Shown here: positions 1 through 64,000 of the stretch, in pieces
Position numbering within the stretch: position 1 is the first letter of the stretch
Layout of the letters: each line of letters begins with the position of its first letter
Assembly: GCA_051294905.1 (NCBI GenBank)
Contig: CM119372.1
Location: forward strand, 8,122,001 to 8,186,000
Length of the DNA: 64,000 nucleotides
DNA from: Botryllus schlosseri
Lineage: Eukaryota
Reading direction: 5' to 3'
The notes under the pieces: model-generated
Database searches by the model: none
Told to the model about the DNA's origin: nothing
What the model saw: the letters and a program-made list of their open reading frames with translations, nothing else
Translations under genes and position numbers: made by a program

Positions 1-292
1 CGAGCGACAACATACTGCGCGAAGCGTGAAGAAAATTTTTACTTTGTATAAATCTATCGCAAATTATTCTGCTTTATTGTAATGTACGAAGATCTACCAA
101 AATGTGACTGGCTCATGGATCTGCCAATGCGTGAGAACTGATATTTTAGTCATCACACCTCAAGTGTTGCGGCCAGACTAATCAAATTTTTGGTTGGCCT
201 TGCAAGTTCACAATCTGTGCAATCCAATTTTGAAAATATTACCAATTTCGGAAATTAGGTCGCGGTCGCGGGCCACGGGTTGGCCTGCCCTG
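1..292. mobile_element. Right end of a hAT-type non-autonomous element, truncated by the window edge
   Basis: Ends in GGTTGGCCTGCCCTG (reverse complement CAGGGCAGGCCAACC), resembling the CAG-starting hAT termini seen elsewhere in the window; the left end is not visible. Confidence 0.45.
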
Positions 293-1216
293 CTCTAAAT
301 TATAGGCTGAAATTGGGCTACAGAAAACTGGGTCGGACATCTTTGAGGAATTCATTTTATCTCTCCGTATAGGATCGCTAATTTAAACCAGCCGAAGTCC
401 ACAAATCTGCAACGAACACAGCACGAAGATGAACTATGCAATGCACTTATCTCCAATGGATTAGCCCGCTTAGGGACATCACGAATGATATATGTGCCTT
501 CACGATTTGGACTCGGCCTAGATTAATATGTCAAAGAAATGGCCGATATGCGTGGTGGCATAGCGTAGCCTTGGTACGTCCCACGGCACAGCTGTAACAC
601 CAATGGGTTGCGTGTACCGGTCCGAGAGAAGTCAACCCAAGAATTCCTACCTAAGCGTAGAAGGTTAATCCCTAGGCCGCTTTTGGTCACGTGATCCGTG
701 TAGGCGATGTCTTACGAAAAGCCCAGAATGAAACTTGGCCGTGCTGCAAGTCGGCAGATCAGGAGGCCACCGACAATCGATGAAATGCAATATATCGATT
801 CATAGGATGAAAGTTCTTACTGCGTGTACTTTTATTTTATAAGACCTCATATACTTTCTTATATAGGTGCACTTAATTGTCACACAGCTAATGTGTACTG
901 GAAACAAATTTTCACTGTGATGATTGAAGAGGAAAGGGTCCTTGAGTGCCTAACAACATGAAAAAAGCGACAAAATTCCGAAATTTCGCACCCAAATGTG
1001 CCAATTGGCAACACTATGCCCATGCAGCCCGTACAACAGTGTCGGGCCATACTACTTCCGCTGGAAGGATATTCTCTCATCCTGAGAAGCGAGAATTTGC
1101 ACGCACGATTGCTGGCGGACAGGAAGTCTGCAGAGGAAGGCGGGAACATTGAGTTCTAGACGATTTGGCGCCAGTTGGGCTACAGATTGATATTTACTAC
1201 GTACCTTGACGAGACG

Positions 1217-1942
1217 ATGTCTGTGTCTGCTAGTTCTTGTGCATTTGACTTGGATCCCTTTACCTCCGCGATACCCAAGCGAGTGTTTGTGGGGAATTTC
1301 GATTTCGATACTTCCGAGTCGGAACTTCTTGTTGCCTTTCAGGTACTCATGCGATTTATTTGTTCCTCTCTTGAACATATTGTGATCGTTATAGTCAACT
1401 TCGCTGGATTTACAGGTGTGTGGTCACATTGCTGACGTTAATATAGTGCGAAAAAGTATTTCGGACTTCTACGGATTCGTTACGTTCGCTTCTGAACAGG
1501 CTGCCGAAGATGCTTTGCGGGGAAAAGTGAGATTTTCGATTGATGCTTAAACTTCCTTATTCTAGTACTGAGCACGTTAGATATCGGGTTCATACAATTG
1601 TGTTTCAGTACGATTTCTTCATTCGAGGGAGGAAGCTTCGCATACGCCGGGCGTTCCTGAAATCTCCAAAGTCAATTTTCAGTGACCAGGGTAAACGACG
1701 AGTGATATATTTTGTCGGTGACTATATCATACAATTACTCGCTTCTTGTGGTAGCTGGGAGTATGCAAATCCCTCAACTCGGCTGGGTTCCGCCTGTGGC
1801 ACCGTATGCGTGTAGCCTCAACGGCATTTTGGCGTCCATTGGCAATCTGGCAATCGCTGCGCCTGTAAGTATCATACGATCTCTCTTTGTTGATAGTTCA
1901 TCCATACGTCATGTTTCGTTATTTTTACAGTATGGAAAATAG
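1217..1942 (+). CDS. BOULE/DAZ-like single-RRM RNA-binding protein, 146 aa, 5 exons (1217-1342, 1416-1526, 1609-1690, 1755-1864, 1931-1942)
   Basis: Four GT-AG introns of 64-82 nt with consistent phases. Spliced protein has RNP2 (IPKRVFVGNF), RNP1 (FYGFVTF) and GRKLRIRRA. IPKRVFVG and AGSMQ..PY...NGI recall BOULE (IPNRIFVGG; AGTMY..PY..NGV). The RRM is certain; BOULE orthology is only likely. An upstream exon cannot be excluded. Confidence 0.85.
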
Positions 1943-3529
1943 CCTCACGAAGCGCATCTGAACCCGAAGTACAAGAGTTGTGATATATTGTTTTTAAAGC
2001 TTACAAAAATGTTTTTAGTTTTTAGTTATATGTTGTCTAATATATAGATATGTCGAACATATTTCCGACTTTGGTGCTTGCGGCAGGGTATGTTTCGTCA
2101 GCTATATCGACGCTTTTGGCGTACCAAGGTTATTGTTGCAAGATCGACGTGTTGTTAGGCTGGTCCACCATTTCTGCGACCAGGTGGTTTGTGGAGTATT
2201 CAACAACTGTTAGCTAGCTACTGCTATCGTGAAAGGTGGTTATATAAGGTCAATAATCAGTTATTAGCAGCAGCTTGAGGCAGTTACATATGCCCAAAGA
2301 GAATAGTGCGCGACTGGACAAGTGGACATGGTCATTATGATAATCCGATTTATCCGAAATACTTCAAGACGGTGTATTTGTAGATGTTCAGATAAAAATA
2401 CAAAATACCAGAACATGCGGACTCCGAGTTAGCTATTCTGTTGCTACTCCGTGTAGTCCTCAAGATGATAGCACGGACCTCTGTCACTTATGTTCCAATT
2501 GGTTGTAGGTAGCAAGGCTGCATCCCTATATAGCGGGCTATTACGATTTTTCGCCTGTAGCTCACGCAGTTTTTCTTCACAAATTACTGTGCCTATATAA
2601 TTAAATTTTGACGTGTGGTGTACGATTGGTAGGCCTATATCATGGCGATTTCTCATGAATATTATACCTGGACATCATGAATAGAACTAACATAAATTTG
2701 ACGTAGTTGTTCACGAAACGAGTGGCCTACTTTTCATTGCTAATGATTGCATTTGCCGAACACGGAAATTTTCAGAATTGCCTTCGTCACATCTCCGTAC
2801 CGAGCCTGCTCGTCTCGTGAGTCGTGCGTGGAAAACGCAAACGATTGGAATGGTTGTTGGTCTGTAGTTTTTGACTTTCGAAGGAAAGAATCAACCATTG
2901 TATCCAATAAAGGGAAAAATAATTTATTGTTAAGTTGATTGAAAGAGCGCTGGCTGGGCAATGCTCGCATGACATATATACAATACATTAATATACATAC
3001 ACTACAGGGCATTTTGCGTCACAAAATTGCTACATCCTCGCGCGGTATCATTCATACATACTGTTTTAATTATTTTTCAGCATTACACCACAATATTACA
3101 GTACAATAATTTTAGAACATAGGGGCAATAATGTGGTGCAGTAGCCACGTACACAACAAAGAGATTTCCGTATAATTGGCGGGTGCACTTCAGGCATTAT
3201 TTTGGGAGCGTCACGAGCGTGTGAACATAATTTGGAGGCTTTTAGGTCTATAGGCACATGGTTTGGGCACTCAACTCGAATTCAAATCGACTCAACTATC
3301 GAATGTAAACATTACATTCGATAACTCAACGGTTCGATTCGAGTCGAAAATATACGTGCTTCCCAGTACCGAAAACATGTAGCACAAAGCGTAATACTCG
3401 ATTCGTAATAATCGTATTCAACCACTGCAACCTACTGCCTTGCGATTTTATCATGCTCAATGGGTCAATATGCTCACATTGTGTGCCCGACTGTCCGTCC
3501 ACTGTACGGGTACGATTGACACACTGCAA

Positions 3530-4215
3530 AAACGTTAACATCGGATCATCCGTATCATTGCCAAAGCCCCACGGGGGCCTGGATGCGCAACTGATAAATC
3601 GCTTCTCAAAAGATTTGGTGTTCTAAACTTAGAAGACATGAGGAAGCTAGAAATTGCCAAGTTAATGTATCAGTTCCATTGCGGTCAATGTCCCTCAAAT
3701 TTCAACGACGTCTTCACCCCAGAGACAAAAGCACAGAAGTACAGCACACGCGTGTCAACCAAGAACAACTACCGTATGATCAGGACGGGATACAAGTAAA
3801 CGCATTGCTCTATCAAGTAGGCTATGCTGGACCCCAATTGTGGAACAACATCTCGCCGGCTATCCGACAGTCGTCGAGCATGTCCGCATTCAAGTCGAAA
3901 TACAAGCAATTTCTTCTAAATGAATACTAGCCAGCCTTCAAGATTACCGGACCACGACCTAACATCGACCTCGCCCTCCGCCACATGCCACCTCATTTTG
4001 TCGCTTGCGTCTTATATTCTCCGCATTACTTTTCATTCAGTGTGCACTGTGCAATGTGCAGTGTGCATGCCTCTTCTTTACTTCGACTGGGCTAAGGTGT
4101 GTGTCTGATCTTAAAAGCTACTCCAAGTTGTTTCGTCACCTTCCTATCATTTTATTGTATCGCAGTCTTGTGATGTTTTGAAATGATTAAAATATTAATA
4201 AACCTGATTGATTGA
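3530..4215 (+). mobile_element. 5'-truncated L2/Crack-type LINE (decayed ORF2 C-terminus plus 3' UTR)
   Basis: Frameshifted remnant LEIAKLMYQFH...YAGPQLWNNISPAIRQSSSMSAFKSKYKQFLLNEY* (stop at 3930), typical of L2/CR1-clade ORF2 ends; the 3' UTR is shared with many other copies and ends in AATAAAC plus a TGAT-type tail. Confidence 0.85.
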
Positions 4216-5311
4216 TAAGTAGCCTACATCTGTCGCAGACACGTAGGGAACATAGGTCGATCGGCATCTAATCAGCTGGTATACATGGCCTTCATAAGAC
4301 GCCGTCTACATGAACATTGCAGTCAGTCACGTGCACAACACATTATACGAACAGTTCTCGCGCAAAATACAACTCTGCTTTTCAAATCCGAATTATAAAG
4401 GGTTTGTCCATCATCATCTAAAATCCAAATTTTGATTCGTTTTCTATGCATAGAATAAGAACAGTTGAAAATATGGTTGGAGTTAATAAATTCTTTACTG
4501 CAATGGATGTAGTTGTGAAAGCAATAAGAACAGTGCGTGTGAAATCATCACTGTCGTCCAGAGTGAGGGTTTGTAGTACTGTGTTGTGTATATCATATCA
4601 GTAGCCCTTATTTATTACATTTGTACTTTTGTAACAACACAACAGGGGAATCCCCTTATATTTAGTCATTTTTGTTTCCGATTAAAAACGAAACAAAGCA
4701 AGTGGAAGCCACATTAAGGTGTAATTAAGGCAAGGGAATATGGCGGAAATAGTGCATATTTGACAATTTCTCATTTCTGAACAACCCGAACCAACGTATG
4801 TAGGAGCATAGCATACTTATGGGAGGAGGTATATGCGGTATGCACCGGAAAAGCTTGATTGATAGCCGCCAGAGGCGGAATTCTCATGTCTGCTGGGCTG
4901 GAACCTGGGAACGACGACAAACCCTAGCTTCGAGATTTCGATTTCGAGTAGCATTGCTGAATGCAGATTTTGGTTATTTGCAGATAATTGCAGTAAAGAA
5001 GATAGGGATGTCGCATGAGTGGTACATCTATCGCTCAGGCTATGACAGACACTTCGTGACGGTAATAAGACAAAGTTATTTGCGAATTATTCGACCCCTC
5101 CTATACTATCACACGGGCGATTGCTATATGTTATAAAATAATCTTAAATCAGCTGTTCTTATACTTCCATCGGCTCAAGACGCCGAAATATACAATGTGA
5201 TAGACAAGAGACAATCATGTAATGAACAGATACGATGATGTCGAATTAACTAAGTGCGATCTATTAACGAACTTCCTCTTCAGCCCGGCGTGGCCTATAC
5301 TAAGTGATTGC

Positions 5312-6600
5312 CAGGGCCGTAACTGCCGCACCCCAAACCCCCTAATTGTGGGGGGGGGGCGAGCTCGAAGGGGGCCCAAAATTATTTCGTGAATTGACAT
5401 ATATTATAGAGTATTTTATGAAAATTCATGCAACTTTTTCAAAAAGTTTTCGCGATTTCAAGTCGCCCCTACTGGAATCTCGGTACGTTTTGCCTGATAT
5501 ATCAGGTGAGCAGCGATGATTCTCCAAGTTGAAGTAATTTATTAAAAAAAAAAAAAGTAGTGCGAGCACAGAACACCGATTCCATACAGGCAAGTCGCCA
5601 GATATCTTCATTATTGGGTACTCCTTCCCCAAGAAAACATACGCAAGATTTATAGAAATGAACATATCGGATCGGCGTTGGCCATTACCGCGCCACGACG
5701 CACCAAGACATATAAAATTTTAGGCTATGTAACATGCGACTCCAAGAAGTGTGCCAGACCAAATGGCAGCGAGAAAATTTTGGCCGTAATGCCCGTAAAG
5801 GACTGCCCTTATGCTAACCGAAAACTTCGTTATATATACGAAATACATGTGGGTTTAATTGTCCATATAGGCGCCTAAATGACTGACGCCGAATGTTCCT
5901 GTCTTGGCAATCTGAACCTCACAAGACAAATATACCATCCCGCAGAAAAAAATTATATGCCAGTGAAGAAATACCAATCCGAAACCGTGTGATCTTTCAG
6001 TTTAATACGTTCGGGCGATTCTATATTTTTTGATATCTAGCAGACAGGAGGTCACGAAATAACATCATCTAACGAAGTCATACCAACACCCGCCCGAAGA
6101 TGTTCAATTATTATTTACGGGATCTACAGTTTCAAAGACACCTCACTCAGCTCACCTGGTGAATCTGATTACGTGAGCAGAAGAGGAGAAGAAATTGATA
6201 GCAATATATATGGTATTCCTGATCTTATTGACCGATTTTATCATGAATTATCGAAAATTTTCGCGCTTCGCGCTGGCTCACTAAACGGTACAGCTATAAT
6301 TTCGTGGCAAAAGCGAACAACAAGATAGGGGGCCAGTTTATCACCCCAGCCCAAGACTCAAGTTTTTTTTTGTTGGGCTGACGAAGTGCTGTTTCGTTCC
6401 TGCCAACTGGTATACACCCGGAGATGGTTAATTATTATTGAGGGGTCCTACCTTTTCAAACACACCTCACTCAGCTCTCCCGGTAAATCAGATTACGTGA
6501 GCAGAGAGAGGATAAAAATTGATAGCAATATATATGCAATTCCCGATCATATTGACCGATTTAGTCATGACTTATAGAGATTTCTCGCGCTTCGCACATT
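5312..6600. mobile_element. Non-autonomous DNA-transposon-like repeat, homologous to 55918-56690, with an internal direct duplication (~6130-6270 and ~6455-6600)
   Basis: Starts CAGGGCCGTAACT..GCACCCCAAACCCC; long shared blocks with the 55.9-56.7 kb copy (e.g. GGCCATTACcGCGCCACGACGCACCAAGACATAT). The right end is not resolved. Confidence 0.65.
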
Positions 6601-6786
6601 TAGGCAAGAAAAGCTGTCTCACGAAGTGCTGTTGATTGCATACATATATATACTAGTAGTATTGATACTGATGTAATAGTGTCGGTGCATGTTTTTTTAT
6701 CATTTTTTTGAAATTGCAGCTACTGTATGAATCATGCTATATAAATACCTAATGGTGTAGGCATTACATGATTCATACGGGATACG

Positions 6787-7770
6787 GGTTGCCGGTGAAC
6801 CCAGCCCTCGGTGAACCCAGCCTTACAAACTCGGCCCTCCTTAAACTCGGACCTCGGTGAACTCGGCCCTCGGGAAATTATGTATTAAAGCTGGGAGCTG
6901 GGATATTAGGGTTGGCGGAGGTAGGATATTAGGGTTGGTGGAGGTGGGATATTAGGGTTGCCGGAGGTGGGATATTAGGGTTGCCGGAGGTGGGATATTA
7001 GGGTTGCCGGAGGTGGCATATTAGGGTTGGGGGAGGGGGGATATTAGGGTTGGTGGAGGTGGGATATGAGGGTTGCCGGAGGTGGGATATTAGGGTTGGG
7101 GGAGGGGGCATATTAGGGTTGCCGGAGGAGACATATTAGGGTTGCCGGAGGTGGGATATTAGGGTTGCCGGAGGTGGGATATTAGGGTTGCCGGAGATGG
7201 GATATTAGGGTTGGTGGAGGTGTGATATTAGGGTTGCCGGAGGTGGGATATTAGGGTTGCCGGAGGTGGGATATTAGGGTTGCCGGAGGTGGGATATTAG
7301 GGTTGCCGGGGGTGGGATATTAGGGTTGGGGGAGGGGGGATATTAGGGTTGCCGGTGAATACAAAATTTCCCGATGGCGGAATTCACCGAGGTCCGAGTT
7401 CACCGAGGGCCGAGTTTGTAAGGCTGAGTTCACCGAGGTCTGATCGATATGTGAACGTCACGTTCTTTCCCGCGCAATCGCATACCCTGACCTCCTTACA
7501 AGATTGACAAATCAGTTGATAATAACATTATTAGTTCAATAATTCATAATAATACTTGTTAATACACTAAATTACAAAAGTATGCCCTGACCTCCTTACA
7601 AGATTGACAAATCAGTTGATAATAACATTATTAGTTTAATAATTCATAATAATACTTGTTAATACACTAAATTACAAAAGTTCCCGAGGGCCGAGTTCAC
7701 CGAGGTTCGAGTTCACCGAGGGCCGAGTTTGTAAGGCTGGGTTCACCGAGGGCTGGGTTCACTGGTAATC
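6787..7770. mobile_element. Foldback/TIR element with modular ~95-bp inverted ends and an 8-10 bp target-site duplication
   Basis: 6787-6880 is the inverted counterpart of 7680-7770; flanked by the direct repeat (C)GGGATACG(G) at 6778-6787 and 7770-7779; an extra internal copy of the right end at ~7370-7440 and a 2x ~99-bp duplication at ~7486-7680. Confidence 0.8.
6900..7358 (+). repeat. Minisatellite, ~20 copies of the 23-bp unit GGGATATTAGGGTTGCCGGAGGT
   Basis: Directly visible tandem array; nearly every unit contains TTAGGG. Confidence 0.97.
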
Positions 7771-8292
7771 GGGATACGGCCTGCGTGTCCGTAATGTAAT
7801 ATGCAAAAGTTATCAGAAGACAGCAATTCACACAATCAAAGATGTGGTCATGTCTCCCCCCATCCTCATGGCTGATATTTGCTAAGATATCTAATGTTGA
7901 AACTCATCCATAAAAAGTTTTTACATGTCATGTCATTTTATAAATCACAACTTCGGAGTTGATCATTACAAATATTTCCGATTGCTTGAATGTCAGTTGT
8001 CAGGAGACATTTCCATTTGCGTCTGTATATTTTTAATGAACTGGGCTGGTCGGTGGGTGGTCAGCCCTACTACCAATGATGGAAAAAAATCACATTTGTG
8101 TGAGAATAAGATTTTCAGAACTGTCTTGAACCATTTGTCATATTGTGAACGGGGCAGGGAAATATGCTGACTTTTAATGATACTTCAATCTGTATATTTT
8201 GTGTAGGATTTCATATCATTATGTGCTACCATATGAAAGTTCAGCAACAGTTGTGGCATTGAACGATCCTGTAGCGTGGCATAATATTTGAG

Positions 8293-11200
8293 ATGCACGC
8301 TGGTGATCGTAGACCCAAATCATGGGTCGAAAGTTCCGAAACACCTGCTCCAAGACACAATGCCGGAAGATTACTGAAGGACGATCGACGTCAGATTGCG
8401 TCACAATATTTTGACTCCGTTCCAAACCTGTCGTTTATGAACGATGTCGGGAGCGGAATACCGATACCCAGTATGTGGTATGACACCGTTGATGTGTCGG
8501 ACTTTGAGCATCGCATCGCTGCCCAATGCGACGATTGTCAATCTGAAGAATCTAAAAACTTATCCGAATTTCCCGAAGATGATATCGCTGTGACGTCAGT
8601 TCCGAGAGAATGCCGCACTGTATCCCCGATTCGTTTGGATGAAGAATCTAACGATTCTCATCTTTTAAACTGCTTCGACTCTTTCACGGAAGATTGGTCT
8701 GTCTACTCACGGAAATACACCGAATACGGAACTGGTGCGTTAGCGTACAAAGAAATTGAAAAGACCAAAGAGTATTTGAAGTCCCTTCCGACACACCAGT
8801 ATGAAGGAGAATTCCACGAAGAACCAAAACCGACCAATTCGACAGTTTCAGATTCAGATATTGGTGCGAGGGGAAGTTGGTCGTCCAGTACTGAAGACAT
8901 GAAAAATTTGCAATCTGACCCTCGATTAGACTATGTGTTGGACAGTACCTCTCAGGATGTAGTAGACAAGTCTAATCGTGAAAAAAGGAGTCAAAATCGA
9001 ACTGAGAATCTGTTCAGCCTGTACCAGCCACCGGCTCAAAATATGAGCGGTGTACCCCAATCTCTCGTAGGAGGGATTGGCGAAGATAACGAGTTTCCGA
9101 TTGAAAAGTGTCTAGTTCCTCCGCCACCCGAGGAGTACCACGGATTTCGTTTGTTGATCAAGTGCTTGAGTTTGGAGTTAGAGGTGGAAATGGAGCCAAT
9201 ATTTGCCAGCATCGCCCTGTACGACACCAAGCACAGGAAGAAGATTTCTGAGAATTTCTACTTCGATCTCAATTCAGACGAGATCAATAAAATGATTAAG
9301 TCCGACGTGCTGCACCCGTCGATACCGACGTTGGCGAGATCCGCCATATTTTCGTTGACCAACCCCACCAAAGACGTGTTTATCGTGATTATGTTGGAAA
9401 AAGTTTTGCAGCAAGGTGAGATACTCGCATGTGCCGAGCCGTATATGAAAGATGCTGCCGAAAAGACGAGGGAAAAATCAAAGCAGAACTGTAAATGGTT
9501 TTGCGAACGTTTGGGAAAGTACCGAATGCCATTCGCGTGGACCGCTATTCACTTGATGAACATTGTTGACAGCGCCACTAATTTGAAACCGCAGCAGGAA
9601 ACAACCTCTAGCGCTTTCGCTAATTCCACGGGGTCCGATGATAAGTTGTCCTCGTTGGACCCCAATTCTCAGAGGAGATCCCTAAAAAATTCGTTAACCA
9701 ATCAGCAGGATTTATCGGAAAGCGAACGTCAAATGCTAACAACTTTCAAGCCGGTGACGTTGACCGTGTCAAGTTTTTTCAAACATGAAAGCGATCGTCT
9801 CAAGGAAGATGACTTATTCAAATTTCTTCTCGACCTCAAACGACCGACCAACGTGGTCAAAAAGTTGCGCTGCATTCCCGCTAAACTGAGATTAGACGTG
9901 TCGCCGTGTCCTGCCAATTTCCCTTACTGCCTCACGCCCGATCTACACAGGCTAAAGCCTTATCCGGACCAGCGCGGCAGGCCCAGCAGGGAAATCAAAG
10001 AGTTTCCGCCCAAGGAAGTGTACACGCCGAATTTAACTTACTGCAATTTGATGTACGTCTACCCATTGAGCATCAACTTCACAAACAGACCAGGTCACGT
10101 ACGTAACATCGCCGTTAAAGTTCAGCTGCTGTGCGGTGAAGAGGCATCGAGCGTTATGCCGGTTATTTTCGGTAAGTCAAACTGCGCTGATTTCTCGAGT
10201 GAGGCCTACACCGCGGTAATATACCATAGCAAGTGCCCAGACTTTTACGACGAGATCAAGATTAAGCTTCCTGCGAAAATAACCGAGAAACACCATCTCT
10301 TGTTTACGTTTTATCACATCAGCTGTCAGAAGAAACAGGACCTCACGCCAATTGAAACAGTCGTGGGGCACACTTGGGTGCCGTTACTGCAGAACGGTCA
10401 CTTGCATGTTGGCGAGCTGGCACTGCCAGTGTCTATGGAGAAGCTGCCCGCTAATTACGCGATGCTATCACCAGAGTCAAATATGCCCGGCATGAAATGG
10501 GTCGACGGCAGAAAATTGGTCTTTGCTGTTTCTCTGAGATGCATCTCGACCGTACATACGCTGGACCGGCACTTGCAGAATTTCTTCACATTGTGCAATG
10601 CTGTGGATCGTGGCGCCGCAGGCAGGACAGAAGAGACAGAGCAAAGGCTGCGGGCCAGTATGCTAGCAGTCGCGAACGATGCTAAAATTGAGGCTGTCAT
10701 CGGTTTCCTGCATGTGATTCTGAACAAGTTTGTGCAGATACTAGTCAGGCCGCCGATTGTCAACGGGCATGTGATCAATTTGGGCACTGCCTGTTTCGAG
10801 GCTATCGCACAGCTGACCGTGAGACTGCATCAGTCGCTGGAATTTGACGTCGATGAGCATGGACGTAGCAATCTGCTCAACTCCTACGCGACGTATGTGT
10901 TTAATCCGAGCGCGTTGCCTGCAACTTGTGTGTCACAATCAGCTGATGACGGTAATGCCCGCGGCGGTGCTCATTACGCCACGATGACAAGACCGATTCA
11001 GAGGTCTCGTCCGTCTGTTTCAGCCGCAACGTTCAATTTGAGCAGCAGTAACCCAGACCTTACCAGCACGCCTCCAGCTTCTCCAGAAGAAAAAGATATG
11101 AAGTTCCTGATTGAAGACGACCCTGGTAAATTTTTGCGTTTTTCAAGCTCAAGAGCGTCACTGATGGAAACGCCGGCTGCTGGTAAAAGTGAAGGCACCA

Positions 11201-14200
11201 CGGTGAGGTCAATTACGAAAAAAGTCTTTCATGAAGAGCTGGCACTGCTTTGGGTCGTCTCCACCGGTTACGTGAGAGAACCTTCTTTCAAGCACGCGTG
11301 GTTTCTTTTCGACATGATGAAGAAATCGATGGCGCAACAGCTCGAGCAAAACGGCGGCAAAGAAATGGCAAGGTCGGCCCGATATCCGCCGCGTTTCGTG
11401 GACGACCTGACCAGACTCATTCACACCGTGACCACAGAGATTATCATGAGACACGGTAAGGATTACGATCTTGCCGAACGTTTAAACATCAGTCTCGCCT
11501 TCTTCTTCAACGACCTTCTCTCTCTCATGGACCGGGGATTTGTTTTCGGGTTGCTGCAGCATTACTGTCAGCATGTCGGGACTAAAATATTCTCTCTACA
11601 CAGTCCAGCTTCGTTGTTGAATCTGAGGCTTACACTAATGCGTATCGTGGCCAGCCACGAGCACTACGTTGCCTTGAATCTGCCGTTTAGCGACGGCCCT
11701 AGGCCGGCATCTCCCACCCCCAGTGTGACCTCTACAACCTCCTCCATCTTGTCCAGTGTTGCGAGTGGGGCCGCATCACAGTATGAACTATCGGACGCGT
11801 TCGTACAGCGGCATCTCTTAGCGGGTATCGTTCTCTCGGACATTCTCATGACTGTCGATTTAACTGAAAATGTCTCAGTCGATGGACCTCAGCTGTATGC
11901 CCTTACCACCCTTCGAAACCTGATGATAACCCACGATAAGGATCCGAGATTGGCGGGCGACTATGTCGCGAAAGAAAAGGTAGCGCAGCTCTATCTGCCG
12001 CTGGTGTTTATCGCCATTAAAGCGTTGCCGTACTTGAATCAGTTTGGTGCCGAAAATCCAGACGGCACTAACGAATCCGGGATGATCAGTCAAAGCGTAG
12101 CTAACGCTATCGCGAATGCGTCGCCTGCAGTTTTAGCGCGTGCCTCATCGTCTAACGCCGCATTAAACAGTGGGATGCTGACCGCTGAGTCTTCCAGAAA
12201 CATGCTACTGTGTTTGCTGTGGTTGATGAAGAATATATCTGCACAAGCAGCAAAGACACTGCTGTCGGGATTGTCCACGGTGCAGACGAATAACTTGTTG
12301 GATGTATTTTACTTGTCGGTGTCTTGTTTCGAGCATAAGGCGGTGAAGATGTCTCGGTTGACTAGGACGGATTCGAATAGGTCGTCAGTTTCGAGGAAGA
12401 AAGACAAGATGACTCGATTGGAAGATGCTATTCTCGGAGGCACCTCAGCCCGACTGGAGTTGTTAAAACGACGTCGTAATGAAAAAGGCAGTGTCGCGTC
12501 TGTGCCGCGTGATTTTGAGCGTGGCCTGCGTTGGCGTAAAGACCGTACCGAATGGAAACAAGATAAAGAGCATGGAGATAAGAGCAACGGAGATGACATG
12601 CTTGTGAACGGTAATTTTTCGGCGGAATCCACTCTGATTGTACTCGACACGATTGAGCGTATCATAGAAGCTTCTTCCGAACACGGTTCTGTGCCCGCGG
12701 TGCTGTCATCGTGTCTCAGAACGTTGCTCCACTGTTTAGGCACGCGACAGAGCATCGCAGTGTACACACACGCGTTCGCCACCCAGCGTTCGGTTGTCGC
12801 CAAGTTTCCGGAACTAGTTTTCGAAGAGGAGATCGAACAGTGTGCCGATTTGTGTTTGATACTTTTGCGAAGGTGTAGCAGTAACGCGCGCGCTGTCAGG
12901 ACACAGGCGTCTGCCTCGCTGTACCTGTTGATGAGACATAATTTCTCGGTGGGCAACTCGTTCGCAAGAGTCAAAATGCAGATTACAATGTCGTTGTCTT
13001 CGCTAGTCGGTATGACTGCGTCGGATAGCTTTGATGAGGAAAATCTACGTAGGTCACTAAAGACAGTTTTGATGTACGCGGAAAACGACGCCGATCTCAA
13101 ATCCACCAGTTTTCCAGAGCAGGTGCGGGACATGATCTTCAACTTTCACATGATACTATCCGACACGGTGAAGATGAAAGAGCACAAGGAAGACCCGGAG
13201 ATGCTAATCGATTTGATGTACCGGATCGCAAAAGGGTATCAGAACTCTCCGGACTTGAGGATGACATGGTTGCAGAACATGGCCAGGCAGCATTCAGAAC
13301 GGAAAAACCACGCGGAGGCCGGGATGTGTATCCTGCATAGTGCGGCGCTTGTAGCCGAGTATGTGAGTATGATCGAAGAAGCCCCTTATCTCCCGATCGG
13401 GTGTGTTGGATTTGAGCATGTCACCCCGAACATTTTGGAAGAAAGCGCAGTGTCTGAGGACGTGGTTTCACCACACGAAGATGGTGTTTGTACTGAAAAA
13501 TACTTCTCCACTAATGGTTTAGTTGGATTGCTCGAGCAGGCCGCTTATTCTTTCAACTTGGCTGGTCTCTACGAAGTCACAAACAGCGTCTATAAGTTGC
13601 TGGTGCCGGTGTATGAAAAATTTCATGAGCACAAGAAGATGTCTACCCTACACACGAAGCTCAAAGAGTGTTTCACGAAAATCAGCGGCCAAGTCGGGAA
13701 GAGAATGTTTGGGACTTATTTCCGGGTTGGATTTTACGGGCAGTTGTTCGGCGATCTTAATGCTGAAGAGTTTGTGTACAAGGAGCCCTCGATCACAAAA
13801 CTGCCGGAAATCTCTCACAGACTTGAGACTTTTTACGGACGGTGTTTCGGTGCCGACAACGTCGAGGTTTTAAAAGATTCGAAAGAAGTGGAGGTGTCGA
13901 AGCTAGACCCTGGAAAAGCTTACATTCAAATCACGTACGTAGACCCTTATTTTCACGAATGGGAAGATGCACGAAGAGTCACATACTTTGAAAGGAACTT
14001 CAACGTGGACAAGTTCTTATACGCGACGCCGTACACTCTCGAGGGCAAGGCGCACGGTACCATCAGCGAGCAGTACAAGAAGAAAGTCTACCTGCAGGTG
14101 TCGCAAACTTTCCCGTACCTGCGCACGAGGCTGAGCGTCGTGAGGAAGTGGGAGGAGGTGTTGAATCCGTTGGAGACGGCATGCGAGGACGTGGAACGGA

Positions 14201-15289
14201 AGACGAAGCAGCTGTTGCTCGCCGCTGAGCAGGAGGAGACTGACGTCAGAATGTTGCAGGTAATGATATTGTGTGGGTGTGTCTGATACGGGGCGATGAA
14301 AAAAATTGTCATGCAGCACCCTGCGTAACAGATTGTACAATTCTGGTTTTCTAATTGAAGCAAAATAATGGTTACGGTATCTAATTCTAATCTAGTTTTA
14401 GACATGTTTCTATGCTCTAATTTTGTTTCTAATTTTAATCGTTTTCCTGAAAAAGTTACGGGGAATCTGTACTGTAGCATGTGAAACGACCACAGATTGG
14501 CGTACCGACATTTCTCATTCTTATGAGCAAGTAGTTGAAAGAGTAGATTTAGTCGATGAGTCGCATGCTTTTAGCAATTAAGCGTGAAATATGAAATCAC
14601 ACGGGGAATCTTAGCAACTAACGCAAAATGAATAATGACACTAAGGTGAAATTTTCAAAAACAATTCCGTTGCCGTATGACGGTTTATCTGCCTATGTGG
14701 TATCACAATTTCGCTCATAAAGATGATGCATCCACACCCCAAAACTACCTTCGACAAAATCCACAGTGAATGAACCCAGTGTAATAGCAAGTAGCTTTAC
14801 CTAACAATCTGTAGTAGAATTGGAAGTAATCAAAAAACATGACCATTTGGGTGGGTAGTCCCGCAATTAGGCAAAACCTATTTGACTGCTCCTAAAATGT
14901 AGAGCCACATCTGCATAAACATATCATACAATGTTGCGGTTTTAATCCGAGTATTATTCCAGGTCAACCTTCAAGGATCGCTGCTGACCACCGTAAACCA
15001 AGGCCCGATGGAGGTGGCGCTCACCTTCCTGGCCACCATCCCCGAAGACGAAAGCCTGTGGATACCCTACAACAAGCTCCGGCTGGCTTTCCGTCGTTTC
15101 ATTTACGCCTGTTCGATCGCGCTCAAAAAGAACAAGCAACTCATAGGACCCGACCAGAAAGAATATCAGCGCGAGCTCGAGAGAAACTACAGCCGAATGA
15201 ACGAACAGTTGAGGCCGATGATCGATAGCTTGAAGGTAATGCATCTTCTGCGGGACGCGTTGTCCGATGACAACGCACAGCATCGTTGA
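8293..15289 (+). CDS. DOCK7: Dedicator of cytokinesis DOCK-C family GEF (DOCK6/7/8-like), ~2097 aa, 2 exons (8293-14259, 14963-15289)
   Basis: 1989 uninterrupted codons include the DOCK7-like N-terminus ([26 protein letters not shown]), the DHR1/C2 domain ([47 protein letters not shown]) and DHR2 ([15 protein letters not shown]). Phase-0 GT-AG intron 14260-14962 joins RMLQ to [18 protein letters not shown], matching DOCK7 KMLQMVLQGSV..TVNQGPLEV. The exact paralog name is uncertain. Confidence 0.95.
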
Positions 15290-17317
15290 TTGTCTGTCCA
15301 GCGGCGATGATTGTATGAATTTCACGACTTTAGTTCTTTTTAATTTAAACACTTGTAACTTGTTGCTTTCAGCACTACGATTTTATATTCGACGGATTTG
15401 TGTATCGTTCTCTTACTTACGTGGTTTCCTGTTTACACTCATGAAATGATAGTAACTTCTGGATTTATTAGTTCTTCACGTAATGATATGAAGTGTCAAT
15501 CATGATTTCGCGGAATCTCGTGAATCAGCATTTTATGTGTAATATTACGGTTTATTTTTGTTTTATTGTAAATGGAATCCAGCATCTTAATCAAGTCATG
15601 TGGTGTAGCAGGGTTGTGGGAGTAGTAGACGATTTTCATAACTGGTGTTTGCGTAATCACGTTTGATTATGGCGTCAATATGGACCAAAGAGGTTTATTC
15701 GTTGTTCAAATTTTTCTTGGCGACATCTTTTTTGTTATGCACCTTTGTTAGATTTACTTGGATTCCTTTCACTGCATTCCGTGTGCGAAATCTGCTGAAA
15801 TATCTTTACTGCTATTCGGGCTATTATGCTATTCAAAATAACTCCCTTGTCAAACCTCCATTGCCGTTTTTTTGCTGACGATGATGACGTGATGTAAAAC
15901 TGTGACGAATGAAGTTCAGTGAAGAGTACTTCTTGCCCGGTTGCCGTGCTTCTGCGCCTTGTAGCATTTTGTGTAAAAATATAATCATATTCATACTTCG
16001 CAGCTATCACCCTTTTACACAGTGTTTTCATTTGGTTGACTCGGCTCCAGTTGTGTTGTCGACAAGCTGTTGGCGGACTTGGATTTGATTTCTTGCACGT
16101 ACCGTAAATTGTAGCTTTTTTATTGTCGGGGTAATATGTATGAATCGTGCATGTACTTGTACACAGGTGTGCGCGCTGGTCGTGGATTAAGTTTCGAAAT
16201 TACGCGATTTCGCGGAAAACATACTGTTCTAACTCCATTACTCGGATTTCGTGCAATACAGCTACAAAATCATGAAACTGCTCTGTGTTCTTTTTTGTTG
16301 CACAATGCACATAGTGTCGAGGAGTGAGTGGCCTTTGCATGAACTCAATATTTCGCAATGAGGCCTAAACTATTGTACGAGGTCGAATTTTGTTGTATGA
16401 CGAGCTCATCGTAAGGTTATAACAGAAGTAAATGGTGTCTCTAAGGCTCAAGTAAATACGGCTCGATCTAGGATTCTAGATTGAGCGATGGAATATATCA
16501 AGGAACGAATTATTTAGCCTGGTAAATTGCGAATCTCCGGAGACCTCGCGATGCTGCCGCACTTGACATTCAAGTCGAGCTCAGACTCGTATACTTTTTC
16601 GCGTGTCATCATAGTAGATCTTGACGTAGTAAGCACTGGGTAATGGAACGTTTTCACCGCCAGACGTGGGCTCGAAACGATGAACGGCAAAGGTGGTCAG
16701 TAACTAAGTACGTCTACTTTTCAAAGTAGCCTACTTCAGGTAGATTATATGTACTTGCACTATTCTTCCACAAGTGGTTATAATATTGGACTATTTCTAC
16801 GTGACATTTTACAGTCTTTTGGCAAAACTAGGCCTAGAATTTTTACTTAGTTGAAAATCGTTTGGTGTTAGGCCTACTTCTATTTGAATACCCACGATGA
16901 CTACTTTGACCACCCATTCAGAACGGGTGATATAAAGGAAATCGTTATCATAAATATGAAGTGGGTGTCTGATTTCGAAGACGTCGTGCCAATACTTTGC
17001 TGTCGCAATATTATGGTTTTTTGGAAGGATAACATCATCTATAAATTGATGAAGTTTTTGTAGCTGACATTAGAGAGGTGTGCACACTGTGCAGTGCGCA
17101 ACTTTGAACAGTTTAGCGCACAGAGTTGCGCGAGGCGGTGCTCGACGATTTTATGTCGGGCTGGTATAGTTTCTGCAATCTGCATGAATTCACGTCGGCT
17201 GGTTTTGTTTGTGAAGTGCATTGTTTGCTTTTCTCGTTGCACACGACGCTGAGCAGGTGATATAGGTGGACCTACAGAAGCAGACAGGCATCGTTGAATT
17301 AGTTGTTTCCGCCAACT

Positions 17318-19720
17318 ATGGATACCAATAGACAATGCGTATTTGTGTTATACGACGCACAGAGAACTAAAGAACTTAATGAGGGAGATGATTTGATGCT
17401 GGCAATACACTATTTCTACCCTGATACAGTTAAGTGATTGAATTGAAAACAGTGGCAGTTCAACTCCATCTGGCGTTGACGAAGCTGTAGCGTGTAGTGT
17501 AGCCCCTCTCAAATTATCGAATCAGATATTGTGAAGCCTCTTCGTAATCATATTGTTTAAATTTCTGACCCTCATTCCTCTTCCTTACGCCATTATTTCC
17601 TTTCTGCAGTGGAACTCGGATGCCAAATGTCAACTGTGCGGACCGTTGATGGCTGCTGCAGATCACGTAACACGAATGCTGGGCTATCCTCCAAAGTTGA
17701 TTGAATTAGCTACCATGACGTTCGCTTCTATTTACAAAGGGAAATATACCGTAGTTAGTAAATACGAACTGTATTTTACCGATTTCTGCTTCATGACATA
17801 AAAGAATATATTTTCTCAGATTTTCGGAGGGCCTACAGAATCCTTTTCAAGCCATTTTATTTCAAAGATCTGCTCTCACATACTTAGTATCGTCCTTCTA
17901 TTCTATCCATCACTAGCCAGTTTTTTGGTAAGTCTTAGTAGGATTGAGAAACCGTCGGACTATGATTTTAGCATGTTCCGAAACCTACTTGTGATTATGG
18001 CGATTTACAGGGTTCCGTCGAAAGTGATCATGTTTTGGGTTCAATCGTCGACTCAATTTCGTACAGACCGATGACAGAAGCAGATTTCAACGTCATCCCT
18101 TCCATCTGTTACTCAAAAGTGAGAGACATATCAATATAATTATGTCAATGAAGTGCCGAGGAGAAGATGGCATATTCATATTGATGGAATTTCTCAACAG
18201 ATACCGCAACGCTTTCTTTTGAAGTGCATCGATATCATTGACTTTGCATCTCGTCAAACGGAGGTTTTAGGCTCTTGTCTTCTGCTCAGCGGCAAGTAAG
18301 CTTGCAATACGAGTTCCCAGTTTAAGTTTCCGGTTAATAGCATGGAAAATATTCACTCAGAACGATTAAGAGTAACTTCGACCCCGAGATGACGAGAATG
18401 ATTCAATTTTGCGGTACCTGCGACACGCTGCGGAACAAAATGGGAATAATGCGGCAGGGATGCAAGTCAGTTTTTGACGGAGGTTATAATATTGTACTAG
18501 AAATTTCGATTTAAAACTACCTTTTAGCGTGTGCCCTATTTTTGTGTCCAATCAAGAATATGGAATCATGGCGGCTAAGCACAGAATAAGAAGAGGTGAC
18601 TTCGGCAATTCAACAACGCAACAGTCGCAGGATCCAGTGATGAGATCGCCTGGGTAGTGAAGCGAACATCTTATCCGTGAGACTGATAACACACGACCGC
18701 TACATACTTTATGGTTGCAGTTTGGAGCGGGAAGTTTTAACGAAGCGCAAGTGCAGTTCGCGTTTGTCTGATGACTCAGGAAGTGGACTGTCCACTCCAA
18801 GTACTATAATTGCCATCAATTTATTTCCATGTGTAAAATTAACAGAAAAAAAACGTTCACATTGCAGTTAGCAGTTATACGTCGTCGTCAGACGAAGAGA
18901 ATACAGTGACTCGGAACGGTCAGGCACGTGAGTCGTGAACAGCGGTAACAAAATCGTTTCGAAATGACGAATCACGTTTTTTTCATGGCAGCCGAAGGTA
19001 TGAAAGAGCTGACGCTATGTTTTGTGACAGAAGGCTCCTGTTCTCTTGCGATAATAACGGTGGGCGCCAGTCAAAGGAGTGTTAACATGTCGAAGTACCT
19101 GGTGAGCGCGAATATATAGCAAATAGCCTATAAAAATGATATCTAATCCGTTCCTTGTCACCTACAGCTTACTCATTGCGCCCAGAACATGAAGGAAATC
19201 AATACAATGAACGAAAATCTTCTAGGACGCTAGTGACAGTCGAAAACCTCGTCCTTACCACGATCGACCAACCGGGTCTTACGTACTCGCGTTTTGCATG
19301 CGTGGTAATTTATCAATGACATGGCACAACTGTCTTCAATATGTAATAATTTATTAGCGATACGAACGTGAGCAAGAAATATAAATTACACCAACAGCAT
19401 TAAAACATCACAATGTGAACGCCCAATGCCCATGTTTTGAGCTTTCTGATTTGAAGGCTTGCGATGAAATTCAAAAAATTTGTTGCAGGCGTGTCAGACT
19501 GAAATCTGGCGCAACTATTCCAAAATTTGGCTAACACACAACTAGTTTAGCGGCAGCTTGAGATGCTAAGTTGACTCGGTCGCACCCTTCTATGTTCATT
19601 TCTCAGATAAAGTGTCTCATCCACCTCCAGAAACGCATAAGTTGATGTACGGCTTTCAACGGCTGGTTGTCAACCCAGAATCTAATCGCTTAGGGCATGG
19701 AGGATGATGGCTGAAAAACA
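17318..19720 (+). CDS. HPS4: HPS4-like (BLOC-3 subunit, longin/CCZ1-type) multi-exon gene; 5' exons 17318-17428, 17610-17750, 17820-17927, 18011-18118, 18201-18295, then from 18361; 3' exons after ~19100 unresolved
   Basis: Phase-consistent GT-AG exons give FVLYDAQRTKELNEGDD...IHYFYP, CQLCGPLMA...PPKLIEL and LLKCIDII...VLGSCLLLSG, paralleling human HPS4 FLYDGSKVKEEGD..ICYFYP, ELLCGQIAG..PPTLVRL and LLKAARIL..ILAGCILYKG. The end coordinate is approximate. Confidence 0.7.
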
Positions 19721-20006
19721 AACACATGGATATAGCTGGGCGTATAAAATTTTATCATCACTAGCACTGACATGGAATGTTAACGAACGTGGTCACTTAT
19801 CTAGTCACACGTGCGTTTAAGTAGTGGTCAAATCTTTTAAAAGCGCGCAAGCAGGTGAAGTATTTTGTGAAGGACCGACGCGTCAGGATATGCGAGTCAC
19901 CTATTTGCGTACCATCCGTCATGACGCTAGTTCAAATATGTACCATTGCACCTTCATGTTACCAAGAAATAACACAACCTGATTACACTAGATGAAAACG
20001 ATTTTA

Positions 20007-20670
20007 AGGGCGGAGATAATAAAGTTGGATTAGCAATAAAGTCGATTATCGCGTTCGTCAGGATTTATCAACCCGGGATTAAGGAAACCGGTTGATCGCA
20101 GCGCATAAAGTTAGTGTAAATCTCATGATTTAGTACGGTACAGCAAGAAACGGATTATAGAATATCGATAGCGCTCCGCAACGGTGGGTACAAAATTCGT
20201 TGATTGTTTAGTGAAGCCATTACCTAGAAGACAGACAATCGGCACGGTCATTATCGGACATATTTGTGCGTAGGAATGGTACGCATTGTACGCAGTCTAT
20301 AGTTTGTTCCGGTTTGCTAATTGGACACGATTTTCGCTTCGCGATGATGATGATAATAATTCTACCTATCACTGTGGCGGTATTGTTTTCAGCAGGTTGC
20401 TGGACAAGTGACAGCCCATAATGCCCGTTGTCGCATTATGATTCAACAAATAACTCCACTTGATTGAAAACTCGGGAGACCTCGACTAACCGTCGCGCGT
20501 AACCCGTTTCCATCTTTATGCTTCGCGATTGGCAGTATTTAATCACACGATTAGCATTATTATTATATATACACACTTTATTATCTGCGCCTAAAATACG
20601 TCTGAGTAGCAGTTTTCAATCACATGATTAGCATGCTCGCGGATCAGCTCACTTTATTATCTCCACCCTT
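20007..20670. mobile_element. MITE with GGGyGGAGATAATAAAG terminal inverted repeats
   Basis: GGGCGGAGATAATAAAG at ~20007 and its inverse CTTTATTATCTCCACCC at ~20652-20668; subterminal direct repeat inside. Confidence 0.55.
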
Positions 20671-21112
20671 CATTTGTTAAAACCGATTACACGACACAGC
20701 ACGCTCAAACAATACTGTCAGTCGGATCACCTCTACAGAAATGCTGTGTGAACGCACATATCAGTGTGCTGTAAGTTCTCAAGTCTACTTAGGATTGAAA
20801 CGATATGATTTCCATTAATGAAAGAACACATTGTCGCAAGGGCCGTAGAGTTTAGGCACTAGATAATGATTCTCACTACTCGACTCGGATCAACAACATT
20901 GATACTCGATTCAAATAACACATATCTTTACGCCCGCATATTCAAAACTGATGGTCAGCGTTCCACTTGCTACGCCGAGTAAGTAGCGTGGTTAATGTTT
21001 GGTGCCAAAAAAAAACAGAAATAAAACCTATTATCCCATATTTGACCTCGTTTTCAGTTTCTCAGTCAGTAATTAAAGAACCGCCAAGTACAAAAATGAA
21101 AGAAACAACCTC

Positions 21113-24100
21113 ACCGGAAGCAGTAGACACATTCAGACTTTCCACAAGACTACTTGCAGCATCCATATTGCCATTGAATTGACGGCGTATCGTAACGATA
21201 CGCGTGCAAGCGTTTGAAATTTCCGGTGGCACTCCGTCTCCTTCGCTCCCTGCAAAGAAGTCGCTGTAAGGCGCGAGTAGCTTTGATAGCAATACAGAGC
21301 AACATTACCAAAAACGATGAGCGAAGGATTATTCAATCGGACATCACGAACATTTTCTGGATTCAAGAAATCATGATTTTCAGCAACGGTCCCTATGATG
21401 TCCCATTGTTCGTTGCGAAGAACCTAAAAAACATAGTATATTCAAGAAAAAGCGATCACATGACATCAATAACTGTCAGATTATATTTTCATCTGATCAA
21501 GACACACACAATGTACAATGCGATATAATGAACAGATAGGAGGAAGGTGAACGACAAGTTGCAGTCTCTAGAACTGGCATCCACCTCGACCTAATGCCCG
21601 ATGTCACAGTTCTTTTTCGATGTTTATCTCTATTCCGCGGCCCTTACTTTTGAGCGCGTTCTTTCATCGGGTCCTTTTCAAGGCTTTTTTGTCGCCGTAA
21701 CAACAGCGACGCGCTCCCATACAAACACATTGACACGGAATTTACATAAATAGGCATCAACGGATAGCAGTTGTGCGACGTAAATATTAGACTAGGCTTT
21801 TCTCCGATATTCTACAACTTCCGAATCATTATCCATTACCATCAAAACGAGAGTTGGGGTTGGGCAGAACAATGCTAATACTTTAAAATCTGGGCCGAGT
21901 ATGAGATGAAATAACAGGAATCAAGTGAAGAGAGATGATTTCTCGAACACCAAAATTTCACCCCTAAGATGCTAATGAGTAATGACCATTTCTTTTACAA
22001 GTATCACAATCCGAGTTTTTCAATTTCAGTAACGCGAAAGCTTTCAAACTTACACTTGCCATGAAATCACCGTAGTAAATGACACATCTAAAACGTTTGT
22101 CGAAGGAAACATTCACTTCCATTTCTTCAATGAATTAGAATTCCCACAATTTCCTTTTTAGGACTAGTTGCATAAATAACTGGTTGCTGGTACAACATTT
22201 GAATAACGCTTTCAAAAGTACGTTTTGATGAACGTTTATTGAAACTCGAAGAACTTTTCGTGTGCCAGTTATCAAGAGCTACTGGCACGATAAAGGAGAT
22301 ATAACAGAGTTGAATTCAAAACCAAACGTTATTTGTATCATCTGTGTCTCAGGCTCGCATTACTGTTTTCTGCTACCTGTTACTATACGCTGGATTGTTG
22401 CTGTGTTCAGGCTACATTGATGAAACAAGCAGTACCATACCGTACAACAGGGGCGGGCAACTTCTCCAGTCGGCGGGCCGGACATAGGAAATTTAAGTAC
22501 TTGGCGGGCCGGACTGCTGAATCGATACATTATTCGCTCATTTATCCACATATACAAGGAAAAAAATCGTATTTACTGAATTTTAACGACAGTCATGTCA
22601 ATTCAAAGCCATTTCTCGCTGATAATGACGAAGACAGTGTGGATTTTGTCGCTTGCTTTTTTTCAATACTATCTTCTTTTACTTTACTATCAGTGTACAT
22701 GCCTCCTCTTTACATCACCTAGGCCAAGGTGGGTGTCTGATTCCATAGACTACTCCAAGTCGCTTCGACACCTTCCTATCTTTTCATTGTATCGCATTTT
22801 TGTGGTGTATGGAACTGATAAAAATTGCCAATAAACCAATGATGATGAATTTGAGAACAGCATTGTCACACAGGCACCGCCATGTCTGCATCTCTCTGTT
22901 CAATTAACACACAGTGCAATCATTAATTATGATTTCAAGGCGTTCGATAAGCCCGGTACGGTAATCCAAATTTACCAAGATATCAATTCATTAGGGTTGA
23001 GTGCATCGTAAATGCCGATAATGCAAGTCTTCTCACTTCGAGGAACTTACACGTAAGCATAGGGTTACCATATTTGGAAATCTGAAAAGAGGACACTTTT
23101 TCAAAATTTTCAGACTTGCAATACTGGAGGTAAATTTTCCCCACTTCGTGGTCGGTTGACTAATAAATGAAAAAGTCAGCTTTCCGGCTCAGCTCCCGAA
23201 ATAGCCGCCGGAGCGTTACTTCAGTGCTGATTTACTGTATCTCAGTCGAATTTTGCCCTATATTTAACCAACATTCTCAAAAAAGGAGACACAACTTTAA
23301 AAAAAAAAGGACATTTGGGCGTTATCCGAGGACACTTTCAAAAAAGAGGACAGATCCCCTTAAAAGAGGACGTATGGTAACCCTACGTAAGCTCCACTCT
23401 CGCACGCTGCACACACACGCTTATAATAATAACATACAGTCAATAAATTTTGACGTTTAAGCAAGTAGTGCAGAATCTCGGCAGACTAGGGCTGCGGGCC
23501 ACATTATCATGTAAGACGGGGCCCGCCCGTATGTTGCCCGCTCCTGCCATACAAGGAAAGAATCGATCTGGCCACCAATTTTGACCAGACCGACCAACTT
23601 GCTTGGTGTCCATAAATATATCGCATGTCTTATATTGCGGCTAACATATCAAAATATCCCTCAGCAGCAGTTGCCCGGTATTTTAGGGCTGCATCAAAAT
23701 GAAAAATGACAGCTGAGCATGCGACGCTTTAGCATGTGAATTTATAACTTCAAAAGGGCTTGCATTTTTATTCCCATCATAACTCACATAGATCATTTCA
23801 AGCGGCTCCTCCGTTGCATGTACGTGCAGAATCTCCGATGCTCCACAGCTAGCTTTGCTCACAACAGGGGTCAAGGGACAGCTGTAAATTATCAGATTAC
23901 ATTTTTGCAACGCTTTACAGAGTACAAGTGATCACCAGAAAACACGTCCTTATGCGAAAATTCAAGAACTAGGGTCAGCTTGGGTTTTGAGGACCGTGTC
24001 TGGTTTGACAGCTTCACTGACAGACTGGCACATTGTCACGTTCTACTCCAAGAAACGAAGTTGAACTGTACTTGTGCAATTTTCGCCACATGCTAATCCT

Positions 24101-24919
24101 CTGGTAACCTCATAATTTACATACCAGTTTCCACAGACAATGACACGGCCTACATTGAAGTAGAGGCACGAGCGCAGTATCGCTCCCAAATTCATAGGAT
24201 CCAGTATCCCGCACAGTAAAACCCAAATACAATTTCTCCCGTCCAGCGTTGCGGTGGTTTTACACAATTCTTTAGCCAATCCCAGAAAAGGTAACTCCCC
24301 GACTTCCAAACAAACACCCTAGAACAGGAACATATGTAAGTTTTCGAACCATAACAATATCCGCCACACCTACCTGGTGAGGTCTATGGGCTACCATCGA
24401 ATCCATCATTTTCCTATTCGCATAAGTGATTGGAATTTTTCTGTCTGCAGCAACTTCCATGATAGCCGCAATTCGGCTATCAGTTGGTAGAATTTCCCTC
24501 CATCTTTCTAGAAGATGCAACCTGAACAAGAAGGCTGCTGCATTGGAAAGTCGAAACCAACTCGGCAAATTCCCACCTGAATATTGGTCTCCTCGAGACC
24601 TGAAGTGCCACATTACACACTGACCTTCCGTAAAGAATTTCATTGCTCAAGAACCCTACAATCGAAATTTACAAAGGCACGTTATAAACCCAGATGAACA
24701 ATTATACATCCACAACACCCACTTGTTTTGCTCCGTTTTGAAATTTTCAGAATTGTTCCCGTCAATGAGTGCAACGATCCCAACTCGAATAAACCCTGCA
24801 TCAAGAGTAAGTGACAAATTCGACAAATGCATGCAGCAATGGCTACACATGGTACTTGCCCTGCTATTCAAGTAGTGGAACTTGCAAATTGTAGTCGGTA
24901 TGATTCGCTGGACGATCAT
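21113..24919 (-). CDS. MRM1: MRM1-like SpoU/TrmH rRNA 2'-O-methyltransferase, multi-exon (includes 23881-23788, 21423-21309 and ~21251-21113); first and last exons not fully resolved
   Basis: Exons give NEILYG, HRPHQ|GVCLEV, ILDPMNLGAILRS, CPLTPVVSKASCGA, QWDIIGT, PSLIVF|GSEGDG and ESLNVSTAS, collinear with the MRM1/SpoU motifs (DPRNFGAVLRS, CPLTPVVSKSSAGA, GNEG, ESLNVSVA). One ~2.4 kb intron (23787-21424) is filled with TE fragments. Confidence 0.85.
21470..21720 (-). mobile_element. SINE fragment with an L2-derived 3' tail (same family as 30745-31050)
   Basis: Shares GTCAGATTATATTTTCATCTGATCAAGACAC and downstream blocks with 30745-31000. Confidence 0.65.
22648..22848 (+). mobile_element. 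L2-type LINE 3' UTR fragment
   Basis: Conserved CCTAGGCCAAGGTGGGTGTCTGAT motif and AATAAACCAATGATGATG tail, as in other copies. Confidence 0.8.
23060..23385. mobile_element. hAT MITE (TAGGG termini)
   Basis: TIR TAGGGTTACCATA / TATGGTAACCCTA; 8-bp TSD CGTAAGCA / CGTAAGCT; internal AAAAGAGGAC repeats. Confidence 0.85.
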
Positions 24920-25007
24920 GGTAATATAGACTAACTACTAATTACTCGCTACGCGGTCAAGTCAGATCCGCTTTAGCGGTTGAAGGAATGGTGATATCGG
25001 CGTATGG

Positions 25008-25313
25008 CTACAAATTTTTTGACACGGATTTTTCTCCTTTGATTGCTTTCTCTTCATCAGCTAAGAAGTCGTCTTTGTCATAAATAACTTTCAACAATAA
25101 GGAACAACTAGGACAGGTGGCTTCTTCCTCACCAGCCTGCAGGGCTTCTAGCGAAATTTCAAATCTAAAAAGCGGCTCGAGACAGATACAATCAATGCTC
25201 AACAAAAGAAATGAAACCAACCGATCTCCGCATGGACAGGGATAGTAATACATCTCCTCATCCTCGTCGTATTCGAAGTCTTCAATCTCTACCTCATCGT
25301 GATAAATTGACAT
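25008..25313 (-). CDS. DPH3: Diphthamide biosynthesis protein 3 (CSL zinc finger), 82 aa, exons 25313-25222 and 25164-25008
   Basis: [31 protein letters not shown]|[29 protein letters not shown] is the canonical DPH3/KTI11 sequence; 57-nt GT-AG intron. Confidence 0.97.
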
Positions 25314-25589
25314 GGTATGTTATTGCATACAGATCTAATTCTACGGTGCTGAAAAAGATAGAGAAAATTCAATAGAAATTGGGATAATCACTAAAATGTT
25401 AGCTCAAATGATTACCGTATTTGTTTTTAGTCAATAAAGTCGAAACAAATTACAAGCTGACTTGTATACTCAATTTGTAGAAAATTTCATCAGGGTTCGT
25501 GCGATTATATTCACAATAAGATCAGTACGCACATATAATCCAATTCAAATCAATTTGTTAACAATTTAATCATTTCAATATACTACAAG

Positions 25590-26250
25590 ACTCCGATACA
25601 ATGAAAGACAGGAAGGTATCAGAACGACTCGGAGTAGTCTTTGAAATCAGACACCCACCTGGCCTAGGTGATGTTAAATGGAGGCATGTGTCGGAAGGCG
25701 AGATTAATACGTCAGGTCGTGGTCCGGTAAACTTGAGGACTTACTAGTACTGATTCAATAGAAATTTTTGGTATTTCGAGCTGAATGTGGACGGGCATGC
25801 TCGAAGACTGTCACATAGCTGGCGAGATACTGTTCCACACTGCAGGTCCGGCATATTTGAGGTGACGATGAACTTTTACGTCGACCATATGGTAGGTGGA
25901 CGACGTGGAAGCGTGTGTGTTGTACTTATGCACTTTCGATACGAGGTAAAGAAGTCGTTGAAATTTTTGGGGCAGTAACCGCAGTGGAACTGATGCATGA
26001 ACTTGGCAATTTCTAGTTGACACATATCTTGCATGTTGTACACTGTACATTGTAGAGTAATCTTTTGAGCAGTGATTTGTAGGGCGCACATCCTGGCCCC
26101 TTTTGGGCACTGGCTATGATACGGCGGACCTCATGTGACAGTTTTTGCAGTGCCCTCAGTGCGTGAACACTGGCAGCCCCCCAATAGATGATGCCATATT
26201 GCCAGAGTGGAATTGGTGGCAGCGTCACGCGCAACTTTTCGTTCAATTAC
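25590..26250 (-). mobile_element. L2/Crack-type LINE 3' fragment with the longest ORF2 remnant in the window
   Basis: YGIIYWG..ALQKL...LEIAKFMHQFHCG..PKNFNDFF..YAGP.VWN remnant with frameshifts, followed by the shared 3' UTR. Confidence 0.85.
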
Positions 26251-26459
26251 TAGATTATTCTATGCAAGAAACCCTTCTGTCACTCGCAACTCATTGCTGA
26301 AAACAACCACTGTTTCCAGTCTAGCCATGTTGCAACTTTGATAGAAATAATGATTTGGAAGAGGACCCATACTGGTATATGTATTCTCCAAGGCTGCAGA
26401 ACAGACCAAACTGCATTTCAATGCATTTTCCTATGAAAATTCGTGCTTAAAATTCACTT

Positions 26460-26905
26460 CCCACACCAGACTGGAATCAGTGGTTTGCTTTTGACAATAA
26501 GTTGGCATGTGAAAAAAGGGTTTCTTCCATGTAATTGACCAGAGTGGAACCGGTGGCAACGGCACGCGCAACGTCACGCAAGCATCTATATCTGATCACG
26601 CCGATTTATGAATTATGCTGACGTCACAAAGCGATACCAGAGTTCAGATCCAGAATAAGGCGCTTGCGCTTTACAATGAACGCAAGCAAGTGTGGTATTT
26701 GCGCAACAGCGAATATTCGGCGTAACCCTAGTCCGGCGTGTACCAGGTCTATTTTGGCACATTGTGTCGTTTAATAAGTAATTCGGTATCGAATCAGAGC
26801 GAAAAATATTTCCGTCACGCGGATCAAATTTTCCAATCACGCGAGAAATCTGTCTGTCACGCACAACATGTTGTCGAAAACAACCACCGATTCCAGTCTG
26901 GGTAA
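26460..26905. mobile_element. Small TIR element (CCAGACTGGAATC.GTGGTT termini)
   Basis: About 35-bp imperfect inverted repeats at ~26465-26505 and ~26865-26905; related motifs at ~26200 and ~26300. Confidence 0.5.
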
Positions 26906-28425
26906 TTGATTAAATGAAAAGTTGCGCCGCTCATGACATGACACCAAGTCCACTCTGACACAGTACTGACATTCCATATTAGTATATTAGTATAACAGCC
27001 ATGATGTTCGATTTCAAGTATAGACTGGGATTTTTGCTTATTTTGAATGTGACTGACGGTTTAATATGTGAATAATAGCAACTGATCTTATCAAACATGT
27101 TCGCACCAAATCTCTTCGAAAATACCAGGTATGTAAGACAGTATTACATTTTTCTAGGAGAGCGTGTCTCAGTCATGTTGATTAGTTTCATCAAATGCGT
27201 TCTTTTAACCGAAATGCAACCCACATATTTGATAGAGATTGTCACCCTCTGTAGTAATCACCAACCCTATTGAAGATTTGGAATGCAGCAGACACAAGGT
27301 ATCACATTAGCAATGAGACACTAGTTATCAAATCGAGTTGTGGGATCAAATGGGTCAATAGTTGCCTTCATATCCACCATGCATACGAGTTGCCTTGCTT
27401 ATAAGAATACTATTGATAGTTTCTTCAATTTGACATATCGTCACACATTACACTTTGTTTGGCTTATTCAAGTGGCCCACTGAAGAAAAATGTCACCCGC
27501 CCCTGAGCCCAGGATCATTCAGTATTGTATAATTGTAGCTTGTTATTGGCAAACAAGTTACGCATAATGTTGCCACCAAATCGAGTTTGCTTCGAGGGTA
27601 AATTGACCAGGAGCATGTACCGATTCGGGGTTTCTAATGTGTAAATCATGACCACTGGTTGTCAAAACATCTTTGTGACCCAGCTCAGATCAGAGCCACC
27701 ACATATACATTTTCGCGATTGCAGTCTTTCACAGCCCAAGACTACACCGAATCACATGATGATATGAGACTAGTCAGTTTCAATACTCAGAAGCGCAATG
27801 TCTCCTGTGTAGTCGCACGTCACCATCGAACCTGGCGTATATCAAGTATACTTGAAATATCAATGTATAGCTACCTCAAAATCAACACATGGGCCATAAT
27901 TACTGATCTACATGAAGTTATATCCACCAAACCATACACTACAAAACAAAATGTACCTCTAAGGCTCTTTCTTTCAGTTGGATGATGAGAGAATCACGTC
28001 TTCAGACTTTTCTTCTTGCAATAAAATGGGATCTTCAAATTAGATAATCTACTATAGTCTTTCCTAAAGTTCGACGACTCGAAAGAACTAAACCTCTTGG
28101 AACCTGACAGAAAAGATCGCACACCATGAAAGAATGTAATGATACCATACGGAAAAATAACAAATGTCATTCAAAATCAACACTGACATCAAATGAGGAC
28201 TGGATGGAGATTGTTTCTTGCGTTTGGTTTTTTTCATTTAGCTTCAAAGGCAATTAAATGGGTCAGCAGTACATTGCACATGTGTATATGCAGAAGCAGG
28301 TAAGTCGCGATAAAATTAACATCAATTCAGTGTCCAACAATGGTTTTCAAATCTCCAGTTAAGTGTTAAGCAATTTCAAGTTTCTTCTAGAATCATTCGT
28401 CAGTTTTCAGTTATCAACACGCCGA

Positions 28426-28632
28426 TCATTGTATCGTAGTACAGCTTTTAGCCTGCATACCCTTTCTTCCCATCTCGGTGACTATCTGCACACGTGTTCC
28501 AGGGCTCAAGCTCTCGGCATCGGTGCAAGCGGATACGTGAACAAAAACATCCTGTCCACCGTCTGAAGGAGTGACGAATCCGTATCCTTTTTCGTGGTTG
28601 AAAAACTTGATTTCTCCTTCCATCGAACCCAT
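28426..28632 (-). CDS. Stand-alone cold-shock protein (bacterial CspA-like), 68 aa, intronless
   Basis: [35 protein letters not shown]...[14 protein letters not shown]: RNP1 (KGYGFV) and RNP2 (VFVH), no additional domain. ATG in an A-rich context after a pyrimidine-rich AG acceptor. Confidence 0.92.
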
Positions 28633-28749
28633 TTTGAATTTGAAGACTGCTAACCGGGAACAAAAGTGCACGCGAATGACTACTACCAAGGCAACGGCAA
28701 ATTTTCAAGAGAGCGAGGTGTTGGCCGCAGGGAATGGTATGTGAATATG

Positions 28750-28779
28750 CTGATTGCTGATTGGGCGCACAAGCACGTG
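28750..28779 (-). promoter_or_regulatory. Putative promoter elements of the first Csp gene (CCAAT/Y-box-like CTGATTGG and E-box CACGTG)
   Basis: CTGATTG-CTGATTGG at 28750-28764 and CACGTG at 28774-28779, 120-150 nt upstream of the ATG. These are short motifs that could be chance. Confidence 0.3.
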
Positions 28780-28996
28780 GGTTCGGTTCTATGTGTCATA
28801 GTAGCACACTATTCGCAGTGATCAGCTCTCCTAGGTTATTCGAGTCGATAAAATATAGCTTGTCGCGTCATTTACCATCGACGCACAGTCGCTAGTTTGG
28901 TTTAACCTTTTCCACTTGTCAGTGCCTGTTTATATAACCACATTATTTAGTTACAAACACGTGTAGCGTCTTTACCTCTGAATCAAAAGCGCACAA

Positions 28997-29450
28997 GTAC
29001 AACACACGCGCGTCCACGTCGTCCAAATATCATATGATCGACCGAAAAGATCATCACTCTATCAAATATGCCGGACCTGATGTGTGGAACAGTATCCCGC
29101 CGGCCATCCGACAGTCGACGAGCATGTCCACATTCAAGTCGAAATACAAGCAATTACTACTAAATAAATACAGTCCATCCTCAGGATTACCGGACCACGA
29201 CTGACCTATCGATCTCGCTTCCCATGACATGCCGCCCTATTTCTTGTCGCTTTCTTTTTCTATACTATCTTCTTTACTTTCATTCAGTGTGCATGCCGCC
29301 TCTTTACATCGCCTAGGCCAAGGTGGGTGTCTGATTCCATAGACAACTCCTAGTCGCTTCGACATCTTCCTTTCTCTTCATTGTATCGCATTTTTTGTAG
29401 TGTATTGAACTGATAAAATTGCTAATAAACCAATGATGATGATGATGATG
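28997..29450 (+). mobile_element. L2-type LINE 3' end with (GAT)n tail
   Basis: ORF2 tail ..SIKYAGPDVWNSIPPAIRQSTSMSTFKSKYKQLLLNKY, 3' UTR, then AATAAACCAATGATGATGATGATG. Confidence 0.88.
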
Positions 29451-30744
29451 AGGTATCCTTCCACTCTACCAGTCCGATTGAATAGTATATTCATATTGAA
29501 ATGAACCCGAATATTTTCGGCTGACACTCGTCAGGGGTAATCGTCAGCAACTAGTAGAGAATTAGAAATAATATTGTATATCAACAATCGTATCACAAAA
29601 TATGACGTCACCAGCATGGAATGAAATCTCAAATAAGAGAGCGTCTCAAATGTATTGTTTTAAGATGGTACACGAACTTCTGTAGACAAAGCTACCAGTC
29701 AGGTGTAAAATTCAATCAGTTTTATTGGTGTTAATATTTGGAATAAGCTACCACCAAATCTTCTGAGCTAAGAAATGGCTTCATTATCTGATCTCTAACT
29801 ACCACTACATGTCAAAATGTTTATCAAATCCACCACAAGATTGCGATGTAATGAAAAGATTGGAGGGTGACAGGAAGACTTGGAGCAGTCTTTTAATCAG
29901 ATACCCACCTTGGCCTACAGCATGTAAATTAGGGTTGCCATATTTTCGTTTCACAAATTCCGGACGCTCTTCAGCGACCATTAGCGAATTTCAAAAGGAG
30001 GTGTTAGCACATTGTCGATCAATATGACGTCACACCAGCAACGCTTTGTTTATCGAATAGAGGTGGTCCCGATCCGGTTCAGGAGTATGTGGTTGTGTAT
30101 TGTAAGTTGTAACCAGGGCCGAAGTCGGATGTTTTCAGCCCCTCCCGCCCAAATAAACACTGATCTCGGACCTCCCGTAGGGTATTCGATGCAACTTCTG
30201 GGGGCTTACTATATGCATCATTGAATAAAGCATTCAGACGGCCTGCCCTAAACCGACTCTATGAATAGGCCATTATCTTGTAATTGCGATTACAATCAGA
30301 CTTCTTTTTGTAAATTAATGTTATTTTATATTTCTTTTTATTCGCCGTTTTTGCGAGGGTGGTAGTCCCCATATTGAAACCAATATGTATTATGCTAAAT
30401 CGCTCACAGCGCGAAGAAAAATTTCATGTAGCATAAATCTTCCCAAAGATAATCTTGTTTACGTTGATTTACGAAAAAATTATTATCTTACTTCAAGCAT
30501 TCAAAATTCCGGACATTTAGGCATATTTTAGAAATTCCTCCCGGACGCAGTTTTTACAGTGAAATTCCGGACGTATGAATGTAAATAAAAGGCATGCACT
30601 GCACAGTGGATTTAAGAACGGATAACATAAAAGGAATCGACAAATATGAATGCCGCATGCGTCGGTAGGCGCGGTTGATAAGTCAGACTATGGTCAGGTA
30701 ATCTTGAGGGCTGATTAGTATTATTTTTTTTCAATCAATAATCG

Positions 30745-31050
30745 TCAGATTATATTTTCATCTGATCAAGACACATGCACAGTTGCACACAATGTAGCCT
30801 ACAATGCGATAAGACCAATGCGTTGCAATGAACAGATAGGAGGATCCATCCCGACCTAGTGCCCGATGTCTAGTTCTCTATGTTAATCCTCCATTCCGCG
30901 ACTCATTCTTGCTCGATTTCCATTCCTTGTGAGTACGTTCTTTAATCTGGTCGTCTTCTGGGCTTTTTTTTCGCCGTAAGAACAGCGACGCGAGGGAAGA
31001 GGAGCCCAGATAACCTCCAACGCGGAATCGAACCTGGGCCGCCTGGGTAG
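30745..31050 (-). mobile_element. tRNA-derived SINE with an L2-like 3' tail; 5' end cut by the pogo-like insertion
   Basis: B-box GGTTCGATTCC on the minus strand at ~31022-31035; the 3' portion is homologous to the L2 3' UTR. Confidence 0.65.
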
Positions 31051-31052
31051 TA

Positions 31053-32427
31053 GGGGAGACCGGGGACAAATGTAACTAGGGGCAAATGTAACAATCGACC
31101 TCACCGCTAGTAGGATGGAGAAATCAGCTTGATATTTTAAGTGCGGATGCAGTAGTTATTTCTCCTATTATACCTGGAGTTACGTTGAGCTACGATCCGA
31201 AACCCCGGAATAATTTGCAAAAAACGAAATTTTTGACCCTTGAGTAAAGTTTTTCTGGTCTGGAATAATTTGTCTAGACGAATAGTACCTCAACTAGTTA
31301 CAACATAATATGTATAGCTGGAACAATGTTACTATAGTCTACCGTGGTGATAGAAGGAATAGGACTTGCATCGCCGGGAAGGTGCCATACTGAGACACTA
31401 ATCATGGTCGAGCGTGTCAGGGGCAATCGTAACACTCTGTTACTTTTGCCCCGTTACAATATGTTATCAATTCTGATGTCTTTGTTCATATGTTGGTATT
31501 ACCATTCATCTACTGCAAAATAATCTTGCAACAGCCAGAAGCTCACCAAAACAGATACTGCCTTGCGATACCAATTCTAACATGATCATCTGTCGAAACG
31601 GCCATACAATGGTGGTGATGTGAATCTGACGGCTCGGTTATTTTCGTGATTCAACCACCCTTTCTCATGTTGATTGACTTTTGGTGTGTCGAACTTCAAT
31701 ATTCATGGCTTGATTCTCGTCCTCTGACTTTGATCATGGACCACTTACATTTTGATATTTGATGTGAACAGTTTATGTTAATTTTCTACAGCACAGAAGA
31801 ATGTCATTATAGCTTTGACGCCACACAATGCTGCGTCCTCATTTTACAATACTATCATCGGCCCATTCAACCAAGATATGTTAGCCAGGTCGGTTTCGCA
31901 CCTTCGCAGGTGACCGAGTGACCAACCCCTTATGCACGCTGAACAACAGAACCTTGGCAGAAGAGGCCGAATATGTGTAGGGAGATGATGGAATGAATGT
32001 GTCTCTTGTACACTTTAAGCTTGAACAAGACACGAAGGGTGATATTACATGCAGATGTCATAAATGGGGTGGGGCGTAGCCTGGAAGCGTTCAAACGTCT
32101 CTTTCTTTAGTTTCATGCAATATTACAATTTGTGCTTCCGTTTTCGTTGTTCATTTCGTTTGAGTTTAGTTATAAATAACACTGTTACAATTGCCCCGCA
32201 AGGGTGGTACAATTGCCCCTGGGTACGGGGCGATTGTAACATTTGAGCAGCGATTTTTGCGACCCAAAATTTACATGATTGATTGTTGATTGAGTTCCAA
32301 TTTATTTTTTATATCAACTATCGAGTTGTTGGCTTCTTTATATAAAACTTTGGAAGTGAAATTTCCACGAGAAAACCACGTAATGATGGAAAATACGAAA
32401 AGTGTTACAATTGTCCCCGGTCTCCCC
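31053..32427 (+). mobile_element. Decayed Tc1/mariner (pogo-like) DNA transposon, 1375 bp
   Basis: TIR GGGGAGACCGGGGACAA.TGTAAC at both ends with TA TSDs (31051-52, 32428-29); broken DDE_1-like remnants RPLTLIMDH and IIALTPHNA...IIGPFN at ~31700-31875. Confidence 0.8.
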
Positions 32428-32844
32428 TAGTATTAACTGTGATAAATGCTCGATCATCTCCTGGGTGGCTCGGCTTAAAAGGCTTTGTCATATCGAGCCT
32501 CCCGTCGACCTTACATGTCACATTTCACTGTGTTGCATTTTTATTGTGTGTGATGTTGATTTGTAATGTGGACGAATAAAAAACGCCCTCTCTCTCTCTC
32601 TCTCTCCATAGGGAGTACTAGTAAATATATATTTCCATCAGTCATTCTATTCTCTTCCGTCCAGCTAATAAATAACAATTTTATCAGAACCGTCTTGGGC
32701 TGATTGTAAAAGCAAGTGCTATACTTACTCGTACCTCGAGCCTGGGTTCTTCTGATATTCTTTAAATCCTTAATCCAATCGAAGTTACAATATGACATCC
32801 TCTGTTGGGGGGCTGTTAGTAGGCTATAACTGCACTTGAGCCAT

Positions 32845-33475
32845 TGCAAAAACTACAACATAACGTACAGCGTATCATGGCCTGGTTGTCCATATCCAAC
32901 AAAGTCGCTGGTGAAGAGATTCGGTGTCCCAAACAGAGAAGATATGCGGAAGCTAGAAGTCGCCAAGTTTAGTTCCACTGCGGTCATTGCCCCGAATAGG
33001 TACAGCACACGCGCGTCCACGTCGTCCAAATATCATACGATCGACCGAAAAGATCAACGCTCTGTCAAATATGCCAAACCTAAAGTATGGAACAGAAGTA
33101 TCCTTCAGGCCATCCGACAGTCGACGAGCATGTCCAATGTCCACATTCAAGTAGAAATACAAGCAATTTCTGCTAAATAAATACTAATCCGCCTTCAATA
33201 TTATACCTGACCACGGCATGACCTATCGATCTCGCCTCCCGTGAAATGCCACCCCATTTTTTGTCACTTACATTTTATTATACTATCTTCTTTCACTTTT
33301 CATTCAGTGCGCATACCTCGTCTTTTCATCGCCTGGGAGGCCAAGGTGTGTGTCTGATTCCCAAGACTATATATACTCGAAGTCGTTTCGACACCTTGAG
33401 CACTATCTTTTCATTGTAGCCTATCGCATTTTTGTGGTGTATTGAACTGATGAAAATTGCAAATAAACCGAACTG
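32845..33475 (+). mobile_element. L2-type LINE 3' fragment
   Basis: RKLEVAKF...YSTRAST..SVKYAKPKVWN..IRQSTSM remnant plus the shared 3' UTR. Confidence 0.85.
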
Positions 33476-34411
33476 AGTAGACTTTTGCGTCGCTACTTCT
33501 ACCTGAATTGTCATATTGAGTACGTTGTACACCTCTGTGTAATGAAAGATAGAAGGATGTCGAAACGACCGAAGTATGCCTACTTTCAATCTACCATCCA
33601 CCTCCGCCTATAGTGCCTGGTGTAGGCTAACTGTAGATAACATAATCCAACAGTGTTCTATGTTGATCTCCCGGCTATCTTTCTTTTTGACGCTTTCCTC
33701 GCTCTTTGGTCTATCTCTGATTTTTTTTGTAGAAATGGCGTAGCGTGTTTAATACTTTGATTTTTTTTCTGAAATAAGTAGGAGTCCAATCAATCAATTA
33801 GTTTTATTAATATTTTCATCATTTCAAAACATCACAAGACTGCGATACAATGATAATATAGGGAGTATCGAAGCAACTTGGAGTAGCCTTTTTCCAACCC
33901 GACTCCCGAAAGACCAGCTACACGTAAATTCAGTTGGAACTTGATCTACAAATTACCCGCTTTCTCGTCCGCTGTTATAACTTGTAAGAAGTGTCCTTTT
34001 TTCGGAATTCAAAATATGGTAACCCTAATTAACAGGCCTAATTGGGTTGATGACCACAGTGACAGTGCTAATCCACAAGTGTAAGTCCTCTAATATTATT
34101 ACATGCCTTGATTGGTTGACACTTATTCTATCGAGCAAATGCATAAACAGCAGAAGTAAGTATGTAGAACACAAACGCAGGCACAGTATTCACTATCGGA
34201 TAACTATGATCGCTGCGACTTTCGAGGGAACTAGTAGCTCAAGTTTATTCATAAAATTATTTCAAAAATCACGAGTTGACTGCGATACAATGAAACATAG
34301 GAAGGTGCTGAAACGACTTGGAGTAGTCTTTGAGATTAGACACCCACTTCGGCCTAGGCGATGTAAATAGGAGGCATGCACAGCGCACACTAAACGAAAG
34401 TAAAACATAAT

Positions 34412-34677
34412 CAGAGGTGGTCAGTAACGAAGTACTTCTACTTTTTGAAGTACTTGAAGTAGATTTTGCCTACTCACACTACTTTTTAAGTAGTTATGAT
34501 TTTAGACTACTTCTACTTCTACTTGACAGTTTTTAGTTTTGTAGGCAAAAATAAGCGTAGAATACCTACTTACTTACTTACTTGTGAACCACCACTTCTA
34601 CTTCTACTTGAGTAGAAATTCCGGCGTTACTTCTACTTCTACTTGAGTAGCGACGGTGACTACTTTGACCACCTCTG
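34412..34677. mobile_element. hAT MITE (CAGAGGTGGTCA termini) inserted into a minus-strand L2 3' UTR (~34250-34790)
   Basis: TIR CAGAGGTGGTCA / TGACCACCTCTG with perfect 8-bp TSD AACATAAT; related copies at ~16695-16915 and ending at ~50932. Confidence 0.9.
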
Positions 34678-35077
34678 AACATAATATAATATAAAATGAT
34701 AAGCGACAAAAACAGGTGGCATGTGACGGAAGGCGAGATCGATGTCAGGTCGTGGTCCGGTGAATGTTGAGGGATGACTAGTACCGCTGCACAAAGCCCA
34801 TAAACGATTCCCGATAAAAGCAAATTGGCTAATTTTTACTACTGTTCATTGTTACAATTCCAAAGCATTGAAAGCCAGAACACTAAATGCATACAGCAAA
34901 AATTTTCAGTAGCCCAATACTACTAAGAACATCCATCAAGCCAAGCCTTTGGAAACTTTTATCAAGCATTGATAAAAACACTTGCAAGAATACAAGAAAT
35001 ATTCAATATCAGGCACAAGTAAAGCGTAAAATCGATGTAAAAGATGGGAACGATCTTCAGGTTGTTACAAGAACTTT

Positions 35078-38000
35078 TTAAAACTCATTGTGCAAGTTGT
35101 GGGTGCTCAAATTCCCATCATGCTCCAAAATTAATTCAGCGATTTCTGGGTAAAGAGTATCTGAAGCCTCCGATCCATATAAAAATTCTAGATGATCCCA
35201 TTGCTTCATCTCTTTCGTCCTAACCAAAGTTTTAAGCTTCGGTATGATCTCCAGCACATCTTCGGTGTCAGCAAACCAGTCCTCTGTGCCCCAGTATAAA
35301 GCAACGGGGACATTTACTGAAGTTAAATCGTACGTAGGTGGGACTGTTGACCCGTAAGCAGCCATATTCTCTCCGTCGCTAGGGTAGCGATACTTACGAG
35401 TGTCATTATGTGCTATCATCTAAAACGAAGTGAAATTCTTTAAACCATTGTGAGCGCAAAAGAGATATTCCATCAAGAATTCACCTGAGCGAAATGAATA
35501 ATATTTTGAACCGAGGTCCCTGCCGGTATGTGCGACAAATAGACAGGGATCTTGTCAACACAGTATCTGGACGGCGTGAAGCCAGCGATACTGAGCAGCA
35601 AATTCTCACCGAGAAATCGGAAGTCTTCGTGGGTATCCACAAACGTATGAAGTTTCGTGGACAGCCATTTACCTAAAAAAAAGAAAATTTCACGACGCAA
35701 CCAAACAAAACAAACAGTTAATTTTTCACCTGCTCTGGAATTGGGCAGAAGCTCGGCTCCTCCCATGGCCCATTGCCCAACTTCGAGGGTGTTATAAAAT
35801 TTGGCCAGGTATTTGATTGGACTCCTGAAGCTGCTCAAACTGAACACGGGACCGAGAGCAATGAACAGATGAACCTTGTTATTGAATTCCTGATCCTCTG
35901 CCAACTTTGCAAACATCATCAAGGTGCCCTATTAGAAGGCAACACCAACTACTTTTCAAAGAAATCATTGCCGTGTTGCAAGACTAGATATGTCCAGAAA
36001 AAGACGCTGAAAGCAAGTAGGAGACACCCGAGCAAGGCTATCCGACAGATGACTCAATCCAAGCCCTAACGAAGGACTCAAATAATTTTCCATATCCAAG
36101 GGAGCACTTCTAGCTAAGACACGACTCAAGAGTCGTTACTACCCTGAATTTTTGACACTGCAGAGATATTCTTTGGGTGACATCACACGACTGCAAAGGG
36201 AATTTTGGTTCAATAAATATGTTCGTGAATTAGCCTACAACTACAGGTTACGTAACCCAACAAATCGATATTATATGATACGCCAACATCAAGGAGAACC
36301 TTATTGCTGCGTCACGACTGCTAATCGTATAATACTGGGCTGATAGGCATAATTTCCAGCTGCACGCAGCAGTGATATTTGATCAGATTGGAACTCTCGG
36401 TCATCTAATTTTTTGAATTCATGTGTGAAAACAAGGATTCGTATGAATATATGGACCAGAACTTGGTTGTATGCGGGAAACACCAAACCATTGAAACCGA
36501 TAAACACAACATTTTCAAATCGAATTATATGCGGACAAAGCATCAACTGAAATCCAGCACCCACCACCCATTTCCCAAAACTTGAGATGTGATATAACAT
36601 GTTTGACCTGCTGGGCTTTTTTCGAAAAAATTCATATAATTTTAAGCTACAACTACTGAAATTTATGCTGCGGGTTGGTGGTTCGCTAGTCAAGGTATAT
36701 GCCAGGGGACCAGGGGTGACCACTGACCAACCTTTTGGCTATTCACCGCCGCATTCCAGGGCATAGCCATAATGAACTAACTGGACGCCAAATGCCCATC
36801 TTAAACTGTCATATCCATGTCCACATTGTCCAGTGAACTCCGGACTAATCTACTTTTCCACAAATGGTTTGCTATACGCACCGAAATTGCGAGTGGCGAT
36901 GTTATGAATAGTTACAGAGATCAGTTACGGTCGCCAACACATACAAATTAAATTAGGTACATGTCAACGGCCGCACAAATTTCCTTCTACGGCCGTAGAT
37001 TGGCCAACCCTGGTATATGGCATTGCAGAAATGTACAGAAAATTTGTGACTATTTAGCGTGATTGAGTGGCATCATAGAAATGCAACCTGAGAGTGTCCA
37101 ACATAGGAGATTTTGTTGTTGCTAGTCGTCTCTCTTATATGATCCACCATCGCCGGAAGATCCATCTCTGAAAACTGTTGCCAGCTGTACCTCCAAAAGC
37201 TCTCGTCCACATCAGGGTTCAGTGACTCGTGCCGCCTTGAATAAGTGTTTCCCCGCACATTGCCAAGCCAGACATCAATACCTGAAAACCTCGACTATAA
37301 TTGTTCCTGTTGAACTAATCTTGCAAGAATGTTAATTCACTTATTGTGAGTGCAATTTATTCCACACATAAATTCCAGCACATTTCAAGGGAGTTGAAGC
37401 ATTGTCTGAATTCGACTTAAATAAGTTGAAAGAGCTCTTAGATCGAGTACCGTAGTTGTGTATATGCATGCAACATTCAAAGTAGTTTACAAGTGAATTC
37501 GGAACTTGTTGTTTGTTAAACTTATACATGAACTTTGCTAAGTCAAAAATATATATGTCCTCAACTTAGAGAATGCGAAGTTCCTTATAATATGTAGATA
37601 AGTGATGATAGACGGTCAGTGCAGCAATGGCCCGAATGGCTATATTATGCAGTACTTGCGGGGTTTCAAAATAGTTTGGGTTGCAGATCCTCACATAATA
37701 ATACTGCAAATGGCAGTGAACAATGGAGAAATAAAGACTTTTAAGCAGAGGCCTAGGAACAATTCTGTTTAGTCACCACAAGACACCGGTATTGCGAGAG
37801 ATCTTTGAGTAAACATGGCATTAAACATGTGATAGCTAGCAGAGTTGACCAGTAAGTAAGCAATGGTAACTTAATGGATTGCGCTGGTCTACTTGCACTA
37901 GGCCTACTCACTCAATCATTCAGTTTTCAGACGACTTACTCTTCCAGTTTTTCAATAAGAAGTATTTTTACGGGTTATAGTGTAATAACTAATGGACAAT

Positions 38001-39897
38001 ATAGCTCGTACATCACAGTCACATAATGTGTTTCCAAGATTGCACCCAGTACTAACACCATTAGTCGTTTCTTTTGTTATTACAGAGGTACATTACACAA
38101 TTTCAAAAGATCACTGATAAAATTCTGCAAACCCTCTTCACAAATCTACCACACAATGATATCAATCAATTTGAGTTACTTTACTAGCTACTTTTGGCAT
38201 GTCTTGGAAATCACTACTTCCAGCTGTAGCCTCTACTTCAGTGGTTCTCCAACTTTTTTAGACATGCCCCCCCTCTTTGATAGTGAAAAATTTCGCGCCC
38301 CCCTTATCGTCACATCACACAACGAAACCACAATGCTAGCAATCCAAACAGATACTTTAATGGCATAGAAGACTATTGATGAGAGAATTCTCAAATATGA
38401 AATTCGGACTATACACAGAGCAAGAACCATGAACTGGAGGTATATCGCTCGAAGCGCAAAATTTTTTCCAGTTGACTGCAACTTCGCGCCCCCCAGTTTG
38501 AGACGCTCTGCTCTACTTGAATAAAAATAAACAGCATTTCACTTCCATTTGAGTAACACCAATTGTTTCAACGGAGTGGTAAGATCGACAAATGAAACAT
38601 GACATGCCTTTTTGTCACAAGCATATTATATTATGGAAAAATAGACTGTGAAGCGACTTTAATCTGGCCATTTCAAAATAATAGTCTACTCCACGAAGTT
38701 CAAAATACCTAGAATCCAAAGCAAGTGATGTCACTAAATTATATCGGTATGATTGATTTGTAATTGTGTAGCTAATAAAAATGACACTAAGATATGTCTT
38801 ATTGTCCATCTGGTGAAACTGTCATTAGCATCCACATAGTTCACTTGCTTCATTCTGAAACCATCAAGTTTTATGAAGGGATCAAGGGTGGATATTCATA
38901 ACCATTAAGGCCTTGGGCACTAAATAAAAATAGAAAAGGAACATTACCTTTATCTGCTAATTGAAAAGCAAGACTCTTTTTTGGCCCATTTGAAATCCAA
39001 TTCGCAGAATCTGCCAGAAGTCCGTGTTGCAAAAGCACTGCGGGTCTCCGTGTCAAAGGCACTTGGGAACTTGGTAGGTTTATCCTATGCAGTCCCAAAA
39101 TGTAGCCATCTTTCGTTTTGACAGAATGCTCTTCAACCGGATAACCTTCAAGACGAGCGCTATGGTGAAGAAATCTTTGTGTTTGTATTTACCACTAACC
39201 CGGATTCCAGAGTGGTGCTTATCCAAGCTAACCCGACCTTACGCCTAACCCTAACGCAAGCTGGGTCTAGTGTATTTTCTTAATTACAACAGCATGACCA
39301 TCACCAATAAGGGTTCCCAGTTAACATGTCAAAAATTATTATTGTGGATAAGAAAGTAGATTAGATCAAGACCCTTCTTATTAGTCTACGCAGCCGCTCT
39401 AGCCAGGGACCAGGGTAAATAGAAAGAAGTACGGTAGGCTAACTTACCATAGCTTTTAATTATTTGAGGTACAGTCATAAAGCATTCCTGGATAACATTA
39501 TCTTCTTCCTTGGAATCAGATTCTTCACCCCAACTTTCAATTTTTTGTTGGATAGAACGAACGAGATTGTCTACCGAGATGGCATCATCCTCCTTTTTTA
39601 CTTTTCTTCTGGAAACACTGTCCCGTACAAAATAATAAACCATGAAGGTATGTTTTAAAGTAATACACGATATGCTATCAATTGAATAGTATATTTATAT
39701 CGCAATGATTCCGAATATTTTCGGCTGACACTCGTCAGGGGTAATCGGCAGCAACTAGTAGAGAATTGTGTAGAATTGTAGAGTGCATACCTTTCTGCAA
39801 TATAAGATCGCACGAAAAATCCGCAAATAAGGCCCGCGGTGAAAATAATACTTTCTTTCTTGAGCAGCTTCAGTTGCATTTCGCTCGTCAATATCAT
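35078..39897 (-). CDS. Acid/gastric lipase family (LIPA/LIPF-like alpha/beta hydrolase), 462 aa, 7 exons: 39897-39791, 39608-39448, 39145-38948, 37281-37088, 35928-35730, 35672-35485, 35419-35078
   Basis: All phases are consistent. Motifs: GYPVEEH..T.DGYIL, VLLQHGLL, DVWLGNVRGNTYSR, GHSQ|G (Ser), PAGTSVQN, DWFAD (Asp), WDHLEF (His), so the catalytic triad is intact. Confidence 0.93.
36703..37012. mobile_element. Probable hAT MITE in lipase intron 4
   Basis: CAGGG...CCCTG ends; near-perfect 8-bp flanks GTATATGC / GTATATGG; the TIR match beyond 5 bp is weak. Confidence 0.5.
37330..37530 (-). mobile_element. Old L2-type LINE ORF2 C-terminal fragment (second family)
   Basis: MYKFNKQQVPNSLVNYF...HNYGTRS...CAGIYVWNKL matches the L2 ORF2 end pattern. 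Confidence 0.65.
38239..38510. mobile_element. hAT MITE in lipase intron 3
   Basis: CAGTGGTTCTCCAAC start, degenerate right end, perfect 8-bp TSD CTCTACTT. Confidence 0.8.
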
Positions 39898-40918
39898 GTC
39901 ATACTATTCTCACCATACAATATCAGCCATCGACTGTAAAGTTCATGTGTTGAGTGTTTACATACGCCAGAATCAGGGAACTTGATATTTTTAGATATCC
40001 CTGGCCAGAATGCATTCGGATTACGTAATCACACAACATGGTGGTCACACTGGCGTAGGTCCCAGGAGTTATCCAATGAGTCGTGTGAAGTTGCAGCTAA
40101 TGAATGTTTCGACCCAGTTGCAAACATACCAGTTAGCAATCGGTAATATGGCATAAATTATGCGTGGAACTGAGCCACTGCGTACAATGGCACCATTCAA
40201 TTTTCAACAACCACCGATTCCGGACGCGTATTCGTAATGTTATAGCTCCTACAGTATTCACCGCCGCGCACTTTCAGATTCGGTTTTTACGTTTATTGAC
40301 TTTGGTTGCGCAGTTTGCACTGTCGTCACATATTGAACGTGTAACTCTGAGCTGTGTCAACGACTTCCGGACATGTTTCGAGCCAAGGATTTCGACCATC
40401 CTCACCTCGCATTGCGCCGTATGATAATTAAGCTAATGGCCATGCATAATCGAGTCCCAAAGCGTGTCAGTATTCCAGGGGTAATTGAACTATACCAGCC
40501 CTACCGATGAGGACACCTACAGTCGTAGATTTCCACTCATTGACCTTACAAAACCGTCGTTCCGACCCTAGACCGAGCAAACTACTATCATATTCTGATT
40601 CTGCCATAAGTGATGAGCGTCAAACCAATTTGCTGCATGTCAGATGTCGTTTTTAATTCAACAGGTCGATTCACTTGTTGCGTGGATGGAAAGAAATGAT
40701 ACTGTAACACACAAAAATTGGAAAATACACACAAAAGGTAAATGTATTGCAAATTCACTCATGTAACTGGATATACCACGAGGTGGAAACCTCGCCAGTT
40801 ATTCCAGACACCCGAAGTAAAAAGACAATGGCAGATAACAAAAGTCGAAAACGAAATCTGCGGTACGGGTACCGTACTATCACAAGAATGTGCATTTCCC
40901 GTGACAACGTACGGGCTA

Positions 40919-41137
40919 TCAATGTGGTTGGGGATCCGGAATGCAAACTTTTGCTTGCAAGCCCTTCTGTCCTTTTTCGGGAACTACTGATACCATTTGT
41001 CCTTCTACCAGAGTTTTGAATCCACTACCAGCGATGGCCGAGTGGTGAACAAATATGTCAGGTCCACTTTCAGGGGTGATAAATCCATAACCCTTATCTT
41101 CGTTGAAGAATTTCACGGTTCCACGAACTTCAGTCAT
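40919..41137 (-). CDS. Stand-alone cold-shock protein (bacterial CspA-like), 72 aa, intronless
   Basis: [64 protein letters not shown]...: full Csp pattern, no other domain. The ORF-track start at 41194 is GTG; the ATG at 41137 is preferred. Confidence 0.94.
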
Positions 41138-42459
41138 TCTTTTTTTAAAACTTTGACCGTACGGAGACTTAAACGAGGAGAAGAGACCGCTCACGAATAC
41201 GATTACTTTTCAGTGTGGCGAAATACGAGACAGAGAACGCATGTTCACTAATTTACGACCTCCTGTGGGCATGGCGAGTCGCTGAGCCATGATTCATCAA
41301 ATTTATCACCATGAATTTTATAACATCCACCACTCCATATTTATTAGTTGCTATCCGAAGGAGAAGAATTAAATATAGGTTATGGAATATTATTGGACTT
41401 TATAACAAGTTTCAGCATTTAATTATGATGTCGCATAGCATTGGGCTGTAGTCAATAGGACTTTCTAGCAAATGTCCAGTTACAAAAGCTTATAATATTT
41501 GTTTAGGTCCAATGCAATTTTCATGAAATAATTTGCAGTCATACAAATGAAATATGGTAAAACTATAATACGACAATCTTCTCACAAAATCCGGTAAGAC
41601 TATAATAATTAACAAAAGAAGAAAGCGAAATGTATTTCTTGTTCTGTTTGGCGCAGCTAGTGGGAGAATTGGCATTTATTGGCCATTTGTTTTTGAAAAT
41701 CAACTATAACGAATTTGGTCCGTATTCTTATTCGCTCCAAATGTCCGCATTCGGATCACGGTCTGTCAGTTGAGTAGCACTGTGCGTAGATTGTCGGATT
41801 CCCAATTTTCGGAATCCTTAATCAATTCTCAATCCGGCACCGGTCCGAAAAAATACTGGTGGTAAATTTCCAACTCATAGTCCGAAATAATGCTGCTAAA
41901 ATCAAATAATTTGTTCATGTTTCACTGAGAAAATCCAGTTAAAATCCGACTTACAAAGCAAATTAAAAATCCGGACCCAGTCCGGCTACATTAAAAATCG
42001 ACGAAATCCGCCACCCACTCATGTTCTTCCGGCGAACTGGTCCCGTCCTTCCCTGACCTTGTTCTATAATTAATATCGCATTTCATGTGTGTGATTTTCG
42101 CCAATATATTTATCGCTTAATTCAATCTTGCTCCCGCCACCGTAAATGGCGGGTATTGATCCGTTTATATTCGTTTATATTCGAGGTGACCTAAGTCGCG
42201 AATGTATTTATTTTCAATTTCATGTTTCCTTTCCCATGATACATGGATGAATAAAATACTTGAAACCCAAAAGTGGCTCAGGGTACCATAGACTGCAACG
42301 CTCTGAGACTTTTCCAACAATTTAAACTGTAGGAAAATATGTCTGTGAATAATGTCAAAACACAGCAAGTGTTGTTTGAGCTGACCTGTTCTTTCGAAAC
42401 AGTAAAGTTCTCGACAAACGGTCAAGTATCATGGTAAAGTTTATTCATAAAATTTTATC

Positions 42460-44095
42460 AATTCAAAACATCACAAGACTGCAATACAATGAATGATAGG
42501 AAGATGCCGAAACGACTAGGAGTAGTCTTTGAGATTATAGACACCCACCTGAACCTAGACGATGTAAAGAGGAGGCATGCGTCCACATCGTCCAAATATC
42601 ATATGATCGACCGAAAAGATCATCTCTCCATCAAATATGCCGGAGTTGATGTGCGGAACAGTATCCCGCCGGCCATCCGACAGTCGACGAGCATGGCCAC
42701 ATTCAAGTCGAAATACTAGCAACTACTTCTAAATAAATACTAGTCCATCCTCAACATTACCGGACCAAGACCTGACCTATCGATCTCGCCTTCCTTGACA
42801 TGTCACCCCATATTTTGTCGCTTGCTTTTTTCTATACTATCTTATTTTACTTTCCATTGAGTGGGCATGCCTCCTCTTTACATCGCCTAGGCCAGTGGTT
42901 CCCAACCGGGGGGGAATTCCCCCCTTGGGGGGAATTTTGAAATTTTTAGGGGGGAATCTGGCTTAATTTTTTTAGGGGAAATCTGGCTTTGGCATTGTAT
43001 CGGAAGATACACTGGGTTCACAAGGTTTTTAGATTTTTATGGTATAGAACTGTTAAGTAGAAATTAGTTCTTTGCAATTGTATGTTTCTTTGGCGGATTT
43101 CAAGCTAGGTGAATGCTTAAATGTCTTCCGTAGATATTACGCCCCCTGATAAAGTGGGGCTCACGAGACGATTTCGTTAGGTCCGCGACAACCTCTCGAC
43201 GACCAAATTGCTACTAAGCAGGAAAACTTCAAGCCGAATTCAGCACAAGGCCGCTAGTAAATTGTTTAACTTTTTAAGCCAACATATGATCTAACGTGAA
43301 AAACATAACGTACCAAATTCATAGATTCAACTCAAGTCCATAGCAAGCGGACTTGGTGATTTATTTTTCGTCAGCGGCTACCCGACCGGTCAAAAACAAG
43401 TCAAATTTGACTGTACTTTACCAAAGTTTAGTGCGGTCCGCCTACGCCATAGTTCGAACATATCTGAATATGTTTGGCCATTAATTGCTCAATCAACAAA
43501 TGTTTGCGCGTTAAAAAGCACATTTTTTTTAGTCACAGGCAACTTTTTCATAGGGGGGAATTTTAGCTCAAATATCGGCCAAGGGGGGAACGAGACGAAA
43601 AAGGTTGGGAACCACTGGCCTAGGCCAAGGTGGGTGTCTGATTCATCCATAGACTACTCCAATCGCTTCGACACCTCCCTATCTTTTCATTGTATCGCAT
43701 TTTTGTGGTGCATTGAACTGATAAAAATTGCTAATAAACCAATGATGATGATGATGATGCACACTGAATGAAAGTAAAATAAGATAATATAAAATGGCAA
43801 GCGATGAAATCAGGTGGCAAGTAACGGAAGGCGAAATCGATATGTCTGGTCGTGGTCCGGTAAATGGTGAGGACTGACTAGTATTCATTCAGTAGAAATG
43901 ACTCGTATTTCGACTTGAATGTGGACATGCTCGACGACTTTCGGATAGTCGACGAGATACTGTTCCACACTTCAGGTCCGGCATATTTGAATATAGATAA
44001 CTAAGGTAAACCGGTTTACCTTAGTTATATATAATTTGATAAATCGATGGATCTTTTTTGTCCACCATATGATAGTTAGACGACGTGGACGTGCA
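42460..44095. mobile_element. Cluster of three L2 3' fragments (-: ~42460-42560; +: ~42558-42892 continuing at 43618-43758; -: ~43760-44095)
   Basis: Shared ORF2 tail and UTR motifs in alternating orientations; the plus copy is split by a hAT MITE. Confidence 0.85.
42893..43617. mobile_element. hAT MITE nested in an L2 3' UTR
   Basis: TIR CAGTGGTTCCCAACC / GGTTGGGAACCACTG; perfect TSD GCCTAGGC. Confidence 0.93.
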
Positions 44096-44367
44096 GCTTA
44101 GTATAATTGTTCTTGTACTGTACATACATGCTTGTGAAGGTTTTGGGATTCGGAGCGTGTCTTCATAAAATTGTTTCCGTAAGTCTCCGGCAAGTAAGTA
44201 GAGAAAAAACTTCCGGTCTGCTCAACACCACGATAGGTAAAGAAGGACCACCCAGCTCAAACGCACGTTGGCGCCCTTCATCAATGCTGTGAATGGTATT
44301 TCTGAAATAACAACAACAACACTACATCCGTAGTCACTCGACAATCGGGTTCTACTTTTTGTGCTAG

Positions 44368-47300
44368 GGAATGTGAGATGCAAACCTCTGCGGCAAATGA
44401 GAGATCCCCGGAATGCGGTAAGAAATGGAAATATGTATTTATTTATCGTTAATTCCTATATGCTGTTAGACAGTTCATCATTTACTGGCACCACCAATGT
44501 CAACCAGTAGCACTCTGTGGTCAAGTGAAATTCAGATTATTTTTAAAGATTATTACCGGTATATTAAATTTCATCTAATCAATGCACCACAAGATTGCGA
44601 TACAATGAAATGATGGAAATTTATATAACTCAATGATATATTTAGAACGTATATTACTATATAGATTCTATATGAAGTCGATTTCGACATTACAGATGAA
44701 AATTTGGTGATTTCATTTTTTTTTTTCATTTTCAACTGACATCGCAAGACCTAGTTGCACTTTTAGTTTCAGATAAAGCCGATAATGGGGTCAATTAAAG
44801 TGAAATTCGTGTGAATCTTGATTTATGAGTGCAAAGTTAACTGGCATAGATTGTGTAAGTCTCCAATATGTTGATGGTTTTTATTTTAGCCTGTACTTTT
44901 ACACTTGAACAGCAACACTGCATTAACACTGCAGTGAGTAGATTGAACGGAATTGACATGTACAACTTTTTAACAGGATGTGTAAATGAGACCAAAGCCT
45001 TCTTGAGCAGTCCTGTCTATTACATATTTGTGGTAGTTGTGACAATAATCATCTTCACTGTGCTACTTGTGGAACTTATTATTGATGCACTGCTATACAC
45101 AAGTAAGTTGAGCATGTTTACCTACGGTACTTTCAGATTGCACGAAATTATAGACCGTGTTTTGATGACTTTAGATGATTATGAGAACTATGATGAACTC
45201 AGAAAAGTATCGATTGCGCTACATTGGTTTGCGTTTGCTGTACTGGTCGGATTCCTGATTGAGGTATTTGAATGAATACGGTACTTTATTTGCACTGTAC
45301 ATGTATTCTGTTGAGTGGTGGCACTACTTGATGACACTTTGATATCAATTGATGCTGGTCAGACTTGTGTATTGTCTAGACCGGTGGTTTTTAACCTTTT
45401 TTCTCCAGCGCCCCCTTTAAAAAATTGCCTGGGTCGGCGCCTCCCTATTTAAGGACTGTAGTAAAAATTAAGGGCGGAAGTCCGGTTTCTGGTTGGGACT
45501 TCACTATTAGAACACTCGACTAATTAACGGTCTATTTGTATGTGCTATGTTTTACCAACTATCGGGTAAGGCCTACGGGCTCATAGCATTTGGTTCGAGA
45601 TCGATGTACATATCCCAAATTCTCCTCTGCTATTGGCAATACGGTGAAGTTAATTGTATTTAGTTTTGTTTTATTGCTCTGTATGACTGCTGAATCAACT
45701 GAAAATGTGGTAGAGATTTGCACACATTAAATTTAGTCCTGCACCAAGCTCTTAACTTCAACATGAATTGGGGCAACAACACTAAGCAGTATCATCCTTT
45801 ATGATACGATGAAGAAATATTATGACGATATAGTTTTGTAGCTCTCAAATACAAGTATATTTATTTAATCATTTTGGCCTTAAAGCTTCGAAACATGTTT
45901 AATGTACAAAGGGCATCACTCTCCAAAGTTGTACAGTAGCCTACAGTGCCTTTTCAATTTGCAGTGCGCTGCAGGATACAATACCTAGTTCAAAACATTT
46001 TGTGGAAAATAACCCAAGCTATTGGTATAAGCATCAGTTTATTAATATTTTCATCATTTCAAAACGCCACAAAACTGCCCTACAATGAAAAGATAGGAAG
46101 GTGTCGAAACGACTTGGAGTAGCTAGCGTCACGGCAGTGTTATAAGGGGGAATTGGCAATCCAAAAGTACGCCAAATTCCTTTTACATGAATTAAAATCA
46201 CCCGCTGCATTCATTGAAACAGGGTCGGTGGATATTTCGCTATGAGCGCAACGAAAAACGTGATTTGACAGATTTTGTCGTTTGTTAGTTTTCAATGAGA
46301 ACTCAGGGATATATAGAACTATTGTTCTACTAAATAATCTAAGAGCTTCTTGGAGGTACAGAACTTCAATATACAATTGACGTCATACATACATACATAC
46401 ATACATACATATGACGTCATATTGCGAGATACGATTGTTGATATACAAGGTTCTTTCCAATTCTCTACTAGTTGCTGACGATTACCCCTGACGAGTGTCA
46501 GCCGAAAATCTTCGTGTTCATTTCAATATGAATATACTGTTCAATACTAAATAATCTAAAGTCCTTACTAGCCTACATAATGCGCCCCCCCCCCATTTCG
46601 CCCCCTGAGCGTTTCCGCCCCCTTCAAAATCCAAATCGCCCCTAGGGGCGCTGGAGACTAGATTAAGAACCACTTGTCTAGACCAGTGCTCTTCAACCGG
46701 GGTTGTCGTACACCCTAGGGTGTACCAGAATTTGCAAAGGGTGTACCACTCGGATGGGGTGTACAGGGGTGTACCAGATCCGAATTACAATGAGCCGATT
46801 GCTAGCTATCACAAAGGCAGGTTTATGGGTCAGTACAGGTTGACGCACAGATTGATGAGCAATATTGTACGATGTTATCTCAGGTGTAATACTGTACACC
46901 GCTTGATTGTGATGTCATAAGCAAATAATTCTCCTATTCATTTGGCCGTCGGCAATAGACCAATGGTTCCGTTTGGTGTTGGAAAGTATGCAGTTAACAA
47001 ACATGTGTTCAGCTAGTCATTTGTCTTTTAATGATTTTTGAGGGAACCGCCGCGATAGCTCAAACTTCTTGAATCGGTACTTCCTACCCGACTAATAAAC
47101 ACCGCAATGCACTTGCACAATGCACATAAATGAAGTGACGTAGCCAGCCAGGGTCGAAACAGCTTCCATGTTGAAATCGAAACCCTTTCGTTTTAAAATG
47201 CCGATTTTATGTCCAATATTTCGCCATGCATTTGCAATTTAGTATTTTGTTATTAGTGATGCAAATTAGCGACAATAGACTGTGTATAGCGGCATACGAT

Positions 47301-50300
47301 CTGAGGTTACTGACATCTCCTAAAACCCATGTGCTACTATCGCCTGTGTGTGGTGTGGGGCAGGCCTGGTACGCAGTAGGCTGGTGCGCCTGCTATCATT
47401 GCTGATCTGAATTACCGCTTCTGCAGCAGTAGTTTTACCTACTCTCTCCCCAATACTGTTACATTCAGGTTGATTATCGTTCGTAATGTCATGCTGTTTT
47501 TGGGCTGACACGAAATAAAATTCCAATTTGCGTGGCGGCCGGCCTAACTAGCTGCGAATAGACTCTGACCAAATACTATTTTATTCAAATCCAAATTTTT
47601 TGACGGCAATAACTCCGCTTCTACAGGTTGGAATTGAACCAAATTTGAAGAACATCGCTTTTATAGACAACCTAATACTTTCATGGAGTGAACAGAAAAA
47701 TTTGAAATTTTTCGTTATTTATTTTTATATAATAAATAGAAACTTTCTTCTCCCGTAGCAATGCGGCTACTGGTTGGAATTAAGAAAATTTGGTGTGTAG
47801 GCTTGCGTTAGGTAACCTATCAATTTTATGAAGTAGCCAGTACGATTTGAGAAAAATTTTTGAAGACCCCTAATGAACAGGGGTGTACGAGTTTTGAGCA
47901 AACGTCAAAAGGGTGTACCATGTCGAAAAAGGTTGAAGAGCACTGGTCTAGACTAAGGACATGGTCAGCCAGCAATAGCAGAACATACACTATATACATT
48001 ACTTGGCTTGGTTAAGAGCGAGCTGTTATTGTGGTACCGTATCAAAATGTTTTACGCTGTCTTTGAAATTCATTTGCTATTAACCACCACTTTTCGCGTA
48101 GGTCATTACACGGATATTGGCATGGAGAACTGGGATATTCAAGGATTGCATTTTAGTGAGTCTGTTGACTTTCTGAGTATGATAAATCATTCTATTGCAT
48201 CTGCAATCCAGCGCCCTCCAAGTGGGGCACAGAATGACATATTTCATGCATTTCGAATGTTTTTCTGTCGTTGAGTAAGGCATAGGAATGGTGAAAACTA
48301 CTTGGTTGAATTAAAGGTGTATGCGTTATCATTTAGTATCCCTGTTTATGAATTTGCATCAGGAATAACATGGTTGGGTTGTAAAATGGGTTTTAAAATA
48401 AATAAAGCCGGTTACGACCAATTCATTTCTGCACTGCTATTTTCATGTTTTTAAGTCTGTATATATGTTTCCATTACTGGCAAAAAATTACGGTAGTACA
48501 TTTGATCTCAAATTGTTAGGGCCTAGAATGATGTATGTAGGGCACGTAGGAAGACGTGATATCGATTAGTACACCGAATAATGTTGTTTTGATACCATTG
48601 AGAGTTTTCCCCTTCGTGGCCTACAAGGCTCTTCTCATCTTTCAATGCGCCATACTTTGGTCAGAGCCTTGAACAACAATTCTATAAATCTATAAATCCA
48701 GAGTTGGGAGTAGAAGTTATTTATTCATTTAAAATATCATAAAATTAATTGTGTGTTGTGACGAAGTGGCCCTGTTATCTGTGTATATCTGATTCAAATT
48801 CTAAATTGGCATATCTCACTACATCCGAAACTGCTTTATTGGGCCAAAAACTTGAATTGGAACAGAAATTGTAGAATTTTGGTTATTTGCGGGAAAAGCT
48901 ATACCTTTTAGACCAGTGGTTCTCAACCTTTTTGGCTTCGCAGACCCCTTTTGACCGTCACGGACCCTCGCGGACCCCCTCAAGTTTTAGTTCAATTTTA
49001 GCTCTATTATGGTGCAACCTTCATATCTGTCTTGTGCAAATATGAACTGTAGGCTTGTGATAAACAGCAAAATAATGATTTTTCTTGAAAATAACATCAT
49101 ACTATTTATGTAGAAATTGATAGACTTTTAATATTTCAAAGCTACTTTTGCTGCTGTATTTCTTGAAGTTCGTGGTCGTGTCTTGAAAATCCGCGTCTTC
49201 GTTTTGATATGAACGAGTAGTGCCGAAAACCATTTCCGCAAAGATAGAGGGAGGCTAATGCAATATTAACGCATAACGCTTCCGACGACGCTTTTGGTGT
49301 GATCGTAACATTTATGGCACCAAAATGAAGAAACATATATTTTATGAGCATATCACGTCCAGCATCTAGCGCAGCGACGGGCAACATACGGACCGCGGGC
49401 CGGATTGTGCCCGCGACGGCATTTTGATCGGCCCACAGAGAGTTTCTAACGTCAAAGTGATATCTTAATCTGAATGTATAGACAAATTTTATGCGCCAGA
49501 TAATGGATCCAAGTTTTCCAATCTGAGAAAGACTGTCATGAAACGGGTTTACATCTATATTTACGAGCGAACAGTTTCGACCATGAACATTTGAACATTA
49601 ACAAGACAAGGCTGCATAGCAATTTATCTGGCGTAATGCGTAATGCTTTGATAGCAACGAAACACTCTTTATTCATCAAAAAACCAGCCTTGTCGATATA
49701 GGGCATCCGCAATAAGAATGCGCCAAATCTGATAGCCGAGCTTTAAGAGCGGGCATATCATTGTCCGATTTATGACGAGTGTCAGCCGAAAATATTCGGG
49801 TTCATTTCAATATGAATATACTATTCAATTGTATATTGAAGTTCTGTACCTCCAAGAAGCTGTTCAAATAGTGGTTATGTATATCACAAGATAAAATGGA
49901 TTTCGTGGCGAGGTTTCAATCCCTGCATTGGGACAAATTAGGGAAATACTTCGGAAATTTTTATTTCAAACGACTGTACACTAATTTGATGAGACTAACA
50001 ACTTCAAATCGAGAAGGTTTCGCAGATACCTATTACAAAGTCACCCTGATTGACGTTACTATCTCCATATTTTTTTTTTTTTCACACCCCAACAATACGT
50101 CTCTAAACAGCAATATGTATGTATCAGCTGGTTAATGGAAAATTGGCAATGAAAATGAATTTCCACACTACGATAGTTCATGTCAGAAGATTATGATGAT
50201 GATATGAGTCATGAGGTTTTAGCAGTTGTGGTGCCAAACTGCTTCATGCTTTCTCAAATTAGAAAAATAAAATAAAAATTATGTTATCAACCATTTTAAA

Positions 50301-53300
50301 AATGTAGAGGTCTCGCGGACCCCGGAAATTGCTTTGCGGACCCCCGGTTGAGAACCGCTGTTTTAGACATTTGACATTAGACATTTTGACACGTGTTGCC
50401 GATATTGAACGAATGGCAGACGGGGTCAAAGTAATCAGTGTTGGTACTCAAGCAAAAGTATCAGTAATGTCGTAAATATCTACTCCGGTACAAGTACAAT
50501 TAGCGATTTGCAAGCAAGTAAAAAAGTCAGCATTCTAGGCCAAGTTTTGCTTAAAAAACTGCTTGAGTGAGTACTGTAAGTAATGGGAATGGAATGTTTT
50601 ATATTTTGCAATTATTCACTTACTCATGATCTCCTTACACACAATCTGTGCATATGCATACCATGAGTCTATGATGTGCATATGCCGCTGGACAAGGAAA
50701 GTGCAAAAATAGGCTTTCTAAGTCTTTTACCACCCCTCCATGCTATCCCGGTAATGCTGAGCGCCAAGCGGGGAAGCCACGGATACCACTTTAACTGATC
50801 AGGTCTCTGGTCTGATTCAGCCAGGAATTGAACCACTTGACTCAACCATTAGCCTACGCTATCTTGTTGGTCGGCAAAGCCTACTTGGAGTACTTCAAAA
50901 ATTCGAAGTACTTCATCACTGACCACCTCTGTGGTTGGGACATACTTATTTTGCTCACAACACGTCTTCCACAATGCAGATTTTTGACTCGTTAATCGTC
51001 GTAGCCGCTGTGATCTCAAATTTCTGCGCGGCCTTAATTGCCGGACTGAACACTCCTTACGATTCGATCTCGTTAGTGATCGTTTTGCGACTCGTGCGAA
51101 TTCACTCCTTGATCAAAGGTAGAGAATGCTATGAAGTGTTTTTGTGCACTTCAGCCTTATTGAAATGTGTCTTCTTTACAAGCGAAAACGGTTGTAAAGA
51201 CGCGAGAATTGAAAAGCCGCAACGCGAGAATCGGCGAAGAATTGCGTCTTGCCAATTATAAGATAGCAAGCTTGCAAAGAGCTGTCCGCGAGAAGGACGT
51301 GAGTTGAATTTGTCTGCGAATTTGGCAATTTATTACCGGTGTTATTAACCGGTTTATTACTTCTTTCGATATGCAACTGAATAATGTATTCATGTTGAAA
51401 TATACGCAAATAGTTTCGGCTGAGGCTCGTCGAGGGTAATCGTCAGCAACTAGTGGAGAACTTTGTAGGCCTATATCAACAGTTGTATCACCGAATACGG
51501 CGTCACAGTCATCGAATAATCGGGGCGAACAGTTAGTTCAGGGTCAACATACTGTTCATTTTTGTTTCGGCCAAATGTGCCAACAGAAGTAGTTCTTGTA
51601 TAATCTAAAAATAATACATTGAGCTTAAGACGTCTGTTTGCCTTGATTGGTCAAATTTTTGATGCCGGTGGCGTCATAGCCTATTTGGTGATACGTCTGT
51701 TGATATGCAAAGCTCCTTTAAAATCTCTATTAGTTGCTGACGTTTACCCCTGATGGGTGTCAGCAGAAAATATTATTTCAATGTGAATATATTATTCAAC
51801 ACATAATATGTTTTAAAGTGAAGATTTAGACCAGTGGCTCCCAACATTTTTTGACACATATTTATCGCCCCCCATATTTCGGATCCAAGAAAGAAAACAT
51901 AATTTATACAGCTAACTCCGATCGCTGGTAAATTGACTAAAAAAAGGTCACCTTTCCGAGGCGATCCTGTTATCTGAAGATAGTTTGTGGCGTGTTGACC
52001 TGTCTTTTTTTAGTCGACTATTGCGGCAGCTCCAGAATAACCCGTTTTTTACATGTATTTTGTGCCGGTATCTGGTTGCCGGGTAATTAAATATGTCTGA
52101 CTGGAAGTTCCAACATTTTCGCTTCCTATCTCGCCCGTATGTTTTGGCCCCCTGTTTCTCAAAATTGGCCACTGGGTGGCAATATCGCCTACGTTGGGAG
52201 CCACTGAGTTAGAAGTAAATTTATCCCCCCCCCCCCCCCCACATACACACCCGGAAACAGGGTTGCAGCCACTCTCAACCCACCGTCAATTGGCCAAATA
52301 CTCTTTTATTTCAATATGAATTTTGTATGTAATCAATTATATGTTGTTGAAGTTCTGTAGGCCTACATCTTTCATATTCATAAATCAATGGCTCTGCTAT
52401 TTTCATGCTGAAATTTCTAGGATGTAATTACATCGCCTTTTAAGATGGTGTTAACTTAGATGATGTGGTTATGATGTGTTGATGATATTGTATTACAACT
52501 TGGCCTCCAGCGATTTGATTATGATTGATATGATTTCATCTTCCTTGCTCCTGGGATGATGTCATTGGTAGGCCTATGGCATCTGTCTGTGATGGGTTTA
52601 GCCATGAAAGCAGATCTAAAACCATTCTCTTTATAATTGGAAAGATGCCAGCGCCAATGCTATGACTATCAACTTATGTTATGAACTGTGTACATATCGC
52701 AAAGTACGGTACTAACTATGACTGTAGCTAGTTAGCCATGAATTTTTGGTATTGGATACGCGCTTCACAAACACTGTTGCATAAATCGGTAATATTATTT
52801 GTTGTTCTTATAATTTATGTCATTTTGACTCTCAAATTCTTGTTGAGTGTCAAATATTCAGACACTTGAATGCCGGTTATCTGGCTTTGATGCTGTTTTT
52901 TGATTAAAGTTACTTAGTTAACTACTCGGTCAGCATTTCCAATTTATTGACAATTCGATTCCAATTTGCGTCTGGATTCCGTCTCAACTTTCCTATGTAT
53001 TTCCTGTATCACTTGAGGCGCGGATTTGAACAGCAAATCTCACCACTATTCTTATGACATAGTCATGTCAGCGACGTTTTAACGCTTGTCTTTGAGACGG
53101 ACCGGTGTTTGTGATCCACGAAATCTCCTGGAAGTGCGAACAATCTCAATTCATACAATCGTTTTTCTCAAGTGATTGGAAATAATTGAAGGATGGCACT
53201 ATACCTCGGAGATATATTCTCAGTTACCCGGTCAAGTTGAGACTATAATTCAGTAGTTTTCAGTCTTTCACATTGTCTTTCAATTAGTCTCTTGTACCTA

Positions 53301-55485
53301 CGGTACCTGAATGATTATGAGTCAAGTATTAAGCATACGGCAGAGTATTGAGTTCGCTCATTATGACACTAGCAGTGCAAAAGACTACGGAAGTTCAAAT
53401 ATGCACCTATTTGCGACCACTGGGAAAACAATACTAGTTACCGACTCTCCCTACTTCACTAGACTTATCACAATTGACACTCAACTCATTTGGTCACACA
53501 TTTTGGTTGTCTTGAATGCCATCACGCTTGTTATGTAGTGTGACGTCACATAATATTATCTGCTGCGATTAATCTATTGTTTGCACCGCAATTATCTCTT
53601 ATACCAGCAATACTCTCTTTTCAGTATGAAATCACACAGATGCAAGCTCACCTGGGCAACGTAGCTCCGAATCAACCCGGTCCGCTATCCACAACGCAAA
53701 AAGGTGCGATCGACGCGGGGTCAAGAGCCGCTGCAGCTGACGCAGATTTGGAATTAGCCATTGCTTTGAGCAGGCAAAGTTTGGATGAGGTACGGAAAGA
53801 GTGATGGGCCGAATTTTTGCCCACTTGCATTAGTTTAAGAGTATTTGGTGAATTTTGATCGTGGTTCGAGACTTGAGAGTGGTTGCAGACCTGTTTACGG
53901 CAGGGATAAATTTACTTCTAAATCTTCATTTCATAACATATTATATGAATGTAATATATGAATAATATATTATTTTGAAATTAACCCGATTATTTTTGGC
54001 TGACACTCGTCGGGGTTAATGGTGGAGAATTGAAATTAACACTGTATATAAACATCAACAATCGTATTACGGTACCAAATATGACATCGCCTGCATGCGA
54101 ATTCGAATAATCGAGACTAACAGATCTATGACGAAAATTTTTGGGTTCCTTCCAATACGAATTTTTTGCTCAATTGTACTTTAAAGTTCTATACCTCCGA
54201 GAGTCTCTTCTTATGATATGACATAGTGTAACATAGTCTTCCTAGTTTAAGACATGGTTATAAACTTAATGAGCGTCGAATTTGTTGGTGCTGATTCTAG
54301 CCAGTGCTTTACTGCGAGCCGGTTATGTAAATTTCTCTTGTAGATCACGATGTTGATCTGTCACTTAAAATAATTTCTACTTGAAATTTCAAGTATGGAA
54401 CGCATTTATTTTGACTTTAACGCTGCCGAAACAGAATTTTGATGTGATCTGGAATAGAAACGCCACAAGTATGCAGTCTAAGGGATAATAATGGTCTTGC
54501 TTGCAAAAAAGTATAAATTTTCCTTTACCAACCACCAATATTTCGAACTGACACTCCTCAACTTTCAGGACACCTCTGGAGTGGTTAACAAAGCTTTTTT
54601 GAATCACCGACGCACAGAGGAAGCAGATATGATGGTTCTAGTTCATGAAAGACCTGATGAAACTGACAGGTAGGTACACAATCACTTCTTAATAGGTTTT
54701 ACGAGTTTGCTAATTCCTACTGACTATAGCCAAGGATGTTGTAACATGGTTTATATGCAGTTTATCTGGATAATTGAGCCGTTTAAACGTAGATCACACA
54801 AGTTATAGACATCGTTGTGTTGTCTTCTAAATTTGTTTTTTTGTTCAGCATGGGCTATAACACGGACGACAATCATAAAGTTGTGAGCCATATAGACGAA
54901 TATTTCTCCCGATTGGAGTCTACGGGTGAGAAAATCTGGTTTACGGTCGCTGGGCAAATGTGCGTGAATTGCTAACAATGACTGTTTGTAGGACGCAACC
55001 ATTTTAACACCGGAACTAATCCAAAAGTGCAAGCCATGAATCTTCCCATACAGTCCAATGCCAGTCCGAAAAGAAATTTCGACACTTTGCAATCCAGCCT
55101 GAACTCTTTGAATATTTTGCAACCGGAAAATAAGGATTTCGAACCTATATCAATATGTGTCGATCCGTCGATTCTGGAATGCGAGTCGCCTGTTTCCGAG
55201 ACTGCTGCAGCGAAAATTGGGGATGGGAATAAACCGATTAGTGGTAACTGTGAACCACCAGTGGATAGCCTCGACACTGTCAATGTTGGTGAATCGAACT
55301 GCGAAACAGCTTCGGATATGAAGGGAAGCGTTGGTGTTTCGAAATCGCCGTCAAAAAATTCAGACTCCTCTGTAAGTTGCGAGTCTGGATACTCAAGTAC
55401 AGAATCAGACGCCAAGAAGAAGTTAGATGCGTCGACCACCGTCAACAGTGGTAACGATAACACGATAGCAACGTCTCGTGTGTAG
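44368..55485 (+). CDS. TMEM266: TMEM266/Hv1-family voltage-sensor-domain protein; exons 44368-44417, 44977-45263, 48102-48155, 50980-51118, 51183-51298, 53625-53789, 54569-54669, 54849-54925, 54992-55485; start exon not determined
   Basis: Nine phase-consistent GT-AG exons give S1 (LLVELIID), S2 (LHWFAFAVLVGFLIE), S3 (IFDSLIVV), S4 (DSISLVIVLRLVRI), a coiled coil and YEITQMQAHL, paralleling TMEM266 (LTLELLID, IHWISLVIL..F.E, VFDGAVII, DAISLIIMLRIWRV, FEIRQLRAHL). Confidence 0.8.
45382..46675. mobile_element. hAT MITE A (intron of the TMEM266-like gene); contains an L2 tail and a dispersed-repeat copy
   Basis: Degenerate CGGTGGTTTTTAACC / GATTAAGAACCACTT ends flanked by GTCTAGAC at 45374-45381 and 46676-46683. 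Confidence 0.8.
46684..47945. mobile_element. hAT MITE B, directly tandem to MITE A
   Basis: TIR CAGTGCTCTTCAACC / GGTTGAAGAGCACTG; TSD GTCTAGAC at 46676-46683 and 47946-47953. Confidence 0.92.
48914..50360. mobile_element. hAT MITE
   Basis: TIR CAGTGGTTCTCAACC / GGTTGAGAACCGCTG; perfect TSD TTTTAGAC. Confidence 0.92.
50684..50862 (-). mobile_element. tRNA-derived SINE, diverged copy of the 63391 family
   Basis: The reverse complement shares GGTATCCG..GC..CC.GCT.GGCGCTCAGCA.T...GGATAGCATGGAGG with 63483-63535 and has a B-box-like GGTTCAATTCC. Confidence 0.7.
51380..51800. mobile_element. MITE whose ~130-bp arms are a dispersed repeat (other copies near 29480, 39690, 46375, 49770, 53945)
   Basis: The core TTCGGCTGACACTCGTCAGGGGTAATCGTCAGCAACTAGT occurs inverted at ~51415-51455 and ~51730-51770 and at five other loci. 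Confidence 0.7.
51832..52206. mobile_element. hAT MITE
   Basis: TIR CAGTGGCTCCCAAC / GTTGGGAGCCACTG; degenerate TSD ATTTAGAC / AGTTAGAA. Confidence 0.8.
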
Positions 55486-55785
55486 GAAATGGACTTCTTG
55501 CCAACACTTTGAGGGTGAGCATTACAGTTACAGTTCTGTTCATATTTCCTCATCATGGGAACATGTAAACGTTCATTTGAATATTGCACTGTCGAAATGG
55601 GACCTCCTTAAAAAGGTTGTAACCAAGTCACGAGGTTCCGAGTCACAAATGAATTCTACTTTTATAGTTTTCCCCACCGAGTCAAGTCCACACCAGGGAT
55701 CAACTGGTCGACTTCGAGTCATAGTGTTGGGACTTGGGTCCGAGTCCAAGTCATAAAGTTCACTGTTCATTATTGAGGTCTAGAC

Positions 55786-56887
55786 CAGTGGCTCCCAACG
55801 TGGGCGATTTAGCGGTCTAGGGGGGCGAAAATAACAAAGTGGGCGATAGGGGGGCAAAAACGGACGGAGGGGGCGATAGTGGGGTGATGGCGCGTTAAAA
55901 CGGCTATATTGGAGTCGGGACCGTAACTAGCGCACCCCAAACCCCCCAATTAGGGGTGGGGGGCCCGAAATTGAAGGAAGCCCAAAAATATTTCGTGAAT
56001 TAACATGAATGATAGAGTAATTTTTAGAAATTCATGCGACATTTTCAAATCTTTTTCGCGCTGGGCGCGATTTACTATTTTCATGTATCTTTTTATGTTG
56101 GGGTCCCCGTCACCCAACAAAAATATGCATGATTTATGGAAATGAGAGACTTCGGCGTCGGCCATTACTGCGCCACGACGCACCAAGACATATGAAGTTA
56201 GAGGCCATGTAACAAGCGACTCCGAGAAGTGTGCCAGAACGATCAGCAGCGAGAAGACCTTGGCCGAAAAGGAATGCCTTTGTGCTGACTGGAAACTTCG
56301 ATATATATACATATATGTTTAGTTGTCCATAGGCGCCTCAATGGCTGGCGTAGAATGTTCCTGTCCTGGCGTCCTTGACCCTACAGGACAAATGTCATCC
56401 CGCAAGGAAAAATCATTTGCCAGTAGAGAAATATCAATATGAAATCATGTGCGCCTTTTAGTTTGGTACGTTTTGACGATTTCCATATCTTCTGACATAG
56501 CAGATATAGGAGGTCACGAAATAGCATCATGTAAAGAAGTCAATATAAAAACGATTCCGCCCGAAGATGTTTAATTATTATTTAGGGGTCCTACCTTTTC
56601 CAACATACCACATCGACCATATTGACCGATTCAAACATGAATTATATAAATTTGTCGCGCCTCGCGCGTTTAGGCGAAATACGGTGACTCACCAAACAGT
56701 ACATGAAATAGGGTATAGCTAATATATAGCGACAAAAAGCCCACTGGCTGAAGGGGATCTGGGGTTTAGTTTAACACCCTATGGGGCCAAAGAAAGTGCT
56801 GTTTTTCGGTTCCCAATATTTGGGGGGCGATGATCGGTGTGGAGCTTCAAAAGGGGGCGATGAGCCGAAAAAGGTTGGGAGCCACTG
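55786..56887. mobile_element. hAT MITE containing a copy of the 5312-type element
   Basis: TIR CAGTGGCTCCCAAC / GTTGGGAGCCACTG; perfect TSD GTCTAGAC. Confidence 0.92.
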
Positions 56888-56939
56888 GTCTAGACGGTTC
56901 AAATCACTTCTGTGACAATCTTGGATGATATCGAAGGCC

Positions 56940-57420
56940 TCGCAATAAGGCTGTTCATAAAAAAAAATTTCAGATTTCGCTGACCACATGATAAAGTTGA
57001 TAGGTTGGTTAAAAATATGCTGCACACCAACTTTGGCTCAATTCCAACCAGTAGGAGCGAAATTCTTGCAGTAGAAAGTTTTGAATTTATCATTAAAAAA
57101 TAAAACATTAAAATTTCAAAATTTTTCTGTCGACCCCATAAAATTGTTAGGCTGTCAGTAGACATGATGCATACCAATTTTGACTCAATTCCAACCACTA
57201 GAACGAAGTTATTGCAGTAGAAAAATTTCTAATTCCATGATTTTATAATAAACAATTGAAGAGTTAGTCATCGTAAATGCTATTTTATTCAAATCCAATT
57301 TTTTTTACTGCAATAACTTCGCTTCAAGTGATTGGAATTGAGCGAAATTTGGTGTGCATCATCTCTATTGACAACCTAACAATTTTATTGGGTTGACAGA
57401 AAAATTTTCAATTTGAAATA
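56940..57420. repeat. Two direct ~165-bp modules plus one inverted module, related to the internal arms of 62696-63315 and to ~47570-47860
   Basis: Recurrent CTCAATTCCAACCA.TAG..CGAA.TT.TTGCAGTAGAAA and its reverse complement. Confidence 0.7.
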
Positions 57421-58776
57421 AATGCCAGAAATCAATTCAGTCACTTCATATGCATCATGTCATCCATATTGATGTCGAAATGAAATGAAATTCGATGTTT
57501 TTTAACCTGGAGATAAATTTCATATACTTGACTTCCAATATCGTCATGCCAGCAAGGTGTTTGTCGCCTTCTGTTACATAATAATACATATTGAAATGTT
57601 TTCTAATCCAAAGATCCAACATATCACAATTTTCATTGCATCTATTTTTTCCAGCTGCTGTGAAGCGGCAATGGTTTGAAGCGGAATAATATATCGGTTG
57701 AATGGCTTATTTCGAAGGTCTGACTCGATTGTGTTGTATGACGAAGGGAAGCGATTGGTTTTGATTTTTCGTTGAATTCATGGAATCATAGGTGAAAATT
57801 TGAGTGCACTTTGTTTCCTTTTCTAAATTTACGCATTTGAGATCTGAATAGTCTATAGAAGTCCCATTCTTGCTTTTTGGTGGACTAGTCTGCCTTTACT
57901 ATTGTTGCACTTGATGTCAATGTTTCATATAACTTTTCTTGTGTCGTTTATCATATACTAAGCAATTATCTGAGAAATTTAACAATTTGTTGCCATACGC
58001 TGATTTTATATTTGCAGTGCCTATTCGAGTGTTTAATCATGAGTACTTTTTGACCGAAGATTCTTGCACAGTTTCTGCTTTTGTTGAGGTTCGACCCTCC
58101 TCTTTCCGTATGACGCAGTGTTAGCTCCAGTGATCATGATAATTAAATCCATTAACTGTCAACTGTTTCATAAACAAATGATATTAGTCTTTTATTGTCA
58201 GCTTTAATGTTTTTTTTAAATATGTTTCACTTTGCTCCAATTTTTGAATATCTATACCTAAAATATCGGGTAGAGTAGACTACTCACAAAGTATGACCTA
58301 CGAATAAGATGAACTGATTACATCTTAACATGTGAACTCAATACCCGTACCGACCTAGATTCTAACAGGTATGTGTTAATGATTATGATATGTTATATAA
58401 TGCACTTTTGTCACTGAAATCATATATTGGCGCTGTGTTGAATCTGAATCTTTCATTTCCAATTCATTTTCGCAACAGATTTTATTACATTCGTGCCCTA
58501 CAGGGTATAGCTGTGTTTTTGTATCATGGTGTAGCAAAGAGATTTTGCATTTTGCGTATATCTGCCTGACTTGTCATACTTTCTTTTCCAACATATGTTA
58601 CAATGATTTTATGATAAATACACATAACGGTATTGCATGTGTCGTTTTATCCAGCACTCGGTAGCTTTGAGTATCTGTTAGCTTTAGTACGAAGCTACGT
58701 ATGACAACGTTGATTAGCTGTCACTCTTTCTCCTAGTTATCGTGGACCTCCACTGACGATCTATACTGGTCTATAC

Positions 58777-59690
58777 CAGTGGTTCTCAACCGCCGGTCCG
58801 TGACAAGTTTCCTGCGGGTTTGCCACATATATTCGACACCATTTCCAAAAAGCAAGAAATTTGGCACTTTTCCGTTTATTGATACAAAACAACAAATTTT
58901 TCATTTATTCAGAAGTGTGAAACGTATTTTTCGCATTGCGGGCATGTGTATGATGTAAAGAACGCGCAGACAGCGGCTGTATCAAACATGTCCGACGCAG
59001 GCGATTTCAAATCGGCGTTCATTATTTCACGATGCGGGTCGCATCAGCCGTCTACTCAGATTATTCGGTGCCGAACATTTCGACGATCGGTCATATCAAT
59101 ATTGTAGGTTTTAGCCAACCAGCATCGGTCATTTTTGGCCGAAGTTTTGTCGGTGCCGAGCTCATTGGCACCACACCTTGCCCATTGGTATCTTGGTTAA
59201 AACTTGATGTCTTTATGTGTCGCGGTGCGGAACAGGTTGACCCGATCATTGCACACCTCTACACGAAAGCAGTTCAACGGTCTCTAACATTTTTGTTTCG
59301 AGAAATTCGACAAATATGATCACTCTGATGTCCTCGCGACCCAAAATTATACCCTTCGCGTCGTTCGCGACACATACTTTAAGAAACCCTGTATTAAAGG
59401 ATACCGACCAATCACAATCTGGGTGGGGGTCGTTAATAGGAATTCGCGAGTTTCGCCTTCAGAAAATTCAATAGAACCACGTACAAATATCTGGTATCGA
59501 AAAGGCATCATTCGGGGATGTCCCTGACATCATTAAATGTAGTATCCTTTGTTACATTTAAGTTGAATGCATGTATCGTAATTTAGTTTTGGCTGACTTT
59601 TGGTTTTGAAGGCTTACCGGTCCGCAACATTATAGTTTAGGCTTTAGAAGTTTCACCGGTCCGCGAGGTTAAAAAGGTTGAGAGCCACTG
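58777..59690. mobile_element. hAT MITE
   Basis: TIR CAGTGGTTCTCAACC / GGTTGAGAGCCACTG; perfect TSD GTCTATAC. Confidence 0.92.
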
Positions 59691-59814
59691 GTCTATACTG
59701 TCCATGTCCATGGTCTATTGCATGTAGCAGCAGCTAAACCAAGGGTCGTCACCCCATATTGGGCGAAGGACCACTTTTCCGACTTCTCAGACCCCGCCAA
59801 TTGCAACATTGACT

Positions 59815-60360
59815 TGTAGAGAGAGAGAGAGAGAGAGTCTTTATTTTCATCGAACCAAAATACATAACAAACGGCAGTGATGGTGGTACAGAAAATATGC
59901 GTGCACAGTATTCGGTATTAGATAGGAATGATCGATAAGACCGTGAAGGTCATCTAGTCTGATCACACCAGCATCAAACAGGTACACTTGACTCAGAACA
60001 GTCTGGCTGTAAAAAAATGTTTAGTTACGAAAGGAAAATAGAAAAAAAATTAAACAATGGTAGCAAATGATCAATGAAGCAATGTCTGGGCGAGGTAGGG
60101 CAACAGTGTTAGTGTAACGACAAGAGGTGATCAAGTAGGGCTTTTTTGAATCTATTATAAGGCAATTCACGGATATGTGATGGTAATGCATTCCAGATGA
60201 TAGGTCCCGAGAAGTCGATAGATCTCTTAGTTAGGTTGCTATTGGGTTGGGGTAGGAAGAACAAGCGTAAGGCATGAACATTTGGACGAGACGTTTCTGA
60301 ATGATTGCTTCCAAAATTACGATTTTCATGGTCGCAATCAACGGAAACGTACTTAACCAT
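59815..60360 (-). mobile_element. L2-type LINE 3' end (distinct family) with a (CT)n tail
   Basis: FFLPQPNSNLTKRSIDFSGPIIWNALPSHIRELPYNRFKKALLDHLL*; the UTR ends in AAAATAAAGA followed by (CT)n on the minus strand. Confidence 0.75.
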
Positions 60361-60569
60361 GGCATCTCAAAGAGATGCAATATTCTAAGTATATTATTTT
60401 ACCGTGGTACATGGGATACGGCGCCCTGCTGTTGTGACGATCTCGGTCCAACAGAACTTAGCCTCTCGAGAAAGTATATAGCCTATACTGCGGAAGTATT
60501 CATGTTCTTTTTTCACAAAATTGGCGCTTATCAACTCATTTGCGCCCGCACAGAATTTCCATTAGTTCA

Positions 60570-60857
60570 GCGTCTTTCGAGGTCTTTTCGTCAGATTACG
60601 GACGGCTTCCGTCCACACGCTCTTCCACCATCGGTCTCTCTCGGTTTTCGTGCGTCCGTATCCTGTCTTTTTGCTGTCGGTTTTTGGCTCGACTCACCTT
60701 CATTCCGGGCTTTTTCATACACTGTAATATCAACGAGGTTAGCGATGAGGAGCCCAGCCCAGATAAACTTCCGACGCATAGAAGTGGGTCCGAACCGGGA
60801 TTCGAACCACTGACATTGGTGTCGTGACGCTGGTGCTTAACCAACTGCCACTCGCTT
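60570..60857 (-). mobile_element. tRNA-derived SINE
   Basis: A-box-like TGGCAGTTGGTTAAG and B-box GGTTCGAATCC, no closable acceptor stem; the downstream TTATCTGGGCT..CTCCT motif is shared with the 30745-31050 SINE. Confidence 0.65.
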
Positions 60858-61550
60858 CAATATATATTCAATACTCGTCGAGATATATTTTCCCAATTAT
60901 TCATGATAATTTGTCTGCAAAAGCGATTGAAGTGGAAGTAATGCGAAATCAAAACTACTTTTGTGCGCAGTGAAAAGGTTTGGAGGAAACGCTTTCCACT
61001 GGACCCGATCCCAACGTCTATACAGGCCTACTTGGTCAAACTAAAAACGTAAAAAATCTAGAAATATGTCAATTTCGCCAATAAATTTGACTGTTAATCT
61101 CATGTCCACACGTGGGCGTTATTGCATCAACGACGTCAGTCCGGCACTACTACAATTTTACATGGACTCTGGACAGGACAACATCAGAAGTGACTGGTTT
61201 TCCTTATCGCGATACACGAACTACGAACCCCAAACCTCGAATCAATCGATTTACTTACAGTCTTACACGATGCCCATTGACCATCGTGTATCTTAATGAA
61301 TAATATCTCATGTGTACCGTGTTGTATATTCAGTATTCAAATTCACGTTCACACGATTACTCCTATGTAAATCAGTTCCAACTGGCACATTCAACTGTCA
61401 AATTATACTCTGCATTGTCTTACTTTTGTATGTCACTGATATCAGTTCTGGGAATCAAGAATTTATTCTGGGGACCGCTAAACTGTTTCACAGTTAGAGA
61501 TGGCTAGGGTGGGCGTTGTGTTGCTCATGTACTGTACAAGTACTCCACAC

Positions 61551-62500
61551 CAGTGACGTGCGGTCCAATGAGGCAGATGAGGCAGTGCTTCACCCGTCGT
61601 CAGGGCGAATAAGTGAAAATTGTGAAAACCCTCCATGAGTCGATGATTATTGATATTTTACATCGATGTTCATGAATACCTAAATTTGAACATTTTTTCA
61701 CACAACATCATCAATTTTCATAATTATTATTCAAAAATACAACGCGAAAGGAGAGTTGCAGCACAGGTGAGGCACGGGCGGGTCGTGCCTCACCTGCGAC
61801 AATGCAATTCATCATAAATAGCTCGGAATTCATAACAACTGGTATCAATCAAATGCTATCGTCACACTGATTCCGAAAATCCAAATATTAACAGTGTCAG
61901 ACCACCAGAACCCCCTCAAAATCGCCTAGGAATGTGACATTCGGCTTTATTACAAACAATGCCCTCGCAGAGAAACAATAACCAGGTGAGGCACAAACGA
62001 ATTTGTCTCATGTACTATTCGCTAACAATTGGTCAATCGCAGCACAGTGAAACGCGCTATCGATTTCGGAATACAACAGTCTTGACTGTCTTGTAGGAAT
62101 TACATAGTAGCGACGGCCAATACGTAATGCGGAGCAAATACATTCCCTTACTTATGTAGCTGTTATTTATTTTCCGTTAAATTGTGGTTGCTACTTGCAT
62201 AAGCTGCATTGTCGTTGCTTTATGCTTCGAATAATTTATACCGGTTCTTGAAGAGATAGTAATTATTATCCGTCTAAACTTGCCCATTTAGCACAATAGC
62301 GACCAGTCCTACATGTATTGTATAATGTGGAATTGCAAAGGCTATCAGTGTGCAAAGAAAATGCTCTCTATACCCGCTGCTGTTGTTATTCACATTTTGG
62401 ATCTCTTTATCAGGTAGGCTACTTTACGTGCGTGCGTGTGTGTGTGTGTGTGTGGGGGGGGGCGTGCCTCACCAGCCATGAGCCTCACCGCACGTCACTG
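61551..62500. mobile_element. hAT MITE
   Basis: TIR CAGTGACGTGCGG / CCGCACGTCACTG, subterminal GAGGCA repeats, flanks CTCCACAC / CACTACAC. Confidence 0.8.
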
Positions 62501-62695
62501 CACTACACGCAGTTCCGAATCCGCCGTCTCGATCCCCATGCACTTCATCATAATCATCAGTTTATTCAAATTTATCAAATCAATACACCACAAGATTTCA
62601 ATATAATGAAAAGATATAGGCGGGTGCGCAGAATCGACATGGAATAGTCTTTTAATCAGACACCCACCTTGACCTACAGCATGAGAAATGCACAC

Positions 62696-63315
62696 TAGGG
62701 CTGTTCAAAAATAACTTTTTTTTCTGGATTCCAGCCATTCAGTGATTAAATTGTCAGGTTACCCCAAAAAACGCTGCTCACCAAATTTGGTTCAATTCTA
62801 ACAAGTATAGGGCTCCGCAGATCCAATTAAAATTTTTAATTTATACAGGAAAATTATTAAAAAAAATTTTTTTTCATTTTTCTGTCAACCCCGTGAAATT
62901 GTTGAGTTGTCTTCAGGGACGATGCAAAAAAAATTTGACTCTATTCAGACTAGTAGAAGCGGAGTTATTTGAATTTTTCATTGATAATTCTCGGATTATC
63001 CTTGATTGGTGGATAATCCGAGGATTATCAACGAAAAACTCCAATAACTCCAATTCTACTAGTCCGAATTGAGTCAAATTTTTTTTGCATCGTCTCTGAA
63101 GACAGCTCAACAATTTCATGGCGTTGACAGAAAAATTTTAAAAAACTTTTTTTTTAATTTTCCTGTATAAATTAAAATTTTTAATTGGATCCGCGGAGCC
63201 CTATACTTGTTAGAATTGAACCAAATTTGGTGAGCAGCGTTTTTTGGGGTAACCTGACAATTTAATCACTGAATGGCTGGAATCCAGAAAAAAAAGTTAT
63301 TTTTGAACAGCCCTA
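62696..63315. mobile_element. Fully palindromic foldback MITE (hAT-type TAGGG termini), 620 bp
   Basis: About 305-bp inverted arms with a ~11-nt loop near 63001-63011; perfect 8-bp TSD ATGCACAC. Confidence 0.95.
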
Positions 63316-63390
63316 ATGCACACTTGACCGAGACATCTCAAAGTTTTTATGCTCCCACGGTTCTCCCTCTCAAAGGAGCTTGCGAGGCCG

Positions 63391-63652
63391 AGCGAGATAG
63401 TGTAATGGTTATGCGTCCGGCTCCTCGATAAGTAGGTCGTGGGTTCGATCCCCGGCCGGGTCATACCAAAGACTCGAAAATTGGTATCCGCAGCTATCCT
63501 GCTAGGCGCTCAGCAATCACGGATAGCATGGAGGAGAAAAAAAACGGGGGCGCAGACTAGATGACCTCATGGGGCCGTATCGCAACTCCGTCGTCAAAGC
63601 ATCTCGATGGTGCAGGCGAAAAAGAAATATCATATCTCTCTCTCTCTCTCTC
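63391..63652 (+). mobile_element. tRNA-derived SINE with a conserved-looking central domain and (CT)n tail
   Basis: A-box TAGTGTAATGG and B-box GGTTCGATCC, followed by GGGTCATACCAAAGACT..AAAATTGGTATCC..CCTGCTAGGCGCTCAGCA; the acceptor stem does not pair. Confidence 0.75.
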
Positions 63653-64000
63653 ACCTTATTATTGGCCTCGACAAGCATAAGTTGAAATCGCGCTCTACCT
63701 ACACCCATCTCGTTTTCATGGACATGCGAGGACCTGTAGACTGCTCTTATAATGAAGCGAATCTGATATCTTCGCATTTAACCTTCCCGTGGTAATAACG
63801 TAAGAGTTCTGCTATAACTATAGTGTCCTTTATGGTGCGGACACAGACTGATTGAACGGCTCACTGGATTTGGGTACGTCATACTTTCCATTTGGCCAAA
63901 GGCAATTTTACGGCCATTTTTGACCGGCTTGCCGAACGCTAAATTTGATAAAACGGGTATCAATGAAAAGCTGCTACTGTACTAATTACGATAATAGGAA

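What the first reader, a model, noticed from the sequence alone, without database searches (positions are those of the whole stretch)
28426..28780. Bacterial-type stand-alone cold-shock protein gene no. 1 embedded in animal DNA
Seen: a 68-aa intronless CSD-only ORF surrounded by animal L2 and hAT repeats. Known: animal CSD proteins (YBX, LIN28, CSDE1, CARHSP) are longer or multidomain, and the YBX CSD has a KKNNPRKYL-type insertion absent here; ~70-aa Csps are typical of bacteria. The pattern KFFN..KGYGF..P..GG.DVFVH.SA recalls alphaproteobacterial Csps. It appears domesticated: no Shine-Dalgarno, a pyrimidine-AG acceptor just before the ATG, and CCAAT/E-box motifs upstream. I recall that horizontally acquired Csp genes were reported for the ascidian Styela clava, so novelty depends on the species.
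Basis: partly seen in the sequence, partly recalled or inferred. Interest (0 to 1): 0.72.

Follow-up and report, generated by a model that had tools for sequence, protein, structure and literature searches.

The report
Sea-squirt bacterial-type cold-shock gene, divergent copy
A sea-squirt chromosome carries a real, very highly expressed, intron-free gene for a 68-residue bacterial-style cold-shock (RNA-binding) protein, but this gene family was already reported in the sea squirt Styela clava in 2020, and my trees cannot prove that it came from bacteria.

Summary
Window 28426-28632 (minus strand) is a 68-codon ORF that is one cold-shock domain and nothing else (Pfam CSD, E 1e-17). The model has pLDDT 93 and TM 0.88-0.90 to E. 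coli CspA/CspC.

RNA reads show one unspliced, polyadenylated mRNA of about 590 nt. It runs from a template-switch-marked 5' end at 28711 to a poly(A) site at 28122, at roughly 1,000 RPKM. There is no intron and no spliced leader, so the proposed acceptor before the ATG is not used.

The gene lies in a tunicate chromosome-scale contig. It sits between a DPH3-like gene, a DOCK gene and a 483-bp host repeat with thousands of copies.

It is the most divergent of three paralogues (Csp2 is 12.5 kb away, Csp3 on another chromosome). With a fourth sequence from a related species they form a clade (support 99/94 and 99/99) inside an unresolved mass of bacterial Csps. Best database hits are bacterial. 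AU tests do not reject a common origin with the animal's own CSD genes, and no donor can be named.

Two other agents of this scan already reported the paralogues (Csp2, Csp3) in this genome. The family is published for Styela clava (PMC7540406). Verdict: real, a new member of a known kind, moderate interest.

The parts
28426..28632 (-). Csp1 coding sequence: 68 codons plus stop (28426-28428), a single cold-shock domain
   Evidence: Translation. Pfam PF00313 at E 1e-17. E. coli CspA is the best solved relative, 55.7 bits. AF2 model pLDDT 93, five strands. TM 0.88-0.90 to CspC/CspA.
28633..28711 (-). 5' UTR, 79 nt, with no upstream ATG; the main cDNA 5' end is at 28711
   Evidence: 413 reads in bulk RNA run X23 continue at 28711 into the reverse complement of a template-switch oligo. 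A contig of run X7 reaches 28738, so a minor start slightly upstream is possible.
28122..28425 (-). 3' UTR, 304 nt, ending at a poly(A) site
   Evidence: Loose poly(T) on the + strand just before 28122 in X23 (116 reads) and X21 (550 reads), with no genomic A-run there. There is a fixed T>G at 28360 and a 36-bp tandem-duplication allele at 28215-28250 in X21. A contig of X7 runs on to 27957, possibly a longer 3' end.
28712..28790 (-). Proximal promoter region: CCAAT box (28760-28764), E-box CACGTG (28774-28779), A/T-rich CATATTCA at about -30
   Evidence: Read directly from the sequence relative to the mapped 5' end. Function of the motifs is inferred, not tested.
40922..41137 (-). Paralogue Csp2 (71 aa, 48% identical), same strand, 12.5 kb away; the subject of another finding
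   Evidence: tblastn within the window. Own-genome search. Same clade in both trees.

Best explanation
Window 28122-28711 (minus strand) is a functional, single-exon nuclear gene of a styelid-type sea squirt. It encodes a 68-residue protein that is a single bacterial-type cold-shock domain. It is the most divergent of three paralogues that go back to one ancestral gene. That ancestor was most likely taken up from a bacterium by an ancestor of these ascidians. It was then fitted with a eukaryotic promoter and poly(A) signal, duplicated in tandem (Csp1/Csp2), and later copied to another chromosome (Csp3).

Shown: the gene, its transcript ends, its very high expression, its host context, its fold, and its place in the tunicate Csp clade.

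Inferred: the protein works like bacterial CspA-family proteins. These are small OB-fold proteins that bind single-stranded RNA or DNA through the RNP1 (KGYGFV) and RNP2 (VFVHV) strands and keep RNA unfolded for translation, especially in the cold.

Csp1 has a beta3-beta4 loop two residues shorter than its relatives. It lacks two of the usual base-stacking aromatic residues (CspA F34 is V, Y42 is A). Its RNA preference or affinity probably differs from Csp2/Csp3.
For: **Gene and domain**
- establish the ORF, the domain and the fold.

**Transcript**
- Depth is about 1,000-1,100 per mate orientation in 6% of bulk run X23. My arithmetic gives about 7,700 of 12.9 M reads, or about 1,000 RPKM.
- Depth reaches 17,900 in single-cell run X21, strand-consistent with a minus-strand mRNA.
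- The 5' end at 28711 is template-switch-marked and the poly(A) site is at 28122. No splice joints were reported.

**Host context**
- The window is at 8.12 Mb of contig C2 of a 495.5-Mb, 219-contig assembly.
- A DOCK-C/D gene lies at 8293-14286, and a CSL-zinc-finger (DPH3-like) ORF at 25011-25313.
- A 483-bp repeat with more than 5,600 candidate copies at 97-99% identity starts 258 bp upstream.
- GH6 domains, the tunicate cellulose-synthase hallmark, are present in the genome.
- DNA and unlabelled runs of three studies (P1-P3) hold 75-94% of the words of the 1.4-kb stretch that spans the gene and its flanks.

**Family**
- Csp1, Csp2, Csp3 and P0152 form a clade at 99/94 and 99/99.
- P0152 comes from a contig that also carries a repeat dispersed in this genome, so it is from a related animal.
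- The family is under purifying selection: dN/dS 0.18 for Csp2-Csp3 and 0.10 for Csp2-P0152.

**Bacterial affinity**
- All named hits among the top 120 of a 5.8-billion-protein search are bacterial.
- Csp1 scores 70.9 bits to its best bacterial hit, against 48.9 to the tunicate CSD-Gly-rich genes and 37 to YBX.
- Csp2 is 75% identical to a prokaryotic Csp that sits on a compact five-gene contig.
- Among solved structures, CspA scores 55.7 bits against 31 for CARHSP1 and 29 for YBX1.

**Published precedent**
Against: **Origin**
- The trees place the tunicate clade in an unresolved polytomy.
- AU tests do not reject holding it together with the tunicate CSD-Gly-rich genes (p 0.39 and 0.47), with YBX (p 0.36), or with all eukaryotic CSDs (p 0.29).
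- The stand-alone Csps and the animal's CSD-Gly-rich genes share the unusual KFFN..KGYGF start. W is found at that position in 116 of 117 top bacterial hits.
- No donor lineage is identified.
- Distribution outside styelids could not be checked in eukaryote genomes with these tools.

**Csp1 itself**
- It is on a long branch (0.68-1.12 changes per column) and has lost two aromatic contact residues. Relaxed constraint cannot be excluded.
- dS against its paralogues is saturated, so selection on Csp1 alone is unmeasured.
- Binding, chaperone activity and cold induction of this gene were not tested.
Confidence: 0.72

Rival explanations
1. Endogenous origin. The stand-alone Csps arose within tunicates from the animal's own intronless CSD-plus-Gly/Tyr/Arg-rich genes (or a shared eukaryotic ancestor) by loss of the tail. 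On this reading the likeness to bacterial Csps reflects the general closeness of short CSDs.
For: - AU tests do not reject a Csp + CSD-Gly-rich clade (p 0.39; p 0.47 at a cost of only 1.5 lnL).
- Both groups share KFFN..KGYGF.
- Both are intronless in this genome.
Against: - Csp2 is 75% identical to a prokaryotic Csp but only 50% to the Gly-rich genes.
- Csp1 scores 70.9 bits to bacteria against 48.9 bits to the Gly-rich genes.
- The Gly-rich genes carry the eukaryote-type FVHQ[ST]KIKMEGHRTL stretch, whereas Csp2/3 have the bacterial FVHHSAI.GSGFKTL.
- KFFN also occurs in Marinobacter Csps.
- There is no third-codon signal of gene conversion.
- The free trees put the Gly-rich clade outside bacteria + Csps (85/84 to 92/83).
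Confidence: 0.15
2. Csp1 is a decaying or functionless duplicate. It is still transcribed from a strong promoter, but its protein is no longer under selection as an RNA chaperone.
For: - It has the longest branch in the clade.
- It has a two-residue loop deletion and has lost two aromatic contact residues.
- It is only 48-54% identical to its paralogues.
Against: - The frame is intact, with RNP1, RNP2 and all the glycines of the fold conserved.
- The model is confident, pLDDT 93.
- Expression is about 1,000 RPKM, with a clean start context and no upstream ATG.
- No well-supported coding difference appeared in three RNA data sets, while the 3' UTR shows a SNP and an indel allele. This last point is weak, because the local flanks are also nearly invariant.
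Confidence: 0.08
3. Artefact: bacterial contamination, a chimeric assembly join, or an exon of a larger spliced gene.
For: None was found. The only starting point is the bacterial look of the protein.
Against: - The gene lies on a chromosome-scale contig, with host genes and a host repeat within 0.3-3 kb.
- Runs of three studies (P1-P3) hold most of the 1.4-kb stretch spanning gene and flanks.
- The mRNA is polyadenylated and has a template-switch-marked 5' end.
- There are no splice joints, and depth drops to zero on both sides.
- CDS GC is 47.8%, like the host DOCK exon at 48.9%.
Confidence: 0.02

Closest known systems
Horizontally transferred Csp genes of Styela clava (Wei et al. 2020, PMC7540406)
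   Same: Small stand-alone CSD genes in an ascidian nuclear genome, three copies, with best hits bacterial. In S. clava they were reported to be induced at 12 and 2 degrees C.
   Different: - There, all three genes lie on one contig and two were annotated with introns. Here two lie in tandem on C2 and one on C9, and Csp1 is demonstrably unspliced.
- This assembly (495.5 Mb) does not fit S. clava (340 Mb). It fits the 496-Mb haplotype assembly of Botryllus schlosseri. That is an inference only.
- Orthology of Csp1 to any S. clava gene could not be tested, because no sequences were available to the tools.
- My ML and AU analysis shows the transfer is less firmly proven than a neighbour-joining tree suggests.
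Bacterial CspA-family cold-shock proteins (E. coli CspA/CspC/CspE, B. subtilis CspB)
   Same: Length, single CSD, RNP1 and RNP2 motifs, and a five-stranded barrel. Csp1 is 42-46% identical to them, with TM 0.85-0.90.
   Different: - Csp1 is encoded in an animal chromosome with a eukaryotic promoter and a poly(A) tail.
- CspA W11 is F in Csp1, F34 is V and Y42 is A.
- The beta3-beta4 loop is two residues shorter.
- A C-terminal QAK.C motif is shared only with the tunicate paralogues.
Animal CSD proteins (YBX, LIN28, CSDE1, CARHSP1) and the CSD-Gly-rich type
   Same: The same domain fold. All are present in this genome, nine CSD loci in total.
   Different: Those proteins are longer or multidomain. 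They carry FVHQ-type RNP2 and, for YBX, the NNPRKYLRSV loop. Their CSDs are split by introns, except in the Gly-rich genes. Bit scores to Csp1 are 37-49, against 71 for bacterial Csps.

Membership tests
CspA-family cold-shock proteins (Pfam PF00313, single-domain type) | One CSD of about 65-70 residues with no other domain | tested here: met
   68 aa; CSD covers residues 4-65 at E 1e-17; no further family apart from an overlapping weak OB_RNB match.
CspA-family cold-shock proteins (Pfam PF00313, single-domain type) | RNP1 (K-G-[FY]-G-F-[IV]) and RNP2 (V-F-V-H) nucleic-acid-binding motifs | tested here: met
   KGYGFV at 15-20 and VFVHV at 29-33. Both align with invariant columns of 25 relatives.
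CspA-family cold-shock proteins (Pfam PF00313, single-domain type) | Five-stranded antiparallel beta-barrel (OB fold) | tested here: met
   AF2 model pLDDT 93 with five strands. Foldseek TM 0.88-0.90 and rmsd 1.3-2.0 to CspA/CspC. This is a prediction, made with an alignment of bacterial Csps.
CspA-family cold-shock proteins (Pfam PF00313, single-domain type) | Full surface patch of aromatic residues (CspA W11, F12, F18, F20, F31, H33, F34, Y42) | tested here: inconclusive
   From the alignment to CspA: F, F, Y, F, F and H are kept or conservatively replaced. F34 is V, and Y42 is A next to a two-residue deletion.
CspA-family cold-shock proteins (Pfam PF00313, single-domain type) | Binds single-stranded RNA/DNA, melts RNA structure, and is induced by cold | not testable with these tools
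   No binding assay or temperature series was available. Only constitutive high expression was seen.
Tunicate (Styela-type) horizontally acquired Csp genes | Stand-alone Csp gene integrated in an ascidian chromosome and expressed | tested here: met
Tunicate (Styela-type) horizontally acquired Csp genes | Shares one origin with the other tunicate Csp genes | tested here: met
   Clade of Csp1, Csp2, Csp3 and P0152 at 99/94 and 99/99. Shared QAK.C end, KFF and N-terminal length.
Tunicate (Styela-type) horizontally acquired Csp genes | Phylogeny places the genes with bacteria to the exclusion of eukaryotic CSDs | tested here: inconclusive
   The free trees do so with weak support (85/84 to 92/83). 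AU tests do not reject the alternatives (p 0.29-0.47).
Tunicate (Styela-type) horizontally acquired Csp genes | Orthology to one of the three published S. clava genes | not testable with these tools
   No supplement is held for PMC7540406. No S. clava protein appeared in the searches.
Animal Y-box (YBX) proteins | CSD with the NNPRKYLRSV loop and FVHQ, followed by a long charged tail | tested here: not met
   The own-genome YBX exon has them and Csp1 does not. The score is 37 bits only.

The most novel reading that the evidence does not exclude
The stand-alone Csps and the two intronless CSD-plus-Gly/Tyr/Arg-rich genes of this animal go back to a single acquired bacterial Csp. A transferred prokaryotic domain would then have been duplicated and also rebuilt into eukaryote-style RGG/YG-tailed RNA-binding proteins. 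Csp1 would be a neofunctionalised copy with a reduced aromatic RNA-binding patch. If the genome is a botryllid, the acquisition would also predate the Styela-Botryllus split, and would not be a Styela clava adaptation.
Probability: 0.15. Interest if true: 0.6.

Novelty: new member of a known kind. Interest (0 to 1): 0.38.

Why it matters
Bacteria-to-animal gene transfers that end up as highly expressed, working genes are few, and tunicates supply some of the best cases (cellulose synthase).

This gene adds three things:
- a precisely mapped, unspliced, poly(A)+ transcript;
- a divergent paralogue whose RNA-binding surface has changed;
- probably a second styelid lineage that carries the family.

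It also shows that the published transfer claim rests on a domain too short to give a decisive tree. Synteny and taxon sampling, not phylogeny alone, must settle it.

The family itself is already in the literature, and two paralogues were already reported by this scan.

Tried and rejected
**Searches that gave little**
- The word-indexed search with Csp1 alone gave one candidate only, a bacterial Csp at 47% identity.
- The exhaustive HMMER search was dominated by multi-CSD proteins whose summed scores hide single-domain relatives. I used some of these as FVHQ-type (apparently protist) representatives; their origin is not named by any tool.
- The ESM Atlas returned only bacterial and phage Csp clusters.
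- The JGI metagenome scan found nothing above 55% identity, so no orthologue of Csp1.
- Exact look-ups show that none of this genome's Csp proteins is in the public protein collection.
- No supplement with the S. clava sequences is held.
- Rfam found nothing in 20-45 kb of the window.

**Hypotheses tested and not supported**
- Marinobacter-type Csps as donor. They share KFFN and the N-terminal length, but the tree shows no sister relation. The AU test neither rejects nor supports it (p 0.34).
- Gene conversion between the Csps and the CSD-Gly-rich genes. Third-codon identity is 5/10-5/11, so there is no signal.
- Flank homology between Csp1 and Csp2. There is none, whereas Csp2 and Csp3 share 623 bp at 80.6%, including upstream DNA.
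- GC content as a sign of foreign origin. It is uninformative: the CDS is 47.8% and host coding is 48.9%.
- Polymorphism as a test of constraint. There is no power, because the unique flanks are as invariant as the gene.
- L2 and hAT labels. No transposase or reverse-transcriptase domain was found in 16 flanking ORFs.

**Not used**

Full report
**1. What is there**

On the minus strand, an ATG at 28632 opens a 68-codon frame that stops at 28428-28426.
- Pfam's cold-shock domain covers residues 4-65 at E 1e-17, 64 bits against a cut-off of 27. Nothing else matches.
- The window has no N.
- Among solved structures the best relatives are E. coli CspA (55.7 bits), CspE and CspC. The first animal proteins come much lower: CARHSP1 at 31 bits and YBX1 at 29 bits.
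- An AlphaFold model built on 26 aligned sequences has mean pLDDT 93 and five strands. It superposes on CspC/CspA at TM 0.88-0.90.

**2. It is a working eukaryotic gene, not an exon and not a contaminant**

I laid four RNA data sets on 27000-32900.
- *Depth.* It is continuous from 28122 to 28711 and close to zero on both sides.
- *5' end.* In the bulk run X23, 413 reads continue at 28711 into the reverse complement of a template-switch oligo. That marks the 5' end of the cDNA.
- *3' end.* In X23 and the single-cell run X21, 116 and 550 reads continue before 28122 into poly(T). This is a poly(A) tail on a minus-strand RNA, at a place with no genomic A-run.
- *Strand.* The bias of X21 fits a minus-strand mRNA.
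- *Splicing.* No intron-like joint was reported, and no spliced-leader loose end was among those shown.

The mRNA is thus about 590 nt. It has a 79-nt 5' UTR without upstream ATG, a start context of CAAAATGG, and a 304-nt 3' UTR. The 'acceptor' before the ATG is simply read through.

From the depths, about 7,700 of 12.9 million reads of X23 fall on the gene. That is roughly 1,000 reads per kb per million (my arithmetic). X21 reaches a depth of 17,900.

A contig of X7 extends to 28738 and to 27957, so minor alternative ends may exist.

**3. Host context**

- The window lies at 8.12 Mb of contig C2 in a 495.5-Mb assembly of 219 contigs.
- A 1,997-aa DOCK-C/D exon lies at 8293-14286.
- A CSL-zinc-finger (DPH3-like) ORF lies at 25011-25313.
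- A 483-bp repeat at 28969-29451 has more than 5,600 first-look candidates. The 40 scored full-length copies are 97-99% identical and lie on 14 of the large contigs.
- The 1.1 kb downstream of the gene is single-copy.
- GH6 domains, the hallmark of tunicate cellulose synthase, occur twice on C9 and in none of 14 control bacteria.
- DNA and unlabelled runs of three studies (P1-P3) hold 75-94% of the words of the 1.4 kb spanning gene and flanks.

Contamination or a chimeric join is excluded as far as such data can.

The assembly size and 16 large contigs fit the 496-Mb haplotype-1 assembly of Botryllus schlosseri (PMC12448946). They do not fit S. clava (340 Mb) or S. plicata (419 Mb). This is an inference; the tools hide the name.

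**4. The family in this genome**

The genome has nine CSD loci:
- Csp1;
- Csp2, 12.5 kb away on the same strand (48% identical);
- Csp3 on C9 (86% identical to Csp2);
- two intronless CSD-plus-Gly/Tyr/Arg-rich genes on C9;
- YBX, LIN28, CSDE1 and a CARHSP1-like gene.

Nine is also the CSD count published for S. clava, against four or five for Ciona, Molgula and the older botryllid annotations (PMC8122590).

Csp2 and Csp3 share 623 bp at 80.6%, including upstream DNA. Csp1 shares no flank with either.

dN/dS is 0.18 for Csp2-Csp3 and 0.10 for Csp2-P0152. Against Csp1, synonymous sites are saturated.

P0152 is a 72-aa protein on a 1-kb Logan contig. That contig also carries a repeat dispersed in this genome and no tRNA. 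It therefore comes from a related animal.

**5. Origin**

*Similarity.* A profile of the three paralogues, searched against 5.8 billion proteins, gave P0152 first. After that came only Csps of bacterial or metagenomic source. Every name given was bacterial.

| Query | Best bacterial hit | Own CSD-Gly-rich genes | Own YBX |
|---|---|---|---|
| Csp1 | 70.9 bits, 49% | 48.9 bits | 37 bits |
| Csp2 | 94 bits, 75% | 63 bits | 35 bits |

The protein that Csp2 matches at 75% sits on a compact five-gene contig.

Named genomes with the nearest Csps are marine Gammaproteobacteria such as Marinobacter and Pseudomonas.

*Trees.* Two ML trees (LG+C20, 69 columns) recover Csp1 + Csp2 + Csp3 + P0152 at 99/94 and 99/99, with Csp1 on a long branch. 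The clade sits in an unresolved polytomy of bacterial Csps. The CSD-Gly-rich genes and the FVHQ-type (apparently protist) CSDs fall outside.

*Tests.* The AU test does not reject:
- Csps + Gly-rich genes (p 0.39 and 0.47);
- Csps + YBX (p 0.36);
- all eukaryotic CSDs together (p 0.29);
- Csps + Marinobacter (p 0.34).

The domain is too short for a decisive tree.

*A further complication.* The Csps and the Gly-rich genes share KFFN..KGYGF, where 116 of 117 top bacterial hits have W. Marinobacter Csps have KFFN too. Third-codon positions show no gene conversion.

I conclude that transfer from a bacterium is the best explanation, at roughly 0.7. It rests on similarity, architecture and restricted distribution. 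No donor can be named.

**6. How it probably works**

RNP1 (KGYGFV), RNP2 (VFVHV) and the structural glycines are intact. The protein should bind single-stranded RNA or DNA as bacterial Csps do, and act as an RNA chaperone. In S. clava the family is induced at 12 and 2 degrees C.

Three things are specific to Csp1:
- a two-residue deletion in the beta3-beta4 loop;
- V in place of CspA F34;
- A in place of CspA Y42.

These changes reduce the aromatic stacking patch. This suggests changed specificity or affinity rather than loss of function, given the intact frame and the expression level. That is inference.

**7. Novelty**

The family was published for S. clava in 2020 (PMC7540406). Two follow-up agents of this scan reported Csp2 and Csp3 of this genome.

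New here are:
- the mapped transcript of Csp1;
- its divergence;
- the likely presence of the family in a second styelid lineage;
- the demonstration that the phylogenetic case for transfer is weaker than stated.

Neither the B. schlosseri genome paper nor the S. plicata paper mentions cold-shock genes (zero occurrences).

Noticed in passing
window 28969-29451: A 483-bp dispersed repeat 258 bp upstream of the Csp1 5' end. It has more than 5,600 first-look candidates, and the 40 scored full-length copies are 97-99% identical on 14 of the large contigs, so it is a very young, very abundant element. It is transcribed on both strands. It contains a short ORF ending in a LINE-tail-like ...WNSIP...IR... 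motif (recognised from memory, not tested).
   Followed up: partly
window 28215-28250 and 28360: The 3' UTR is polymorphic. A 36-bp tandem duplication (with one extra A) appears in 8,892 reads of single-cell run X21 but not in X23 or X7. T>G at 28360 appears in every read of three RNA data sets, so the assembly carries the rarer allele or an error.
   Followed up: no
window 25011-25313 (-): A 101-aa ORF with a CSL zinc finger (PF05207, E 1.9e-19), i.e. a DPH3/KTI11-like gene. It lies 2.8 kb downstream of Csp1 on the same strand.
   Followed up: no
L007:1477-1944 and L012 (G000:C9 27.05 and 27.09 Mb): Two intronless genes for a CSD followed by a Gly/Tyr/Arg-rich tail (156 and 161 aa), with an orthologue in another run (P0272, 74%). 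They share KFFN..KGYGF with the stand-alone Csps. Their best non-tunicate hits are also bacterial (54%, 71 bits), and no named eukaryotic relative turned up. Their origin is open.
   Followed up: partly
L002 (G000:C9:11080590-11080787) versus window 40000-42100: The Csp3 and Csp2 loci share 623 bp at 80.6%, including about 300 bp upstream of the CDS. Csp3 therefore arose by DNA-level duplication together with its promoter, not by retroposition of an mRNA alone.
   Followed up: partly
L026-L036 (Marinobacter genomes): Marinobacter Csps have F instead of the near-universal W in KWFN, and the same N-terminal length as the tunicate Csps. The tree gives no sister relation, so this may be convergence.
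   Followed up: yes
L025 (JGI contig Ga0568873_0232627): The prokaryotic Csp closest to Csp2 (75% identity) lies among five small, tightly packed, co-oriented genes with overlapping stops and starts. That arrangement is phage-like. The ESM Atlas also listed a largely viral Csp cluster among the nearest. A phage as vector was not examined.
   Followed up: no
window 8293-14286 (+): A single 1,997-aa open exon encodes a DOCK-C/D guanine-nucleotide exchange factor (DOCK_C-D_N, C2, and DHR-2 lobes A and B). It is already the subject of another note of this scan.
   Followed up: no

What the first reader, a model, noticed from the sequence alone, without database searches (positions are those of the whole stretch)
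40919..41210. Bacterial-type cold-shock protein gene no. 2, strongly resembling gammaproteobacterial CspA
[40 protein letters not shown]....GQKGLQA follows, nearly motif for motif, the pattern I know from Pseudomonas-type CspA ([33 protein letters not shown]....GQKG.QA). It lies 1 kb upstream of a seven-exon animal lipase, which argues against contamination. It is intronless, has an A-rich start context and follows a pyrimidine-rich acceptor (CTCTTCTCCTCGTTTAAG). This is the strongest horizontal-transfer candidate in the window.
Basis: partly seen in the sequence, partly recalled or inferred. Interest (0 to 1): 0.8.

Follow-up and report, generated by a model that had tools for sequence, protein, structure and literature searches.

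The report
Bacterial-type cold-shock gene in sea squirt
A sea-squirt chromosome carries a small, very highly expressed gene for a bacterial-style cold-shock (RNA-binding) protein; it is real and most likely came from bacteria long ago, but the same gene family was already reported in the related sea squirt Styela clava in 2020.

Summary
On the minus strand, 41137-40919 encodes a 72-aa single cold-shock-domain protein (Pfam CSD, E 1e-20). It is 60-75% identical to bacterial CspA-type proteins, against 30-38% for animal Y-box and Lin28 domains.

It is a working animal gene, not contamination:
- DNA depth is flat across the gene.
- RNA reads define one unspliced 582-nt mRNA. A template-switch oligo marks its 5' end at 41216. 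An ATTAAA signal and a poly(A) tail mark its 3' end at 40635.
- That mRNA takes about 0.24% of the reads sampled from one RNA-seq run.
- Third-codon GC is low (0.36), and dN/dS against orthologues is about 0.1-0.3.

The neighbouring lipase places the window in a stolidobranch ascidian that is not Styela clava. S. clava has a CSP ORF in the same slot (CSP, acid lipase, SpoU methylase). Wei et al. 2020 already reported three cold-induced, bacteria-derived Csp genes in S. clava. This is therefore a new member of a known kind.

What this adds:
- The six ascidian CSPs form one clan (support 99/98).
- The synteny is shared across species, so the acquisition predates their split.

Caveats:
- The donor is unresolved.
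- An AU test on 70 columns cannot reject a single eukaryotic clan.

The scan also noted CSP no. 1 in this window and a third copy elsewhere in this genome.

The parts
40635..41216 (-). Complete unspliced mRNA of CSP no. 2 (582 nt): 5' end at 41216, cleavage/poly(A) site at 40635
   Evidence: RNA run X23 has a depth of about 2,700-4,600 (both mate orientations summed) over the three bins 40679-41269 and about 400 in the 3'-end bin. Depth is about zero in the flanking bins. 1394 reads carry the template-switch-oligo sequence beyond 41216, and 385 reads carry a T-run (poly(A) on the minus strand) before 40634. No joints were seen in this interval. The X15 RNA contig of 611 nt covers 40646-41254 without a break.
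41138..41216 (-). 5' UTR (79 nt), with no upstream AUG.
   Evidence: the first ATG of the mRNA is at nt 80; an A8/A9 length difference at 41139 in 1549 of 3862 reads, and a C/G SNP at 41211 in about half of the reads.
40919..41137 (-). Coding sequence: 72 codons plus a TGA stop
   Evidence: No difference reaching 10% of reads inside the CDS in any run laid.
40949..41125 (-). Cold-shock domain (residues 5-63), a five-stranded beta-barrel
   Evidence: Pfam CSD E 1.1e-20. AlphaFold2 model with pLDDT 87.5 and five strands. Foldseek TM 0.83-0.87 and rmsd 1.1-1.3 A to CspC, CspE, CspA and Bc-Csp.
41078..41095 (-). RNP1-type nucleic-acid-binding motif KGYGFI
   Evidence: K15, G16, G18 and F19 are invariant or nearly so in the alignment with bacterial Csps.
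41042..41056 (-). RNP2-type motif IFVHH
   Evidence: F29 and H31 are invariant and V30 nearly so.
40635..40918 (-). 3' UTR (284 nt) with the poly(A) signal ATTAAA at 40657-40652, 17 nt before the cleavage site
28426..28632 (-). Paralogue CSP no. 1 (68 aa, 48-49% identical), same strand, 12 kb downstream
   Evidence: At least 14 probable RNA runs hold 76-85% of its sampled words. It falls in the same clan in the trees.
35081..39879 (-). Neighbouring multi-exon lysosomal/gastric-type acid lipase gene (context; the syntenic partner of the CSP gene in other ascidians)
   Evidence: tblastn of ascidian lipases gives 6 collinear exon blocks. The order is collinear with the Styela clava locus L003.

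Best explanation
This is a domesticated bacterial-type cold-shock protein gene of a stolidobranch ascidian. It is the positional orthologue of a Csp ORF that lies in the same genomic slot in Styela clava, the species in which three horizontally acquired Csp genes have been published. The inferred history has three steps. A single-domain CspA-family gene entered an ancestral ascidian genome once. It acquired a eukaryotic promoter, a cap-dependent 5' UTR and an ATTAAA poly(A) signal. It then duplicated, giving at least two copies in this window. It has since been inherited vertically in a fixed position upstream of an acid-lipase gene. The product is a 72-aa OB-fold protein with intact RNP1 and RNP2 surfaces. 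By inference from bacterial Csps, it binds single-stranded RNA or DNA with low sequence specificity. In that role it would act as an abundant RNA chaperone that keeps mRNAs unfolded and translatable, particularly at low temperature. Shown here: gene integrity, integration, mRNA anatomy, very high expression, purifying selection, orthology, synteny and fold. Inferred: the bacterial origin, the RNA-chaperone activity and the link to cold.
For: Domain and fold:
- Pfam CSD at E 1e-20.
- PDB sequence scores are 55-69 bits for bacterial Csps, about 32 for Y-box and 26-30 for Lin28. Bacterial Csps align with at most a one-residue length difference, whereas the eukaryotic domains are 5-8 residues longer.
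- The AF2 model has pLDDT 87.5. Foldseek gives TM 0.83-0.87 at 50-55% identity to CspC, CspE and CspA, against 30-38% identity to YB-1 and Lin28.

Similarity:
- The named top hits among 5.8 billion proteins are all bacterial, at 60-75% identity.
- Against the ascidian profile, bacterial Csps score 95-106 bits. Plant CSDs score 54-57 bits and dinoflagellate CSDs 46 bits or less.

Integration:
- One DNA contig covers 39739-41494 with zero differences at depth 16.5, the same as its neighbours.
- Spliced animal genes lie on both sides.

Eukaryotic expression:
- The mRNA has a capped 5' end, carries a poly(A) tail and is unspliced.
- About 30,900 of 12.9 million sampled reads come from it.
- ATTAAA lies 17 nt before the cleavage site, and the first AUG is the start codon.
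- There is no excess of sigma-70 promoter or terminator patterns.

Amelioration and selection:
- GC3 is 0.36.
- dN is 0.22-0.48 with dS saturated, giving dN/dS of about 0.1-0.3.

Orthology:
- S. clava locus L003 has a CSP ORF 1.3 kb upstream of the orthologous lipase, followed by a SpoU methylase. The order is collinear with the window.
- Two other species' contigs also show CSP followed by lipase.

Single origin:
- The six ascidian CSPs form one clan, with SH-aLRT 97 and bootstrap/SH-aLRT 99/98.

Literature:
- In S. clava the Csps cluster with bacteria and are induced at 12 and 2 degrees C (PMC7540406).
Against: - The phylogeny has only about 70 columns. An AU test does not reject a tree in which ascidian, plant and dinoflagellate CSDs form one clan (p 0.615). 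The bacterial nesting therefore rests on similarity, domain architecture and taxonomic distribution, not on a decisive tree.
- Branches around the ascidian clan have low support (31-49% bootstrap), so no donor lineage can be named.
- Metazoan Y-box and Lin28 sequences could not be placed in the tree. They were compared only through PDB scores.
- Absence from non-stolidobranch tunicates and from other animals was not tested exhaustively. The exhaustive search was swamped by multi-CSD proteins.
- RNA binding and cold induction were not tested for this gene.
- It scores below the NCBIfam cut-offs of every named enterobacterial Csp equivalog.
Confidence: 0.8

Rival explanations
1. The gene is not of bacterial origin. 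Either it descends vertically from an old eukaryotic single-CSD gene that most animals lost, or it was acquired from another eukaryote, such as an alga, whose CSDs look bacterial.
For: The AU test does not reject a single clan of all eukaryotic CSDs sampled (p 0.615, and the constrained tree is even 3.4 lnL units better). Plants and dinoflagellates do carry bacterial-like CSDs. Algal-derived genes have been proposed for Ciona (cited in PMC7540406).
Against: Ascidian CSPs score 95-106 bits with bacterial Csps. Plant domains score 54-57 bits and dinoflagellate domains 46 or less. Path lengths from the ascidian node are 0.74 to the nearest bacterium, 2.25 to plants and 4.56 to dinoflagellates. 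Plant and dinoflagellate proteins are multi-domain, whereas this one is a bare CSD like bacterial Csps. No animal relative outside the ascidians appeared among the listed best hits (120 per search) of two searches.
Confidence: 0.1
2. Same gene and same origin, but its main role is not a cold response. It would be a constitutive, very abundant general mRNA-binding or translation-modulating protein, functionally analogous to Y-box proteins.
For: It takes about 0.24% of the reads in a bulk RNA-seq run that was picked by species label, not by this gene. Transcript-sized shares of its words occur in more than 15 runs from several studies. Ascidian-specific changes are conserved in all six proteins: Trp to Phe in KFF, and a C-terminal Cys in 'QAKxC' (QATEC in S. 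clava).
Against: The S. clava Csp genes are reported to be induced at 12 and 2 degrees C. The temperature and tissue of the runs used here are unknown to me.
Confidence: 0.3
3. Bacterial contamination or a chimeric assembly placed a bacterial gene in an animal scaffold.
For: All named best hits are bacterial.
Against: DNA depth is flat and a single error-free contig spans the gene and its flanks. The mRNA is capped and polyadenylated with a eukaryotic poly(A) signal. GC3 is 0.36. The position next to the same lipase is conserved in three other ascidian data sets, including an independent chromosome-level S. clava assembly.
Confidence: 0.01
4. A decaying, non-functional insertion (pseudogene) that happens to keep an open frame.
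For: None beyond its small size.
Against: Expression is very high. dN/dS is well below 1 with saturated dS. The RNP motifs are intact. There are no CDS variants in the runs laid.
Confidence: 0.02

Closest known systems
Horizontally transferred Csp genes of Styela clava (Wei et al. 2020, Mol Ecol Resour, PMC7540406)
   Same: Both are stand-alone bacterial-type CSD proteins in a stolidobranch ascidian, with several copies in the genome. An S. clava CSP ORF (L003:8472-8687) occupies the same slot upstream of the orthologous acid lipase and SpoU methylase. Both fall in the same protein clan.
   Different: The species differs: the lipases are 62-77% identical over five of the six exon blocks and about 40% over the other, and the proteins are 55-57% identical. 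This copy is intronless, whereas two of the three S. clava genes are said to have introns. The second copy here lies between the lipase and the SpoU methylase, an interval that is only about 460 bp long and holds no CSP match in S. clava. Cold induction was shown there and not tested here. The paper presents the transfer as an S. clava feature; the shared synteny shows that it is older.
Bacterial CspA-family proteins (E. coli CspA/CspC/CspE, Bacillus CspB)
   Same: Length of about 70 aa, a single CSD, RNP1/RNP2 motifs and a five-stranded OB barrel. Identity is 50-55% to solved structures and up to 75% to environmental sequences.
   Different: The gene has eukaryotic signals (cap, ATTAAA, poly(A)) and no bacterial cspA-type long 5' UTR. 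The conserved Trp of KWFN is Phe in all ascidian copies. There is an extra C-terminal tail with a conserved Cys. It scores below every NCBIfam equivalog cut-off.
Animal CSD proteins (Y-box YB-1/YBX2, Lin28, CARHSP1)
   Same: The same fold and the same nucleic-acid-binding surface.
   Different: Identity is only 30-38%. Their domains are 5-8 residues longer. They carry additional domains (basic/aromatic tail, CCHC knuckles), whereas this protein has none.
Bacterial cellulose synthase (CesA) of tunicates
   Same: An accepted precedent for an ancient bacterium-to-tunicate gene transfer that became a functional host gene (cited in PMC7540406).
   Different: The protein and function are unrelated. 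CesA is shared by all tunicates, whereas the range of the Csp genes beyond stolidobranchs is unknown.

Membership tests
CspA-family stand-alone cold-shock proteins (Pfam PF00313, single domain) | One CSD of about 65-70 aa and nothing else | tested here: met
   72 aa. The CSD covers residues 5-63, and the only extra is a 9-residue tail.
CspA-family stand-alone cold-shock proteins (Pfam PF00313, single domain) | RNP1 (K-G-F/Y-G-F-I) and RNP2 (V/I-F-V-H-F/H) motifs | tested here: met
   KGYGFI and IFVHH are present. The key residues are invariant in the alignment with 42 bacterial proteins.
CspA-family stand-alone cold-shock proteins (Pfam PF00313, single domain) | Five-stranded antiparallel beta-barrel (OB fold) | tested here: met
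   AF2 pLDDT 87.5 with five strands. TM 0.83-0.87 to CspC, CspE and CspA. This is a prediction, not an experiment.
CspA-family stand-alone cold-shock proteins (Pfam PF00313, single domain) | Bacterial-length loops (no eukaryotic insertion) | tested here: met
   Aligned spans are equal to within one residue for bacterial chains and 5-8 residues longer for YB-1 and Lin28.
CspA-family stand-alone cold-shock proteins (Pfam PF00313, single domain) | ssRNA/ssDNA binding and RNA-chaperone activity | not testable with these tools
   Needs the protein: gel shift, a molecular-beacon melting assay, or complementation of a multiple-csp-deletion strain of E. coli.
Named enterobacterial equivalogs (NCBIfam CspE, CspC, CspA, CspD) | Score at or above the curated cut-off of the model | tested here: not met
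   The best score is CspE at 87.4 bits against a cut-off of 120. The others are 58-76 bits against 115-152. It is not an equivalog of any named paralogue.
Ascidian horizontally acquired Csp genes (Wei et al. 2020) | Orthology or common descent with the S. clava genes | tested here: met
   The syntenic slot is the same: CSP, lipase, SpoU methylase. The ascidian clan has support 99/98.
Ascidian horizontally acquired Csp genes (Wei et al. 2020) | Placement among bacterial sequences in a tree | tested here: inconclusive
   The free tree nests the clan among bacteria, but with weak support. The AU test cannot reject a eukaryote-only clan.
Ascidian horizontally acquired Csp genes (Wei et al. 2020) | Induction by low temperature | not tested
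   Only one read-laying run was available, and the temperature of the runs is unknown.
Eukaryotic Y-box / Lin28 CSD proteins | CSD joined to auxiliary domains; eukaryotic-type CSD sequence | tested here: not met
   There are no extra domains. Identity is 30-38%, and scores are 26-33 bits against 55-69 for bacterial Csps.

The most novel reading that the evidence does not exclude
The bacterial-type CSP gene and the acid-lipase gene downstream of it form a conserved, functionally coupled pair in styelid ascidians, and are at least sometimes co-transcribed as one dicistronic or read-through RNA. The evidence is one RNA contig from another species (L002). It carries the complete CSP ORF, a 774-nt spacer and the fully spliced 475-aa lipase ORF. 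The CSP-lipase order is also kept in four species. If true, a horizontally acquired gene would have been wired into a tunicate operon-like unit.
Probability: 0.12. Interest if true: 0.55.

Novelty: new member of a known kind. Interest (0 to 1): 0.38.

Why it matters
Functional bacterium-to-animal gene transfers are rare, and claims of them are often contamination artefacts. This case passes every integration and expression test available here. It also extends the published Styela clava report. The gene sits in the same syntenic slot in several stolidobranch ascidians, and the copies form one clan. The acquisition is therefore old and vertically inherited, not a recent S. clava-specific adaptation linked to invasiveness. 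Its very high expression suggests a core cellular role. For the scan itself, the gene is a positive control for detecting horizontal transfer. It also shows that short-domain trees cannot settle the donor question by themselves.

Tried and rejected
1. The exhaustive profile search of 1.84 billion representatives gave a top 150 made up of multi-CSD proteins. Seven inspected were arginine/glycine-rich tandem-CSD proteins that look actinobacterial. Of ten others, three had named members: two dinoflagellates and one plant. Single-domain ascidian relatives are merged into bacterial 50% clusters, so the search was useless for mapping the animal range.
3. The Clavelina lepadiformis lipase-homologue locus L006 is not syntenic (its neighbours are C1q and carboxylesterases) and has no CSP. 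It says nothing about presence or absence in aplousobranchs.
4. No spliced-leader loose end appeared among the best-supported loose ends; 1522 weaker ones were not listed.
5. The loose ends at 40825, 40964, 41140 and 41186 look like Illumina adapter read-through from short inserts, not biology.
6. The bacterial promoter/terminator scan found no excess over shuffles.
7. Rfam found nothing in the window.
8. No supplementary tables of Wei et al. are held, so I could not match their three gene coordinates.
9. Naming a donor lineage was rejected because support is too low.

Full report
OBSERVATION

The minus strand of 40919-41194 is an open frame. The ORF listing entry starts at a GTG, but the biologically meaningful start is the ATG at 41137.

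It matches Pfam CSD (PF00313) at E 1.1e-20 and 73.7 bits, against a cut-off of 27. It matches NCBIfam bacterial Csp models at up to 87 bits. Every one of those scores is below the equivalog cut-off, so it is not an equivalog of any named enterobacterial paralogue.

A tblastn of the protein against the window finds one paralogue at 28632-28426 on the same strand, 48-49% identical.

A REAL, INTEGRATED, EXPRESSED ANIMAL GENE

I laid four runs on 39300-45200.

DNA contigs (X1):
- One contig of 1756 nt covers 39739-41494 with zero differences.
- Its word depth is 16.5, the same as the unique flanks (15-18).
- There is no coverage step at the gene's borders.

Raw RNA reads (X23, a run chosen by species label, not by this gene):
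- Depth is about 2,700-4,600 over the three bins 40679-41269 and about 400 in the 3'-end bin. It is essentially zero in the adjacent bins.
- About 30,900 of 12.9 million sampled reads map here, which is roughly 0.24% of the library.
- 1394 reads continue beyond 41216 into CCCCATGTACTCTGCGTTGATACCACTGCT. From my own knowledge, that is the reverse complement of the SMART template-switch oligo, so it marks the mRNA 5' end.
- 385 reads continue before 40634 into a T-run, which is a poly(A) tail on the minus strand.
- No joint is reported within the transcript.
- A 611-nt contig from an independent 2015 RNA data set (X15) covers 40646-41254 in one piece.

The resulting mRNA is 582 nt. It has a 79-nt 5' UTR without an upstream AUG, the CDS, and a 284-nt 3' UTR. 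ATTAAA lies 17 nt before a CA cleavage site.

It is not a splice site. No spliced-leader loose end appeared among the best-supported ones.

There is no excess of bacterial promoter or terminator patterns. CDS GC is 0.45 and GC3 is 0.36. The low, AT-rich third positions are unlike high-GC donors such as Pseudomonas or Streptomyces (my own knowledge). The two neighbouring host genes have GC3 of 0.48 and 0.57.

No variant reaching 10% of reads falls in the CDS. The variants seen are an A8/A9 length difference at 41139 and SNPs at 41147 and 41211, all in the 5' UTR.

WHAT ORGANISM, AND IS IT KNOWN?

The closest protein relatives are three unannotated Logan proteins, P0001, P0121 and P0122, at 66-71% identity. 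They share an ascidian-specific signature: KFF instead of the bacterial KWF, and a C-terminal 'QAKxC' with a conserved Cys.

Their contigs are informative:
- P0121 lies 1.6 kb upstream of an Abhydro_lipase exon on the same strand.
- P0122 lies on an RNA contig, L002, that also carries a complete spliced 475-aa acid lipase.

That lipase is 79% identical to 'lysosomal acid lipase-like' of Styela clava. Other tunicates come next among the named single-lipase hits, at 44-46%. The window's own lipase exons are 62-77% identical to the S. clava protein in five of the six exon blocks and about 40% in the sixth. The window is therefore from a stolidobranch ascidian other than S. clava. An earlier scan note on this genome also calls it a sea squirt.

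A literature search found Wei et al. 2020 (PMC7540406). They report three Csp-like genes on one S. clava contig, two of them with introns. The top BLAST hits are all bacterial, the genes cluster with bacteria in an NJ tree, and coverage equals the flanks. Expression is up-regulated at 12 and 2 degrees C. The authors interpret this as horizontal transfer that helps cold adaptation. No other paper in the library reports this for another ascidian. A transcription-factor census counts 9 CSD genes in S. clava against 4 in each of two botryllids.

ORTHOLOGY AND AGE

I fetched 24 kb around the S. clava lipase (L003). A CSP ORF lies at L003:8472-8687, 1.3 kb upstream of the lipase and on the same strand. 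It is not among the called genes of that assembly.

tblastx shows a collinear order in both species:
- S. clava: CSP, lipase, SpoU-type methylase.
- Window: CSP2 (41137-40919), lipase (39879-35081), CSP1 (28632-28426), SpoU methylase (about 25313-21100).

CSP1 has no counterpart in the 460-bp lipase-SpoU spacer of S. clava.

Between orthologues, dS is saturated (above 1.5 or not computable) while dN is 0.22-0.48. That gives dN/dS of about 0.1-0.3, which indicates long divergence under purifying selection.

In a tree with the 211 best bacterial hits, the six ascidian proteins form one clan with SH-aLRT 97. With 80 bacterial proteins plus plant and dinoflagellate CSDs, the clan has bootstrap/SH-aLRT 99/98. 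This fits one acquisition followed by duplication and vertical descent. The event predates the split of at least these five sources: the window species, S. clava and the three unnamed SRA samples.

BACTERIAL OR EUKARYOTIC ORIGIN?

Similarity is clear:
- Bacterial Csps score 95-106 bits against the ascidian profile. Plant CSDs score 54-57 bits and dinoflagellate CSDs 46 or less.
- Against solved structures, bacterial Csps score 55-69 bits at 50-55% identity. Y-box scores about 32 bits at 36-38% identity, and Lin28 scores 26-30 bits at 30-34% identity.
- The eukaryotic domains are also 5-8 residues longer.

In the free ML tree the ascidian clan sits among bacteria. Path lengths from the ascidian node are 0.74 to the nearest bacterium, 2.25 to plants and 4.56 to dinoflagellates. 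The surrounding branches have only 31-49% bootstrap support.

An AU test does not reject a tree in which all sampled eukaryotic CSDs form one clan (p 0.615). With about 70 columns the tree has no power, and no donor can be named.

Bacterial origin therefore rests on four things: similarity, the bare single-domain architecture, the bacterial loop lengths, and the apparent restriction to ascidians. I rate it likely, not proven.

MECHANISM

The AlphaFold2 model (pLDDT 87.5) is a five-stranded barrel. It superposes on CspC, CspE and CspA at TM 0.83-0.87 and rmsd 1.1-1.3 A. RNP1 (KGYGFI) and RNP2 (IFVHH) are intact.

From established knowledge of CspA and CspB, such proteins bind single-stranded RNA or DNA through the aromatic and basic face. 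They melt secondary structure, which aids translation and antitermination in the cold.

I infer that the ascidian protein is an abundant cytoplasmic RNA chaperone. Its very high expression in an arbitrary library leaves open that it acts constitutively and not only in the cold.

VERDICT

The finding is real, and the horizontal-transfer reading is the best one. The family is already published for S. clava, so this is a new member of a known kind.

The useful additions are:
- the conserved synteny and the single clan, which show an older origin than one species;
- the exact mRNA anatomy;
- the expression level;
- the caution about the power of the tree.

The scan also flagged CSP no. 1 in this window and a third, intron-bearing copy on another piece of this genome.

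Noticed in passing
L002:1-2783 (Logan RNA contig of SRR3402057): A single RNA contig carries the CSP ORF (136-348), a 774-nt spacer with an AATAAA at 514, and the fully spliced 475-aa acid-lipase ORF (1123-2550). This may be a read-through or dicistronic transcript of the two syntenic genes. In the window species the CSP mRNA ends at its own poly(A) site, and the lipase is silent in the run examined.
   Followed up: partly
L003:8472-8687 (Styela clava OZ123514.1, GCA_964204865.2): A complete 71-aa bacterial-type CSP ORF lies upstream of the lipase. It is not among the genes called for this chromosome-level assembly in the collection. Small intronless HGT genes appear to be missed by annotation.
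   Followed up: partly
window 28426-28632 (-): Paralogue CSP no. 1 lies between the lipase and the SpoU methylase. The corresponding S. clava spacer is only about 460 bp long and holds no CSP match. CSP no. 1 is the longest branch in the ascidian clan, it lacks the 'GSGFK' segment, and many RNA runs hold it.
   Followed up: partly
window 42452-44027 and 39711-39768: Very high-copy repeats, with DNA word depth of 10^4-10^5 against about 16 for unique sequence. Many contigs show deletion joints and an inverted joint at 43618/43757. These are probably transposable-element or MITE copies upstream of the CSP gene, plus a short one at the 5' end of the lipase gene.
   Followed up: no
window 41139: The A8 run just before the start codon reads as A9 in about 40% of RNA reads (1549 of 3862) and as A10 in an older RNA contig, but as A8 in the DNA contigs. 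The cause could be an allele, polymerase slippage or a sequencing artefact. It lies 2 nt upstream of the AUG.
   Followed up: no
window 21100-25313 (-): A SpoU-type RNA methyltransferase gene, collinear with the S. clava locus. It serves as the downstream synteny anchor.
   Followed up: partly
P0339-P0488: Proteins with 2-12 tandem CSDs dominate the exhaustive search. They include tandem-CSD proteins with arginine/glycine-rich linkers that look actinobacterial, dinoflagellate proteins with up to 12 repeats (Gymnodinium, Symbiodinium) and a plant glycine-rich protein.
   Followed up: partly
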